From contig MU057701.1 in assembly GCA_013265495.1 (NCBI GenBank), forward strand, positions 1,178,001-1,242,000: a DNA stretch of 64,000 bases, written 5' to 3'. The translations under genes were made by a program, and so were the position numbers. Under the pieces are notes generated by a model. It was not told the origin of the DNA, ran no database searches, and was given only the letters and a program-made list of their open reading frames with translations. Source of the stretch: Vicugna vicugna. Its lineage: Eukaryota. Below are positions 1 through 64,000 of the stretch, in pieces (position 1 is the first letter of the stretch; each line of letters starts with the position of its first letter).

Positions 1-1384
1 CAGGTGGTTTTCTTCCTCCTACTCTTGGCTGCTAAAATGATTAAAAAGTCACAGCGCATCGAAATATCTACTGGAAGCCTTGAATTAGGTGAGTTTTACA
101 TGTCATTCCCCGCCCTCCTTTTCCTACAATGTTTTTATTCTATTTACTTATGGCAGTCTCCCTGACTTGAGTTTAGATTCCTTTAAGAGCCATAAACATG
201 GCATGCAGCTTTGACTCTTCCCAGAGTACCTATGTTGGTATTTAATATATATTAAACACTCAAAACTCAAAAAGTTTTTGAAACAGAAAAAGAAATATCC
301 AGTGTGGCAAGCCTTTCAATCTTTCCTTCCAGGACTTACCTCTGTAAGCTTTTAAATCTTTTCAGCAACAAAGATAAAAGTTAGAAAACTATCTCTGACT
401 AAAAAGTTTAAGATTAATTTCAGACATTATAATCACAGCATAGATCTCACCATCAACAATACAAGAATTAGGAATGACAAGCCTAGCCCAATTTTTTTTT
501 TGTCTTCATTTGTATTAGAATTTATATTAACTGCTATTGCTACTGAAAACTTGTTTTGGATAATTTTACAATAATAGCAAACCAATTCTCAAATGGGTCA
601 TATATTATTCCAACCATGATATACAGTGTTATTTACCTGACCAATCAAAAATTAAGACATATAGGATTTTTAAAATTTTTGCAATACGATAAATAGCATT
701 GCATGAAGACCTTCAAGCATCTAACTTTTTTTGGTATTACTTCCTTTGAACAAATCCCTAGAAATTGGATTAATGGAGCCAAAGATTATGAATAGCTCTG
801 ATACACTGCTGATCCAGTTTAAATACCACAACTCTTTTGGAAAATAATACGGCCATAATAATCGTTAAATTATCATAAAAAACATAAACTCAAAATTTCA
901 CACAATAAACTATTACAACCTGGGGAACTGAGTTACTTAAGGAGTAAAATAAAAAATATCCAGGATGTCACAAACCTAAGTGTAGGCTGAAGACAGAAAC
1001 AAACCAACTCTTCTTGCTGATGCCTCTGTACTATTCAAATTTGTAACAGAAATGGCAGTTCTAATATAGGAAATTCTGAAGTAAGTAATTTCATGTAATA
1101 GGACAACAAGCAATTTTAGCCAGAATTTAGCTTTCTATTATAGATTAGCTTTAAAGTAATTTACAAGCAACTTCCAAATTGACATAGGACATGATGACAG
1201 TCTAGGAGAGAGTTTTCAAGCACATGGAACATGGAGAACTGAAATTTACTTTACAATAAAATGTATTAGATATACTGTATTAGTGATGCTAATTCTTATG
1301 AATAAAAATAGTCAAAAGGATAAAAGGCAAAAAGGGACATAACATAGACTATAAACCAAACCAAATTTTTATTCTTAAACTTAC

Positions 1385-1495
1385 TTTTCTCGTGAGATGT
1401 TTCACTGATGTGTTCTGTAAGATACTCCAGCAACCCATCAAATATTTCTAGAAGATTCTTAATAGATTCTTTATCTCCTTTCACTATATTTTCTC
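1385..1495 (-). CDS. CEP95: CEP95 coding exon 4 (111 nt)
   Basis: ttcag|GA GAA AAT ATA GTG AAA GGA...GAG AAA A|gtaagt; overlaps ORF 1296..1484 ([23 protein letters not shown]). Confidence 0.93.
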
Positions 1496-3369
1496 CTGAA
1501 CACAGAATACAGAGCTATTAAAAAAATTAACCAAGAAATTGAAAGCCTCATGTTTTTGAAATGGATATAGCACTGTGAAAATATTGTTCAAAATACGATG
1601 ATTATAAACTAATCCAGGAGAAACAATGATATTATAAATATTAAAAACATTATTGATTATTTGAAGCTTAATTATATCTGAAGAAACAAAGGGGATAATC
1701 TTGAATAGTATGTTTGATAATTCACTGGCATAGTCCTTCACCTCTCAAGAAGCAAAATATGTGGCCTTAAGAAAAGATTCTCTAAGATCTATACCAAAAT
1801 ACAAAGCAACTAAGCACAACTTTATTAGGCTGGTTAAAAAAAAAACAAAAAACTGCAGTTGGGAACACAGTTTCAGATTACGGGATCCTACTTCTAGACA
1901 GTGGTTTGACCTGAAGACAACAGCAGTAGAGAAATACAAAACAAAACCAAAAACCTTGCTGGGGTACTTTCATCCACAATTCCTAATTTTTTTAATTTGT
2001 TAACTCCTATTCACTTTGTATAGCTCATGATATTTTTAAATTAAAAACCAACCATGGCTCCCTGCTTATAAAACCCTTCTTAATCTTACTTCACCCCCAA
2101 CCTCTCTCATCTTACCTCCCACCATATCCACCTTATATCTACAAACTAATCTTTAAAGTGTTCCTAGCACAGTACCTGGCTTATCATAGATTTTTGATAA
2201 ATTAATTGAAATGTTGACAAGAAATGAGCTGGCAAAAGCATGGAAACTTGACATGCTTAATGCCACCTAAAATGGACTCCCGTCAACATCAGGTATGGAT
2301 GGAACCTAACTCCTGAGACACTTGAGTTGTCCCTTGGGAGATCATGACTGGCATGAGTTCAAACCAGTATGGGAGAGGCAGAGTAGAAATTCTGTATTTG
2401 AGATAATCTAGCCATTCATAACCTCGGTCATGATGCAAAACAAACCTAAACCAGAAATTTGATATTTTACAACACTACTAGTAAAGCTAGTCAAAGTTTG
2501 AGCAATTTTTTTTCTGTTTAAAACAATTAAATCTTGTTTTTAAGCCCTGTTTTCTAGCTTAACAAGATAACACAAGCATACCCCAAGGACATACCCAGGA
2601 CTTCTGGTTTCCAGGATAGGGAGCGTATTCTGCCAACCCAGCAACTAAGACTGCCCTCCAGAATGCAGTGCTTCACCATGCAGGAGAAACTGCCTTAAAC
2701 AGCTCATAAGGAGTAAAAAGTTGCTTTGCAGTCTACTGGAAGAGGTAAGCAGTTTTGCAACGTTCTATGGGGTAGGTATAAGTTGTCAGGGGTAGCTCGG
2801 CATTAAAAAGTTCTACAAACAGACACATCCTTGGTATATAGTATGTTTATACAGTAAGTACAAATACCAGAAATTGCCCTACTAGGGCAATAAAGCCATT
2901 CCAAATTGCACAAGAACAGGGAAACCCCAGGATTATCCACTAACAAGGAACACTGTACATAAAGAGCATTGTCAATCATGTTTTACAGCTACAGGGTAGT
3001 GCCCTATATGGAGCTATGATAATTTATTTAACCTGTCCCTATTAATGGGTATTTAAGTGTTTCTACTTTTTAGCTACTACAAACAAGGAGCAAGGCAGCT
3101 TTAAAGTAACACCAACAGAAAAACATACCTCAAACTACCAGCTAGGATTTTTGTATCTCAGGCATTGCAAACTCAAACTCAGTGTTTGACTCTCCTGGAA
3201 AAGCTCTCAAGGATGGATGCCTTAACTATACCAGTCAACTGTCTTGACTCAGTCTTGCTGGTTAGTCTATTTCACAAGCTTACTCATTTGGTTAAACAAA
3301 GTCTAGGGTTCTACCTAACAAATTATTTTAGTAAAATGCAAAGTTATCTAATGTTAAGTATATACTAAC

Positions 3370-3477
3370 CTGTTATGTGAGACAAGCTGATCTGCAGGTA
3401 ATCCAAAGCCAGTGAATCAATTACTGCTTGTACATTGTGAGCTTCATCTTCTTGATTCCTGGGAATAGCTATGAGGT
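3370..3477 (-). CDS. CEP95: CEP95 coding exon 3 (108 nt)
   Basis: cacag|AC CTC ATA GCT ATT CCC...CAC ATA ACA G|gttagt; encodes [36 protein letters not shown]. Confidence 0.92.
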
Positions 3478-4601
3478 CTGTGGGAAGAAAACTACGTAAT
3501 TTTGCAACTACCAGAGTCCAAGTTTCCATCTCTGTCTCTGATCAGGCCTCTTAGTAAGGTCAACTGCTACAAAAGTAAGCTTGGCCCAAACAGAGCAGGC
3601 TATCAAGTATAGATAAATAGAGCCTGAATTCCACACAGTAAAACCTTTATTGGTTGGGTATTTATTGACTGAATATGGTTAAATATTTATCCAACCATCA
3701 CACATGTAAAAATGCTCTAAAATAAGCACCATAATAAAGAAAAAGAGGTCCCTAAATTCATGGAGATGCTAATACGCTAAAAAGGGAGGCAATACATGAG
3801 GTGAGACTTCAACCCATTAACATGGGCTGCTTTCCATGAGAGAAAAAAAACCCACAAGAAGTGTGAAAGGAGGGTTCTTGTACATCCTGTTAAGGCAGCC
3901 TATTAGAATTATTGGCATAAAAGTTTAAAAGATCAGTACAGACCAGAGTGCAGAAAGATTTTATCAACTTAAATTTGGAGTTTGGTATTTGAGGAAGTCG
4001 AGTGTTTGGGGGAAGAATAAAAAAAGTATTGTAAAAGCCTGGTCTAATAACTACACGCCTCTGAACTCTCAAGAGGGTTGAGACTAGCATTAACGGTACC
4101 AGCTAGAGGCCATCCCATTATTCCCGAAAGTGAAGGGGGCACTGACTCACAGTAATAGAGCAAAAAGAGAGACTACAGATGCTAAATGGCTATAAATTAT
4201 ACAAAGAAACAGAAGCAGCAGAGGAAACTGCTGGATAATGACTCTGAGATATTTAACCAGGGACATAATACAAACACCAGTTCTTATCTATATAATTGGT
4301 TAAGTACCAGGACTCAACAAGTTTCCAAATTCCAGTCCATTTTAGAACATGCAAAAGTGCATTTACAGAAAGGGTGTGACTTTGACAGCACTGGGCATGA
4401 TTAAATAGTTGAGAACCAAAGCTGTTATTATGGGTAGGTCTCATAAGGTATACTTTAAATCAATGAATGCAACATTTAGATAGAAATAAGATGTAGACAA
4501 AAGAGAAGACTCTAGATCTTATATATACTACAAGCTCTAACTAAAGGCACTAGAAATTTCTAGCCTAGGACACTATTACTTTCACTTTTTAGTTACCTTA
4601 C

Positions 4602-4730
4602 CTGGTACCTTTTCTCCCAAAATGGATTGATAAAGAGCAATAAAAACATTAGCATCACAATCTTCTAGTTCTCGAATCCTGAGATGTATATGACATTTCA
4701 AAAGAAGATTATTGGCAATGGTTACCCACT
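4602..4730 (-). CDS. CEP95: CEP95 coding exon 2 (129 nt)
   Basis: aacag|AG TGG GTA ACC ATT GCC AAT...AAG GTA CCA G|gtaagg; encodes [17 protein letters not shown]...GEKVP. Confidence 0.92.
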
Positions 4731-6214
4731 CTGTTGGGAAAGGGAAAAGATCAGCCTTAAATAGTATCAGAGAAAGTTATATACATTCACTTAAAAAACA
4801 ACTCCCACAAAAAGGGACATTGAATTCTGTAGAAGATAAGGAATTTGACTATTAGAGAATTTCCAAGGCCCTCCTGGGCATGATTTTTGAAAAGATGTAT
4901 TTAAATTCTTGGGGTGATTTTCAGAATGCTACAATTTCAATGTAGTCAAAACTATGATTCAAATCCAATTTTTACTATTGCAACCTAAAATCTTAAAGTA
5001 TTTATCATAGTTCTTATTTTACAAGCCATACATAGGTCTTTTCATTTAAAACATATTTACAAGTAAACAGAAATATTACGTCATGAACAAGATGGCTTGT
5101 TAATGATAATCTGAGATTACTACTAACTTGTTAATCGATGTTGCTTCAAATTCCCAGTAGCATTAGTCATGTTTTTACCCAATTATCTTGTGCAAGTTGG
5201 AATTTCTCTGGTGCCCAAATAGGTGGTGATTAACTGACGCTGTTAAGAACTGGAGTAATGAAACCAGCACTACTGCATTTGTTAAGCTTTTTTAAAAATT
5301 ATATTTGATGTATATGAAAGGCAAATATGGGAAGTATACAGAAACGTCTCCAAATTCAGAGCTACCACATTACCAATATGGTCGAAGTTTCCAGTGTTAT
5401 CAGCCCCCTTACCCCAGATATTGTTGGGATTAACAAAGTTATTTCACGAATTTCTTGACCACAGGTAATTTAGAAAGCTTGAAACATTTGTTCCCTTAAA
5501 TGACTGACGATTAAGGGGAAAGTTCTTTTATTCTGTGTTTGTTATCTTCAGTAATGTTCCAGCAATAAATGCGTGTGTTTATGTATATGTGAGACTGTCT
5601 TCAAGGCACATTCTCTCTCTCTCTGCCCATGCCCACTCACAGCTGACCAAACCATGACAACTGGTTTGAACGCTGTCCTGGAGAAAAGGATGAAAGCGTC
5701 CTAAACAAATCAATTCGCTTTTCATAAGCGGTGCTAGACAAAGCCGGTAACTCTAGAGAGCACTAAAGAGAAAAGTCCACCCCTGCTCTGCTTTGGCAAA
5801 GGCATCAACAGATCTTAAGTGTGCCAGTTCCCAAAAGTTCAATACAGTTGCTGGCACGGCCAAAGTCCCCACAATGCAAAAGCGCAGCCCGCCAGTAGTT
5901 GGATTCCTCAAAGAAATACCAGTCAGCAGTTTCTGGCTGCTCTTTTTGCAGACAGGATGCGGGAGTGCTACGGGCCTCGCCGAAGGGCCCTTCTATCTTC
6001 CACCCCAAAACTGCGCTCGACAGCCTCGAAGCGGACAGGGCGCAGGGCGGAGACACCCTATCCAGAGAACCCGCCGACTACGACCAGGTGTCTGTCACGA
6101 GCCCCGCCGGCAGCCCAGACCCGCCTGAAGCCTCAAGATAAAATGGGAAAGGGTGTTTGGGGACTTGCACTGGACTTCAGTCCACACACACCGGGGCTCC
6201 GGGCCGAGACTCAC

Positions 6215-6233
6215 CAGCCTCTGAGCCGGCCAT
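6215..6233 (-). CDS. CEP95: CEP95 coding exon 1 (19 nt, contains ATG)
   Basis: ATG GCC GGC TCA GAG GCT G|gtgagt, lying in the CpG island. Confidence 0.88.
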
Positions 6234-7064
6234 GTCGCGGAGGCACGTCGCCACCGGACTTCCAGGCCGGCGCGCGCAGGACGGTGTCCGGGAAGGGCCG
6301 CAGAGCGCAGACATAGCGCCGATAGGAGGGGGAACCACACCAAAGCGCCGGGAAGGAGGGGTGAGAGAGGGAGGGACGTTAAAACGGCTTCTCGCTGCTG
6401 ATTGGTCACCACAGGAGCACTTCCTTTCGCAGCGCGCGCCAAAGCGGCGGTTTGCGGGCTCTAGATACCATTCTCCTCCTGTCAGACCCCGCTAAGGGGC
6501 TCTAGGGTGAGTGAGTTTGACAGTCTGGGTGACCCAGGAGCCCCGGCTGGTCTCCTGGAGGCTTTAGCACGGAACTTCCGGTGAGCTATTTTGTTTTGTA
6601 TTCCTCCGCCGACGCCAACTGTGGAAGTAGTGCGAACAGTTCATTCGGTGGGCGGGGGCAGCCACGTGACAGTGTCAGGCCCCGCCTTCCGGTATCGCTA
6701 GGTTATGGGCGTGAGTGCTCTATGGAGACGTAAACATCTCCGAGTGGACTGTGGGTTGACTGGGGCTGTCCATTTTGCTGTCTGGGCTGGACCTGGAAAA
6801 GGGCGGGGTGTCTTCTTTGATGTGTGGAAGACGAGAACAAGGTGAAGCCAAGAGCGTGCAGACTGAAGCAACCCAGTGGTGGGTGGGGGCCCACCGTTGA
6901 AAAGACCGAAAATCCGGCGCCTCTGAGGGAGGGGTCGGGGGGAGGGGCGAGAACATGGCGGATCCCGGAATGCCGACGGGCGTTGCGGCCTCTGCGCAGG
7001 GGCGGAGTGATTAGGTCATAGAGCGGCTCCCAGCATTCTCTGCGGCGGAGGAGGCGGTCCAGGC

Positions 7065-7071
7065 TATAAAA
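7065..7071 (+). promoter_or_regulatory. DDX5: DDX5 TATA box; TSS probably near 7095-7100
   Basis: TATAAAA about 30 nt upstream of the Inr-like sequence CCTCATTC. Confidence 0.75.
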
Positions 7072-7264
7072 CCGGCTGCCGGGACGCGGCCGGCACCTCA
7101 TTCATTTCCACCGGTCTCTTGCCTGGCAGCTCCTGCTCCTGTCATCGCCGTCTCTCCACCGCTGCCGCCCCCGCAAGGCTTCGCCGTCGTCGAAGCCAAT
7201 TCCAGCGACTTGTCGCACCCAGTTCTCTCCGCTTCGCTTCCCGCCAACCGCAACCATTGACGCC

Positions 7265-7308
7265 ATGTCGGGTTATTCGAGTGACCGAGACCGCGGCCGG
7301 GATCGAGG
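7265..7308 (+). CDS. DDX5: DDX5 exon 1, coding part
   Basis: gccATG TCG GGT TAT...CGA GG|gtgagt. Confidence 0.97.
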
Positions 7309-8501
7309 GTGAGTGTGGGAACTGACCTGTCAGGCCCGGCAGTGGGGGATGGGAAGCCGATGAGGGTAGCGGGGGGCGGGGTGGCGGTGGGAGGTTGGCT
7401 GCTTCTGTCTTTCTTTGGGCCTCCTCCGTCGACGGTTTGCGCCATTTTGATATTTGTTCTAAACTGACCGAGAGTTCCCTGTTAACGGTCCTCAAGATCG
7501 CTTTTTGTTTGGGAGGGCGTATCGCGGCCTCGATTTAGCAGCTGTTGGGAGAATTCTGAGCGTGTTTCGAGGGGAGGAAAGCGCGGTGCTTCGAGGTGGA
7601 CGAAGTCGCCGCTGTTAGGTGCACCCTTTCGGGAGGTGTTTTAGGGGTCTCGGGAATTCTGTGGGTGCCGAGGGGGCCGCCTAGGAAGCCGTTGATGCGG
7701 CGGGGGCAGGAGGATGGCCGGCGCCGCGGGAAGCGGCCATGTGGCTGAGCCGCGAGTACAAAATGCCGGCGTCGGACATGGCGGCGGCGCCTTTGTTACC
7801 CCGCCCGGCGGAGGAGCTCAAAATGGCAGCGTCGAGAAAATGTGGCGCAGAGAGAAATGCGAGACAAAGGGGGAAGCGCCGCCCCAGCGGGAACGCCGCC
7901 CGGCCGACTCCGCCCGGGCCGGGACTCCTCCCCCGGTTGTCTCCAGCTCCTCCTCCTTTATTCTCGCGTTATATAATTTTCCTACCTTGATCGGGAGCCC
8001 TTCTGCGGGTTTCCTCCCAACTGGTTTGCATAAATGTCTCCGAGACCACCTTCCTTGTTCTCTCTCTGCCTGTGCTGCTCCGTTATCCATTAAAACCGAA
8101 GCTGCTTTGCTTGAACATGGCTGATAGATAACATCGCTGTTAAGCTCGTTCGTTCTTTATTGTCTCTCGCAGATGTTTAGTTCTTAAGCTCGTGGGAAAG
8201 ACTGGTATCTTAACTATCTCATCCAGCTGTTCTCTCTCCTTGTAATCTGAGCTTCTAGCACTTGGGCAGGCAGTTTTCCGACCTGGTAAATCTCGGGTGG
8301 TTGATTTGGGTTCAGTAATGTGTACTTGGTACCATGGGAAATAAGAAGGATGTGGTGGTGTGGGTTTTCAGAGAATTGCCATCACTAAGGACAGCACTGA
8401 GTCTTCCATCTCCAGAAGTCTTTCATTGATCTTCAGCATGTGTCAAGGGTGGTAAATCTGTAACATGTTTTAAGATGTAATTTTTTTTTTTTTAATTTTA
8501 G

Positions 8502-8667
8502 GTTTGGTGCACCTCGATTTGGAGGAAGTAGGGCAGGGCCCTTATCGGGAAAGAAGTTTGGAAACCCTGGGGAGAAACTGGTTAAAAAGAAATGGAATCT
8601 TGATGAGCTGCCCAAATTTGAGAAGAATTTTTATCAAGAACACCCTGATTTGGCTAGGCGCACAGCA
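8502..8667 (+). CDS. DDX5: DDX5 exon 2
   Basis: tttag|G TTT GGT GCA CCT...ACA GCA|gtgagt. Confidence 0.97.
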
Positions 8668-9018
8668 GTGAGTAACTTCATGTGGCTTCATCAGGCTATA
8701 ACTCAATGAATTTGCAGTAAATAAAAGTGACTAGGAATGTCTTGCAAATGACCAAACTTGAGGAACTCATGCTTTCCCAGTTAAGTTTTATTGGGGAAGA
8801 GATGCCTCACTTTTGGAGATAGGCACGACTTCGATTTTTCTGTATTTAGAATGGTTGGTGGTTCTTGTCCTACATGAGGTTTTCATGTGTGGATCCAGAT
8901 TTTTAAAGGCCATCTTAAAGTAGCTAATCAGCTGTACATTTAGGGGCCTGTCAGTTGCATTTTTACTTAAGGGGAGTTGTCGTGAGACTTAGCTGTATTT
9001 TTATAATTTGTCTTGTAG

Positions 9019-9406
<388 letters not shown>

Positions 9407-9414
9407 TAATATAA

Positions 9415-9522
<108 letters not shown>

Positions 9523-9748
9523 TAGTCTGTAACTTTGGGTTAGAAGTGTAGAGATTCATAGAATAGGTAGCAAAAGTCAATTTGTGGTGATTTCAACTAG
9601 AGACATAAGTTATCCCGTTTAGCTGGAGACATAAAGCTTATTTGGGTATTGGACAGCAAAATAAATTATCTGCTTTTATAACGGTAATAAATCAGTACTT
9701 TGGAACCCAGGACTCTTCTCAAAGCTGTTCCACTTTCTCTTTCGTTAG

Positions 9749-9895
<147 letters not shown>

Positions 9896-9940
9896 TAATC
9901 AGTTACCTGTCACTGATGGTGCTAAAAGTTACAGATGTGA

Positions 9941-10159
<219 letters not shown>

Positions 10160-10199
10160 TAAACTTGGCTCTAAATTCATTGTTAGAACGTATAATGTT

Positions 10200-10294
10200 T
10201 TTTATGTATTAATTATTTTTAGTAGAGGTACTGGGGATTGAACCTAGGACCTCAGGCATGCTAGTGCTCTGTCACTGAGCTATACCCGACTCCC
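10200..10294 (-). mobile_element. tRNA-derived SINE (camelid Vic-1-like) in DDX5 intron 7
   Basis: Reverse complement reads GGGAGTCGGGTATAGCTCAGTG...GAGGTCCTAGGTTCAATCCCCAGTACCTC plus an A-rich tail; flanks taatg(t/g)ttt resemble a TSD. Confidence 0.8.
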
Positions 10295-10329
10295 TAATGG
10301 TTTTTTTTTTTAATTCAAAAAATCTTTAG

Positions 10330-10503
<174 letters not shown>

Positions 10504-10848
10504 TAAGTCTTAACTATAAAAACAACTTTACAAATATGAGCCACAGTTGCGTAAGTTATCTTAAAAGTGACTTTAACTTGAGTGGAATCAGTGTTAATTT
10601 GAAATTAAGTCTGTAAGTCATTCTGAATTGTCTTGCTTCCTTCATTCAGGGAATTGGTTATCACTGTATTTACAGAATTCCTATAGAAAAAAGTCTTGGA
10701 GTTTATTTAAAGACTAAGGGTAGAATTATTTAAGAGGTTAAGCAGGTGTTTCCTTTTTGACTTGCAGCCATGTGAATTAAAGTTGGTATTTTGCTAACCA
10801 TAACCATGAACTTTTAGAATTCAGAATTCTTTTTTTTTTTCCCCCGAG

Positions 10849-10959
10849 ACTTATTCGCCTAATGGAAGAGATCATGAGTGAGAAGGAGAATAAAACCATT
10901 GTTTTTGTTGAAACCAAAAGAAGATGTGATGAACTTACTAGAAAGATGAGGAGAGATGG
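10849..10959 (+). CDS. DDX5: DDX5 exon 9
   Basis: ccgag|A CTT ATT CGC...GAT GG|gtatgt (acceptor is GAG). Confidence 0.94.
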
Positions 10960-11181
10960 GTATGTGGGCTTCTTCCATTGAAGCAGCTGTATTAGAGCTG
11001 AGTTTAGCAGAGGGGCAAATTATAATCACTGGTGATTTGAGTTGTATAGATGGGAATAAACAGGTAGTATAGTTAAGACTGTACATACGTTATTTCAAGT
11101 GAATGAAATTAAAAGGGTCTGACCTTGATTAAAATCTGAAATTTTAAATGTGAATCTACTAATAGAACTTCTTTAATTTAG

Positions 11182-11243
11182 GTGGCCTGCCATGGGTATC
11201 CATGGTGACAAGAGTCAACAGGAACGTGACTGGGTTCTAAATG
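11182..11243 (+). CDS. DDX5: DDX5 exon 10
   Basis: tttag|G TGG CCT GCC ATG...CTA AAT G|gtaagt. Confidence 0.97.
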
Positions 11244-11334
11244 GTAAGTATTGCAAGGGAAGGGTTCTTTTTTCCTTCAAAACCTATAATTCACTCCCAT
11301 CAGTGATCTTACATATATATGCCTTCTTTTGTAG

Positions 11335-11394
11335 AATTCAAACATGGAAAAGCTCCTATTCTGATTGCTACAGATGTGGCCTCCAGAGGGCTAG
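11335..11394 (+). CDS. DDX5: DDX5 exon 11
   Basis: tgtag|AA TTC AAA CAT...GGG CTA G|gttagt; encodes ATDVASRGL. Confidence 0.97.
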
Positions 11395-12154
11395 GTTAGT
11401 ACAAACTCGAATTCATGGCTTGGTTTTCCAGAAGATCTCCATATAACTTTTTAAAGAAAGTTTATTGCTTTCTTTAACCTCTGCATTTTTTCTAAGTTTT
11501 TTTCATATAAAGGTGCAGTCTTTGTGGCAAGGCCTAGGCATGACAATCGGAGGACTCGAGGGGGATGGAGGACTAGTGATCGGCTGGCTGCTTCCAGTCG
11601 ATTAGAGAGGTGAAAAGCTGAAAGTGTGCCAGTAATCTTCAAAAGGCAGAACATACCACCTCTGCCCCGTAAACTGTTCTCTCCCGGGGGAAAAAAATGG
11701 AAGTTATCCTCACAGTTCACTGCCGTGGTATTTCTTCTGTCCCATGCTTTGCATGACTGCCATGGTACAGCATTGTTTCAGAATGTTCACTGTGATCTGT
11801 GGGTCTTTGAGTTTCAGTGAGTTTGCTGAAATGTCGAAGAAATATTTCCAAACTTCAATGTTCAATGAAATTTTTGTTCAAGTTTGAAATGGAGAGAGCA
11901 GCTTTAAAAGGTACTAAGCCTTTTACAAATTGGTGAGTACTGGCACATAAGATCTAGAGCAGGAGCAACTTCTCACACTTAGTCAGTGGGAAAAAGTGCT
12001 TTGAAAGTTCCTCCCTCACCTACACAGTAGTCGTCATGTCGAGACCTGCCAGAGAGAGAGACACATTCTCAAGTGAATCCTGGCTTCTTGGAAGCGCTTG
12101 CCTAGACGAGACACAGTGCATAAAAACAACTTTTGGGGGACAGGTATGTTTTTC

Positions 12155-12175
12155 TTGCAGCTGCGGTTGTAAGGT
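12155..12175 (+). ncRNA. MIR5047: Sequence matching miR-5047 in DDX5 intron 11
   Basis: TTGCAGCTGCGGTTGTAAGGT matches the mature miR-5047 sequence as I recall it, in the expected host intron. Its status as a genuine miRNA is uncertain. Confidence 0.6.
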
Positions 12176-12567
12176 CTTGGCAAGACAAGCAGTGTGGCCA
12201 GAATTTTGAACTTCTGATAAGTGTGTAATGCGAAGGACCACGTACATTTTTGTTTAAAGGTCCTCAAAATGAGCACACAAGGAGGTTGCTGTGAACCTTC
12301 AAGTGGCCCTACTGCGCAGAAGCATTCAGATGTCACTTGATGATCTGTAAGGGGACTTGCTAACGTGGGAATGTAGGAAATATACACATGTCCTTTTGGC
12401 AGGCTCATCATTGGGTGGGTAATAAGGCATACAGATGATGTGTGTGGTTTTTTCCCCCCCTTCTCTCAACCTCAATGGTATTCCTACAGAGAATGGATAA
12501 CCATTTTAACTGTATTTTTTGCAGCCCATACCTTCTTGGGAATACAATTGTCTAACTTTTTATTTTT

Positions 12568-12633
12568 GGTCTGGCTGTTGTGGTGTGCAAAACTCCGTAC
12601 ATTGCTATTTTGCCACACTGCAACACTTTACAG
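12568..12633 (+). ncRNA. MIR3064: pre-miR-3064 hairpin ending at the intron 11 3' splice site
   Basis: The 5p arm TCTGGCTGTTGTGGTGTGCAA (12570-12590) pairs with the 3p arm TTGCCACACTGCAACACTTTACA (12610-12632); pairing checked by eye. Matches miR-3064 as I recall it. Confidence 0.85.
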
Positions 12634-12858
12634 ATGTGGAAGATGTGAAATTTGTCATCAATTATGACTACCCTAACTCCTCAGAGGATTATATTCATCG
12701 AATTGGAAGAACTGCTCGCAGTACCAAAACAGGCACAGCATACACTTTCTTTACACCTAATAACATAAAGCAAGTGAGCGACCTTATCTCTGTGCTTCGT
12801 GAAGCTAATCAAGCAATTAATCCCAAATTGCTTCAGTTGGTCGAAGACAGAGGTTCAG
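12634..12858 (+). CDS. DDX5: DDX5 exon 12
   Basis: tacag|AT GTG GAA GAT...GGT TCA G|gtaaga; encodes YIHRIGRTAR. Confidence 0.97.
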
Positions 12859-13065
12859 GTAAGACCAACCTTTGATAAAAAATGTTGGTAGTTTCGGGTC
12901 ACGTAATTGTCTACAAATCCATTTAAGTGGGATTGGCGGGTGAGTAAAATCTTCAGTGTGGAACAAAGTTTAGAAAATACTTACAGGTAGAGCTGCCTAA
13001 TCCCTTCTGTGTTAGTAATGATTTCAGCCATGGAAGTAATCGGTTTGCAACTTTTCTCTTAACAG

Positions 13066-13469
13066 GTCGTTCCAGGGGTAGAGGAGGCATGAAGGATGAC
13101 CGTCGGGACAGATATTCTGCGGGCAAAAGGGGTGGATTTAATACATTTAGAGACAGGGAAAATTATGACAGAGGTTACTCTAGTCTGCTTAAGAGAGATT
13201 TTGGGGCAAAAACTCAGAATGGTGTTTACAGTGCTGCAAATTACACCAACGGGAGCTTTGGAAGTAATTTTGTGTCTGCTGGTATACAGACCAGTTTTAG
13301 GACTGGTAATCCAACAGGTACTTATCAGAATGGTTATGATAGCACTCAGCAGTATGGGAGTAATGTTCCAAATATGCACAATGGTATGAACCAACAGGCA
13401 TATGCATATCCTGCTACTGCAGCTGCACCTATGATTGGTTATCCAATGCCAACAGGATATTCTCAATAA
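13066..13469 (+). CDS. DDX5: DDX5 exon 13, coding part
   Basis: aacag|GT CGT TCC AGG GGT...TCT CAA TAA. Confidence 0.97.
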
Positions 13470-13748
13470 GACTTTAGAAGTATATGTAAATGTCTGTTTT
13501 TCATAATTGCTCTTTATATTGTGTGTTACCAGACAAGATAGTTATTTAAGAAACATGGGAAATGCAGAAATGACTGCAGTGCAGCAGTAATTATGGTGCA
13601 CTTTTTCGCTATTTAAGTTGGATATTTCTCTACATTCCTGAAACAATTTTTAGGTTTTTTTTGTACTAGAAAATGCAGGCAGTGTTTTCACAAAAGTAAA
13701 TGTACAGTGATTTGAAATACGATAAATGAAGGCAATGCATGGCCTTCC

Positions 13749-13754
13749 AATAAA
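13749..13754 (+). terminator. DDX5: DDX5 proximal poly(A) signal
   Basis: AATAAA 280 nt after the stop codon, followed by U/GU-rich sequence. Confidence 0.75.
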
Positions 13755-15101
13755 AAATATTTGAAGACTGAATTAAGTGGAAATGGTACTTTATTTTACA
13801 TATATGATGTCATGTAAAACTTGGCTTAGATGGTTGGTTTTTGTTTTGTTTTTGTTTTTTTTTTTTTGAATCATAAATAGACTGCTCCTTTTCATAATAT
13901 AGTTTTGGAAAGTGGGGAGATCAGAAGGCCCTTCTTAACAGTGATCTATTCTTATGGCAAGGATTAAAATGTGGTTGATTTTAGGTTAAACAATTTTAGG
14001 CTAAACTGCATAAAGGTTTTCTGTCAGTACCTCCCAACATCAGGTGAGTCATCTAACTGTTAGAATGGTGAAATGAGATACTAGAATATAATAGGGAATA
14101 ATTAACTGTAGCCCCACGCACAGACTGCTTAGTGTGAGAACATGGATGACTTTGTTCCTTTTGCAAAATTTGTGATTTGGAAATCTCCAAATTAACTTCA
14201 GGAGATGATACTTAAGCTCTTGGCTGTATTGTGAACTATAGAAATACTGAACAGTCAAAAGACTACCGTTTAAGATGGTTCGCCAAGAGCTAAATTTGAA
14301 TTTGTTTTTAGTGCTGACATTATAGAAGTGCTAGTCTTCACAGGCTTCCTAGGGCTCTTAACTGAGGTCACTCTGGGAGTCATGAATGTCCAGTAATTCA
14401 GGGAACTCTAGAGGACTTCAAACTGTAAGGTCTGTTCTTACTCAGATGAATGCAAAGGAAAAACTTTAATGGTTAAACTGGAGGAAGCCATGTTACGAAA
14501 AGCACAGTAACTATAATACAGTTCCTTTTGTTAGGGTCAACGTGGGTTTTTTGCTAAGAAGATTTACAACATGTAGCTTTAGATTTAACTTGGGCTCACC
14601 AACCTTTCTGATCATTTTAATGATGACTAGAAGTAGGCTTGAACATCTTCCCAGTGGGTCTGATACATATATTTTTTTTTTGCAAGGAGAGGAGGTGTCT
14701 TCATGAGGTTTCATTTAAATTCCAATTATTAAACAGGCTTTAATTGGTGTTAATGCCTTATCTCAAATATAAAACTAGAATTTTTCTGGGGCAGGATAAG
14801 GAGTGGTATTTTTAGGACTAATAAATTGAAAACTGGTTCAGCTCCTAGTAATTGAACAGTTTTCAATAGCATGATTAGTCAAATTCACTATGACTTTTAA
14901 AAGAAGCTTTTGGGGTAGGTTGGAGTATTTATTACATATTTTACTGTTTAATGTCTTAACATGAGCCTTTTAATTTGTAAGCACATTGAAATGATTGTGG
15001 GGCTGTGGAAAACATTTATCTATTTACCTTTGAAGTAAATTTTAAAAGACAGTCCACTTTTTAGCATGTGTGTTGTGTCCAGCCTGTGGTTGTCTTTAAC
15101 T

Positions 15102-15107
15102 AATAAA
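15102..15107 (+). terminator. DDX5: DDX5 distal poly(A) signal (long 3' UTR)
   Basis: AATAAA followed by GU-rich ttgtgtgt; last such signal with a clear downstream element before the POLG2 promoter. Confidence 0.6.
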
Positions 15108-16188
15108 TGTGGTTTTTCTCCCCATTCTCTCTCATTTATTTGTGTGTAGGCCTCCTCCCTGGTGTTTCCTGGGTGTGGAAAACACATAAACGTTGCTTAG
15201 CTTTGCAGTTAATACGTTACTTTACAGCAATAGTGTCTGACTTTCTGGGGCTTTTTGTTTTTGTTGTTTTTTGCAAACACTTGCACACATTCTTGCATTG
15301 AACAATTTTCTGAACCTTTCCTTTGCCAGTTTAGACGTGATGAATTTTAACTGTCTCCATATTCTGATAATTCAGTTGCTAAACTGCTACTCTAAATAAA
15401 CTGCCTCTTCCAGGTAGTCTAGCGGAAAATAGTAGTATGGGTTAATCTTTGAAGGTTTCTCTAACCACTTAAGGGGAAGCTGAAAGTGAAAATCATGAGC
15501 TTTGGAATGAGCCATTTTCCTCCATTTGGACTGTACCACTTTACCACTGTTTGGGCAATTTTCTAAAGGGCTCTAAGTGTTAAAATGGAGATGTAAAGTC
15601 GCAAGCTTGCTAGGGAATCCGGGTCTCCGTTTTAAACGGGTTTTCACATTCTGTTGCATGTTTGGAAGGGTCGCCTGGCAAAACAACTGGCTTGTTAACC
15701 GGTGCTTGGTTTTGTGTGCCTCCGCATTAACCTTGGAGGGTTTAAAACTGCTGGGCCCTTCTCAGCTGTTTGTTCCCTGACGTTCCCAGATGATGGAGAT
15801 GCAGTTGGTCCAGGGCTGCCCTTTGAACACCAATATGTAGAAGGACTGTATTCCATCCCTCCGCGTCACAGCCCCTACCTCACACCTTGCAACCCCCCAG
15901 TAAAGAACAGGACAGCAGCAGCTTCTAAGTAGAGATGCAAGGAAGGCCTGGGCCTGTAAACCGGCATTAACGACTACAACTTTTAAAAGGGGAACCAAGG
16001 TTTCCTTTTGTGGACATTTAGATTGAGGAGGTTTATTTAGATGGTTAATTTGCAGAACACCTAAGTATTTTGATGTCTGACTTGCAGAGAAAAAGGAAAG
16101 GAAGATAAAACTGACTCAATAATGGCAACGGCAGAATAGTGAAAAGCAGATGGGAATGGTACTTACTGGTGTCGATGAGGACAGATAA

Positions 16189-16320
16189 CCAATTAGTGGG
16201 GACCAGGCCCCACTGACGCAAGAAGAGGTGGGAGGCTCGTGGTGGCTGCAGCCTGAACGCAGTGACGCACTTCCGTGGGCGGGGCTGGCCGCACGCACGC
16301 TTCCGTCGCGCCTGCGTGGT
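16189..16320 (+). promoter_or_regulatory. POLG2: POLG2 CpG promoter with CCAAT, CRE half-sites, ETS/GABP (NRF-2), GC box and an NRF-1-like site
   Basis: CCAAT 16189-16193; TGACGCA at 16214 and 16263; CACTTCCG 16268-16275; GGGCGGGGC 16277-16285; GCTTCCG near 16299; CGCGCCTGCG near 16307. Confidence 0.7.
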
Positions 16321-16400
16321 CTCCCCCGGGCGGATGGTTGTGGCGGTGTATTGGGATCAGCCAGCTAATAGGAGAGACGGTGCTTTAACTCCCGAGGGCA

Positions 16401-16965
16401 ATGCGCCCTGGTGCAGCCTTCAGGACCTGCCATAAAGTCTGCAGGTGCCTACTGTCCGGGTTTGGGGGTCGGGGAAATGGGAGACAGCCGGAGCAGTTGA
16501 CTGAAGGAAGCGGCTCCGTCGGAGAGCCCTTGAGGTCGCACGCGGAGCTGCCCCGCGGGAGCGAGCCGAGAGACGCCCCCGAGTCAGGCGGTGAGGGGAG
16601 CGAGGCGCTAGTGGACATCTGTCAGAAAAGGCATTTCTTCAGTGGCATCAAGCGGCAGCTGAGCCGAGATTCTCTTCTGAGCGGGTGCCACCCCGGCTTT
16701 GGCCCCTTGGGCATAGAGTTGCGGAAGAACCTGGCGGCAGAATGGTGGTCTTCGGTGGTGGTGTTCCGGGAGCAGGTCTTCCCGGTAGACGCCCTCCACC
16801 AAGAACCCGGCCCTTCGCTGACCGGGGACCGTGCCTTCAGGTTAGTTTCTGCAGAAGCGCTACGGGAAGTCTTGCAACAGAAAGATCTGAGTAAGGAACA
16901 ACTAGTAGCATATCTTGAGAACTTACTAAAAACTTCTGGGAAGCTACGGGAGAACCTTCTTCACG
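16401..16965 (+). CDS. POLG2: POLG2 exon 1, coding part
   Basis: ORF from 16401: [16 protein letters not shown]...RENLLH G|gtatgc. Confidence 0.96.
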
Positions 16966-18109
16966 GTATGCTTCACGATTTCATGCTTCAAAATAAGTGT
17001 TGGGGTGGAAAAGCAGTCTCGCTCGATTCCGGAAATTGCAAGGGCCCTTTGTTTATGGGGAAAGGAAGTTACTTGGTTCTCATCTTGAAGTAGATGGGTT
17101 TATTGACAGTGCTGCTGCCCTGGAGAAAACTGGTTCATGGGACCGTTACTGTTCCTTAAAGAATCTGGCCCAAGGACCTGATAACGCTCTCGGTTTCACA
17201 GGGCAACCCTAGAATTTTGCAGTTTAATTGAGCAGCCTTAGTATAGGACCATGTGTTTAAATTGAACCGTGTGTTTGAATTATTTGTTCTTTGTTACTAA
17301 AATGCTTATAAATACTTACACAGTTGAACGGCTTCAATTTTACAAACTATAGACTAATCAAGAGCTCATTTTTTCTAGAGCAAAAAGAAAACGCCCTCCG
17401 CCATTTTTTCTTACCGAAAACTGATCTACAATCTGTTGTTTGAAGAGCCCTTTAGGTAATTTTTAAGTTGACAGAATAATAGGACTATTCAAGCTTTGTA
17501 AGTGATTCTTGAGTGAGTGTTTGTAGGGCACCATATGCCTTTAAAGTCAAACAACACATGATAGCAGAGATTCTGAAAAAAAAAAAATTCAGGTTCTTTA
17601 CAGGACAGACTTGCTGCCACAGCGTCTCATCTTTGCAAAAGCTATCCTTGCCATTTTTCATTAAGCCATTTTTTATGAAGTAATTTAAAATAACCAGTGT
17701 CTGTGGTTCTCTGAAAATTAGTACCTATGTTGTGACCTTTTAAATATTTAATTAATAAAATAAAGCAAACCTAAACTAGTGAGTAAATATGACAGTTTTG
17801 ACTTGTACTATTTTAATTATACCACGATGGTTTTACTTTGGAGGAGTTAAATCACTGGTCATTACCGTGTCCCCAAACAAATCAATCTTTTCTTCCCTAT
17901 TAGAAAATGAAACGTAGTTCTCTTAGATTCATCAAAGCATTTATTCATGTGCAAGACATTTTCTTGCCTTTAAGAAACTTAAATCTACTTATTTGCCAAA
18001 TCTTTAGGTTGTCTAGTGTTTTAGCGTCTAAGTACCAGTTTGCTATTTTTTTCTCTGCCCACTGCCCTTGCCCTCTTTATTTCATGTCTGAATTACTGTG
18101 GTAGCCTCT

Positions 18110-20270
18110 ACTTAGGAATGGTTTTTTAAAATTCTCAGCCATTATGTCTTCAAATATTGTTACTACCCCATTCTCTTTCTTCTGTCCTGCGACAAATTAC
18201 ACATACATTAGGCTCCCCACCTCCATCTTGCTATCAGCTTTCTTGAACACATTAATCACATTTTAAACTATATCTGATAAGTCACATATGTCTGTTTATA
18301 GTATTTGTTTTTCTCTGGGCTTTGGGTCATTTGGACTTTTCTCTTGATATTGTAGGTAATTTGTATGTTAATTGTAGAGATAAGTTGAGGCTGTGGGCAG
18401 CATTTTATTCTACCTAGGAGGGTTTACTTTGGCTTTTGTCAGGGAGCTAGAGTGGGAGCACATCTTCTTAATACAGTCTGGGATTAAGTTTATTGAGGCT
18501 GGGCTTCAGTCTTTATCACTCCACTTCTACTCTGAGAGTGTAGCCCTTTGACTGTCTCCATTGAACAGCTAAGGTGTTTACCAGGGCTCCTGCTCCTTGT
18601 GAGCCAGGAACTAAAAGTTTTGTACTTCCTAGCACCGTACAATGTCTGAAATCTCTGCTTAGTATTTCATCTTCTCATCTCTGCTGCTTCAGATTTTAAA
18701 GCAGCACTAAATATTGCGTTCATCTCTCTGCTCTTCCCTTCTCTCCAGATTTTGGACCCTCAAGTCCTTACTGCCTTGATAGCAATCCCATGTCTTTAAG
18801 CAAAAAAATTTTTTTAAGTTTCTTGACCAGCTTTTCTTGTTATCAACAGCTGTTACCAGAAGTGGAAATCTCAAATCAAGTAATTTTTGAACATAGTGTT
18901 GTCATTTAATGGGCTGTAATCTAAGGAAAGCTATTTCCTATATAGTATAGGATAAAGCAAATAGATTGATGGATAGATTTAATAGGAACCAAGATTTTCA
19001 CTGTAAGAGAAAAGAGATATAAATATTTTTTAAAAGGCAAGGATAGACTTTGAATGTTAAATTTAGGTTGACTATCAGTATGAACTCATGATTTTTTAAA
19101 ATAAATATTTCCTAACTAACTCTTCATTGAAAGGGTCTAGAAGCGATGACGATAGTAATGAGCACAGCTAGTACCCAGAATTTGGTTTCTAAAAGGAACC
19201 AGTGCTTGGATAAATGGCTCATTCCAGGTCTGGAGCAGAGAAAGTAAAGGTGACTTTGGGACTGTTTATGGAGCTAGAAAGCAAAGAATTACTAGAAGAC
19301 TAGTGGGTTTATGTTAAAAGGCCGCAGATATTGACTTGAAAGAGATGTCCACTGACTAAGTTTGGGACAAATTGAATATTAAAGTAAATATTGATGGTAA
19401 TGGATCTGAAGACATTAAGTAAAATTAAAAATCTAATCCATAGTGTTAAAAAATAAGTAATTGTAGCTGCTGGTAGAAGGAGGAGGTGGAGAAAGTTGAT
19501 GGTTTTACAGAAGCTATGCAATAAATGTAGAAGGAAAGATAGATTAGAAACATCACCATTTTATGATTTTTGTAATCCCCAGTATAATAATCAATTCAAA
19601 CAAGGACTATCCATGGATTCTAAAATATTGGGTGGAAGATGGGGAATGGATGTTCACTACCTTAACTAGGTGATCAAGTCTGGTTTCATTAAACGTGAGA
19701 TAATTTGATATTATGTTCCTCCTGATAGTATGCAGTAAGACATACATACATACCAACTGGGTAGTATTTATTCCTGCTAAACAATGATTAGCCCAAATTA
19801 AATCATAACGAATCATTCAGACAGATCTAAATGTGCAATAATCTATCACTGGTCTGGGCTCATATCAAAAGTCAATGTCATTGAAAGCAAAGTTAGAAAG
19901 AGGAGTCAGGGAGAATATGCTAGAGTCGAGGTGATTAAAGAGACCTAATCAAAATGCAGTGAATTGACCGTACTTAGGGAGAAAGAGAATAGCAATAAAT
20001 GGCATTTTGGGTGACAATTGGAGAAAATAGAGTATCGACCATATGTTAGATGAAAGTTTGATATGATTAATTTTATAGTGCAATGGTGTACAGAGAATAG
20101 TTTTAATTTTACGAGGTGTATGTTGGAATGTTCTGGGGTGGACAAGAAAAAAAATGTGGCAAAATGTTGACAATTGGCGAATCTAGGTAAAGGGTTAACA
20201 GATATTTATTGTACTGTTCTTCAACTTTCTTGTAGATTTGAAAATCTTCAAACTAAAAAGCAGGGATAAA
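18110..20270. mobile_element. Old L1 (L1M-type) fragments in POLG2 intron 1 (approximate)
   Basis: Degenerate L1-like motifs such as ttctcagccattatgtcttcaaatatt and atgtggcaaaatgttgacaattggcgaatctaggtaaagg. Confidence 0.55.
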
Positions 20271-20434
20271 GTACCTAAAATTAAGTAGTAGTCAATTGGG
20301 ATCTGCCTTAATAGCTCCATGCTACTGTACTTACTGCTGTGTTAGCATTATACTATTCATTTGTCTATAAATTGACCAAAACGATTCGGGTTTATAGAAT
20401 ACATTTACATGATGATTGATTTATCTTTTGACAG

Positions 20435-20561
20435 GTGCCTTGGAGCACTATGTTAATTGCCTGGATATGATAAACAAGAGGCTACCTTTTGGCCTTGCTC
20501 AGATTGGAGTGTGTTTTCATCCTGTTTCTGATACTAAGCAGACACCTGATGGTGTTAAAAG
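20435..20561 (+). CDS. POLG2: POLG2 exon 2
   Basis: gacag|GT GCC TTG GAG CAC...GTT AAA AG|gtacac. Confidence 0.95.
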
Positions 20562-20675
20562 GTACACAAAAAATGGGCAGATAACTTGGCCTTGTATTTA
20601 AACAGTCACTTTCACTTTGGGATAGATTATATAATTTTCAAATAACTGATTATCTGATATTTCTGATATCCAAAG

Positions 20676-20781
20676 AATCGGTGAAAAGACTGAAGCTTCA
20701 CTGATATGGTTTACTTCGGCAAGAACTGCAAGCCAGTGGCTTGATTTCTGGTTACGTCATCGACTTCTGTGGTGGAGAAAG
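20676..20781 (+). CDS. POLG2: POLG2 exon 3
   Basis: caaag|A ATC GGT GAA AAG...TGG AGA AAG|gtacta; encodes [16 protein letters not shown]. Confidence 0.95.
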
Positions 20782-21580
20782 GTACTACAATAATTACCCC
20801 TAATTTAATCATGAATAGGCAAATTGTCTCAGTGTGTCAGAAGTAATACTTCTCTATAATAAATGAAATTTTATAGACATAGCTATGTTATATTTATGAG
20901 CTATAATAAATTAGCAAATACAAATAAAAAACTCTTTATAATGATTTTCATTGTTCCATAAAACAAAGTTACTTTGATAAAGACATTTGTTGATCTCTCG
21001 TCTTGCTCAGAAACTTGTATTGGTAAGACTTTACATTCTAAGTAAAGTTCAAACCCCCCACAGTCATTCATGACTGGCGTAGACTCTGACCCTTGCCCAT
21101 TCATACAGTTTTAGCGTTTGCTCCCCACCTCCACGAACTCTCCATATTAGTCAGATGGTTCTATAATTTACATCAAGTTTTAGGGTATGTTGAAAAATGA
21201 AGGAAGCATTTTTGTCTTGCCATTGTCTTATTTCTGTAACTCTTAAAATCCCCAAACACCCACCTAAATGGAATGATAACAATCAGGTTCTTCACAGAGG
21301 GATAAGAATGGTGAACATGTGATGCTCTCTTCTTTATCCCGCTTGGTTCGTGGTTCCTTCCCCTGGTATCACCACAGAAAGGCTAGATAGCATCAGCACT
21401 TTTTCTCTGTACTTCTTTCAGATAGAAAAACAATATTTTTAGCAGTACATTTACTCGTATTTAATTGAACTTAATTTTTGTTTGGGACTTGACCAGTTTT
21501 ATTCAGTTGCTGCAGGCAACTTTAGTTTTTAATGTTTATTTTAATAAATTAATAAGACAAACTTAAATTTTCTTTTCCAG

Positions 21581-21754
21581 TTTGCCATGAGTCCATCTAA
21601 CTTCAGCAGCAGCGATTGTCAGGATGAAGTGGGCCGAAAAGGAAGCAAACTCTACTACAATTTTCCCTGGGGAAAGGAGCCAATAGAAACCCTGTGGAAT
21701 CTAGGAGATCATGAACTTCTACACATGTATCCCGGAAATGTGGCCCAATTACAT
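21581..21754 (+). CDS. POLG2: POLG2 exon 4
   Basis: tccag|TTT GCC ATG AGT CCA...TTA CAT|gtacgt. Confidence 0.95.
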
Positions 21755-21809
21755 GTACGTTTTACCTTGAGCTCCTTTGTGTCCTCTACCCAGATTCTCT
21801 AACTGTGAT

Positions 21810-22560
21810 CATTTCTGAGCCAGTTGAGAGTAAACTGTAGACATGGTGCCCCCGATCTCTTAATACTTCAGTATGTACATCTCAAGGACAAGGTCTCACC
21901 TACATAATTGCAATGCACCATCAAAATCAGGAAAGTAACAGTAATCCACTATGACCATCCAATTCACAGAACCCTTCAAATGTAACTAGTTATTCCTATA
22001 TGTGCTTCATAGGTCCAGGGTCCAATCTAGGATCATGTATTTCCTGTAGTTTTCATGTGTCCTTAGCCTCCTTTGAATGAACCATGCTTTTTACCTTTCC
22101 TTGTCTCTAATGACCTTGACATTTTTGAAGAGTACAGGCCAGTTACTTTGTAGAATCCCTCCGGTTTGATTTTTCTCTCATGTTTCCTCATGATTTATGT
22201 GTTTTTGCTCAGAATGTCATAGAAATGGTGCTGCTCTCTTCTCAGTGTATCATATTAGGAGGCATATGATACCAGTTTGTTGCCAGTGATGTTAACTTTT
22301 ATCACTTGGCTAAGATGATGCTACCAGGTTTCTCCAATGTAAGGTTGAGAAGTATTTAGTACTTACTAATTGGTGAGTAATTAATGTCTTTTGTGGGCAG
22401 ATACTTTAAGACTTTGTAAATAACCTGTTTCTCACCAGATTTTGACCTACGAGTTGCAGCATCCATTGATTCTTGCCCAAATCAGTTATTACTATGAGGG
22501 TTGCCGTATGGTAATTTTTTATTGATTTCATCATTCTAGATTTACTTATCAGTTTATATT
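21810..22560 (-). mobile_element. Old L1MC-like 3' fragment (approximate)
   Basis: gaccttgacatttttgaagagtacaggccagttactttgtagaat and gatgttaacttttatcacttggctaag are typical L1MC motifs. Confidence 0.6.
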
Positions 22561-22585
22561 CTGATTATATGAATCTAAAATGTAA

Positions 22586-22890
22586 TTTTAAACAACAAAA
22601 GCAAAGCATAAATACAAAACAGAAATAGACTCATAGACACAGAATACAAACTTGTGGTTGTCAAGAGGGCGGAGGGTGGGAAGGGATAGACGGGATTTCA
22701 AAATTGTAGAATAGATAAACAAGATAATACTGTATAGCACAGGGAAATATACACAAGATCTTATGGTAGCTCACAGAGAAAAAAATGTGACAATGAATAT
22801 ATATATGTTCATGTATAACTGAAAAATTGTGCTCTACACTGGAATTTGACACAACATTGTAAAATAATTATAAATCAATTAAAAATATAT
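22586..22890 (+). mobile_element. Young lineage-specific L1 3' end (5'-truncated)
   Basis: acagaaatagactcatagac...ctgtatagcacagggaaatatac...A-rich tail; TAAAATGTA on both flanks. Confidence 0.8.
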
Positions 22891-23244
22891 AAAATGTAGG
22901 ATATAATATGCTTGCAACTATTTTAAAATCACGCATGTGCTTAGATAAGGCAATGGGCACATTTGCTCTATAGTCAAATTAACCAAGGTTTGGATCCCAG
23001 CACTGAAACTTCCCAGCAGTGTTATCTTGGATAATTCAACCTGTGCAACTTTAGCCAGGTTAATAATGTGCTTATTTTGCCTCTATATAAAATGGAGTAA
23101 TAGTAAATATGATATTTTGTGAAAATTGTGAAAATTCCATGAGACAATGCTCAAGAGAGCTAATAAAAGTGTTTTACCTTTAAAAAAAATGTAATTTTAA
23201 GAGACAGTTTTGCTAAATACTTTTTGTTCTACTTTTCTGTGAAG

Positions 23245-23385
23245 GGCCGAGATGGACGAAAAAATGTGATTCCTTCTGTTTTATCTGTAAATGGAGATCT
23301 AGACCGAGGCATACTGGCCTACCTCTATGATTCGTTCCACCTAACAGAGAACTCCTTTACAAGAAAGAAACATCTTCATAGAAAG
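23245..23385 (+). CDS. POLG2: POLG2 exon 5
   Basis: tgaag|GGC CGA GAT GGA...AGA AAG|gtgctt. Confidence 0.95.
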
Positions 23386-24359
23386 GTGCTTTTTGATATT
23401 TCATAGATAGACTTGGGAAACTAAAAATATATATTTCTCCCCCCTTTTCTATCTTAGTGTAATTGGTTTGTAACATAAACTCTGAGTAATAAATTTTTAG
23501 GACAAGTAATTTAAGTATTTTTCAGTTTTTTTTAGAATCTGGCCACAGGAATAGTAAGCAGGTTCTCACAGAATGGAACAAGGAGTCCCTGTTGGGTAAT
23601 CCCAGGGCCGTTTCTGTTTGATCTTGGGCCACTAGACAGCTGTCTTGGATTCTTAGCCCCTGAGGCTTTCTATTAATGGCTTCCATTTGTGTCAGAAGCT
23701 GAGCATTAAGCAGGAGTAAGACAGACCAGCAAGACTTGTGGTATTGATCTCTCTGCTTCTGATCTGACCCCAAGTGGTTGATCACTGGATCACAGAAGCT
23801 AGACATAGTTCTGGTCAAGGGAAAGGCTTATTTTAGGATGTGCAGTTTGAGCATTTTTATGGGCTTAAAATCAAGAGAGAGGGTTGAAGCTCTAGGAGAG
23901 AAATGACTCATGGAGCAAGATTTTTGAACAGGCAGGAAGGATCAAGACAGAATCAAGAACACAAGTGGGGGGATTTATCTTAGAAACGAGTTAACTGAAA
24001 CAGCAGGCAGGAAAGAAACAATGGTATAGATATAAATAGGCTACCAGTGTTGGTTAGCCCGTAAAGGAAGTTTTACTCATATCCTCTGTTTTCTTGGAGA
24101 ATTGGGAAGCAAGATTATTAGCTTCAATTGTGGCTGAGTAGGGGTTTAAGTGGCAAGAGTTTAGAATAGTCACATTCCCCTTGAATATGAAAAGAAGTTT
24201 TCCCAAATCAAAAACTGTAACACGTTGAGTGCTCAGCTGGGGTCAGACACCATGAGTTTGTAGCCCTACTCTGCATAGTGATCTGTTATGCAGCGCTCGT
24301 TTAGCCTGGTGTGGCCACTTACAGAATTGTTCTGGGGGTTGGGATTTACGAGGTGTGTA

Positions 24360-25040
24360 TAGCAAACGAACAAGCAGATCCTTTCTTTTGCTTATACCCC
24401 ACATCCAAACCATCAGCAAAACCTATTTGACTCTATCTTCAAAATATATCCTGAATCTGACCATTTCTTACCACCGCCACTGCTTCCACTCTGATGTAAA
24501 CCATGATAATCCCCCTGCCCCCCTCACTGAGTGGCCCTTTTAAAAGGAACATGCTCCTCATCTCACTCAGAGGAAAAGCCAAAGCCCCTGAAATGTTTTA
24601 CAGACTCTCCTTTTTGACCTTCTACTCCTTTCCACCTCACTCAGTCTACACCAGCAGCATAGACCTTGTTTCTAGAACATGACAAGCGTGCTCCCAGCTC
24701 ACAGAATTGTCATTAGTTCTCCCCTGTGTCTTGAATGCTCTTCCTCGAAATCCACATGTATTGTTCTTCAACCCCCTTTCAAGTCTTTGCTCAAATGTCA
24801 CCTGAGAGAGAAGACTTTCTCTTACCACCTTATTTAAAATTGCAAACAGCCGTCCCCCCCAACTCAACTCTTGCCAGCACTTCCTGTCTTCTTTTTTTTT
24901 TTAGCACTTACACTTTCAAACATGTTATTTACTTATTTATTTTATTATCTGCTTCTCCCATCGTGAAGGACAGGGATTTTTGCCCCCAGCACTTTGAACT
25001 GTTTCTGGTACCAAGTAGCCATTCAAATGTTTGTTGGATG
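24360..25040 (+). mobile_element. L2 3' fragment (approximate)
   Basis: ccacatccaaaccatcagcaaa...cttcaaaatatatcctgaatc...tcaaatgtcacct; ends in aatgtttgttggatgg. Confidence 0.7.
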
Positions 25041-25060
25041 GATGGATGGATGGATGGATG
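25035..25060. repeat. (GGAT)6 microsatellite
   Basis: Read directly; lies at the L2 tail. Confidence 0.9.
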
Positions 25061-25392
25061 TGTAGAGTGATAAGTTCTGGCAAGAGAAAGTGATAAGCCA
25101 TATGGCCCAGGCTGGGAAGGGAAGGCAGTAATGCCAGGAAGGGTATTTTGTCTAAGAGAAAATGGGAGAGCATCAAGTAAACTTATTTCTGCAGAACATC
25201 TAATTGGAGAAATCTATGAGCAGCTGAATATACTCGCTGATACGTCATTACATGATTTTTTATAACCTCAGCCAGCCTCCATTCACACAGAAAATTTTAA
25301 CTGTTGAAGAAGCTCCATATTTGTTAGTGCTTGTGTTATATTTAAACAAGATATGCTTCCCTTTTTTCCCCCCTCTCTTTAAATTGTTTTAG

Positions 25393-25473
25393 GTGCTTAA
25401 ACTTCACCCTTGTTTAGCGCCTATTAAAGTTGCTTTGGATGTGGGAAGAGGCCCAACAGTGGAACTAAGACAG
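25393..25473 (+). CDS. POLG2: POLG2 exon 6
   Basis: tttag|GTG CTT AAA CTT CAC...AGA CAG|gtgggt. Confidence 0.95.
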
Positions 25474-26694
25474 GTGGGTTAAATGAGTTTTAATGTAATG
25501 ATTTCAATTATAACCATTATTCCAAGTAAATGAGTAGTTTGCCATTTAAAGTTTTGAGTCATTTATTTTAAAAAATTTTTAAATTAAATAATGAACTGTG
25601 GATAAATACTGTGGTTAATTATAGATAATTTTAAGTATAGTATATTAAAGAAACTGAATACAATTCAGTGGATTTTGCTGTTAATGTCATTCCCAGTCAT
25701 AATTGCACTTTTTTTAAATGATTATGCATAATTTTGGTAATCAATGTATTTGTACAGTTGTCTATTGAGTTATTTCTAGCCCCCTCCCCTTTTTAACTTA
25801 ACACTTTTGATACTTGTTGGTATAAGCACAAGTTCTAGATCTGAAATCTTATTTGATTTTTGTAATCTATCTGGTCAAATTAAATACTCTTTAAAAAAAG
25901 CCAGGACCCTTTCAGCAGTCATTTCTGCCTGGGTGACTCAGACCCATTCAGAATCTGAGTGGGGACACTAGAAAGATGGACCCAGCTTTCCCCAGCTCCA
26001 GTGGAGTGGCCTGGGAGGTGCGGATCATGAGCTCAGAGAAAGGGAAGATAATGGCTTAATTTCTGCATTTCCCCCAGGGTCCTGTAGGAGGCTTCCCACC
26101 CCCTTTTGCTGTAGGTCGCAAGTTCCTAGGGTTTTTTTGCTTGAAGGTCAAAGACTCTGCTCCCTAGATTTTTGTCACTACCATTGCAGGCCTTTTTTGG
26201 TTCTGTTTTTGTTTATAAGAATATTAAGTATTTTGTGCCTTTGGTATTTTACCAAAAGAGTAGTGTTTTGTATGTCTTAATCTGTTTTTAACTTTTTCCC
26301 TCATCAGTATGACAGAGAATCCTTACGCATGAAACTTTTTGGGCTGTGCTAGAGTTTTTGTGGGTTATATACACGGGGATGGGATTTTTGGACGAAATGA
26401 ATATGTATCCTTAATTTCACTACATCAGTTGGATTGCTCTCCAGATTGGTGGCACCTGCTCGGGCTCTTCCGTGGTGTGAGGGCTCTCATTTTCCCATGT
26501 CTTCACCTGCACTTAATCATGCTTAGGGCTTTTTCGTTCCTTTTCTACCTTCTGTTAGAGCACATTGTTTTGCTGACAGCCACTAACTTACTAAAACTCA
26601 TGTTTATTTTTCCCTGTTAATTTCTTAGTTTTATTAGTATCTATATTCTCATCTATCCCAAAAATATCATGTACTTTAACACCCATTTACTTTG

Positions 26695-27025
26695 CTGTGG
26701 TCTCTCTGGGAACTTGTTAGAAATGCAAATTCTTGCCAGACCTGCTGAATCAGGAACTCTGGGGTGAGGCTGAACCACCTGTTTTCACAAGCCCTCCAGG
26801 TGATGCTGATGCTAAGTTTGAGGAACTCTAACTCAGGCACACCTCCTCACCTCGCCACCATCTCACCCCTCCCCCATTTTGCCCTTCCCCCCGGGGGCAT
26901 TTGGTAATGTCTGGGGACATTTTTGGTTGTCACAATGTCAGGGAGGGGGCTCCAGGCAGTTAATGGAGGCCAGGGATGCTGCTAAACATCCTGTGTCAGC
27001 AGTGCCAATGAGAGGAATCCTGCTT
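26695..27025. mobile_element. MER5A-like and MER20-like hAT relics
   Basis: gggaacttgttagaaatgcaaattct...caagccctccaggtgatgctgatgc; catttggtaatgtctggggacatttttggttgtcacaa...gaggccagggatgctgctaaacatcct. Confidence 0.7.
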
Positions 27026-27660
27026 TAGGGTTCTAGATTGTTTAAAATTTTTCTTTGTTTTGCTTCACCATTGTTAAAAAAAACAATAAAGTGTGCTATG
27101 TCATTTACTCATTACTTGTGTGTTTCCAGTTGGCTTTTGTCTCCAGCATTCCTCTGAAACTAATCAGTCCTTCTCTTCTTGAAACATTTTCTTAAAAAAA
27201 AAAAAAAAGAAAGAAACATATTCTTTAGTTGGCTTTAGGAGTACCACTGTCCTGGTTTTCCTCCTCCTTTTCTGGCTCCTTCGTTTCCTTCACTAGCTCT
27301 TCGTGACACTGTAGTATAACCGTAGGGCTCAGCTCTCAACTCTCAGATGAGTTTAGGGTTAACATAGCCCTTTGGACTTACCTGTATTTTTCTGATAGAA
27401 TCTGTTTTGCTTTTGTTTATTTTTGTTTTGAATAATGATAGTGATAGTAAAAATCCTTACATTTAGTATAAAATTTTCAGAGATTTGCATTTAGTATTCA
27501 GCTTTGCAGTGCTTAAGTTCTTCAGAGGAAGTGTACAATCTATAAGTATACAATATATAAATTATCAACAATATTATCATGTAATTAGAGGAATTTATGC
27601 CCATTTTAAAGATTGAAAAAGATGATTAATGGTTTCACAATAATAGGTTAATAACTCTAG

Positions 27661-27804
<144 letters not shown>

Positions 27805-29522
27805 TAAGAATTGTCTTTTTTGTCACTAAAAAATGTTTATTCAGAGATTTTGATTATGTGATGTTTCTTTATGAGTAACAGAGTTCTAAATATGTATATA
27901 TAATGTAATTTAAAATTATTCCTAACATTCCTGTTTACAGAACCACATACCCTTAGTTAATTGCTACAGCAGGGGACAAAACTCATCAGGTATATTTGAG
28001 CACATACTATGTGCAACTTCAAGACTTAAGATCATGAAGGGTGTGTACCTGAGTCTATCAGTTTATCAGGGATGGAATTATATGTATTGGATGCATTTGC
28101 TGAATCAGGACTGAGGGAAACTTGTGGTTGATTCTAAGGCTGAGTGGAAGATAAATTCCATTCCAGAGAGTAGAGAAATAGTTTTCCCAGTGATCTGCAC
28201 CTCTGTTCATCTGATTACTCAAGACTGAAACCTGGATATTGTCCTCAACTCCTCCCTCTTCCTTATTGTTCACGTCCAGTTCATCACTAACTGTTGTCAT
28301 CTTCCTAAATATAGCTCACATACACATCTCTCCATCTTCACTACCACTATAGTTAAGATCACCAGTATCTTACTCCTTAACAGGATTATTGAAATAATCT
28401 CTTAATTGATCTCCCTGTCTTTAGTCTTTTCCCTGGCTATTTTTATTAACATCTATTTTTTAATAAAGTAATTCATTCTTCCCTACTTTGGGTTTATTTT
28501 GTTGAGTTTGTTTGTTTGTTTGTTGTTTGTTTTAGCTTTTTGTGTTGAATGCAAAATATGTTGAAAACATTTTAGGTGAAAAGCTGTGAAGTTTAGTGTT
28601 TTGCTTCTCAGTTCCCTTGTAACTTGTTAAAAATACACCTTTCAGATGATGTCATAAGAAAAATAGGTCTCTATAGATAAAGCAGCTGATGATTTTATCA
28701 TGTATAAAACAAAGGGATGCTTGAACTTTCTAGTGTTCTCATGCTCTAAAATCTTATCCTTTGAGTCATGTGAACATTGTCAAGTTACAGTTGTTCTTTA
28801 TATGGTAAAAGCTTTATTGTCCCAGGATATTTTTATCCAGATATTTACTAAGCACCTACTATGTTTCATGTACGTTGATATAGCAGTAAACAAGCCAGAA
28901 ACGTTTCGTGTTTTCATGAAGCTTATATTCTAGTGGGACAAAATAGATGATAGACAAATAAATAGATGAATAAGAAAATTTCCGGTGGAGTCCTACAAAG
29001 AAAAGGAATGTTAATGAGATAATGTGACTGGGTAAACAGAAAGAAGGCCAATGTGGAGTATATTTATTTAGTTATTGCTGAACTAGAAACTATAAGTTAC
29101 TAAATTTTATATTAAGCATGATTTTGGTGTAATTTGTTGTGCACTGATCTTAATATTATAGTAGTATTGGAAGAAAGTTTAGTCTAACATAATTTTCTTG
29201 GATTGTATTCAAGTACCAAAAGTCTGAGGTCATTCTGAGGTTCATCCATACTGTCACTCCAAATGGTGTGTTTAGGTACCAGTGTTTATTTCTGTTTTTA
29301 TTTTCTTTTATGAGTTTCCAGCTATTACAATAAGAAGTCAGAAACCTTCTGAAAATTTTACTTTGACAGTTCAGAAGCTTGAAAAATGTGTTTATGGGTT
29401 CTGCTCTCAAGCCCTGCTTTTGAACTTTGTGAATGTTGAAAGTGGCATCGACTCTAAAGTAACTAAAGCTGGTAGTGTGCTGAATTTACAGTTTATATTT
29501 GTGCTCATGTTATTTCAGTTAA

Positions 29523-29705
<183 letters not shown>

Positions 29706-29721
29706 ACTTCAATGTTTGTAT

Positions 29722-29727
29722 AATAAA
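29722..29727 (+). terminator. POLG2: POLG2 poly(A) signal (very short 3' UTR)
   Basis: AATAAA 16 nt after TAG, with U-rich sequence downstream. Confidence 0.7.
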
Positions 29728-29849
29728 TATTCTCCTTTCCTATTCTGGTTGTCTTAGATTTTTCTTTAGCCCCTTTGCACTTATGAAGTGCATGTTTTTG
29801 GTGCTTTTTTAAACTTAGTTTTTATTATTTGTATTTCTTCATGTATTTC

Positions 29850-30405
29850 ATGGTATCAGGAGTATGTTGAGCTATAGGAAACAAAACTACTGCTATACTG
29901 GATTAAGCAAATTAGAGTTTGTTTTCCTCATAACAAGAAATTGAGGGGGTAGACTGTCAGGGCTGGTACAGTTGTTTCCTCTGTGGTAGTTAGGGACTGA
30001 GGCTCTTGCTGTCTTTCTGTTCCACCATCTTTAGTATGTTGGCTTTTATCTTTATGCTTGTTGCTTCTTGGTCACAAGGTGATTGCTAGATTGTTAGCCT
30101 TCTCTTCCATACCTACTTAGGAAGAAAATCAGAGACAAGAGCTGGACAGCCAAGACTCTTCCCTTTTTAATTAGCAAAGTAAAAGCTTTCCCAGACATCC
30201 TTATCAGAAGACTTACTTACATTTTAATTATCAGAACTGAGTCACATGGTCATTCCTAGGCCAGCCATTGTCCAAGGAAGTGAGAATACCATGATTAATT
30301 TGGACCAAGCACAGTTTATCCCTTGGGGCCACAATAGTGTCTTATCCTCTCTGAAATGGGTTTTGTTATCAGCAAAGAAGAGGTCTTTATGGAGTCTGCC
30401 ACATG
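29850..30405. mobile_element. MLT1-type (MaLR) LTR relic (approximate)
   Basis: ctcataacaagaaattgagggggtagactgtcagggctggta...cagaactgagtcacatggtcattcctag. Confidence 0.55.
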
Positions 30406-30719
30406 TATGCTGTCCAATATGAAAGATTAACCTAAAACTAAATCTTTAATAATTGTAACATTTATTGATTTTTTAAAAAGCAAGCTAAAAGAAATGTTGA
30501 ATGGCATAACCTTGTATTACATACTATTTCATGTCTGATTATAATAGATATGTTTGTAAGAAATCTTTGAACTTTATGTGCTGATTGTGTTTGTGTTATA
30601 CTGTTACCAACCTGACAAAAATTCCAGCTGATAATTTGTGCAAAATGTCTTGAAATGTTGGCTAACTTGTCTCAGTTGACTTTACTTCATAGGTTTTTAC
30701 TTTAGGGTTATTATTTTTT

Positions 30720-32200
30720 GTTTTGGAGGAGAATTTCAAACCCAAACATATGCCAAATAGTACAATTAACCCCGTGTACCTGTCACTCACCACCAACAGC
30801 CATCAGCCCGTGCCCAGTCTTGCCTCACCCTCCCAACACCACCCTGCCATATTATTTTGAAACAGATTGCAGCTGTCATCTCATTTGTAACTATTTTAGT
30901 TAAGACTCTTGTTAACCATTCTCACACATAAAATTAACACTTGGTAATACTAAGGAATTATTGACAATTTCCTTGGGTGTGATAATGGTATTATGGTTTT
31001 ATCTTTCTTTTTAAAAAGTCCTTATCTGATAGAAGCACATACCTAAAATATTTTTGAGTAAAATTGTATTATCTAAGACTTGCTTTTAAATTTAGCATAA
31101 AAAAGAGTGGTGGAATATAGATGAAAAATAATAGTGCTGAGTTGTTGAAGCTGAGTAATGGGTACATGGGGGTGCATTGTACTGTTTCTTTTTGTGTGTG
31201 TTTGAGGATTTTAATAATAAAATTTTTTAAAATACCAATTCTTTAATGTCAGATATCCACTCAGTTTCCGGTTGTCTCATAATGTTGTACTGTTTGTTTG
31301 AATCAGGATCCAAATAAGGCCCTTTAATTGAAGTTGGTTGTTAGGTCTTTAACTAGGTCTTTAGTCTCTCTTATCCTGTAGATTTCAGCTCTCTCATTTG
31401 CTTGCACACTCTGTCTCTCTCTTTCCGGCTTTTTTTGTAAGATATTTGAGTTTATTGTTTTCTACTGTTTGGATTTTGCTTATTGTATCTTCTTGGTATA
31501 GTTTACCCTGTTCTTCTCTGTATATTTCCTATAGATTGGAAATTTAATCAAGAGGCTTGATCAACTTCAAGTTCAGTATTCGGGGGGCAAGGTTGTCTTA
31601 TAGATTGTGTTCTCCTGTCAGGAAGCAGTAAATGTCTGGTTATTTCTCTCTGGGGGATGCTAGCAATTATTGACCGACGCCTAAATCAGTCAGTTCATTA
31701 GAGGTGGCAAAACGGTGATATTCTGATTCTATCTTCCTTCTTTATTTATTAGCTAGAATACTTGTATAAAGAAAAGCATCTCATCTACCGTTTGCCTGGC
31801 GTATGGGAAAGGTGGAAGAATTGTTAGATTCGTCCCTTTTAGAGTTACTCTTTTTCATGCACAAATTGTCCTATCTTTGGCTACTAGGAGCCTCTTCAAG
31901 TTGGCCTCGAGTCCTTTTGACACAACTTCAGTAGTCCTTGCTAGCATCCTTGGTATCTAATATAGAGATTGTATATTTCAGAGTTTTCTCCAAGGAGCCC
32001 TGCTCCAAGGAGCCCTGGTTCCTTTTATTGGAAAACTGGAGACCATACTCTTGAGTGCCAAGGGTGCTCATTGTTAGAAGGCAGACTTTGTTTCTAGGCC
32101 TTTATAGTGTTCAGAGCTAGCAAATGTATGTGTGTATGTGTGTGTGTATACTCCCCCCCAATTAAAAAATGCATCATGAATTTATCAATACCTTCAATTC
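30720..32200. mobile_element. Old L1MC-like fragments (approximate)
   Basis: ttgtttgaatcaggatccaaataagg; caaattgtcctatctttggctactaggagcctcttcaagttggc. Confidence 0.55.
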
Positions 32201-32217
32201 AAATTCAGGACCACAGA

Positions 32218-32242
32218 GTGTGTGTGTGTGTGTGTGTGTGTG
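32218..32242. repeat. (GT)12 microsatellite
   Basis: Read directly. Confidence 0.9.
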
Positions 32243-33339
32243 AGTGTGAATTAGCTTTATTGGGATATGATTTACATACAGTAAATTTATCTATTTTAAA
32301 TGTACAAATTATGAACTTTTACAGATGTGTAACCACCACCACAGTGACAATCTAGAACATTTCCATCATCTCCAAAAAGCCCCCTTATGTCCCATTAGGA
32401 CTTCAGGGTTTTTGCTCACACATTTTTATCTCCTCCCACACCAGAAATCCCAATTCTCGAGAATGCTGATGGTGATAAAATTAGAATGCCAGGCCACACA
32501 GCTGTGCCTTTGCTATATTTCACCTTAACCACAGCACTCTCAGAACTGCAATACCAATATTATCTCCATGTAGCCACTTAAAAGTTTAAATTTCAATTTT
32601 GCAGTTTGGGTACAATATTTATTTATAATATAACCGTGAGAATCTAAAAATTTTTTTAAATTATTTTTCTGAAGAAAATCTCAGCCCTGCCCACAGGTAC
32701 CTTTATTTAAGGTACTTTGTTTTCTTAGGGGCCTCAGACTTCACAGGAGGATTGTGTTCCTGATCTCAGGTCAGCTGAACTGCACTAACTGGCAACAGAA
32801 TGTTTACACTACAGTTGAGGTAAGTAATGTTGATGGAGGATTATCCAGATCAGAGTTGTCCGACTGGGTTTACAATCAGAATCTCCTGTGGAGCTTTATA
32901 AAAAATAAGTATATTTGAGCCCTATCCCAGACAGACCTACTATTTCTTTTAACAGTGGGGCCCATATAAGTATATTTTAAAATATTTACGAGTCCAGGTT
33001 TCTGATGTTCTCCCCAGTAGTAAATATTAAATTTATCAGAAAGCTGCATACCTAGATGGTATTGTTTTCACAGAACTTCCCTCCGACTCAATTACTTTTA
33101 ACAAATTTTCTTTTACCAAATGCCCTTAGGTATTACACCACACCAGTATGTATTGAAAGATGTTATTAGAAGTAGCTCTATGAAACTCACTCTTGAGTTA
33201 GCCATAAGAATGTTCTTAAAGATACTTATTTGCTATGTTATACAGTGTCTTCCTATGAGGAAGCATGGGAGAAATTGCTCTTAGATTTAAATGCCAATAA
33301 TAGTTATGCTTCTCCTCAGGCTGGTCTGTTATTATGTGT

Positions 33340-33920
33340 GTCATGTATCTATTCATTTGGTTTATTCACAAAGGCTTTCTGAGCACCCAGTTCCCAGGGA
33401 CTCCCAGTGCTGGGGATGTAATGGTGAACAAAATAGACAAGACCCTTCTAGGGGTGGGCAGGTGGGAACAAACAATAAGCAAGTAAGTGCTTGGACAGTT
33501 TCAGGTAATTGTAGGTAGTGATGTGCTATGAAATAGCACAGGATGATGAGGGTAGTTAGTGTGCTTTACATGGAAGATCAGGAAAGTCTCTGAGGACATG
33601 ACCTGTTGGCCGAGACTGAGTGATGTGAAGGAACCAGCTGTGTGAAGATCTGGGGCAGCACATTCTGGGTAGAAGGAAATAGTAAGTGCCAAGGCCTTAG
33701 GAGGAAAAAGGCGTGGAGTGAGCAAGAAATACCAAGCAGGCCAGAGCAGAGGGGAGAAGGGGAGAAGATGAGGTGGTCAGAGCCCACATTGCTTACAAAT
33801 ATGGGGGCCACAATAAGGAGTTAGAAGGCAGGAGGTGGAGAACGGTTTGAGCAGAGAAGGGACATACTATTATTTGGAAAAGATCGCTGTGGAGAGTGGA
33901 GTGTAGAGGAGCAGAATGGA
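33340..33920 (-). mobile_element. L2 fragment (approximate)
   Basis: attcatttggtttattcacaaa...gagcacc...cagcacattctgggtagaaggaaatagtaagtgccaaggcct. Confidence 0.65.
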
Positions 33921-34463
33921 AGCGGGGAGACCTGCTACGGGCTCTGACAGTGCCCTTCCTAGGCCTGGCGAGAGGAGCCCCTGCCCTGGGCCCTGCTCTG
34001 GCCCTTCTCCAGCTGTGCCTTTCCCCATGGGATATGGGAGAGGCCAAAGAGACATACTTAGAGGTCACTGTAATCCTTTGGTGTCTAATTGTTCGAGCCT
34101 TTAAGTTTATGTACTACCCGAGATCTCAGTTACTATCTCTGGTGGTGTGCACTGAGGAAGGTCAAAGGCAAGGCATTAGTCCATGTCCCTCCAGGGCAGT
34201 AAATGAGAAAGACAGAAACATGGGCTTCCTCTGGTCAAGTCCACACTTTACATCGCTCAGGAGAAGCAGCACTGAGAGAAGGCAGTCTCCTTAGGTTGTA
34301 ATCCCCCAGCCCTGGGAGCAGAAGGGGCAGAAGGGACAAATGCTTGAAGGCAGCTGGTCAGAGCACACCTGTTTGCAGCTCTTCATCCTAGCAAGATTTC
34401 TTGCTGCCCTGGTGTTACCTTGCAGATACTACCTTTTCCCAGTTCCCTATTGGCTTGTTGGCC

Positions 34464-34503
34464 CCTTCCTTCCTTCCTTCCTTCCTTCCTTCCTTCCTTC
34501 CTT
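34464..34503. repeat. (CCTT)10 microsatellite
   Basis: Read directly; adjacent to a SINE tail. Confidence 0.9.
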
Positions 34504-34510
34504 GTTTTAG

Positions 34511-34612
34511 GTTTATTTATTTTATTTATTTATTAGTGGAGGTGCTGGGGATTGAACCCAGGACCTCATGCGTGTTAAGCAGGCACTCTACTGCTGAGCT
34601 ATACTCTTCCCC
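34511..34612 (-). mobile_element. tRNA-derived SINE (Vic-1-like)
   Basis: Same family as 10200, with A and B boxes and an (AAAT)n tail. Confidence 0.8.
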
Positions 34613-35204
34613 TTCTCCTTGGCCTTTTTCTTAATGGTTTGTGAGAACTCATTGTATATTGTGGAACTTCATACTTTATTGCAGACGTGGGCGCAAAAAT
34701 ATTTTCCCCTAGTTTTTCTTTTGACTTAGTTTATGATTTTGAATGTAATTTTTAAATGTTTCATCAAATTAAACCATCATTTATGTCTTCTGGATTGTGG
34801 GTCATATCTTGAAAAGACTTTCCGTCTTAAAGATTATTATAGAATTCCTCCTGTTTTATTCTAGCATTCCTGTGCCTTTATTTTAAGTATTTTAATATTT
34901 GAGCTATCTGAATTTATTTTGTAAAGAATGACTTCCAATGTATTAAATGTGGTTCTCAAGTTTTTACAGTATGTGGAATAACCCATCTTTTCCTCATTGA
35001 TGTAAAATGCCGTATTTTTCATATATTAAACTCCCATATGTATTTAGATCTATATCTGGACTTTTTGTCCTGTTACATCTACAGTTTTCTACTAGTCCAG
35101 CCATATATAAATACCACACTTTCAAAATCACGGTAACTTTATCTGTTTTCAAACCTTAAACACCTCTCTGTCTTCCTTTCCCTCCTTCCCTCTCTCTTTC
35201 TCTT

Positions 35205-35205
<1 letters not shown>

Positions 35206-35238
<33 letters not shown>
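35206..35238. repeat. (CT)n(AC)n compound microsatellite
   Basis: Read directly. Confidence 0.9.
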
Positions 35239-35669
35239 GTTTATTCATGTTTCTTGAATCCCACACCCTTTCTCATCAAGTATATCATGTAGTTCTTCCA
35301 GTGTGAATGAGAATGGAGAAACCTCCTTGTCCATCTTTGTCTTAAAAAGTCTTTATTTCCCCCTCAGTCTTGATTGATATTTTGGCTAGTGTGGTAGCTA
35401 TTTTGATTGGCTTTCTTAAGCCACATCGTAACCCTCCTTCTGTTTGGTGGGGTCAGAAACAACACGATTCCCCTGCTGTCAGGGTGTGGCTGTGAATGTC
35501 TTCCAGCAATTAGATGCACTCACCTAGGACCTGAAAAGTGGAAGGGAGTGGTACCTTTCACTGCAAAGCCAGTGTCTGCGGTGACAGAGCTCCACACTCC
35601 ACTGAGCTCCAGTTTCTGGGGGCAGCAGCTGTGGCAGAGGCAGCAGCGATGACAGTAGCCACAGTAGTT

Positions 35670-37500
35670 CTCTGGTCTCCATATTGTAAGAAATGGAAAA
35701 GAATTTAGCAAGGTTGTGGGTACAAAGTCAACCAAGAAAAATGGTTGTGTTTCTACATATAAACAACATGAAGGAAAAATACAACTTACAATAGCATCAG
35801 AATATCAAGTACTTAGGACTAAATCTAACAAAAGATGTGCGAGATGTTTATGCAGAAAATGATAAACTGCTATTGAGAGAACTGAAGAAGGCATAAACAA
35901 ATGTTGAGATACTTTTAGTTTGGAAAACTCAGTATTGTTAAAATGTTATTTCTCCTCAAATTGACCTACAAATTCAATACAATGTCAATCAAAATCCCTA
36001 CTGTGTTAATTTTTTTCTTTAAGACAATAACAAGCAGACTCTAAAATTTATATGGAAATGGAAAAGGTCAAGAATAGTTAAGACATCCTCACAAAGAACA
36101 AGGTGGGAAAATCGCTCCTCCAGCTATCACAGTGTATTGGAAAGCTGAGTATGGTATTGACACAAGAGACAGAACAATGAAGCAGAATCCAAAGCCCAGA
36201 AAGAAACCCACATGGATATGAACATTTGATTTGTGACAAAGATGACACTACATTTTAGTCGGGAAAGGACAGTCTTCTCAGTAAATAGTGCTGGAGCAAC
36301 GGGGTATATCCATTCAGGGGAGGAGAAAGAAGTATGATGCCAATTTCACATCACACAAACAATTCCAAATGGATGGAACCTGAAATCTGAAAATCAACTA
36401 AATAAGCCTTGAGTAGGTAGTAATGTAGGGTAATACTTGTGTGACCTCAAATTGAGAAATATTTCTTCATGTGGACATATATACACAAAAAACAATAATC
36501 ATAAAGGAAAAGGCAGACACATTAAGTCCTTAAAATTTCATCAAAAGTTACCATAAAGAAAATGAAAAATCAAGGTACAGAGTAGGAGGACGACTATTAA
36601 AAAAATAAGAAAAGGTCAAAACAGCTCAGTAGAAAAACAGACTTGGTACCTCAAAATAAGCATTTCATAAAAGAAGAGATCCAAATGACCTATGAATATA
36701 GGAGATACCCACAAGAATGGTTAATCTAAAACCGCAGTGCCAGCGTTGGTGAAGATATCGGGGAATGGGAGCGTCCAACTGCTCAACTGGCTGATAATGC
36801 TATTTGTACCACTTGGATTTCAGCTCAGCTTAAGGAATGGGAGCGTCCAACTGCTCATGGGAATAGAAAGGTGGTAAACCGACTTTAGAAGAAAATATGG
36901 CATTATCTACTTGGACTGGAGATAAACGTCCCCCGTTTCCCAGTACTTCTACTCCTATGTATAATCAACATAATTGCGTACACATGGGAACCAGGAGCTG
37001 CATTCATAGCATAAGGGCATAGCTGCATTAATAGACCCAAGCTGACAACAACCCAAATGTCTGTCAGCTGTAGAATAGATATATTATAGTATATTCAGAC
37101 ACAGAAATGCTATTTAGCAAGGAAAAGACATGAATTACAACTAGATGCAGCAACATGAATAAATCTCACAGATACAATGTTGAGCAAAAAGAGCCAGACA
37201 GGAGAATAAATGCTATACAATTCCATTTATTTAAATTCAAAAACAGGCAAAACTTAAAGTGTTGCCTAGGAATGCGTAGTTAGGTTATAAAACTATAAAG
37301 AAAAGTGAAGGTGTGATTCCCATAAAAGAGGAGTTAAATTGGGGAGATGGGGTTGTGATTGGGAAGAGCCATGCAGAAGGTTTCTGTGCTGCTGGCAATA
37401 TTTCATCACTGGTGTTCACTTGATATAATTTATCAAGCTGTATATAGATATTTTTGTGCATTTCCAGATAGTGTATGCTCTATTTCACAACAACAAAAAA
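35670..37500 (+). mobile_element. Old L1 (L1ME/L1MC-like) ORF2 3' part and 3' UTR
   Basis: gaatttagcaaggttgtgggtacaaagtcaac; ctaaaatttatatggaaatgg; acaacccaaatgtctgtca; heavily decayed. Confidence 0.75.
36762..36857. repeat. Perfect 24-bp direct repeat flanking a 48-bp insert
   Basis: GGAATGGGAGCGTCCAACTGCTCA at 36762-36785 and 36834-36857. Confidence 0.95.
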
Positions 37501-38009
37501 ATTTAAAGAATATGTGGATTTGTAAAAAAACCAAAGTGAAACTTCTAGACATGAAAAAAACCTAACTATTGAAACGAGAACTCATTAGATCCTCTTCCCA
37601 TTCCTTTTCCTCTTCCTCTTCTAAACAATTTAATCCAAAACCATGGGGCTGAATGTCTGTGCAGAGGGTAGCCACAGTAAGTCGAGGTGAGTAAGGACTA
37701 CGTGAGGATAAGTACACAAAGCACTTAACAGTACCTGGAACCTGGTATGTGCTCAGCCCATGGCAGTTAATACTTTTGTTGTTATAGTTGTTACAAAGGA
37801 AATGAGAGAGGGCATAGCAGCCACCAACCACATCCTCTGGGCCTCACCTGCATCTGAGGCCTCACTCACTTTCTGTTGACAGTTTCCTGCTTCAAGTGTA
37901 CAACGCATATCCAACATTTTCTGCCCGGGGCTTTTCAGTGCCCTGGGAGAGATGCCAGTGGAAGCCCACTTGGAATGCCCACATGCACAGCCTAGAAGTG
38001 GGGGAAGAA

Positions 38010-38130
38010 GAGGAGGGTATAGCTCAAGTGGTAGAGTGCATGCTTAGCATGCATGAGGTCCTGGGTTCAATCCCCAGTACCTCCATTAAATAAATAAATC
38101 TAATTACCTTCCCCCAAGAAAAAAAAAAAA
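38010..38130 (+). mobile_element. tRNA-derived SINE (Vic-1-like)
   Basis: GAGGGTATAGCTCAAGTGGTAGAG...GGTTCAATCCCCAGTACCTCC with a poly(A) tail; aagtgggg on both flanks. Confidence 0.85.
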
Positions 38131-38860
38131 GTGGGGTAAGCATTGCCTCACAGCAGCTCCATGGTGTAGATGTTATTTCTCTCTCTCCTCCTCCTCCCCC
38201 ACATCTCTTCTAATGAGGAAACTGAAGCCCAGAGAGTTTAAGTAACTTACCCAGAGTCACACAGTTAGTACATGACTAAGCCTGGATTATGCTCAGTCTG
38301 ACTCCAGAGCCCCTACACTCTTACCCTCTATGATATACCGATTTCCTCCAAATAAATGTATCAACAGAGAAAAGGGGGAAAATATGCTCACGAATGCTGC
38401 TTTATGACAACACATTCCTCAGATTCATCTGGACCTGTGTGTGCAGTATCCCTTCCCCCCATGAAGATGCATTCCCATAGCCAGTGCTTCTGCAGTTCTT
38501 TGCTGGGATTTAAGTCCCAGTTCAACCACTTACCAAGGTGGGAGTGACCTTGTAAAATAAACTACCCCATCTGAGCCTAAGTTTCCTTACCTGTAAAAGC
38601 AAATTGATAATATTGGCCTTGTAGGATGTTACACAGAGTTAGTGTCTAATAGCTGATAGCTATGATTTTTCTAGTCAGAGATCCATTGTTGGGAAGACTG
38701 AAGACAGGTTCAGGCACCCCCCCTCAAGAAGAGCCAAGCAGAAAAATTGGGGCCAAGTTATTTTGTTTGTCTGGAAGCCCAGAAATGTCTCCTGGTTTTT
38801 ATTGGACTTTACTTATAACTCCTAGGTTGAGAGATTCAAACCAGAAATTATTTTGTCCCC

Positions 38861-39290
38861 TGTAGTAGGCTGAATGGTGGTTCCCCCAAAAGATAAGTTG
38901 TAACTCCTGGAACCTATGACTATCACCTTAATTTGGAAAAAGGGTCTTTGCAGATGTAATGAAGTTAAGGATCTCAAAATGAGGCCACCCTGGATTATCT
39001 GGGTGGTTCCTAAATCTGCTGACCAGCGTCTTTATAGGAGAAAGGCAGAGGGAGAGAAGGCCATGTGAAGAAAAGGCAGAGACTGGAGTGATGCTGCCGC
39101 AAGCCAAGAAGCACCAGAAGCCACCAGAAACTGGAAGAGGCAAGCAAGACTTCTCCCCCAGAGCCTTCAGAGGGAGCACAGCCCTGCTGACACCTTGGTT
39201 TTAGATTTCTGGCCTCTGGAACTATGAGAAAATAAATTTCTGTTTAAGCTGCCATTTTGTGGTAATTTATTACCACAGTCCCAGGAAACG
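38861..39290 (+). mobile_element. MLT1 (MaLR) solo LTR
   Basis: tgtagtaggctgaatggtgg...ggtctttgcagatgtaat...ctgctgacaccttggttttagatttctggcctc...tgtggtaatttattac. Confidence 0.85.
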
Positions 39291-40006
39291 AGCCCATTCT
39301 CTCTATTCCCACAACTCAACCCTGGGCTGTCCTCTGTCCACAGAACACTGATGGGAAATGCATCACATAAAGGCACACCTTTGACAATGAGCTAAATCTT
39401 GAGGACTGAGAACGTCCACGGAAATCAATATAAATATTTTTGCAGGCTTCCAACAGCTGAGAGCAAATTTTAATGGTGGTGGATAATAAATGTGTACTCG
39501 TTGAATAATCTTGCCTTCCTCTATGGTGAGTACAGGCGCTGTTTTTTTCAGATGCGTTTTGAAGATCACCAGTTTTTGCTTTAGAATTTAGACATGGTTT
39601 TTGCTTTGTGTGTTTCCTTCTAAATCTTCAGTGGACCTGGGGATGGGGGAACCAAAAGATGATCATTGTAATGCTTCCCGGATGCATTTATGAAGAGCAC
39701 AGTGGTCTAACACTGATTCTTTATTAAATGATGTGGGAGCGGGGAAAATGGTTCATGCCTAAAAACAGCAAAAGCATTTAAAACCTGTCATCAGTCATGA
39801 TTGCACCTGACAAAACTGTTGTCTGATGACAGCATTGGATGTACCTGAATGAGGCAAAGGAACAGTGTTTAAACGTGAAAAACAGTAAGTCACTTTCACT
39901 AACCAGGTGAAACATTTTAAAGTGTCAAACAAGTTTACTTCTTCTTTATGTAAATCAGCTTTATAAAAAGCGTCTTACCCTGAGTTGTAGTTTGTATCTT
40001 TAAATC

Positions 40007-40059
40007 TCAGAAAATGAGTTCAGAATAGACATATGTAGTTTTACAGTCATAACAGGCTT
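40007..40059 (-). CDS. MILR1: MILR1 last coding exon (exon extends to a donor at 39979)
   Basis: ttcag|AA GCC TGT TAT GAC...TAT GTC TAT TCT GAA CTC ATT TTC TGA. Confidence 0.9.
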
Positions 40060-40475
40060 CTGAAATGTAAAAGACAAAATAATTCAGTAAACTTAGGATA
40101 CATATCCATAGAAACTCTTTAAAAATTCTATTTTAGTAGCTGGTAGTTGGGCCTGACAGAACCAAGCATTAACTGGTTTTTTTTCCTGGACTATATTCAA
40201 TAATTTATTCTTGAAAATGGTTTAGAAGTGCACCTACATCCTCCTCTCTCGATTTTTTATATGATACTCTCCCCACCACACCCTTCCTTCCTCCCCACCC
40301 ACTCATCTGATGAAATTTGTTAGGAGCCATGGTACCGGTTGCTATTGGTTTCTTGGGGTGTGCATATTGTCCCCAACCACCCCAACCTTGGGTTCCTAAA
40401 GCCTGGTAGTATGGTGGCCTCACAGAGACCACTGTCCCATTTTGATAGCATCTCTTATCCCAAACTGTGGCTCAC

Positions 40476-40544
40476 CCTGATCTCTTGGTACCACCTGCCT
40501 GAACACAGGGGTGACATAATGTATCTCCTGGGAGTGTCCAGTCC
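40476..40544 (-). CDS. MILR1: MILR1 cytoplasmic exon (69 nt, ITIM-like)
   Basis: cccag|GG ACT GGA CAC TCC CAG GAG ATA CAT TAT GTC ACC CCT GTG...CAG G|gtgagc. Confidence 0.9.
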
Positions 40545-40671
40545 CTGGGTAAAAGACAAGAAACAGAGTTATTGGGCCTGTAATCCAAATCTCTGATCAC
40601 TTGAAGGCAGTGGCTTAGCCAGCTACCCTCACAATGGCCTGTAGCCTCTGGGCTTTGCAGAGAGGACTTAC

Positions 40672-40728
40672 CATCTTGGGCTACAGGAACAGACTGCTTT
40701 GGTTCTAAGCGTGGCACAGATTCCTCAC
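40672..40728 (-). CDS. MILR1: MILR1 cytoplasmic exon (57 nt, MIR-derived)
   Basis: ttttacag|GT GAG GAA TCT GTG CCA...CAA GAT G|gtaagt; encodes GEESVPRLEPKQSVPVAQD. Confidence 0.85.
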
Positions 40729-40860
40729 CTGTAAAATGGGAATGGTATAAATTGGGATTAGTGGTGTTTGCACCAGACAGGGCAGATAAGTGGCTTAGCA
40801 CTGTGCCTGGAACGTGGCCGGCGCTCAGTCGACACTGGCTGGGATTGTTCTCATTGTTGG
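40700..40860 (+). mobile_element. MIR SINE overlapping a MILR1 exon
   Basis: ttcctcacctgtaaaatggg and gcttagcactgtgcctgg...gcgctca match the MIR core and 3' end. Confidence 0.8.
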
Positions 40861-41250
40861 CCAATGCCCTGGGTCTGTTTACCATAAAGCAGCAAATGAT
40901 GCCAGCTTTAAGAGGTGATCATAAAAGAAATTAGAACACAGTGTGGATCATTCTGAACTGATAGAAAAAAAATCTCCAAGATATGTAATTAAGTGAAAAA
41001 AATCACGGTGTAGAATGGCATATCTATGACATGCTACCACTACTACCATTTATTTAGATGCTAACAAACACATGAAATGTCTGTAGAAGGATTTAAAAAA
41101 CTGTTGCCCTTGGAAAGTGGGATTGGCAGTCAGGGGTGGGAGGGAAGCACTATACTCTGCTTCTTCAATTTTTTTACCCATATGTCTGTATGACCTTTAA
41201 AGAAAAAGAAAAACCTAAACCAACCAAAATACCCCAAAGAGTTCTCTCAC

Positions 41251-41340
41251 CTGCTTGGTTTTCACAGATATTTGCGTATATTCCAGTTTCCATGGGTCTA
41301 TTTCCGTAGTCTCTGGGTACATTGTCTTTCATAGCTTTTC
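41251..41340 (-). CDS. MILR1: MILR1 cytoplasmic exon (90 nt)
   Basis: tgtag|GA AAA GCT ATG AAA GAC...CAA GCA G|gtgaga; encodes RKAMKDNVPRDYGNRPMETGIYANICENQA. Confidence 0.9.
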
Positions 41341-41799
41341 CTACATAAATTGATGGAGAGTTATTAAATTAAATCAATTCAGCCACATTTTTTTCTCATC
41401 TCCTCTGCCAAAGAGCAGAATTCCCCAAAGATCTGAAAGAAAGAATGACCTGCTCCAGTGGCCTAAGCTATTGCCTGTTGAAAGAGAAACATAGGCTCAG
41501 CAAAGAGTCAATGTCATCTGCTTCTCTAAGGCAGGAGCCCTTCTGATTTGTTTTCGCAGCACTGCACAATGACACCCTTTGCCTATCAGATTATGCTTGA
41601 GATGGTCAGAGACACATTTTCTTTCCTTCGCTGAAAAGAATAACCTATAAAAAAGCTGTGTATATCTGCAAGAGGTAGTAAATTACCCAGCTGAGTTCTG
41701 TTTAGCCCTGGCCAGTACTTAAGAATGTTAATTTCACTTTTTGTAAGACCCCAGGCTTTATGTAGGAAGAGGAGACAGGTTTTTAAAATGTATGAGATG

Positions 41800-44700
41800 C
41801 CATACATTTAAGAAGATTGAAATCATGTCATACATCTTTTCTGACCACAGCAGTATAAGACTAGAAATCAACTACAAGAAAAAAACTGGAAGAAAAAAAA
41901 AGACAAACACATGGAGGCTAAACAATATGCTACTAAACAATCAAAAAGTTACTGAAGACATTAAAGAGGGAATAAATACCTGGAGACACATGAAAATGGA
42001 AGCACAATGATCCAAAATCTAAGGGGCTCAGCAAAAGCAGTTCTAAGAGGGAATTTGCAATACAAGACTACCTCAGGAAATAAGGAGAATCACAAATACA
42101 CAACCTAATCTTACATCTAAAGAAACTAGAAGAAAAAGAACAAACAAAACCCAAAGTTAGTGGAAAGGAAAGGAATAATAAAGATCAGAGCAGAAATAAG
42201 TGAAATAGAGACAAAAAGTAAACAATAGAAAAGGTCAATGGAACTAAGAGCTGGTTCTATGAAAAAACAAACAAAATTAATAAACCTTTAGCTAGATTCA
42301 ACAAGAAAAAAGAGGGCTCAAATAAAATCAGAAAAGAAAAAGAAGTTACCACTGACACCACAGAAATACGAAGGATCATTAAGAGATTACTACAAACAAT
42401 TATATGCCAATAAAATAGACAACCTAGAAGAAATGGATAAATTCATAAAGATGTACAATCTCCCAAGGCTGAATCAAGAAGAAATAGAAAATATAAACAG
42501 ACCAATTACCATTCAATATGAAATTGAATCAGTAATCAAAAAACTCCCAACAAAAGTCCAGGACCAGATGGCTTCACAGGTGAATTCTACAAAACACTGA
42601 AGAGGAAGGAATGCTTCCAAACTCATTCTTCGAGGCCAGCGTCACCCTGATATCAAAACCAGGTAAAGAAACCACAGAAAAAATTACAGGCAAATATTAC
42701 TGATGAACATAGATGCAAAAACCCTCAACAAAATGTTAGCAAACCAAATTCAACAATACATTAAAAGGATCATACACCATGATCAAATGAGATTTATCCT
42801 AGGGATGCAAGGATGATTCAGTATCCACAAATCAATCAATGTGATAACACCACATTAACAAGTTGAATAAAAATCATATGATCATCTCAATAGATGCAAA
42901 AAAGCTTTTGACAAAATTCAGCACCCATTTATAATTAAAAAAAACCTCTCAACAATGTGGGTATAGAAGGAACGTACCTCAACATAATAAAGGCCACATA
43001 TAACAAGCCCATGGCTAACATCATACTCAGTGGTGAAAAGGAGAAAGCATTTCCTTTAAAATCAGGAACAAGACAAGGATGCTCACTCTCACCACTTTTA
43101 TTCAGCATAGTATTGGGAGTCCTAGTCACAGCAATCAGACAAGAAGAAGAAAAAAGGAATCCAAATTGGAACAAAAAATATAAAACTTGTCACTGTTTGC
43201 AGATGACATGATACTATATATAGAAAATCCTAAAAACACCACCTAAAGACTATTAGAACTAATAAATGAATTCAGTAAAGTTTCAGGATACAAAATTAAT
43301 ATGCAGAAATCTGTTGCATTTCTATACACCAATAATGAACTCTCAGAAACAGAAATGAAGAAAATGATCCCATTTGCAGTTGCACCAAAAAGAATAAAAT
43401 ACCTAGGAATAAATCTAACCAAGGAGGTAAAAGAACTGTACTTAGAAAACTGTAAGACACTAGTGAAAGGAGTTGAAGATGACACAAACAAATGGAAAGA
43501 AATATCATACCCATGGATTGGAAGAATTAATACTGTTAAAATGACCATATGCCCCAAGGTAATCCACAGGTTCAGTGCAATCTCTGTCAAATTATCAGTG
43601 GGATTTCTCACAGAATTAGGACAAATAATTCTACATTTTATATGGAAACACAAAAGAACTTGAATAGCCAAAACAATCCTGAGAAAGAAGAACAAAGCTG
43701 GAGGTATCATGCTCCCTCATTTCTAACTATACTACAAAGGTACAGTAATCAACACAGTATGGTACTGGCACAAAAACAGACACATAGATCAATGCAACAG
43801 GATAGAGGGCCCAGAAATGAATCCACACTTATCTGGTCAATTAATCTACAACAAAAGAGATAAGAATATATGATGGGGAAAAGACAGTCTCGTCAATAAA
43901 TGGTGTTGGGAAAACTGGACATATGCAGAAGAATCAAACTGAACTACTTTCTCACACCATCTACAAAAATAAACTCAAAATGGATTTAAGACCTAAATGT
44001 AAGATCGGAAACCATAGAACACCTAAAAGAAAAATAGGAGTATGCCCCTTGACAGTGGTGTTAAGGGAAACAAAAGCAAAAATAAACAAATGGAACTACA
44101 TCAAACTTGCACAGTGAAGGAACCCATCAACAAAACAAAAGGCAGCCTACTGAATGGGATAAGATATTTACAAATGATATGTCTGGTAAGGGATTAATAT
44201 CCAAAATGTACAAAGAACCTTATGCAACTGAACATCAAAAAAAAAAACAATTAAAAAACAGGCAGAGGACCTGTATAGACATTTTCTAAATAAGACACAC
44301 AGATGGCCAACAGGCACATGAAAAGATGCTCAACATCACTAATCATCAGGGAAATGCAAATCAGAACCACAATGAGATATCTCCTCACACCAGTCAGAAT
44401 GGTTACCATCAAAAAGATAAGAAATAACAAGTGCTGGCAAGGATGTGGAGGAAAGGAAACTCTCGTGCACTGTTGGTGGGAATGTAAATCGATGCTTCCA
44501 ACTGTGTAATACAGTATGGAGGTTCCTCAAAAAAATTAAAAATATAATCCAGCAATTCCACTTCTGGGTATTTTTCTGAAGAAAACAAAAACACTAATTA
44601 AAAAAGATACATGCACACCTATGTTCTTTGCAGCATTATTTACAACAGCCAAGCTATGGAAGCAATGAAAGTGTCCATCAACAGATGAATAAATAAAGAA

Positions 44701-45210
44701 GATGTGATATCTGTATACAATGGAATACTATTCAGCCATTAAAAAAGAATGAAATATTGCCATTTCCAGCAACATGCATGGACCTAGAGGGTATTATGCT
44801 AAGTGAAATAAATCAGACAGAAGAAGATAAGCACCATGTGATTTCATTTATATGTAGACTCTGAAAAAGAAAACAAATGAACAAACAGAAAACAGAAACA
44901 GGTTCATACATACAGAGAGCAAGCCAGTGGTTGCCAGAGAGGAGGGGAATGGGTCTGAGGCGAGTGAAATAGGTGAGGGAGATTAAGAGATACAAACCTC
45001 AAGTTACAAAATAAATGAGTCACAGGGATGAAATGTACAGCCTGGGGTAGATAGTCAATAATACTGTAATATCTTTGTATGGTGACAGATGATAACTAGA
45101 CTTATGTTGGTCACTTTGTAATAGAAATTTGAAGCACTGTTGTGCACCTGGAACTAACATAGTGTTGTAAGTTAACTTCATTTTAAAAATGCTTTATGTT
45201 ACAAAAAAGT
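41800..45210 (+). mobile_element. 5'-truncated L1 (about 3.4 kb, decayed ORF2 and 3' UTR), antisense in MILR1 intron 5
   Basis: ORF2 fragments [23 protein letters not shown] and [12 protein letters not shown], with many stops and frameshifts. Possible degenerate TSD atgtatRagatg at 41788 and 45215. Confidence 0.93.
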
Positions 45211-45719
45211 TTTGATGTATAAGATGTATACATTTTGACATCTATTTTTAGGTTTTCTGTCAATTGAGTCCCTGCCTTCTCTGAATTAGGACCCTCTAGA
45301 GATGGAAGAAGACCAAGAGCTGAACATTTATCACTTAGTTCTCTCCCCAGTTCTGACAGTATCTCCCCCACAGCCCCATTCTACAGGTCAGAACGCTAAG
45401 GCTCAAGCAGGGGAAGGAGCCCCCTTGGCTCATGCCCCTTGGCTCGCTGGCAGGTGCCGGTGCTGAGACCCCAGCTGTCTTTTGTGCAGACCTCAATATT
45501 CCTCCATACTTGTGTGCCAAATGTAAAGGCCACTTTGAAATCTTAACTAGGGGTCATAAGATGTGAATTGTGAAAAGTAGTAAATGGGACTTAATGCAGC
45601 ACTTAAGGCAGGGCAGAAAGGAATGAAGCTCTTGTCTCTCTTCATGCACTGAGCTTCCCCCCAAGTGGCAGACCTGGTGAGGACGCTAAAAAATACAAAG
45701 CAAAGTTCTGGCCATCAGG

Positions 45720-46420
45720 ACACATGCAGGCTTCGTGCAAAATGAAACTGTTTGGCCTCTTGTTAAAAAATTATTGAGATTTGTACACCCACGTTCAAAG
45801 CAGTACTAGTCACAATAGCCAAAAAGCAGAAGCAGCCCAAGAGTCCATTGATGGATGAATGGATAAATAAAGTGTGTGTGTGTATACATCCATACATGTG
45901 TGTGTATGAATGTGTACGTGTATAATGGAATATTATTCAGCTTTAAAAATGAAGGAAATTCTGACATATATACAACACTGATGAATCTTGAGGACATTGT
46001 GCTAAGTGAAATAAGCCAGTTACAAAAGGACAAATACTATATGATTCCATTTCTATGAGATTTCTAAAGTAGTCAAGTTCATGGAAAGTAGAATGGTGCC
46101 TGCCAAGGGCTGAGAGGAGAGAGAAATGGATGGAGAGTTACTGTTGAACGGATACAGAGTTTCAGTTTTGCAAGATGAAAAGAAATGGATGGATGGCAAT
46201 GGTTGCACAAACTACGAATGTACTTAATGCCACTGAGCTGTATATCTAGCAATGGCTACGGTGGTAAATTTTAGTGTTGTGCATATTTTACCATGTTTAA
46301 AAAAATAATTTTTTAAAAAGTGAAAAACACGTGCTAAGAATTTCAAAACAGCAACAGAGCATTAAACCCTCTCCCTAGCATGGAGCCTTGTGTGATTGCA
46401 CAGGTCACACACCCACGAAC
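45720..46420. mobile_element. MER45A-like hAT element (-) split by an L1MB-like 3' end (+, about 45780-46320)
   Basis: Left half gtgcaaaatgaaa...ttgttaaaaaattattgag and right half aagaatttcaaaacagcaacagagcattaaacc...gcacaggtcacacaccca flank an L1 3' UTR. Confidence 0.7.
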
Positions 46421-46606
46421 AATCTCAATAAGGAAGCCTTCACCAGAGAAAAGAGAACTAGGCTATAAGTAAACCAGCCAGAGGAAGTCCTTCACTACCT
46501 TCTCCTTTCTCTTCTTTTCATTTTCTTTACATCTCATTTCTGATTCCCTTTTCTGTCCGTATCCAAAACGCAGGGGAAAGAGTGGAAAAGCTCCCATGAC
46601 ACTTAC

Positions 46607-46717
46607 TTGCTTTGTACTTTGGTAGCATCCACAATGCCAGGATTAGGATTATTACCATTAGCACCAGTAGTAACCCCGGAAGCAGTAGCTGCAGGCAGAG
46701 AGGACAGCTGTCTCCAC
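46607..46717 (-). CDS. MILR1: MILR1 transmembrane exon (111 nt)
   Basis: tctag|GT GGA GAC AGC TGT...AAA GCA A|gtaagt. Confidence 0.92.
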
Positions 46718-47059
46718 CTAGAAGAAGACAGCATTCACTGGTCACTGCGTAGCTTTCTTTTCCAACGACATTCAACTGTGAAATGTCCTGGAAAGGGCAA
46801 TCACGACCGTCTCCCAAGTGAACCAGCATATCGTGCACCCCGGGTCCCTGTTCTGCTGTGGAGACCTGCAACTCTTGATGAGACGTTCTTAAGGCAAGAA
46901 GGTCCACAGGGGTCACATGTGAGGAAGAGAAAAGCAGCACAGCACTTAGCAGACGGATTACTGACTATGTTGTTAGGGTCATAAGCCTCAGAACAGCCTG
47001 GTCATTTATTGGGTAAAACCTTTAATCATCTTGGCATGATTTATGTCACTCAAACAGCT

Positions 47060-47250
47060 ACTACTTGTTGAGTATTAACTATATGCAGACATTGTGTTAA
47101 GCACCTTACAGGCATTGCCTTATTTATCTCATTGGTATTACTCCCATTTTATAATTAAGTAGAGTAATCAGAGAGGTTAAGTGACTTTCCTAAGGTCACA
47201 CAGCTAGTGAATGGAAGGGCTGTGATTTGTAGGCAAAAGCCTGACTCTGG
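47060..47250 (-). mobile_element. MIR
   Basis: cccattttata...cagagaggttaagtgactttcctaaggtcacacagctagt. Confidence 0.75.
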
Positions 47251-48298
47251 ATGGAGCCTGACTCCAATAGGCCGCCTCACTTGTTAGAACTTACTGAACT
47301 CCCAGGTGTGGGCTCTGTTCTTCTGAGGATGAGGCCAGGTGAAGTGTTCAATGCCCAAGCGTACCTATTACCCTTGTTTACCTAATTTTTGTTCTTTCTC
47401 CTTTCTTGACCCAATGTCCCTTCATAAGACCGGTTTAAATCAAGAATTCTCAGACTCCTTATAAGTTCTATGCTGCAAGATGGCATCACAGAGAGAGCCA
47501 GCCCCAGCCCCGGCCTCCCCACTTCCCACCCAGGCTCTGACCTGTACCCTAAGGGGTCCCACGTACATGTGGACCTCCCACCAGCCTGCATGGCCAAATG
47601 CTGTCCCCCAACCCCCTCCATCAGTGGTCCCTCACTGTGGTCCACCCTTGGGAGGATGAGCTGGGAAAGAGACTTGTGCAGGCCCTGGAAGTCGGGTTCT
47701 GATCTGATTGGTAGGGAATTGGGGTCTAGGTACCCAGAGTGAGACACAGAAAAGTGGGGACATAGGGTCCAGGTGGGCACATACCCATGGCTTATGGGAA
47801 GATTATGGGAAGGCACATGGCTAAGACGCACCAGAGTAGTGTCTCCCAAAATCCAAGGCTGGGCACCCTTCTTGCCCCCAAGCTAAGGACAGCACTGGAA
47901 GCCTAGACTTACTAAGCATTTACAATGGGGCAATAAATAGCCAAGTTGGTGGGTACAGGTGTTAGAAATCAATAAAAAAATGATTAAAAAAAAAAGCAAA
48001 AAACATCGAGACCCAGTAGCTTCACGAGAGATGCAAAGTCTAATGTGACTGCTTAGAACTTGTGCAGAGGAAAGTCAAGGCAGGAAGTCTTAGTACGAGG
48101 TCCCTTCCTGCCCCAACTTCGAGGCTTTTCTATTGTTCCTTTACGGCAGAAAGCAACCCCATTCAGAGCATGTGGACCCTACAGAAGGAAAGGCACTTAG
48201 AAGCAGGTGGGTAAAGTGGAAAGTGGGTGGGCAGAGAAGTAGCTGCAGTTTCTGGAAGCAAATCCAGACCCTGTTGAAAGAGTTCAGGTAGCTCTTAC

Positions 48299-48583
48299 CT
48301 GTTGAGGGTATGGTGACAGGTTGACTGTATTTTGCATGGTCAGGCAATGTGTTTTTAGCTTCACACTTATACTCTTTCCCTTCTCCACTGTTATTGTTGG
48401 TTAAGTTAAATTCGGCAGGCTCCCTTACATTCTTGGAAATAGCTGGTGATATGGTGATGTTTTTTTCAAAGAAAGTATAATTGATGGGCAGAGAGCCATT
48501 GAATGAGATGCATCGCAGCATTATATATTGATCTGTTTTTGTTTGAATGACACTAATGTTCAGCACTGGTGCAGTCACTGGGT
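48299..48583 (-). CDS. MILR1: MILR1 Ig domain 2 exon (285 nt)
   Basis: tctag|AC CCA GTG ACT GCA...TCA ACA G|gtaaga; encodes LRCISFNGSLPINYTF...YKCEAKN. Confidence 0.93.
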
Positions 48584-50845
48584 CTAGAAAAATGAAAACG
48601 TATGTTTAATGGATAAGCAGATTGGGTTCACTCACTCAGTCCACAAACATGGATGGACCCCCTACTCTATTTGGCTGTTGACCCAAAGATGGGTGACACC
48701 CCTCTGGAGAAGTCAAGAAGCTCATAGGAAGCTCCACTGGGGAAGATCAATGGGTATGTGGTTAACCCCGTGCAGTGTGGCATGAGCCAGGTTCTGAGAA
48801 AGCCAGAAGGTTGAGGGCATCTCTCTGCTTTGAGGAATCAGAGCACAAACTTGCCTTTCATCAGAACTCACAATTTGTCTATGGTTGACAGTGAGTATAA
48901 TTTTGTCAAAGGTCTCGTTCTAAGTATGTAGTTGAGAGGTGCTTTTGTTCCCAATAATTATAAAACTACAGTGTTTTTGTTAATCAAAGAAATCTAAAAA
49001 TATTATCTTTTCTAACAGTAGTCATTTATAGAATTCAGCTGTGCAATTATCTTCTACTTCCTCCCCAAAGGAGGAAGTAACACTGATGAATAGATTCAAG
49101 GGAAATTCTTGACCAGAAGTGAGTGGGCTTGGTAGGCTCTGTCAGATCATACCCTACTTCATGGGAGAATCCAGCAAATAATTTATTTTCTAATTCATTA
49201 ATAAAACAGTATTCCAGGAAAAGAAGGATAATTGTTGAGTATCCGTCAGGTGTTGCAGTCCCTACTCAGATTATCTCATTTCACTTCACAGCAGGACTAC
49301 AAGGTCGACAGCATCATTCCCATTCCACAGATGAGCCAATTGTGATTCAGAGAGGCCACACCACTAGTCAACGGCAGTGCCAGGGCCAACTCCCAAGCAG
49401 ATGCTTTTGTTTTTAACAACATCAGTTTGGCATAGAAACAGTGAAATATGGGGGCCATAATATAAGTTAAATCAAAGAAAATAATTTAGAGTCCTCTTGC
49501 TTCATCCTGCCCCTGAGCAGGAATCCCTGTGGCAACATCCTTAACAGAGTGGTACCCAGTGTTGGTGGCCTCAGAGAGCAACTTTGTTTGGGAACAGCAC
49601 CAATAGGATGGTCTTCCTACGGAACTGAAATCTAGCTCCTGTAATTTTCAGCAAGGATGAACTGAAACATTCACGAGGAGAAGAGAGCATGGACTTCTCT
49701 CTGAGATAAGATGATTCAAACTAGAACAAGAATTGATATGTAAGGTGACTGGAAAGATGTACACTTCCCTGAGAGTTTGTAAAAGGCCTGGTAAAGGACA
49801 TCACAGTATCACGGTGATCAAGGGAAGGGAGTTGTAACTCAATAAATTAGTATATTTTTTAAATTTCAGGGAGTTCTTTAAGGGTCATTCAGTTGCCACT
49901 TTCCCCATAACACTTTTCCTAAATCCTCCAGGCAGATTCTCCCTCCTTCTCTGCCTCCTCTAGCACTTGGTGCCATCCTCATATTATTTTTTCTGCCTCT
50001 TATTAAATGATGCACTTCAAGGGCTCCTGGTCACCTCAAATGCAATCTGTTTGAAACTGAATTCTAGTTAATCTGCAATCAGTAGGCAGATAAACATACA
50101 TGAAAATCCTATTCTTTGTAAAAGTGTTTTCATTTACTCAGACATTCATTCTTTTTTTTTAATTATTAAAGTACAGTTGATTTTCCATGTTGTGTTTCAG
50201 GTGTACAGCAAAGTGATTCTTTTCCTTTACAAGTTCTTACAAGATACAGAATATAGTTCCCTGGGCTATACAGTAGGTCCTTGTTGTTTATCTACTTTTA
50301 TATATAATAGTTTGTATATGTTAATCCCAAACTCCTAATTTATCCCTCCCTCCCTTTTCCCCTTTGGTAACCATAAGTCTGTGTTCTTTGTTTGTGAGTC
50401 TATTTCTGAAGACTTGGGTTTTTTTTTAAACAATTGATTTAAGGCTTCAGCCTCGCACAGGAAGCTAGTGGTACACAAGTTCCCTGATGCCCAATCTGTT
50501 GCTCTTCCTGCCATATCAGGCTGCCCAGTCCAGCAGGAATCTGACCACCGGAGAATATTATCAGCTAGGGTACGTCTCTCTCATAACCCACTACATCCCA
50601 GACCGTGTGTGCATGGTCTTCTTCTTCTCATATTTCTTTTACAATTATGGCTTCTATTCAGATTGTGGTCAAATTTGTCCGAATGTGGTTGGTTCTAATC
50701 CAGAGCCCATGGCATCCCTTAAAGTCCTATGTAGAAATTTACATCTGTAGTCTCATGAGCACTTCTCAGGGCAAGTATCTATTGCTGTCATTAGATTATT
50801 ACAGTGGTTATAACCTAGAAAGCTGAGAATGGTTGACCTAGAGCA

Positions 50846-51048
50846 GAGGTATCCAATAGAATTTTCTGCAGTGATGGAAATGTTCCTTGTCTATGTTGTC
50901 TGATACAGCAACTGCCAGACACTGTGGCTATTGAAATGCAACTAATGAGACTGAGGAACTGAATTTTTAATTTCATCTAATTTTAATTAACTTGAATTTA
51001 AGTTTAAATAACAACATGTGGCTAGTGGCTGCTGTACTGGAGAGTACA
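50846..51048. mobile_element. MER3-like hAT-Charlie element
   Basis: tccaatagaattttctgcagtgatggaaatgttc...actgaggaactgaatttttaattt...catgtggctagtggct...tactggag. Confidence 0.8.
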
Positions 51049-51639
51049 GATCCAGAGAATCACTCAAAGATTTGATCAGTTAGCCAGGGCTCCCACATTT
51101 AGAAAACTCCAGCTACAATGTCACCTTATCAAAGTCACCTTCATGGGTAAGGCCAATGATGCTAGGTTGTGAGAGGCTTGGGGTGGGAAGATGGGAGAGA
51201 AAAATACAAAAATAATAAAATGTGGTTGGGTGGGAAGAGTGCTGGCCGATGGCCATTGCAAAGGGAGGGAGGTGGGAAGAGCCTGGGGCTTTGAAGACCC
51301 TTGCCATAGGGTCCAATGTTGATTCTAAGACTTATTTGAATCGTTAGAGAAAAAGTCATTTTTGCCTACACAATGAAAATCCTAGAAAAGATCTCAACAA
51401 TTTCCCAAATTGTTGATACAAGGCTTTTTGTCTTAGACAATCAGCCTATTATTTATTATTGGAAATAGCCAAAAATCTTTGGGAGAGAAAGTGAAATGGA
51501 ACTATTAAGAAATAGTATCTCAGTGACATACTCTCCAGGCTCTTGAGTGACTGTTAGCAAGCAGATCAGAGAGAGCATCCTGGGACAGGAAAGAATCCCC
51601 CAAATCACAGGCCCCCCAAGTAACAAGCACTCTACTTAC

Positions 51640-51909
51640 CAACAAATACGAAGTTGAACTCACGACTGTATTTGGAACAGTTAGAAACTTGGGCTTTGCA
51701 TTTGTACGGGCCCAAATCCTGGGCATCTGAGATCCTTAGGTTTAAAGTCATGGGTTCACCTTTTCTATCCTGGATTTCCAGGTGTTTCTCACCCCGAAAC
51801 AAAGAATAGGTGATCTGTAGTGATGTGTTCTGGTTGAAACAAGAGAGAGATACATTCTGACCCCTCACAACTGCACTCGTTTTTGAGTGCAAATTTGGAG
51901 AAGGGAATT
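51640..51909 (-). CDS. MILR1: MILR1 Ig domain 1 exon (270 nt)
   Basis: tccag|AA TTC CCT TCT CCA...TTT GTT G|gtaagt; encodes GQNVSLSC...GPYKCKAQV. Confidence 0.93.
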
Positions 51910-52099
51910 CTGGAAAACAAAATAACACAAAGAAAGTCCTTGTTAACATCCATTGATAATAACTCAGTGGTTGTCCAGCCACATTTTGTGGGTCATGGTG
52001 GTGGAGACCCTCTGTTCCTGGCAAAACTTCCACAGATGGGAAGCGGAGGGTGTTTTTGCCTGCACAACCAGGCTGAACAATGCGTGAGGAAAACTTAGG

Positions 52100-52640
52100 A
52101 CCTAGAGAGGCCCCCCCGCCAGTGAGAGATGGGTGGCCTTATCAAGCTCCTTTGCGCTGGCTAGGAACTGGCTGCCACTCATAGCTAGAACACCAGTTGC
52201 AGACAAGGCCACTCTGTGAGCATGTTGGATTGAGACAAAAACAAGTTGACTCCATAATCACGTCTGAATGCAGATGACGACATGAACATAGTCCAGAACA
52301 CACAAATGGCCCAATCTTCCTCTAAACTAGCCCATAGGAGTGACTGCTGCTTCTTTATTAGTCATAGCTTTTGCCTTGCGCTGCTCTTATCTTTTAGGAA
52401 TTACTGATACCCAACCATAGTGTTATATCTACCTCCTGAAAGAATCCAATTCAGAGTAAAGCCTGCTGCTTTGACTCTTCCTAACATCACCTCACACAAG
52501 TCCAAATCTTACCGGAAGACCTTTCCATCACCCTCTTGCTGGGACATCTCACGATTCTCATGCATGGTATGCAATTTCTCTCAAAACTCAGCTTTGTTCA
52601 ACTACGTGTGTGTCCCTGGTGATCTTTGGCTGAAGGACAT
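52100..52640 (+). mobile_element. ERV-type solo LTR relic (family not determined)
   Basis: LTR-like composition: agtgactgctgcttcttta...ttgttcaactac...ggtgatctttggctgaaggaca. Confidence 0.45.
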
Positions 52641-52689
52641 AATAGTTTGTATCTCTAAAAGATCAGGGTTCTTCAGTAAACAATACCAT

Positions 52690-54870
52690 TATGACACCTA
52701 AAAATTAACAATATTTTTAAAATATTATCATATATCTAGTTAGTGTTCAAATTTCCCCAGTTGTCTGATTTTTCTTGTAGGATCCAGAATGGTCCATTGT
52801 AGTTAGCTGATATGTTTCTTACATCTTTTTTCATTGATAGACTTTTCCATTTCTTTTTTCCCCTCTGCAGTTTATTTGTTGAAAATAGCAAGTTGTTTGT
52901 TCTGTAGCGTTTTCCATGGTCTAGATTTTACTGATCACATTTCCATGGTGTCCATGTTTTCTGTCCCCTGTTCAGAGGCTTGATAAAATTCAGATTAGCT
53001 TTTTTTTTTTTTAGCAAGAAAGCATCATAGGCAGTAGTGTGTCCTTCCATGAAGAGCCACATCATGTCTGATTATCTCTCTTTTTGTTTGTTAGCAGGCT
53101 TTGACAGTATTCAGCCAGAAGAATTATTTCATTAGAGTGTGCAAAATGGTGATACACTAATTGCATGATTCCTTCTTCATTTGTTATCCAAAATTATCTG
53201 AAGAACAACCCCATTGTCAACTCTTTGGTTACACCAAGGTAGAGTTTGCATAGAAAAGTCAGGATAGATGCTTGATTCTCTCACATTGTTGACCAATTTT
53301 GAAAATAATGGTTTCCTAGCACCTTATAACAGTGAGGTATTTTTCTTTTATTGTTGTTAATTTTTGTTTAAGAATCATCATGAACTCATACATTTAAACA
53401 TATTAGATCCATTGCAAGTGTTTTATTCTTATTGTCTCATTTTTTGGCTATAGGGAAACTGGCTCCTGTGTCTTTTTGCCACAATCCCAATACTCTGATC
53501 GCTTGTGTGCTTGTATTTTACTATTTAAAAATGTCAAGGGAAGAAATAACCCTCATCAGAAAATCTAATGTAAAAAAATAAAATTATAAAGAGGGGAGGG
53601 TATAGCTCAGTAGCAGAGCACGGCGTGCTTAGCATGCACGAGGTCCTGGGGTCCATCCCCAGTGCCTCCATTAAATAAATAAACCTAATTACCTTCCCCC
53701 CAAGTAAAAATTAATTAATTAATTAATTAAAAATAAAATTATAAAAGAATTAAGAGGACTATAGAGAAATGTTTTCATATCACCTGCTTGGAAAAGGTCT
53801 TCCAAGCAAGGCACACAAAATAGGAGCCATAAAGAAAAGACTGAAAAAATTAACTATCTTAAAACTTTAAAGTTCTCTATGGCAAAATTAAGACAAGTGA
53901 CAGCCTAGAAGAAAATACTTAAAACATAAAAGCATAGGATTCTTTTTATATACATAAGCCGACAGCAGATTAATAACTAAACAAAACACAATCAAATAAA
54001 TGGGCAAATAATATGAATAGGTAATTCCCAGAAGAAGAAACAGTGCTGGGGCTGAGGGATGGCTTGAGTGGAGGAGGGGTTGAGGCTCCTCAAAAATGCC
54101 ACCAACCTCCCTCCTACTCTTTGATCTGGACGATTGATGTTTTCTCAGCCTTATGTAAGCTCAATGTCACAATAAGATCTCCCCTCTCTTTCCAACTAGA
54201 TAGCAATCCCTAAATGTCCTTTATATGGGAGTGCTAGAGATTTCATGGTCAATAAATATGAAAAAGATGCACAGCTTTATGAGTTGTAAGGCAACCACCA
54301 ATTAAAACACTGAGGTGTTATTTTGTGCTCATCAGATTGACACAAATTCAAAAACTAATTGTATCCATGTTAGAGAGAGGGTGGGAAACACACTCATCCA
54401 TCTGCACGGTCGCTGGAGCAGCATGCTGGGAAGGCACCTGAGCAGTACCTGTAACAATTCAAATGGACATGCCCTTGGACCCAGCAATTTCACTTCTAGG
54501 ATTTTATCCTACAGAAATGCTCTCACACTTGTGTCCACAAAGCATGTTTCATACAAGGATGTATACCGCACTACTGTTTCTATTACAAAGAATAAAAATG
54601 GAGCAACCAATAAGGGGATGGTTCAGTGAATTATGGCTGAGTTCCATTATGAAATGCCATGCAGCTGTTGAAAAGAAGAACTAAATCTATATCTTCCTCC
54701 TAGAAAGATGTCTGAGATACATTGCTAATTTAGAAAAAGGACAGGTCACAGAAGAGTTTGTTTACTATGATACCAAAACGAAAAGGACTGTTAATAGTGG
54801 TTGCTTCTGGAAGTGAAGAGGGGCAAGGGACTGGGGGGCGGGGATATAACAGAACTTTTGTATTTTATAG
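52690..54870. mobile_element. Old L1 fragments on both strands in MILR1 intron 2 (approximate)
   Basis: gtgttcaaatttccccagttgtc (L1MC-like, -); gacccagcaatttcacttctaggattttatcct (L1ME-like, +). Confidence 0.55.
53591..53728 (+). mobile_element. tRNA-derived SINE (Vic-1-like) with a 17-bp TSD
   Basis: TSD AAAAATAAAATTATAAA at 53574-53590 and 53729-53745. Confidence 0.85.
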
Positions 54871-55422
54871 TAACAATGACCTAGGCTGGCAGTCACTGAT
54901 GGTTCACTATTCATCAGGTGCTTGTCTCAGTCTTGACAACCACCCTCCCAGGGAGGCTCTTTTATTATCCCACTTCATAGAGGACAGAAATTAAGCATAA
55001 AGGGGTTTCCTCAAGTGCCCAGGCTGCCAGCTAGAAAATGGTAGAACCAACGTTAGGGCCCCAACAGGCTAGCTCTATGAAGATAAACTGCCTCCCAGCA
55101 TATATTTCTAATGTTGCTTGAATTATTTTACGATGATTGTGTGTTTATTTTCTAATTTAAAAAACGACAACAGAGAAAGAACCACTTCATTGTAAAAAAC
55201 AATCTCAATATTTTGTCTCTGAGTCTCAGGAAAAATTCTCCAACCCTTTCCCTAAAAATCACTTCATTTTAAACAGTAGGTAATGGAAAAGACTTTCCTC
55301 TTTGGTTGTTCATCTCAAAGCATAGAAAAACCTGTTCACGAATTCTTGTGTTTACAGCCAGCCATCTCTCACCCTTTCTGTGAAAACAGCTTTAGTATGA
55401 GAGGGAAGTAAGTCAAACTTAC

Positions 55423-55618
55423 CATTTGTTTTTCTCATTCTCTTGCAATCCAGTGCTGCTTTTTGAACTGAAAGGGAGAAGAGGAACACGAGAAAACTCT
55501 TTTTCCACATGGCGTTTTGATTTGGAGATTGAAGCCTCAAAACGGTAAGTGAGCCTTGTATGTGACACAAGGGAAAAAAAATGACTCCAAAGAACAGTTT
55601 GTTCAGGAGGCCCCACAT
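55423..55618 (-). CDS. MILR1: MILR1 5' coding region (exon 1, in-frame intron-1 span, and exon 2 at 55467..55423)
   Basis: ORF 55352..55618 reads MWGLLNKLFFGVIFF...VQKAALDCKRMRKTN G|gtaagt. The acceptor ctttcag| before 55467 is present, but there is no consensus donor upstream of it. Confidence 0.75.
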
Positions 55619-55688
55619 TCTCCTGAGTGATGTCAGGGAGGAGAGTGAAGGAGGCGGGGTGGCACCCAGGCGGTATGTCGCTCAGAGA

Positions 55689-55696
55689 ACTTCCTC
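55689..55696 (-). promoter_or_regulatory. PU.1/ETS-like site in the MILR1 proximal promoter
   Basis: GAGGAAGT on the - strand about 70 nt upstream of the first ATG; motif match only. Confidence 0.4.
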
Positions 55697-57339
55697 CTTT
55701 TTGATCAAGTTAAAGAAATCAGAGTTATGTGGACAACCGTGATACAATATGACTGGTTGGGGTGACCTTGTGCTCCTCTCAGCAGAGAGAGATGTGACAG
55801 AGGTGCCTCTGATTCAGGCCAACTGGGAAGTTGCAGTGGGAAAATTAAAAAGTATTGTCTTTATGTAAACCCACCTGATCGTCTCTCTCTGGATTCGTCC
55901 CGTGTCAGAATGAATTGAATGAAAGTTTGGTTTAGTTTTGAGAAGCAGCATTGACTGTCCAGAGAGACACATGGAAACATGGTGGCAGAAATGCCAGATT
56001 GTGTTGAATGCTGGTTCCTAGGCCCCACCCCAGGTTTACTGGGAATGAAACCTGGGACTCTGAATTTTAACAAGGGACCCAGTGGTCTCAGAGTCTGAGA
56101 CCCGAAGTGACTTGTGATTCACTTCTACCCGATCCAGAATTCTCATGACTCTGCAAAATGTATGCCAAAGCAAAGCCACACATTTTGCTTCCCCCAGCCT
56201 GAAGTGGAGAGTAGGAAGTGGTAAGGGGTCCGAAGTGACAGGAGCTGTGACCAGGCTGGGCCGCTTGGGTTATTGATTCTTGTTGCCACCCAGGGTTGGC
56301 CCTGTCGGTCTCTTGCATTCCTGTGGACAGGTGTCCTTTCTGTGAGGAAGACAGGTCCCTGCCCAAGTACCCGTTCTTCCAGAACATCATCCAACCTCAA
56401 TATTAACTCACTCCAGGTGCTCCTTGCTCAGGCTTTCCAGGTCCCAGCCTGTGGTGGTCCTCATTCCCAACCCGACACCTGGCCATCACTGGGGGTCTGA
56501 CCAGATCCAGGGCCTGCTGCCGTCACCCCTATTTCCTCCTTGTCTGGCCACCACTGTCTGGAAGCAAATCATCTTATTTAGCCTTCAGTTCGTAAAAGGC
56601 CTTTTTTCCCTTCTAACGGTAGAAGTTACTCCTCAGGCACTGACTCTTCTAACATAGGTGGTACTTATCGATTGACGGTGATTTCATACTGTGATATTGG
56701 TATCCATTTCTTTCACCAGAGAAGAGGGAGGGAAAAAGCCCCACAAGTTTAATTGAGGTGGGATGACCCTCAATGCCAGAATTTCTGCTAAAGGAAATTG
56801 GAGGTTTCGTTTTTGAAACTTTCCACCAGCATCTCATCCACCCTGGCCTGAGTGGAGGGTGGAGCTGGGTTCCTGAGAATAGTCATGCCTGAGAGAACAG
56901 AGGGCCTTTCCGAAAAGCTGACGTGTCAGGGGCATTTCTGTGTGTGGTACTTTCAGCTGGGGCAGGAAGCTTGTAGACTGCTGCTTGGACACAAAAACAG
57001 CAAAAGAAACCAGAGGAAGAGCTCCTTAGAGCTGTTAGTAAACATTGCTAAGAGTACTTTAGTGAGGCCCTGGAAAAGGAACATAATTTGTCAAAGACTA
57101 CACAGTACATCAGAAGTGATGTCTCAAATGGAAAGGGAAAAAGTTCATCCATGGACCTGGCACATTCCTTAGGTCCCAAATCATGGCAAATCCGCATAGT
57201 CGTGGTCCACAGTGATTCACCATATTGATAAGCTTGATGACAATAAATATAGTCAAACAATAAAGTTGAGATTTCTGTTGTCTAAGATCTTTACACTGAT
57301 AATCTCATTTAATCCTTACAAAACCTCTATGAGGTGTGC

Positions 57340-58040
57340 ACAGGTATTATTAAAAATATTTAACAACCAGTAAAGTAATATGAATATATAACTCAATGCA
57401 TGGATCAAATATTTAAAAGTATATTCCACCACCCCTGCTTTATCTCTAAATAAACTAATCTATATTATAAAACTACTCAACAAGTGATACACATTTTTTT
57501 AATTGAAATATAGTCAGTTACAATGTGTCAGTTTCTGGTGAGTGATATAAATTTTTGAGCAAGTCATTTATAAACCTATTCTCATCATTTCCAAAATTGT
57601 GTTGATGTTTATAAATGGTTGGTGTCGTCTTTTGAGACAGGGCTCGCTGTCTGAGCTGTTCCAATGAATTCCTTGAAACTGGTGGCCATTGGATGATGTG
57701 TAGTCCCAATAAACTGACGATTTCTCTTCATGTCAATGATACTGTTCCTGGTGTTAAATCCTCAACCCCTGATGAACAAACCAATAACAGTGATAAACAT
57801 TTTAAATGTTCCATCCCTTATAATGCTGTTTGAAATTTTTCTATATCCAGTAGTTCTATTATCTTGTATTTCTAAATCACAAAAAATCATTTAATTCATT
57901 GGCTTAATTTCATTTATCCTTCCTCAGAACTTGACACATACCATTTGGTAAAGTGTCAGGATTCTACAAATTTACATGAGTTCTACAAATTTTAATGACT
58001 TTAGTAAATGAATTTAATTAATTAATTAATGCATTTATTT
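57340..58040. mobile_element. Possible hAT-Tip100 (Zaphod-like) DNA transposon relic
   Basis: Begins caggtattattaaaaatatttaacaaccagta, resembling the family terminus as I recall it. Confidence 0.35.
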
Positions 58041-58049
58041 TGCAATATC

Positions 58050-59400
58050 TTATTTTTTAAATTGAAATATAGTTGATGTACAATATTATATGTTACAGAT
58101 ATATAATATAGTAATTCACAATTTTTAAAGGTTATACTCCATTTATAGTTATTATAAAATATTAGCTATATTCCCCATTTTGTGCAATATATCCTTGTAG
58201 CTTATTTTATACCTGATAGTTTGTACCTTTTAATCCACCTCCATCTTGCCCCTCCCTCTTCCCTCTCCCCACTAGTAAGCACTAGTTCCTTCTCTACATC
58301 TGTGAGTCTGTTTCTTTTCTGTCACATTTACTAGTTTGTTGTATTTTTTTAGATTCCACATGTAAGTGATATCTTACAGTAGCTGTCTTTCTCTGACTTA
58401 TTTCACTTAGCATAATGCCCTCCAAGTCCATCCATGCTGTACACCAGGAACTAATATAACATTTTAAATCAACTGCACTTCAATTAAAAAGCAAACAACC
58501 AACCAGCCAACCCATTTAAAGTGTGGGCAGAAGACCTGAATAGACATTTTTCCAAAAGAGGAAATGCAGATGGCCAACAGGAACATGAAAAGTTGCTCAA
58601 CATCACTAATATCAGGGAAATGCAACTCAAAATCACAATGAGATTGTCTCACAGCCTGTCAGAATGGCCATCATCAAAAAGAACACAACAAATGATGGCA
58701 AGGATGTGGAGAAACAGGAACCCTTGTACACTGTTGGTAGGAATGCAAATTGGTGCAGCCACTATGGAAAACAATATGGAGGTTTCTCAAAAACCCAAAA
58801 ATAGAACCACCACATGGCCCAGCAACTCCACTCCTGGGCATATATTTGAGAAAAAACAAAAACATTAATTCAAAAAGATACATACAGCCTGCTATTAAAA
58901 GCAACATTATTTATAATTGCCAAGATACGGAAGTATCCTAAGTGTACATCAACAGATGAATGGATAAAGAAGATATAGCACATATGTGTAATGGAAAATA
59001 ACTCACCCATAAAAAAGAGGGATATTTTGCCATTTGTGGCCCTTCATTCACTTATTTTTTCACTTCAAAAAGCAGAATTTTATAACTGGCATAAGCATTT
59101 CCATTACATCAAAAACAACTGAATACCTAGAAATAAACTTAACCAAGGAGGTTACCTGTTCTCTGAAAAATGTAAAACGCTGATGAAGGAAATTGAAGAT
59201 GATGCAAAGATATGGAAAGATATCTTGTGCTCTTGGACTGGAGGAATCAACATTATCAAAATGGCCGTACTACCCAAAGCAATCTACAGATCCAATGCAA
59301 CCCCTGTCAAAATACTCACAACATTTTTCATAGAACTAGGACAAACAATTCCAAAATGTATGTGGAACCATAAAAGACCTCAAATTGCCAAAACAATCTT
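58050..59400. mobile_element. Cluster of L1 fragments in alternating orientation
   Basis: L1 3' end on - (58050-58440), L1 3' region on + (58440-59040), ORF2 fragment KEIEDDAKIWKDILCSWTGGINIIKMAVLPKAIY on + (59100-59400). Confidence 0.8.
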
Positions 59401-61370
59401 TTGTAGGTCTTTTTTTCTCTTTCTTCTTTTTGTTTTCTTTTCTTATGGTTTGGTGACTAGAGAAGTTCCTTTAACATTTGTTGTAAAACTGGTTTGGTAG
59501 TGCTGAATTCTTTTAGCTTTTGTGTATCTGTGAAACTTTTGATTTCTCCATCAAATCTGACCAGAAGCCTTGCTGGATGCAGTATTCTTGGTTGTACGTT
59601 TTTCCCTTTCATCACTTTAAATATGTCATGCTACTCCCTTCTGGCCTATAGAGTTTCTGCTGACAAATCAGCTGATAACCTTATGGGAGTTCCCTTGTAT
59701 GTTATTTGTTGCTTTTCTCTTGCTAATTTTAATATTTTCTCCTTATCCTTAATTTTTGTCAATTTGATGACTATGTGCCTTGGTGTGTTCCTCTTTGGGT
59801 TGATCCTGTGTGGAACTCTCTGTGCTTCCAGGATTTGGGTGACTGTTTCCTTTCCCAAGTTGGATAAGTTTTCCATTATTATCTCTTCAAAAATTTTCTC
59901 AGGTTCTTTCTCTCTCTCTTCTCTTTCTGGGACCTCTATAATGTGAATACTAGTGCACCTCATGTTGTCCCAGAGTTCTCTTAAACTATCCTCATTTCTT
60001 TTCATTCTTTTTTCTTTTTTCTGTTCTGCAGTAGTAATTTCCACTAATCTGTCTTCTAGCTCATTGATCTGTTCTTCTGCCTCATTTAGTCTATTCTTGG
60101 TTCCTTCTAGTGCATTACTCATTTGCGTGATTTTATTCTTCAACTCTGTTTGAGTATTCTTTATACTTTCCAACTCTTTTCTAAAAACTTCACTCTATGA
60201 ATCTATACTCCTCTTGAGTTCTCTGAACATCTTCACCATCATTAAACTCTCTTGGATAAACTGCCTATGTTCACATCACTTATTTCTTCTTCTGGGATTT
60301 TATTTTGTGCCTTGGCCTGGAAGATACTCGTCTGGCACCTCATATTGTCTATCTTTCTATTTGTATTTTTAGGTAGGTTAGTTACATTTCTTGACCTTGG
60401 AGAAGTGGCCTCTGTGGGAGATGTGCTATGCATCCCAGCAGGACACTCCTTTCTTGTCACCCAAGGGTCAGGGTCCAGCTGGTCCCAGTGTAGAGTCTGG
60501 CCTGTATTTGTGGATTGCTTCCACAGGTTTTGGGATTGTTGTTTTCTTATTTCTAGTATCTTCCCCCTGGTAGATGAGGCTGGACTAGAGACTTAAGCAG
60601 GTTTCCTGGCAGGAGGAGGAGTTGGTGCCTGCCCACTGCTGGGTGAAGCTTGGTCCTGGATGTCTGGTGGGTAGGGCCATGTGTAGATGCATCTGTGGCT
60701 CAGGAAGTCTGCTGATGGGTGGGGCTGTGTTCCCACCCAATCTGTTGTTTGGCCTGATGCTTGTTAGCCCTTAAGCCTTCAGGCTGTTGGGTGGGGATGG
60801 GTATTGGTGCTAATGATCCGATCAAGATGTCAGCCTCCAGGAAAGCTCATGTAAGATGAACACTCCCATAATGTCTGCCACCAGCTTTTATGTCCCGTGG
60901 GTGAGCTGCCACCATCCCCTACCTCCCCAGGAGATTCCCCAAAACCAGCAGGCAGGCCTGGCCCAGGTTCCTATGAAATCACTGCCTCTGTCCTTGGACC
61001 TGGCACATGCGAGATTCAGAGTATGCTTCCCAAGAGAATGAAGTCTCTGTTTCCCCCAGTCCTGTGGGGCTCCTGGAGTTAAGCCCCACTGGCCTTCAAA
61101 ACCAGATGTCTGGGGTCTCCTCCTCCTCCCAATGCTGGAGCCCCGGGCTAGGGGGCCTGACATAGGGGTTAGACCTCTCACTCCTGTGTGAGGGCCTCTG
61201 TGACTTATTCTTCAGCTTGTGGGTTGCCCACCTCGGGGGTATGGGGCCTCAAGCACGCCCCTCCTACCATCCCACTGTGGTTCCCTCTTAATGTTTCCAA
61301 TTGAAGATCTTTTTTGCTAGGTTTCAAGGTTTTGTAGTTGCAAAGAGAGGCAAACTTGGGGTCCTACTTG
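59400..61370 (-). mobile_element. L1 5' UTR and ORF1 remnant
   Basis: ORF 59646..60173 is recognisable L1 ORF1p (coiled coil, then LRELWDN...TPRHIVIKL...YKGTPIRLSADLSAETL), with GC-rich 5' UTR upstream. Confidence 0.9.
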
Positions 61371-61589
61371 ACCAGAAATCCTTAACTTAATTATTTTTAC
61401 TTTGCCCTCAAACTACAAATGCATTTTTATATAATAAATTTTTAAATTATTTAAAATATATTTTTCTCTTGGAATTGATACTTTATTTTGATTTATTACA
61501 AGAAGTCATGCCATATTTCTTCATTTTTATAGAATCTTCCACTTATGTTTCATTTATCAAATTAGTCTGATAAATCTAAATGTATTAAA

Positions 61590-63070
61590 ATAGCCACATG
61601 AAAAGATGTTCAACATTACTAATCATCAGGGAAATTTAAAATCAAAACCACAATGAGATATCACCTCAGAATGGCTATCATACCATCAAAATGATAACAA
61701 CTAACAAGTGTTGACAAGGATGTGGAGAAAACGGAACCCTTGTGCACTGTTGGTGGGAATGTAAATTGGTGCAGCCACTAAGGAAAACAGTATGGAGGTT
61801 CCTCAAAAAATTAAAACTATCATATAATACAGAAATTCCAATTCTAGGTGTTTTTCTGAAGAAAACAAAACACTAATTTGAAAAGATATATGTACCTCTA
61901 TGTTCATTGCAGCATAATTTTTTTTTATTAAAGTATAGTCAGTTTACAGTGTGTCAATTTCTGGTGTACAGCATAGTATTTCAGTCATACATATACATAC
62001 ATGTATTTGTTTTCATATTCTTTTTTATTATAGATTACTATAAGATACTGAATATAGTTCCCTGTGCTATACTGGAGAATCTATTTTATATATAGTTGTT
62101 TATCTATTTTATATATAGTAGTTAGTATTTGCAAATCTCTGTCTCCCAATTTATTCCTTCCCACTCTCTTTCCCCCAAGTAACCATATTTGTTTACTATG
62201 TGTGAGTCTGTTTCTGTTTTGTAGACAAGTTCATTTGTGTCTTTTTTGTTTTTTTTTTAGATTCCACATATCATATGGTATTTTTCTTTCTCTTTCTGGC
62301 TTATTTCACTTAAAATGATGATCTCCACGTCCATCCATATTGCTGCAAATGGCATTATTTTATTCTTTTTATGGCTGTTCAGTATTCCATTGTATAAATA
62401 TACCACAGCTTCTTTATCCAGTCATCTGTCAATGGACATTTAGATTGTTTCCATGTCATGACTATTGTGTATAGTCATTGCAGCATTATTTACAACAGCC
62501 AAGCTATGGAAGCAATCTAAGTGTCCATTGATAGATGAATGGATAAAGAAGATGTGGTATATATACCCAATGGAATATTACTCAGCCATAACAAAGAATG
62601 ATATCTTGCCATTTGCAACAACATGGATGGACGTAGAGGGTATTATGTTAAGTGGAAAAGTCATACAGAGAAAGACAAAAACTGTATCATTTCACAGATA
62701 TGTGTTATCTAAAAAACAAAACAAATAAACAAACATAACAAAACAGAAGCAGACTCATAGATACAGAGAACAAATTGCCAGATTGTTTGAGGGGAGTGAT
62801 TGCCAGAGGGGAGTAGGTGGGGAGGTGAGTGAAATAGGTGAGGCAGAATTAAGAGGTACAAACTTCCAGTTATAAAATAAATAAGTCACATGATATAATG
62901 CACAGTGTAGAGAATATAGTCACTAATATTGTAATAACTTTGTATGGTGACATGGCAACTAGCCTTAACCTGGTGATCATTTTGTAATGTATACAAATGT
63001 AGAATCACTATGTTGTACCCAAGAAACTAACATAATATTGTAAGTCAATTATACTTCAATTCTAAATTAT
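61590..63070 (+). mobile_element. L1 3' end with a nested antisense L1 3' end (61921-62474)
   Basis: The host L1 resumes after the insert; TSD TCATTGCAGCAT at 61904-61915 and 62475-62486. Confidence 0.85.
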
Positions 63071-64000
63071 AAATAAATAAATTAAACTTAAAATTTCTAT
63101 TAGAATATCACTAATTAAGGATAAGTCTCCTCCAGATGTTTCATTTTCCAAAGATCTTACCATTTCCATTAAAATGAACATGAATAAAGACTTTGCAGTT
63201 TCCAAGCTGTGTGGCTGCAGCACCATAAGCTCTCCCTAAGACAGCCTTCCAGTTTTCATTATCTCGATTCCCAAGTCTTGAGGCATATTACTTAATCTTT
63301 ATTTGATGAAATATGGTAGATTGAAAGTTTATCAGGAAAACACTTTAAGTGATTGGCGTGATTCACGTGTTTAATTACATCACCCAGAGATGACTGTGGA
63401 GGGTTTGACACTATCTGTCTGATGACAGGTTCCTAAGCAACAGAGCCTGAGGTGGGACTCTTGAGTAGGTGATTTATTGAGGAAGTGATTGAAGAAGGGA
63501 AGGGGGCTGGTGAGTAGGACAGGACAGGGGAAGAAACCACACAAAGATAAGGGTCCAGCTGAATTTGACCTACTGCTTGCTCTCATGGGGAGATTTGGGA
63601 TGTGAGTTGTATCATGGGGTCTGATCCATCCTCTGGCAAGGGAGCTGGATTTTTACACCCCACCCTCATTGTTGAGTCATTGGTCATGGGCCTGCGGGTG
63701 GTGCACAGAACCACCCAGGTGTCTCTGGACAAGCAAGCTGACCTCCAGGGAGGATGAGCCACTCAACACAGTCTGGAGGAGGAGAGCTGGGCCTGCCCAA
63801 TAGCACTCGCCCACCACCAGACTAAAGGGTCTAGAAACAGTTTGGAAAATCTTGGCTGAAACTTTAGATTGCCCAGATTTCCTCTCTACCCTGCTCTAGT
63901 GCTCCTACTCTGTACAAAATCCAGAAAGGTTTTCATGAAACATCACTGAAACCATATTTCTCAACCCTGACAGTAAAATGTGGGTATAGTATTTCACATG

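Follow-up and report, generated by a model that had tools for sequence, protein, structure and literature searches.

Allergin-1, the product of MILR1, is known in the isoforms L, S1 and S2, which according to the accessible part of PMC3792105 differ in their Ig-like domains and not in the leader; the words exon, intron and leader are absent from the accessible text of PMC9695092 and PMC3792105. Judged from titles and listings, the literature searches found no paper on the MILR1 leader, on intron 1 or on the camelid arrangement. A 376-aa read-through form of the camelid protein (XP_006199565.2, XP_010982290.2) and a 340-aa form (XP_006199565.3, XP_010946981.3) are already present in RefSeq/GenBank. 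The automated allergin-1 models of camelids and other mammals are predictions, and the names returned mention neither a lost donor nor two leaders.

The retained-intron isoforms of HLA-G are comparable because, in the available text of PMC5664004, a retained intron is likewise made coding and a terminus of an immune inhibitory molecule is changed. In HLA-G, however, the intron contributes an epitope at the C-terminus, or else the signal peptide is missing, whereas the acceptor tract of MILR1 provides a putative signal peptide that is conserved across placental orders. Exitrons, as described in the part of PMC4484396 consulted, share with MILR1 intron 1 a mixture of intron and coding-exon character; they lie inside coding exons and about half of them are multiples of 3. 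Unlike them, the MILR1 intron is 92 nt long, with strong conservation as code confined to the last 43 nt; it brings a start codon of its own, and its camelid donor is absent. Exitron status was considered for the camelid intron 1 and ruled out, because it has no donor and splicing at the old site would cause a frameshift. Thymine-rich non-coding DNA yields hydrophobic codons at no cost (PMC7005711, accessible part), a ready route to a leader such as the one described here (leader B), but that work concerns new yeast genes arising from intergenic DNA, whereas leader B is an old leader of an existing gene. The MILR1 arrangement is one that works like an alternative N-terminus obtained from a retained intron.

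The MILR1 gene and its lost exon-1 donor

MILR1 spans 15.6 kb of the minus strand in the window (the whole stretch of 64,000 nucleotides that was analysed), and all features given below lie on that strand. An earlier note on this DNA had called the gene MILR1 (allergin-1), and the call holds, with 373 of 376 residues identical to alpaca XP_006199565.2 and dromedary allergin-1 as the top named match (93%) in a protein search with the window gene. The encoded protein has two Ig-like domains, a transmembrane segment and a tail with tyrosine motifs, as does its human orthologue NP_001078892.1 (P0203). A sequence-based structure search with the MILR1 protein gave FCRL5 as the sole match and was uninformative on the leader.

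Exon 2 (55423..55467, 45 nt, donor GTAAGT by sequence) is followed by exons 3 and 4 for Ig-like domains 1 and 2 (51640..51909 and 48299..48583), exon 5 for the transmembrane segment (46607..46717), the cytoplasmic exons 6 (41251..41340), 7 (40672..40728) and 8 (40476..40544), and the last coding exon with the C-terminal tyrosine motif and the stop (40007..40059). Exons 2-9 have GT-AG sites at all junctions and an intact frame. When the exons were joined by coordinates, ATG 55618 gave a protein of 376 aa and ATG 55510 one of 340 aa, with 0 internal stops; the joined protein showed 3 differences from XP_006199565.2, 2 from XP_006199565.3 and 15-16 from the Camelus models. These counts make a South American camelid the most likely origin of the window. 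Two regions of the window, about 42000-45000 and 58400-62700, are presumably LINE-1 fragments, judging from their appearance.

The old coding exon 1 (leader A) lies at 55560..55618. Its ATG 55618 has A at -3, and the exon has homologues in the exon-1 leaders found in human P0203, sloth P0346 and seal P0254. The earlier note's proposal that the donor of this exon has been lost, with read-through into exon 2, was borne out. The homologous site, CAT/ACAAGG at 55559, carries a dead donor, ACAAGG (55554..55559), located by gapless alignment with felid read-through models, in which the cat GT at this place is implied from protein. A total of 20 GT/GC dinucleotides in 55700-55468 were matched to the 9-position donor consensus; no GT or GC in the 151-nt span reached at least 5/9, whereas the seven real MILR1 donors score 5-8. 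These 151 nt, from ATG 55618 to the acceptor at 55467, are stop-free and in frame with exon 2, and the 92-nt homologue of intron 1 (55468..55559) is open in the exon 2 frame. The exon-2 acceptor is intact, with 0.94 pyrimidines in the 18 nt ahead of its AG, the highest value among the 8 AGs in 55640-55460. Up to the old donor, camelid exon 1 measures 59 nt and is now in phase 2, so that splicing there would lead to a frameshift and a 34-aa product. Weak sites that would restore the frame are found at 55566 (343 aa), 55554 (347 aa) and 55611 (328 aa).

The normal exon-1 splice is missing from all 13 camelid models in the cluster, which include no member from a transcript assembly (7 with leader B, 5 with A+B and 1 with neither). 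Over residues 1-150, alpaca XP_006199565.2 is identical to the window. The read-through is shared by dromedary XP_010982290.2, which differs at 2 of the first 36 residues (34/36 identical). Since the dromedary and the window have the read-through in common, the donor was lost before the two camelid genera separated. The camelid-specific part may consist of this donor loss together with a change of phase by which ATG 55618 came into frame.

Other sequences lie upstream of exon 2. An exon at 56412..56464 with the donor GA/GTGAGT at 56411 occurs in three dromedary GenBank models, and the starts of P0002 and P0121 were reproduced from window coordinates. In these predicted models the exon (56464-56412) is joined either to 55535, which keeps the frame, or to 55467, which does not. 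The first junction, in two of the models, uses an internal AG (55536..55537) as acceptor, with 55535 as first exon base in frame with leader B. A putative acceptor-like tract with its AG (55623..55640, pyrimidine fraction 0.78) lies directly upstream of ATG 55618. The region 57521-57770 resembles the predicted first exon of the whale models P0026 and P0173, and is probably an unrelated coding remnant taken up by gene finders.

Donor states outside the window were deduced from protein and not from DNA. The cat models, gapless against the intron frame of the window, start with Met-Tyr-Gly where the window has Ile-Gln-Gly, which points to AT/GTAYGG in cats versus AT/ACAAGG here, that is, a change of GT to AC at +1/+2. 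Feliform models (P0265-P0269, P0288-P0300) start 16-18 codons upstream of leader B, and the cat ATG appears to straddle the exon-1 donor. A mole model has Ile-Lys at the donor place, so GT would be missing there too. In deer models exon 1 is joined in frame to the intron, and the Cervus-like contig ORF P0281 differs from them at the join; because of this conflict, both a genomic donor deletion as the explanation of the deer models and a start of the ruminant contig ORFs at the GTG of an intact donor were dropped. The deer models P0275 and P0277 and the ruminant contig ORFs P0281, P0155 and P0005 have different residues right before the same intronic codons, a difference that could stem from a deletion, from another junction or from initiation at a non-ATG codon.

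Age and conservation of leader B

Leader B (55445..55510) starts at ATG 55510 (GCC ATG, G at -3), comprises 14 intronic codons and runs on into exon 2. The earlier description of the pyrimidine tract as coding for the hydrophobic core of a plausible leader from this ATG is correct: the polypyrimidine tract and AG of the exon-2 acceptor (55468..55487) double as codons of the h-region. Two lysines after the Met form a basic n-region, the hydrophobic core has at least 7-8 residues, and the best 8-residue hydropathy is 2.9, versus 1.9 for human leader A. Cleavage may occur after residue 14 or 22, according to small residues read by eye.

Such an appearance is not rare next to acceptors. A start codon, a basic residue and a hydrophobic core preceded an acceptor-like site in 7 of 825 site-by-phase cases over the window, a count that includes leader B itself and the exon-3 acceptor of MILR1, and a signal-like look alone is therefore weak evidence. 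It is the conservation of leader B rather than its hydrophobicity that makes the case real. At the exon-3 acceptor, too, an in-frame ATG and a hydrophobic tract occur, with an open frame of 168 codons into exon 3 (51635-52138); in sheep-like contigs, ORFs of 190 aa continue across this point, with only the last 7 codons matching.

The proposal that the intron became coding sequence, or a new signal peptide, in this lineage did not survive comparison with other mammals, as leader B heads allergin-1 proteins across Laurasiatheria and Afrotheria and in one rodent, and orthologues using the same stretch as coding sequence were thus found. Among 338 allergin-1 proteins classified by regular expression (one whale A being a false positive), 145 have leader B, 114 leader A, 18 both in tandem and 61 neither; most B proteins are automated models, which would start at the leader B ATG wherever intron-retaining RNA occurs, functional or not. 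A further 34 proteins were read by eye (19 B, 13 A, 2 neither). Leader B occurs in pig, cattle and other ruminants, hippo, whales, rhino, horse, dog and other canids, cats, seals, bats, mole, porcupine, manatee, aardvark and tenrecs. Leader A occurs in primates, rodents other than porcupine, horse, mustelids, bears, seals, pangolin, a peccary model, elephant and three xenarthrans (sloth, armadillo and tamandua). Leader B was not seen among 44 primate, colugo and treeshrew proteins. The presence of both leaders across placental groups indicates that both go back to early placentals.

The 130 artiodactyl proteins comprise 82 with B, 18 with A+B, 28 with neither and 2 with A, one of these a false positive of the regular expression and the other the peccary model. 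With leader A alone in 1 real case among 130, the A splice may be minor or lost beyond camelids. Most models from toothed whales (P0007, P0020, P0315-P0325) are about 319 aa long, and P0007 is without the stretch coded by window exon 7. For manatee and for elephant (P0339/P0341 and P0340/P0357) there is an allergin-1-like model beside the allergin-1 model, which suggests that the gene was duplicated in that group.

The 14 intronic codons are identical at 14/14 (one gene) and 13/14 positions in manatee, at 10/14 in tenrecs and, read by eye, at 9/14 in aardvark, and the diverged versions of bats, tenrecs and aardvark keep the ATG, the basic residues and the hydrophobic core. Mean identity to alpaca over 21 non-camelid species was 0.86 for leader B versus 0.68 for Ig-like domain 1, the species having been selected for possession of leader B, which inflates its conservation. 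The values for Ig-like domain 2 (18 species) and the cytoplasmic tail (16 species) were 0.77 and 0.65, leader B being the best-conserved part of the protein in this comparison. The purine-rich distal 7 codons were as conserved as the tract, with 6-7 of 7 residues identical in 11 of 11 species. At the exon-3 acceptor, used as a control, only the last 7 codons matched (7/30) in the single contiguous row, which alone was used because 5 of the 6 rows for intron 2 are gene models that may take their distal residues from elsewhere in the gene, from other exons. The tract alone thus does not explain the conservation of leader B. An origin of the two leaders by tandem duplication is at best marginal, the observed score being reached by 41 of 1000 and 149 of 1000 DNA shuffles and by 43 of 500 protein shuffles.

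Full-length B proteins are encoded on contigs of 1.2-2.2 kb that are cattle-like (P0019), canid (P0025), buffalo-like (P0280, 29 contigs) and seal-like (P0257); later-starting versions were found on horse-like (P0014), pig-like and fruit-bat-like contigs. Given their length against a gene of 15.6 kb, these contigs almost certainly represent mRNAs of relatives in which the intron end is retained while the rest has been spliced. The spliced leader A is found on pangolin contigs of 1.2-1.5 kb. Both leaders were found on tails with 0 differences in seal (P0254/P0255 vs P0257) and horse (P0017 vs P0016/P0014). Scans of metagenome contigs for MILR1 mRNA or DNA of relatives gave 35 pattern matches with 0 confirmed, and 0 matches in a second scan.

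A probable ancient pair of leaders and the camelid loss of one arm

The reading that we favour, and regard as reasonably probable, is that the two alternative leaders of MILR1 date from early placentals, and that camelids lost the exon-1 splice and most likely use leader B. Leader A would result from splicing of exon 1 over the intron of about 92 nt to exon 2, and leader B from an ATG 43 nt inside the 3' end of this intron, the acceptor pyrimidine tract supplying the hydrophobic core. Leader B would be made when the intron end stays in the mRNA, be it by retention, by a start site inside the intron or by an upstream acceptor. The change of the donor GT to AC and of the exon 1 phase would have preceded the split between Camelus and South American camelids; with both changed, leader A would no longer be spliced normally. 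The camelid receptor would most likely reach the surface via leader B, as a 340-aa precursor from ATG 55510, and ATG 55618 would serve as an upstream start in the same frame, with a possible extension of 36 aa. For this species we infer the mRNA structure, the choice of start codon and the signal-peptide function of leader B.

When the window intron is read in the usual exon-1 phase, a stop appears about 26 nt before ATG 55510, so wherever exon 1 is normal, the first ATG would open a short upstream ORF on the retained mRNA. No TATA motif was found in 55460-55760. Cores of GGAA, which we take to be ETS-like, are present at 55694, upstream of ATG 55618, and at 55506, within the conserved codons of leader B, where a DNA element could explain part of the conservation.

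Translation of the main camelid product from ATG 55618 is considered unlikely, although several observations speak for it. A 376-aa precursor would carry two tandem hydrophobic segments, the first cut near residue 22 and the second either kept as an N-terminal extension or cut again. This ATG, in frame and with A at -3, would be the first met by a scanning ribosome if transcription starts upstream, and both camelid genera keep its frame free of stops, differing at 2 of 36 residues. The first segment equals leader B in hydrophobicity (2.91), the second falls short of a membrane span (19-residue mean of at most 1.1), and the dromedary RefSeq model keeps 376 aa. However, the newer RefSeq models of alpaca, Bactrian camel and wild camel have 340 aa, and the spacer between the leaders is only 0.57 identical (5 species). 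Similar in-frame read-throughs occur in deer and mole models, but protein data show in-frame cases only, so their recurrence is no sign of selection.

We regard it as improbable that leader B is not a working signal peptide, with a role in splicing or as a promoter behind the conservation of the intron end, and with the B proteins as annotation by-products of intron-retaining RNA. The chance rate of signal-like peptides given above and the GGAA core at 55506 would fit this explanation, as would the position of the yUnAy branch motif, none of which lies closer than about 80 nt to the acceptor; the evidence for leader B function is at the level of sequence and not of protein. Against it, camelids keep an intact 8-exon frame with no usable exon-1 donor, and the features of a leader persist in the diverged bat, tenrec and aardvark versions.

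More doubtful still is a continued production of leader A in camelids through a cryptic in-phase donor, either the GT at 55566 (TGT/GTCACA, 55561..55566, a candidate by sequence) or the GC at 55554. Both would restore the frame, and the 343-aa product of the former has the human length, but both score below 5/9 and 0 of the 13 camelid models use either.

A misassembly of the T8 run or the donor bases in an otherwise ordinary gene is very unlikely and effectively refuted: despite the homopolymer run at the critical place, the same read-through frame exists in the dromedary, another genus, and 41 of 41 sampled 31-mers (55380-55800) were recovered in 14 DNA runs (11 samples, 5 studies, 4 organism labels), all of them possible sources of this same DNA, with six RNA runs, containing only 0.05-0.20 of the sampled words, given no evidential weight.

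Implications for the MILR1 N-terminus

Of what had been concluded from the window, the read-through itself, with a lost donor and an in-frame leader, is retained, and the dating is not, leader B being far older than camelids. The camelid protein ends were already in automated annotations; the reading reached here is of an ancient design with two leaders and a camelid loss of one arm. On this reading the gene is a clear case of a splice signal that doubles as protein code, and of a back-up leader thanks to which a splice site can go while the gene survives. MILR1 encodes an inhibitory receptor of mast cells and myeloid cells, and no new receptor or pathway is revealed. For its N-terminus in livestock, dogs, cats and bats, the structure of the human and mouse genes is a poor guide.

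The favoured reading of two old leaders could be widened, tentatively and with less than even confidence, to an exon-2 acceptor that has been dual-coding since the placental ancestor, with intron 1 splicing optional for surface expression, retention tuning the receptor level and lineages repeatedly dropping one arm. Losses of this kind, of the donor in camelids, in a mole and perhaps in deer, and of leader B in primates, would then be natural experiments on the conversion of an intron into coding sequence.
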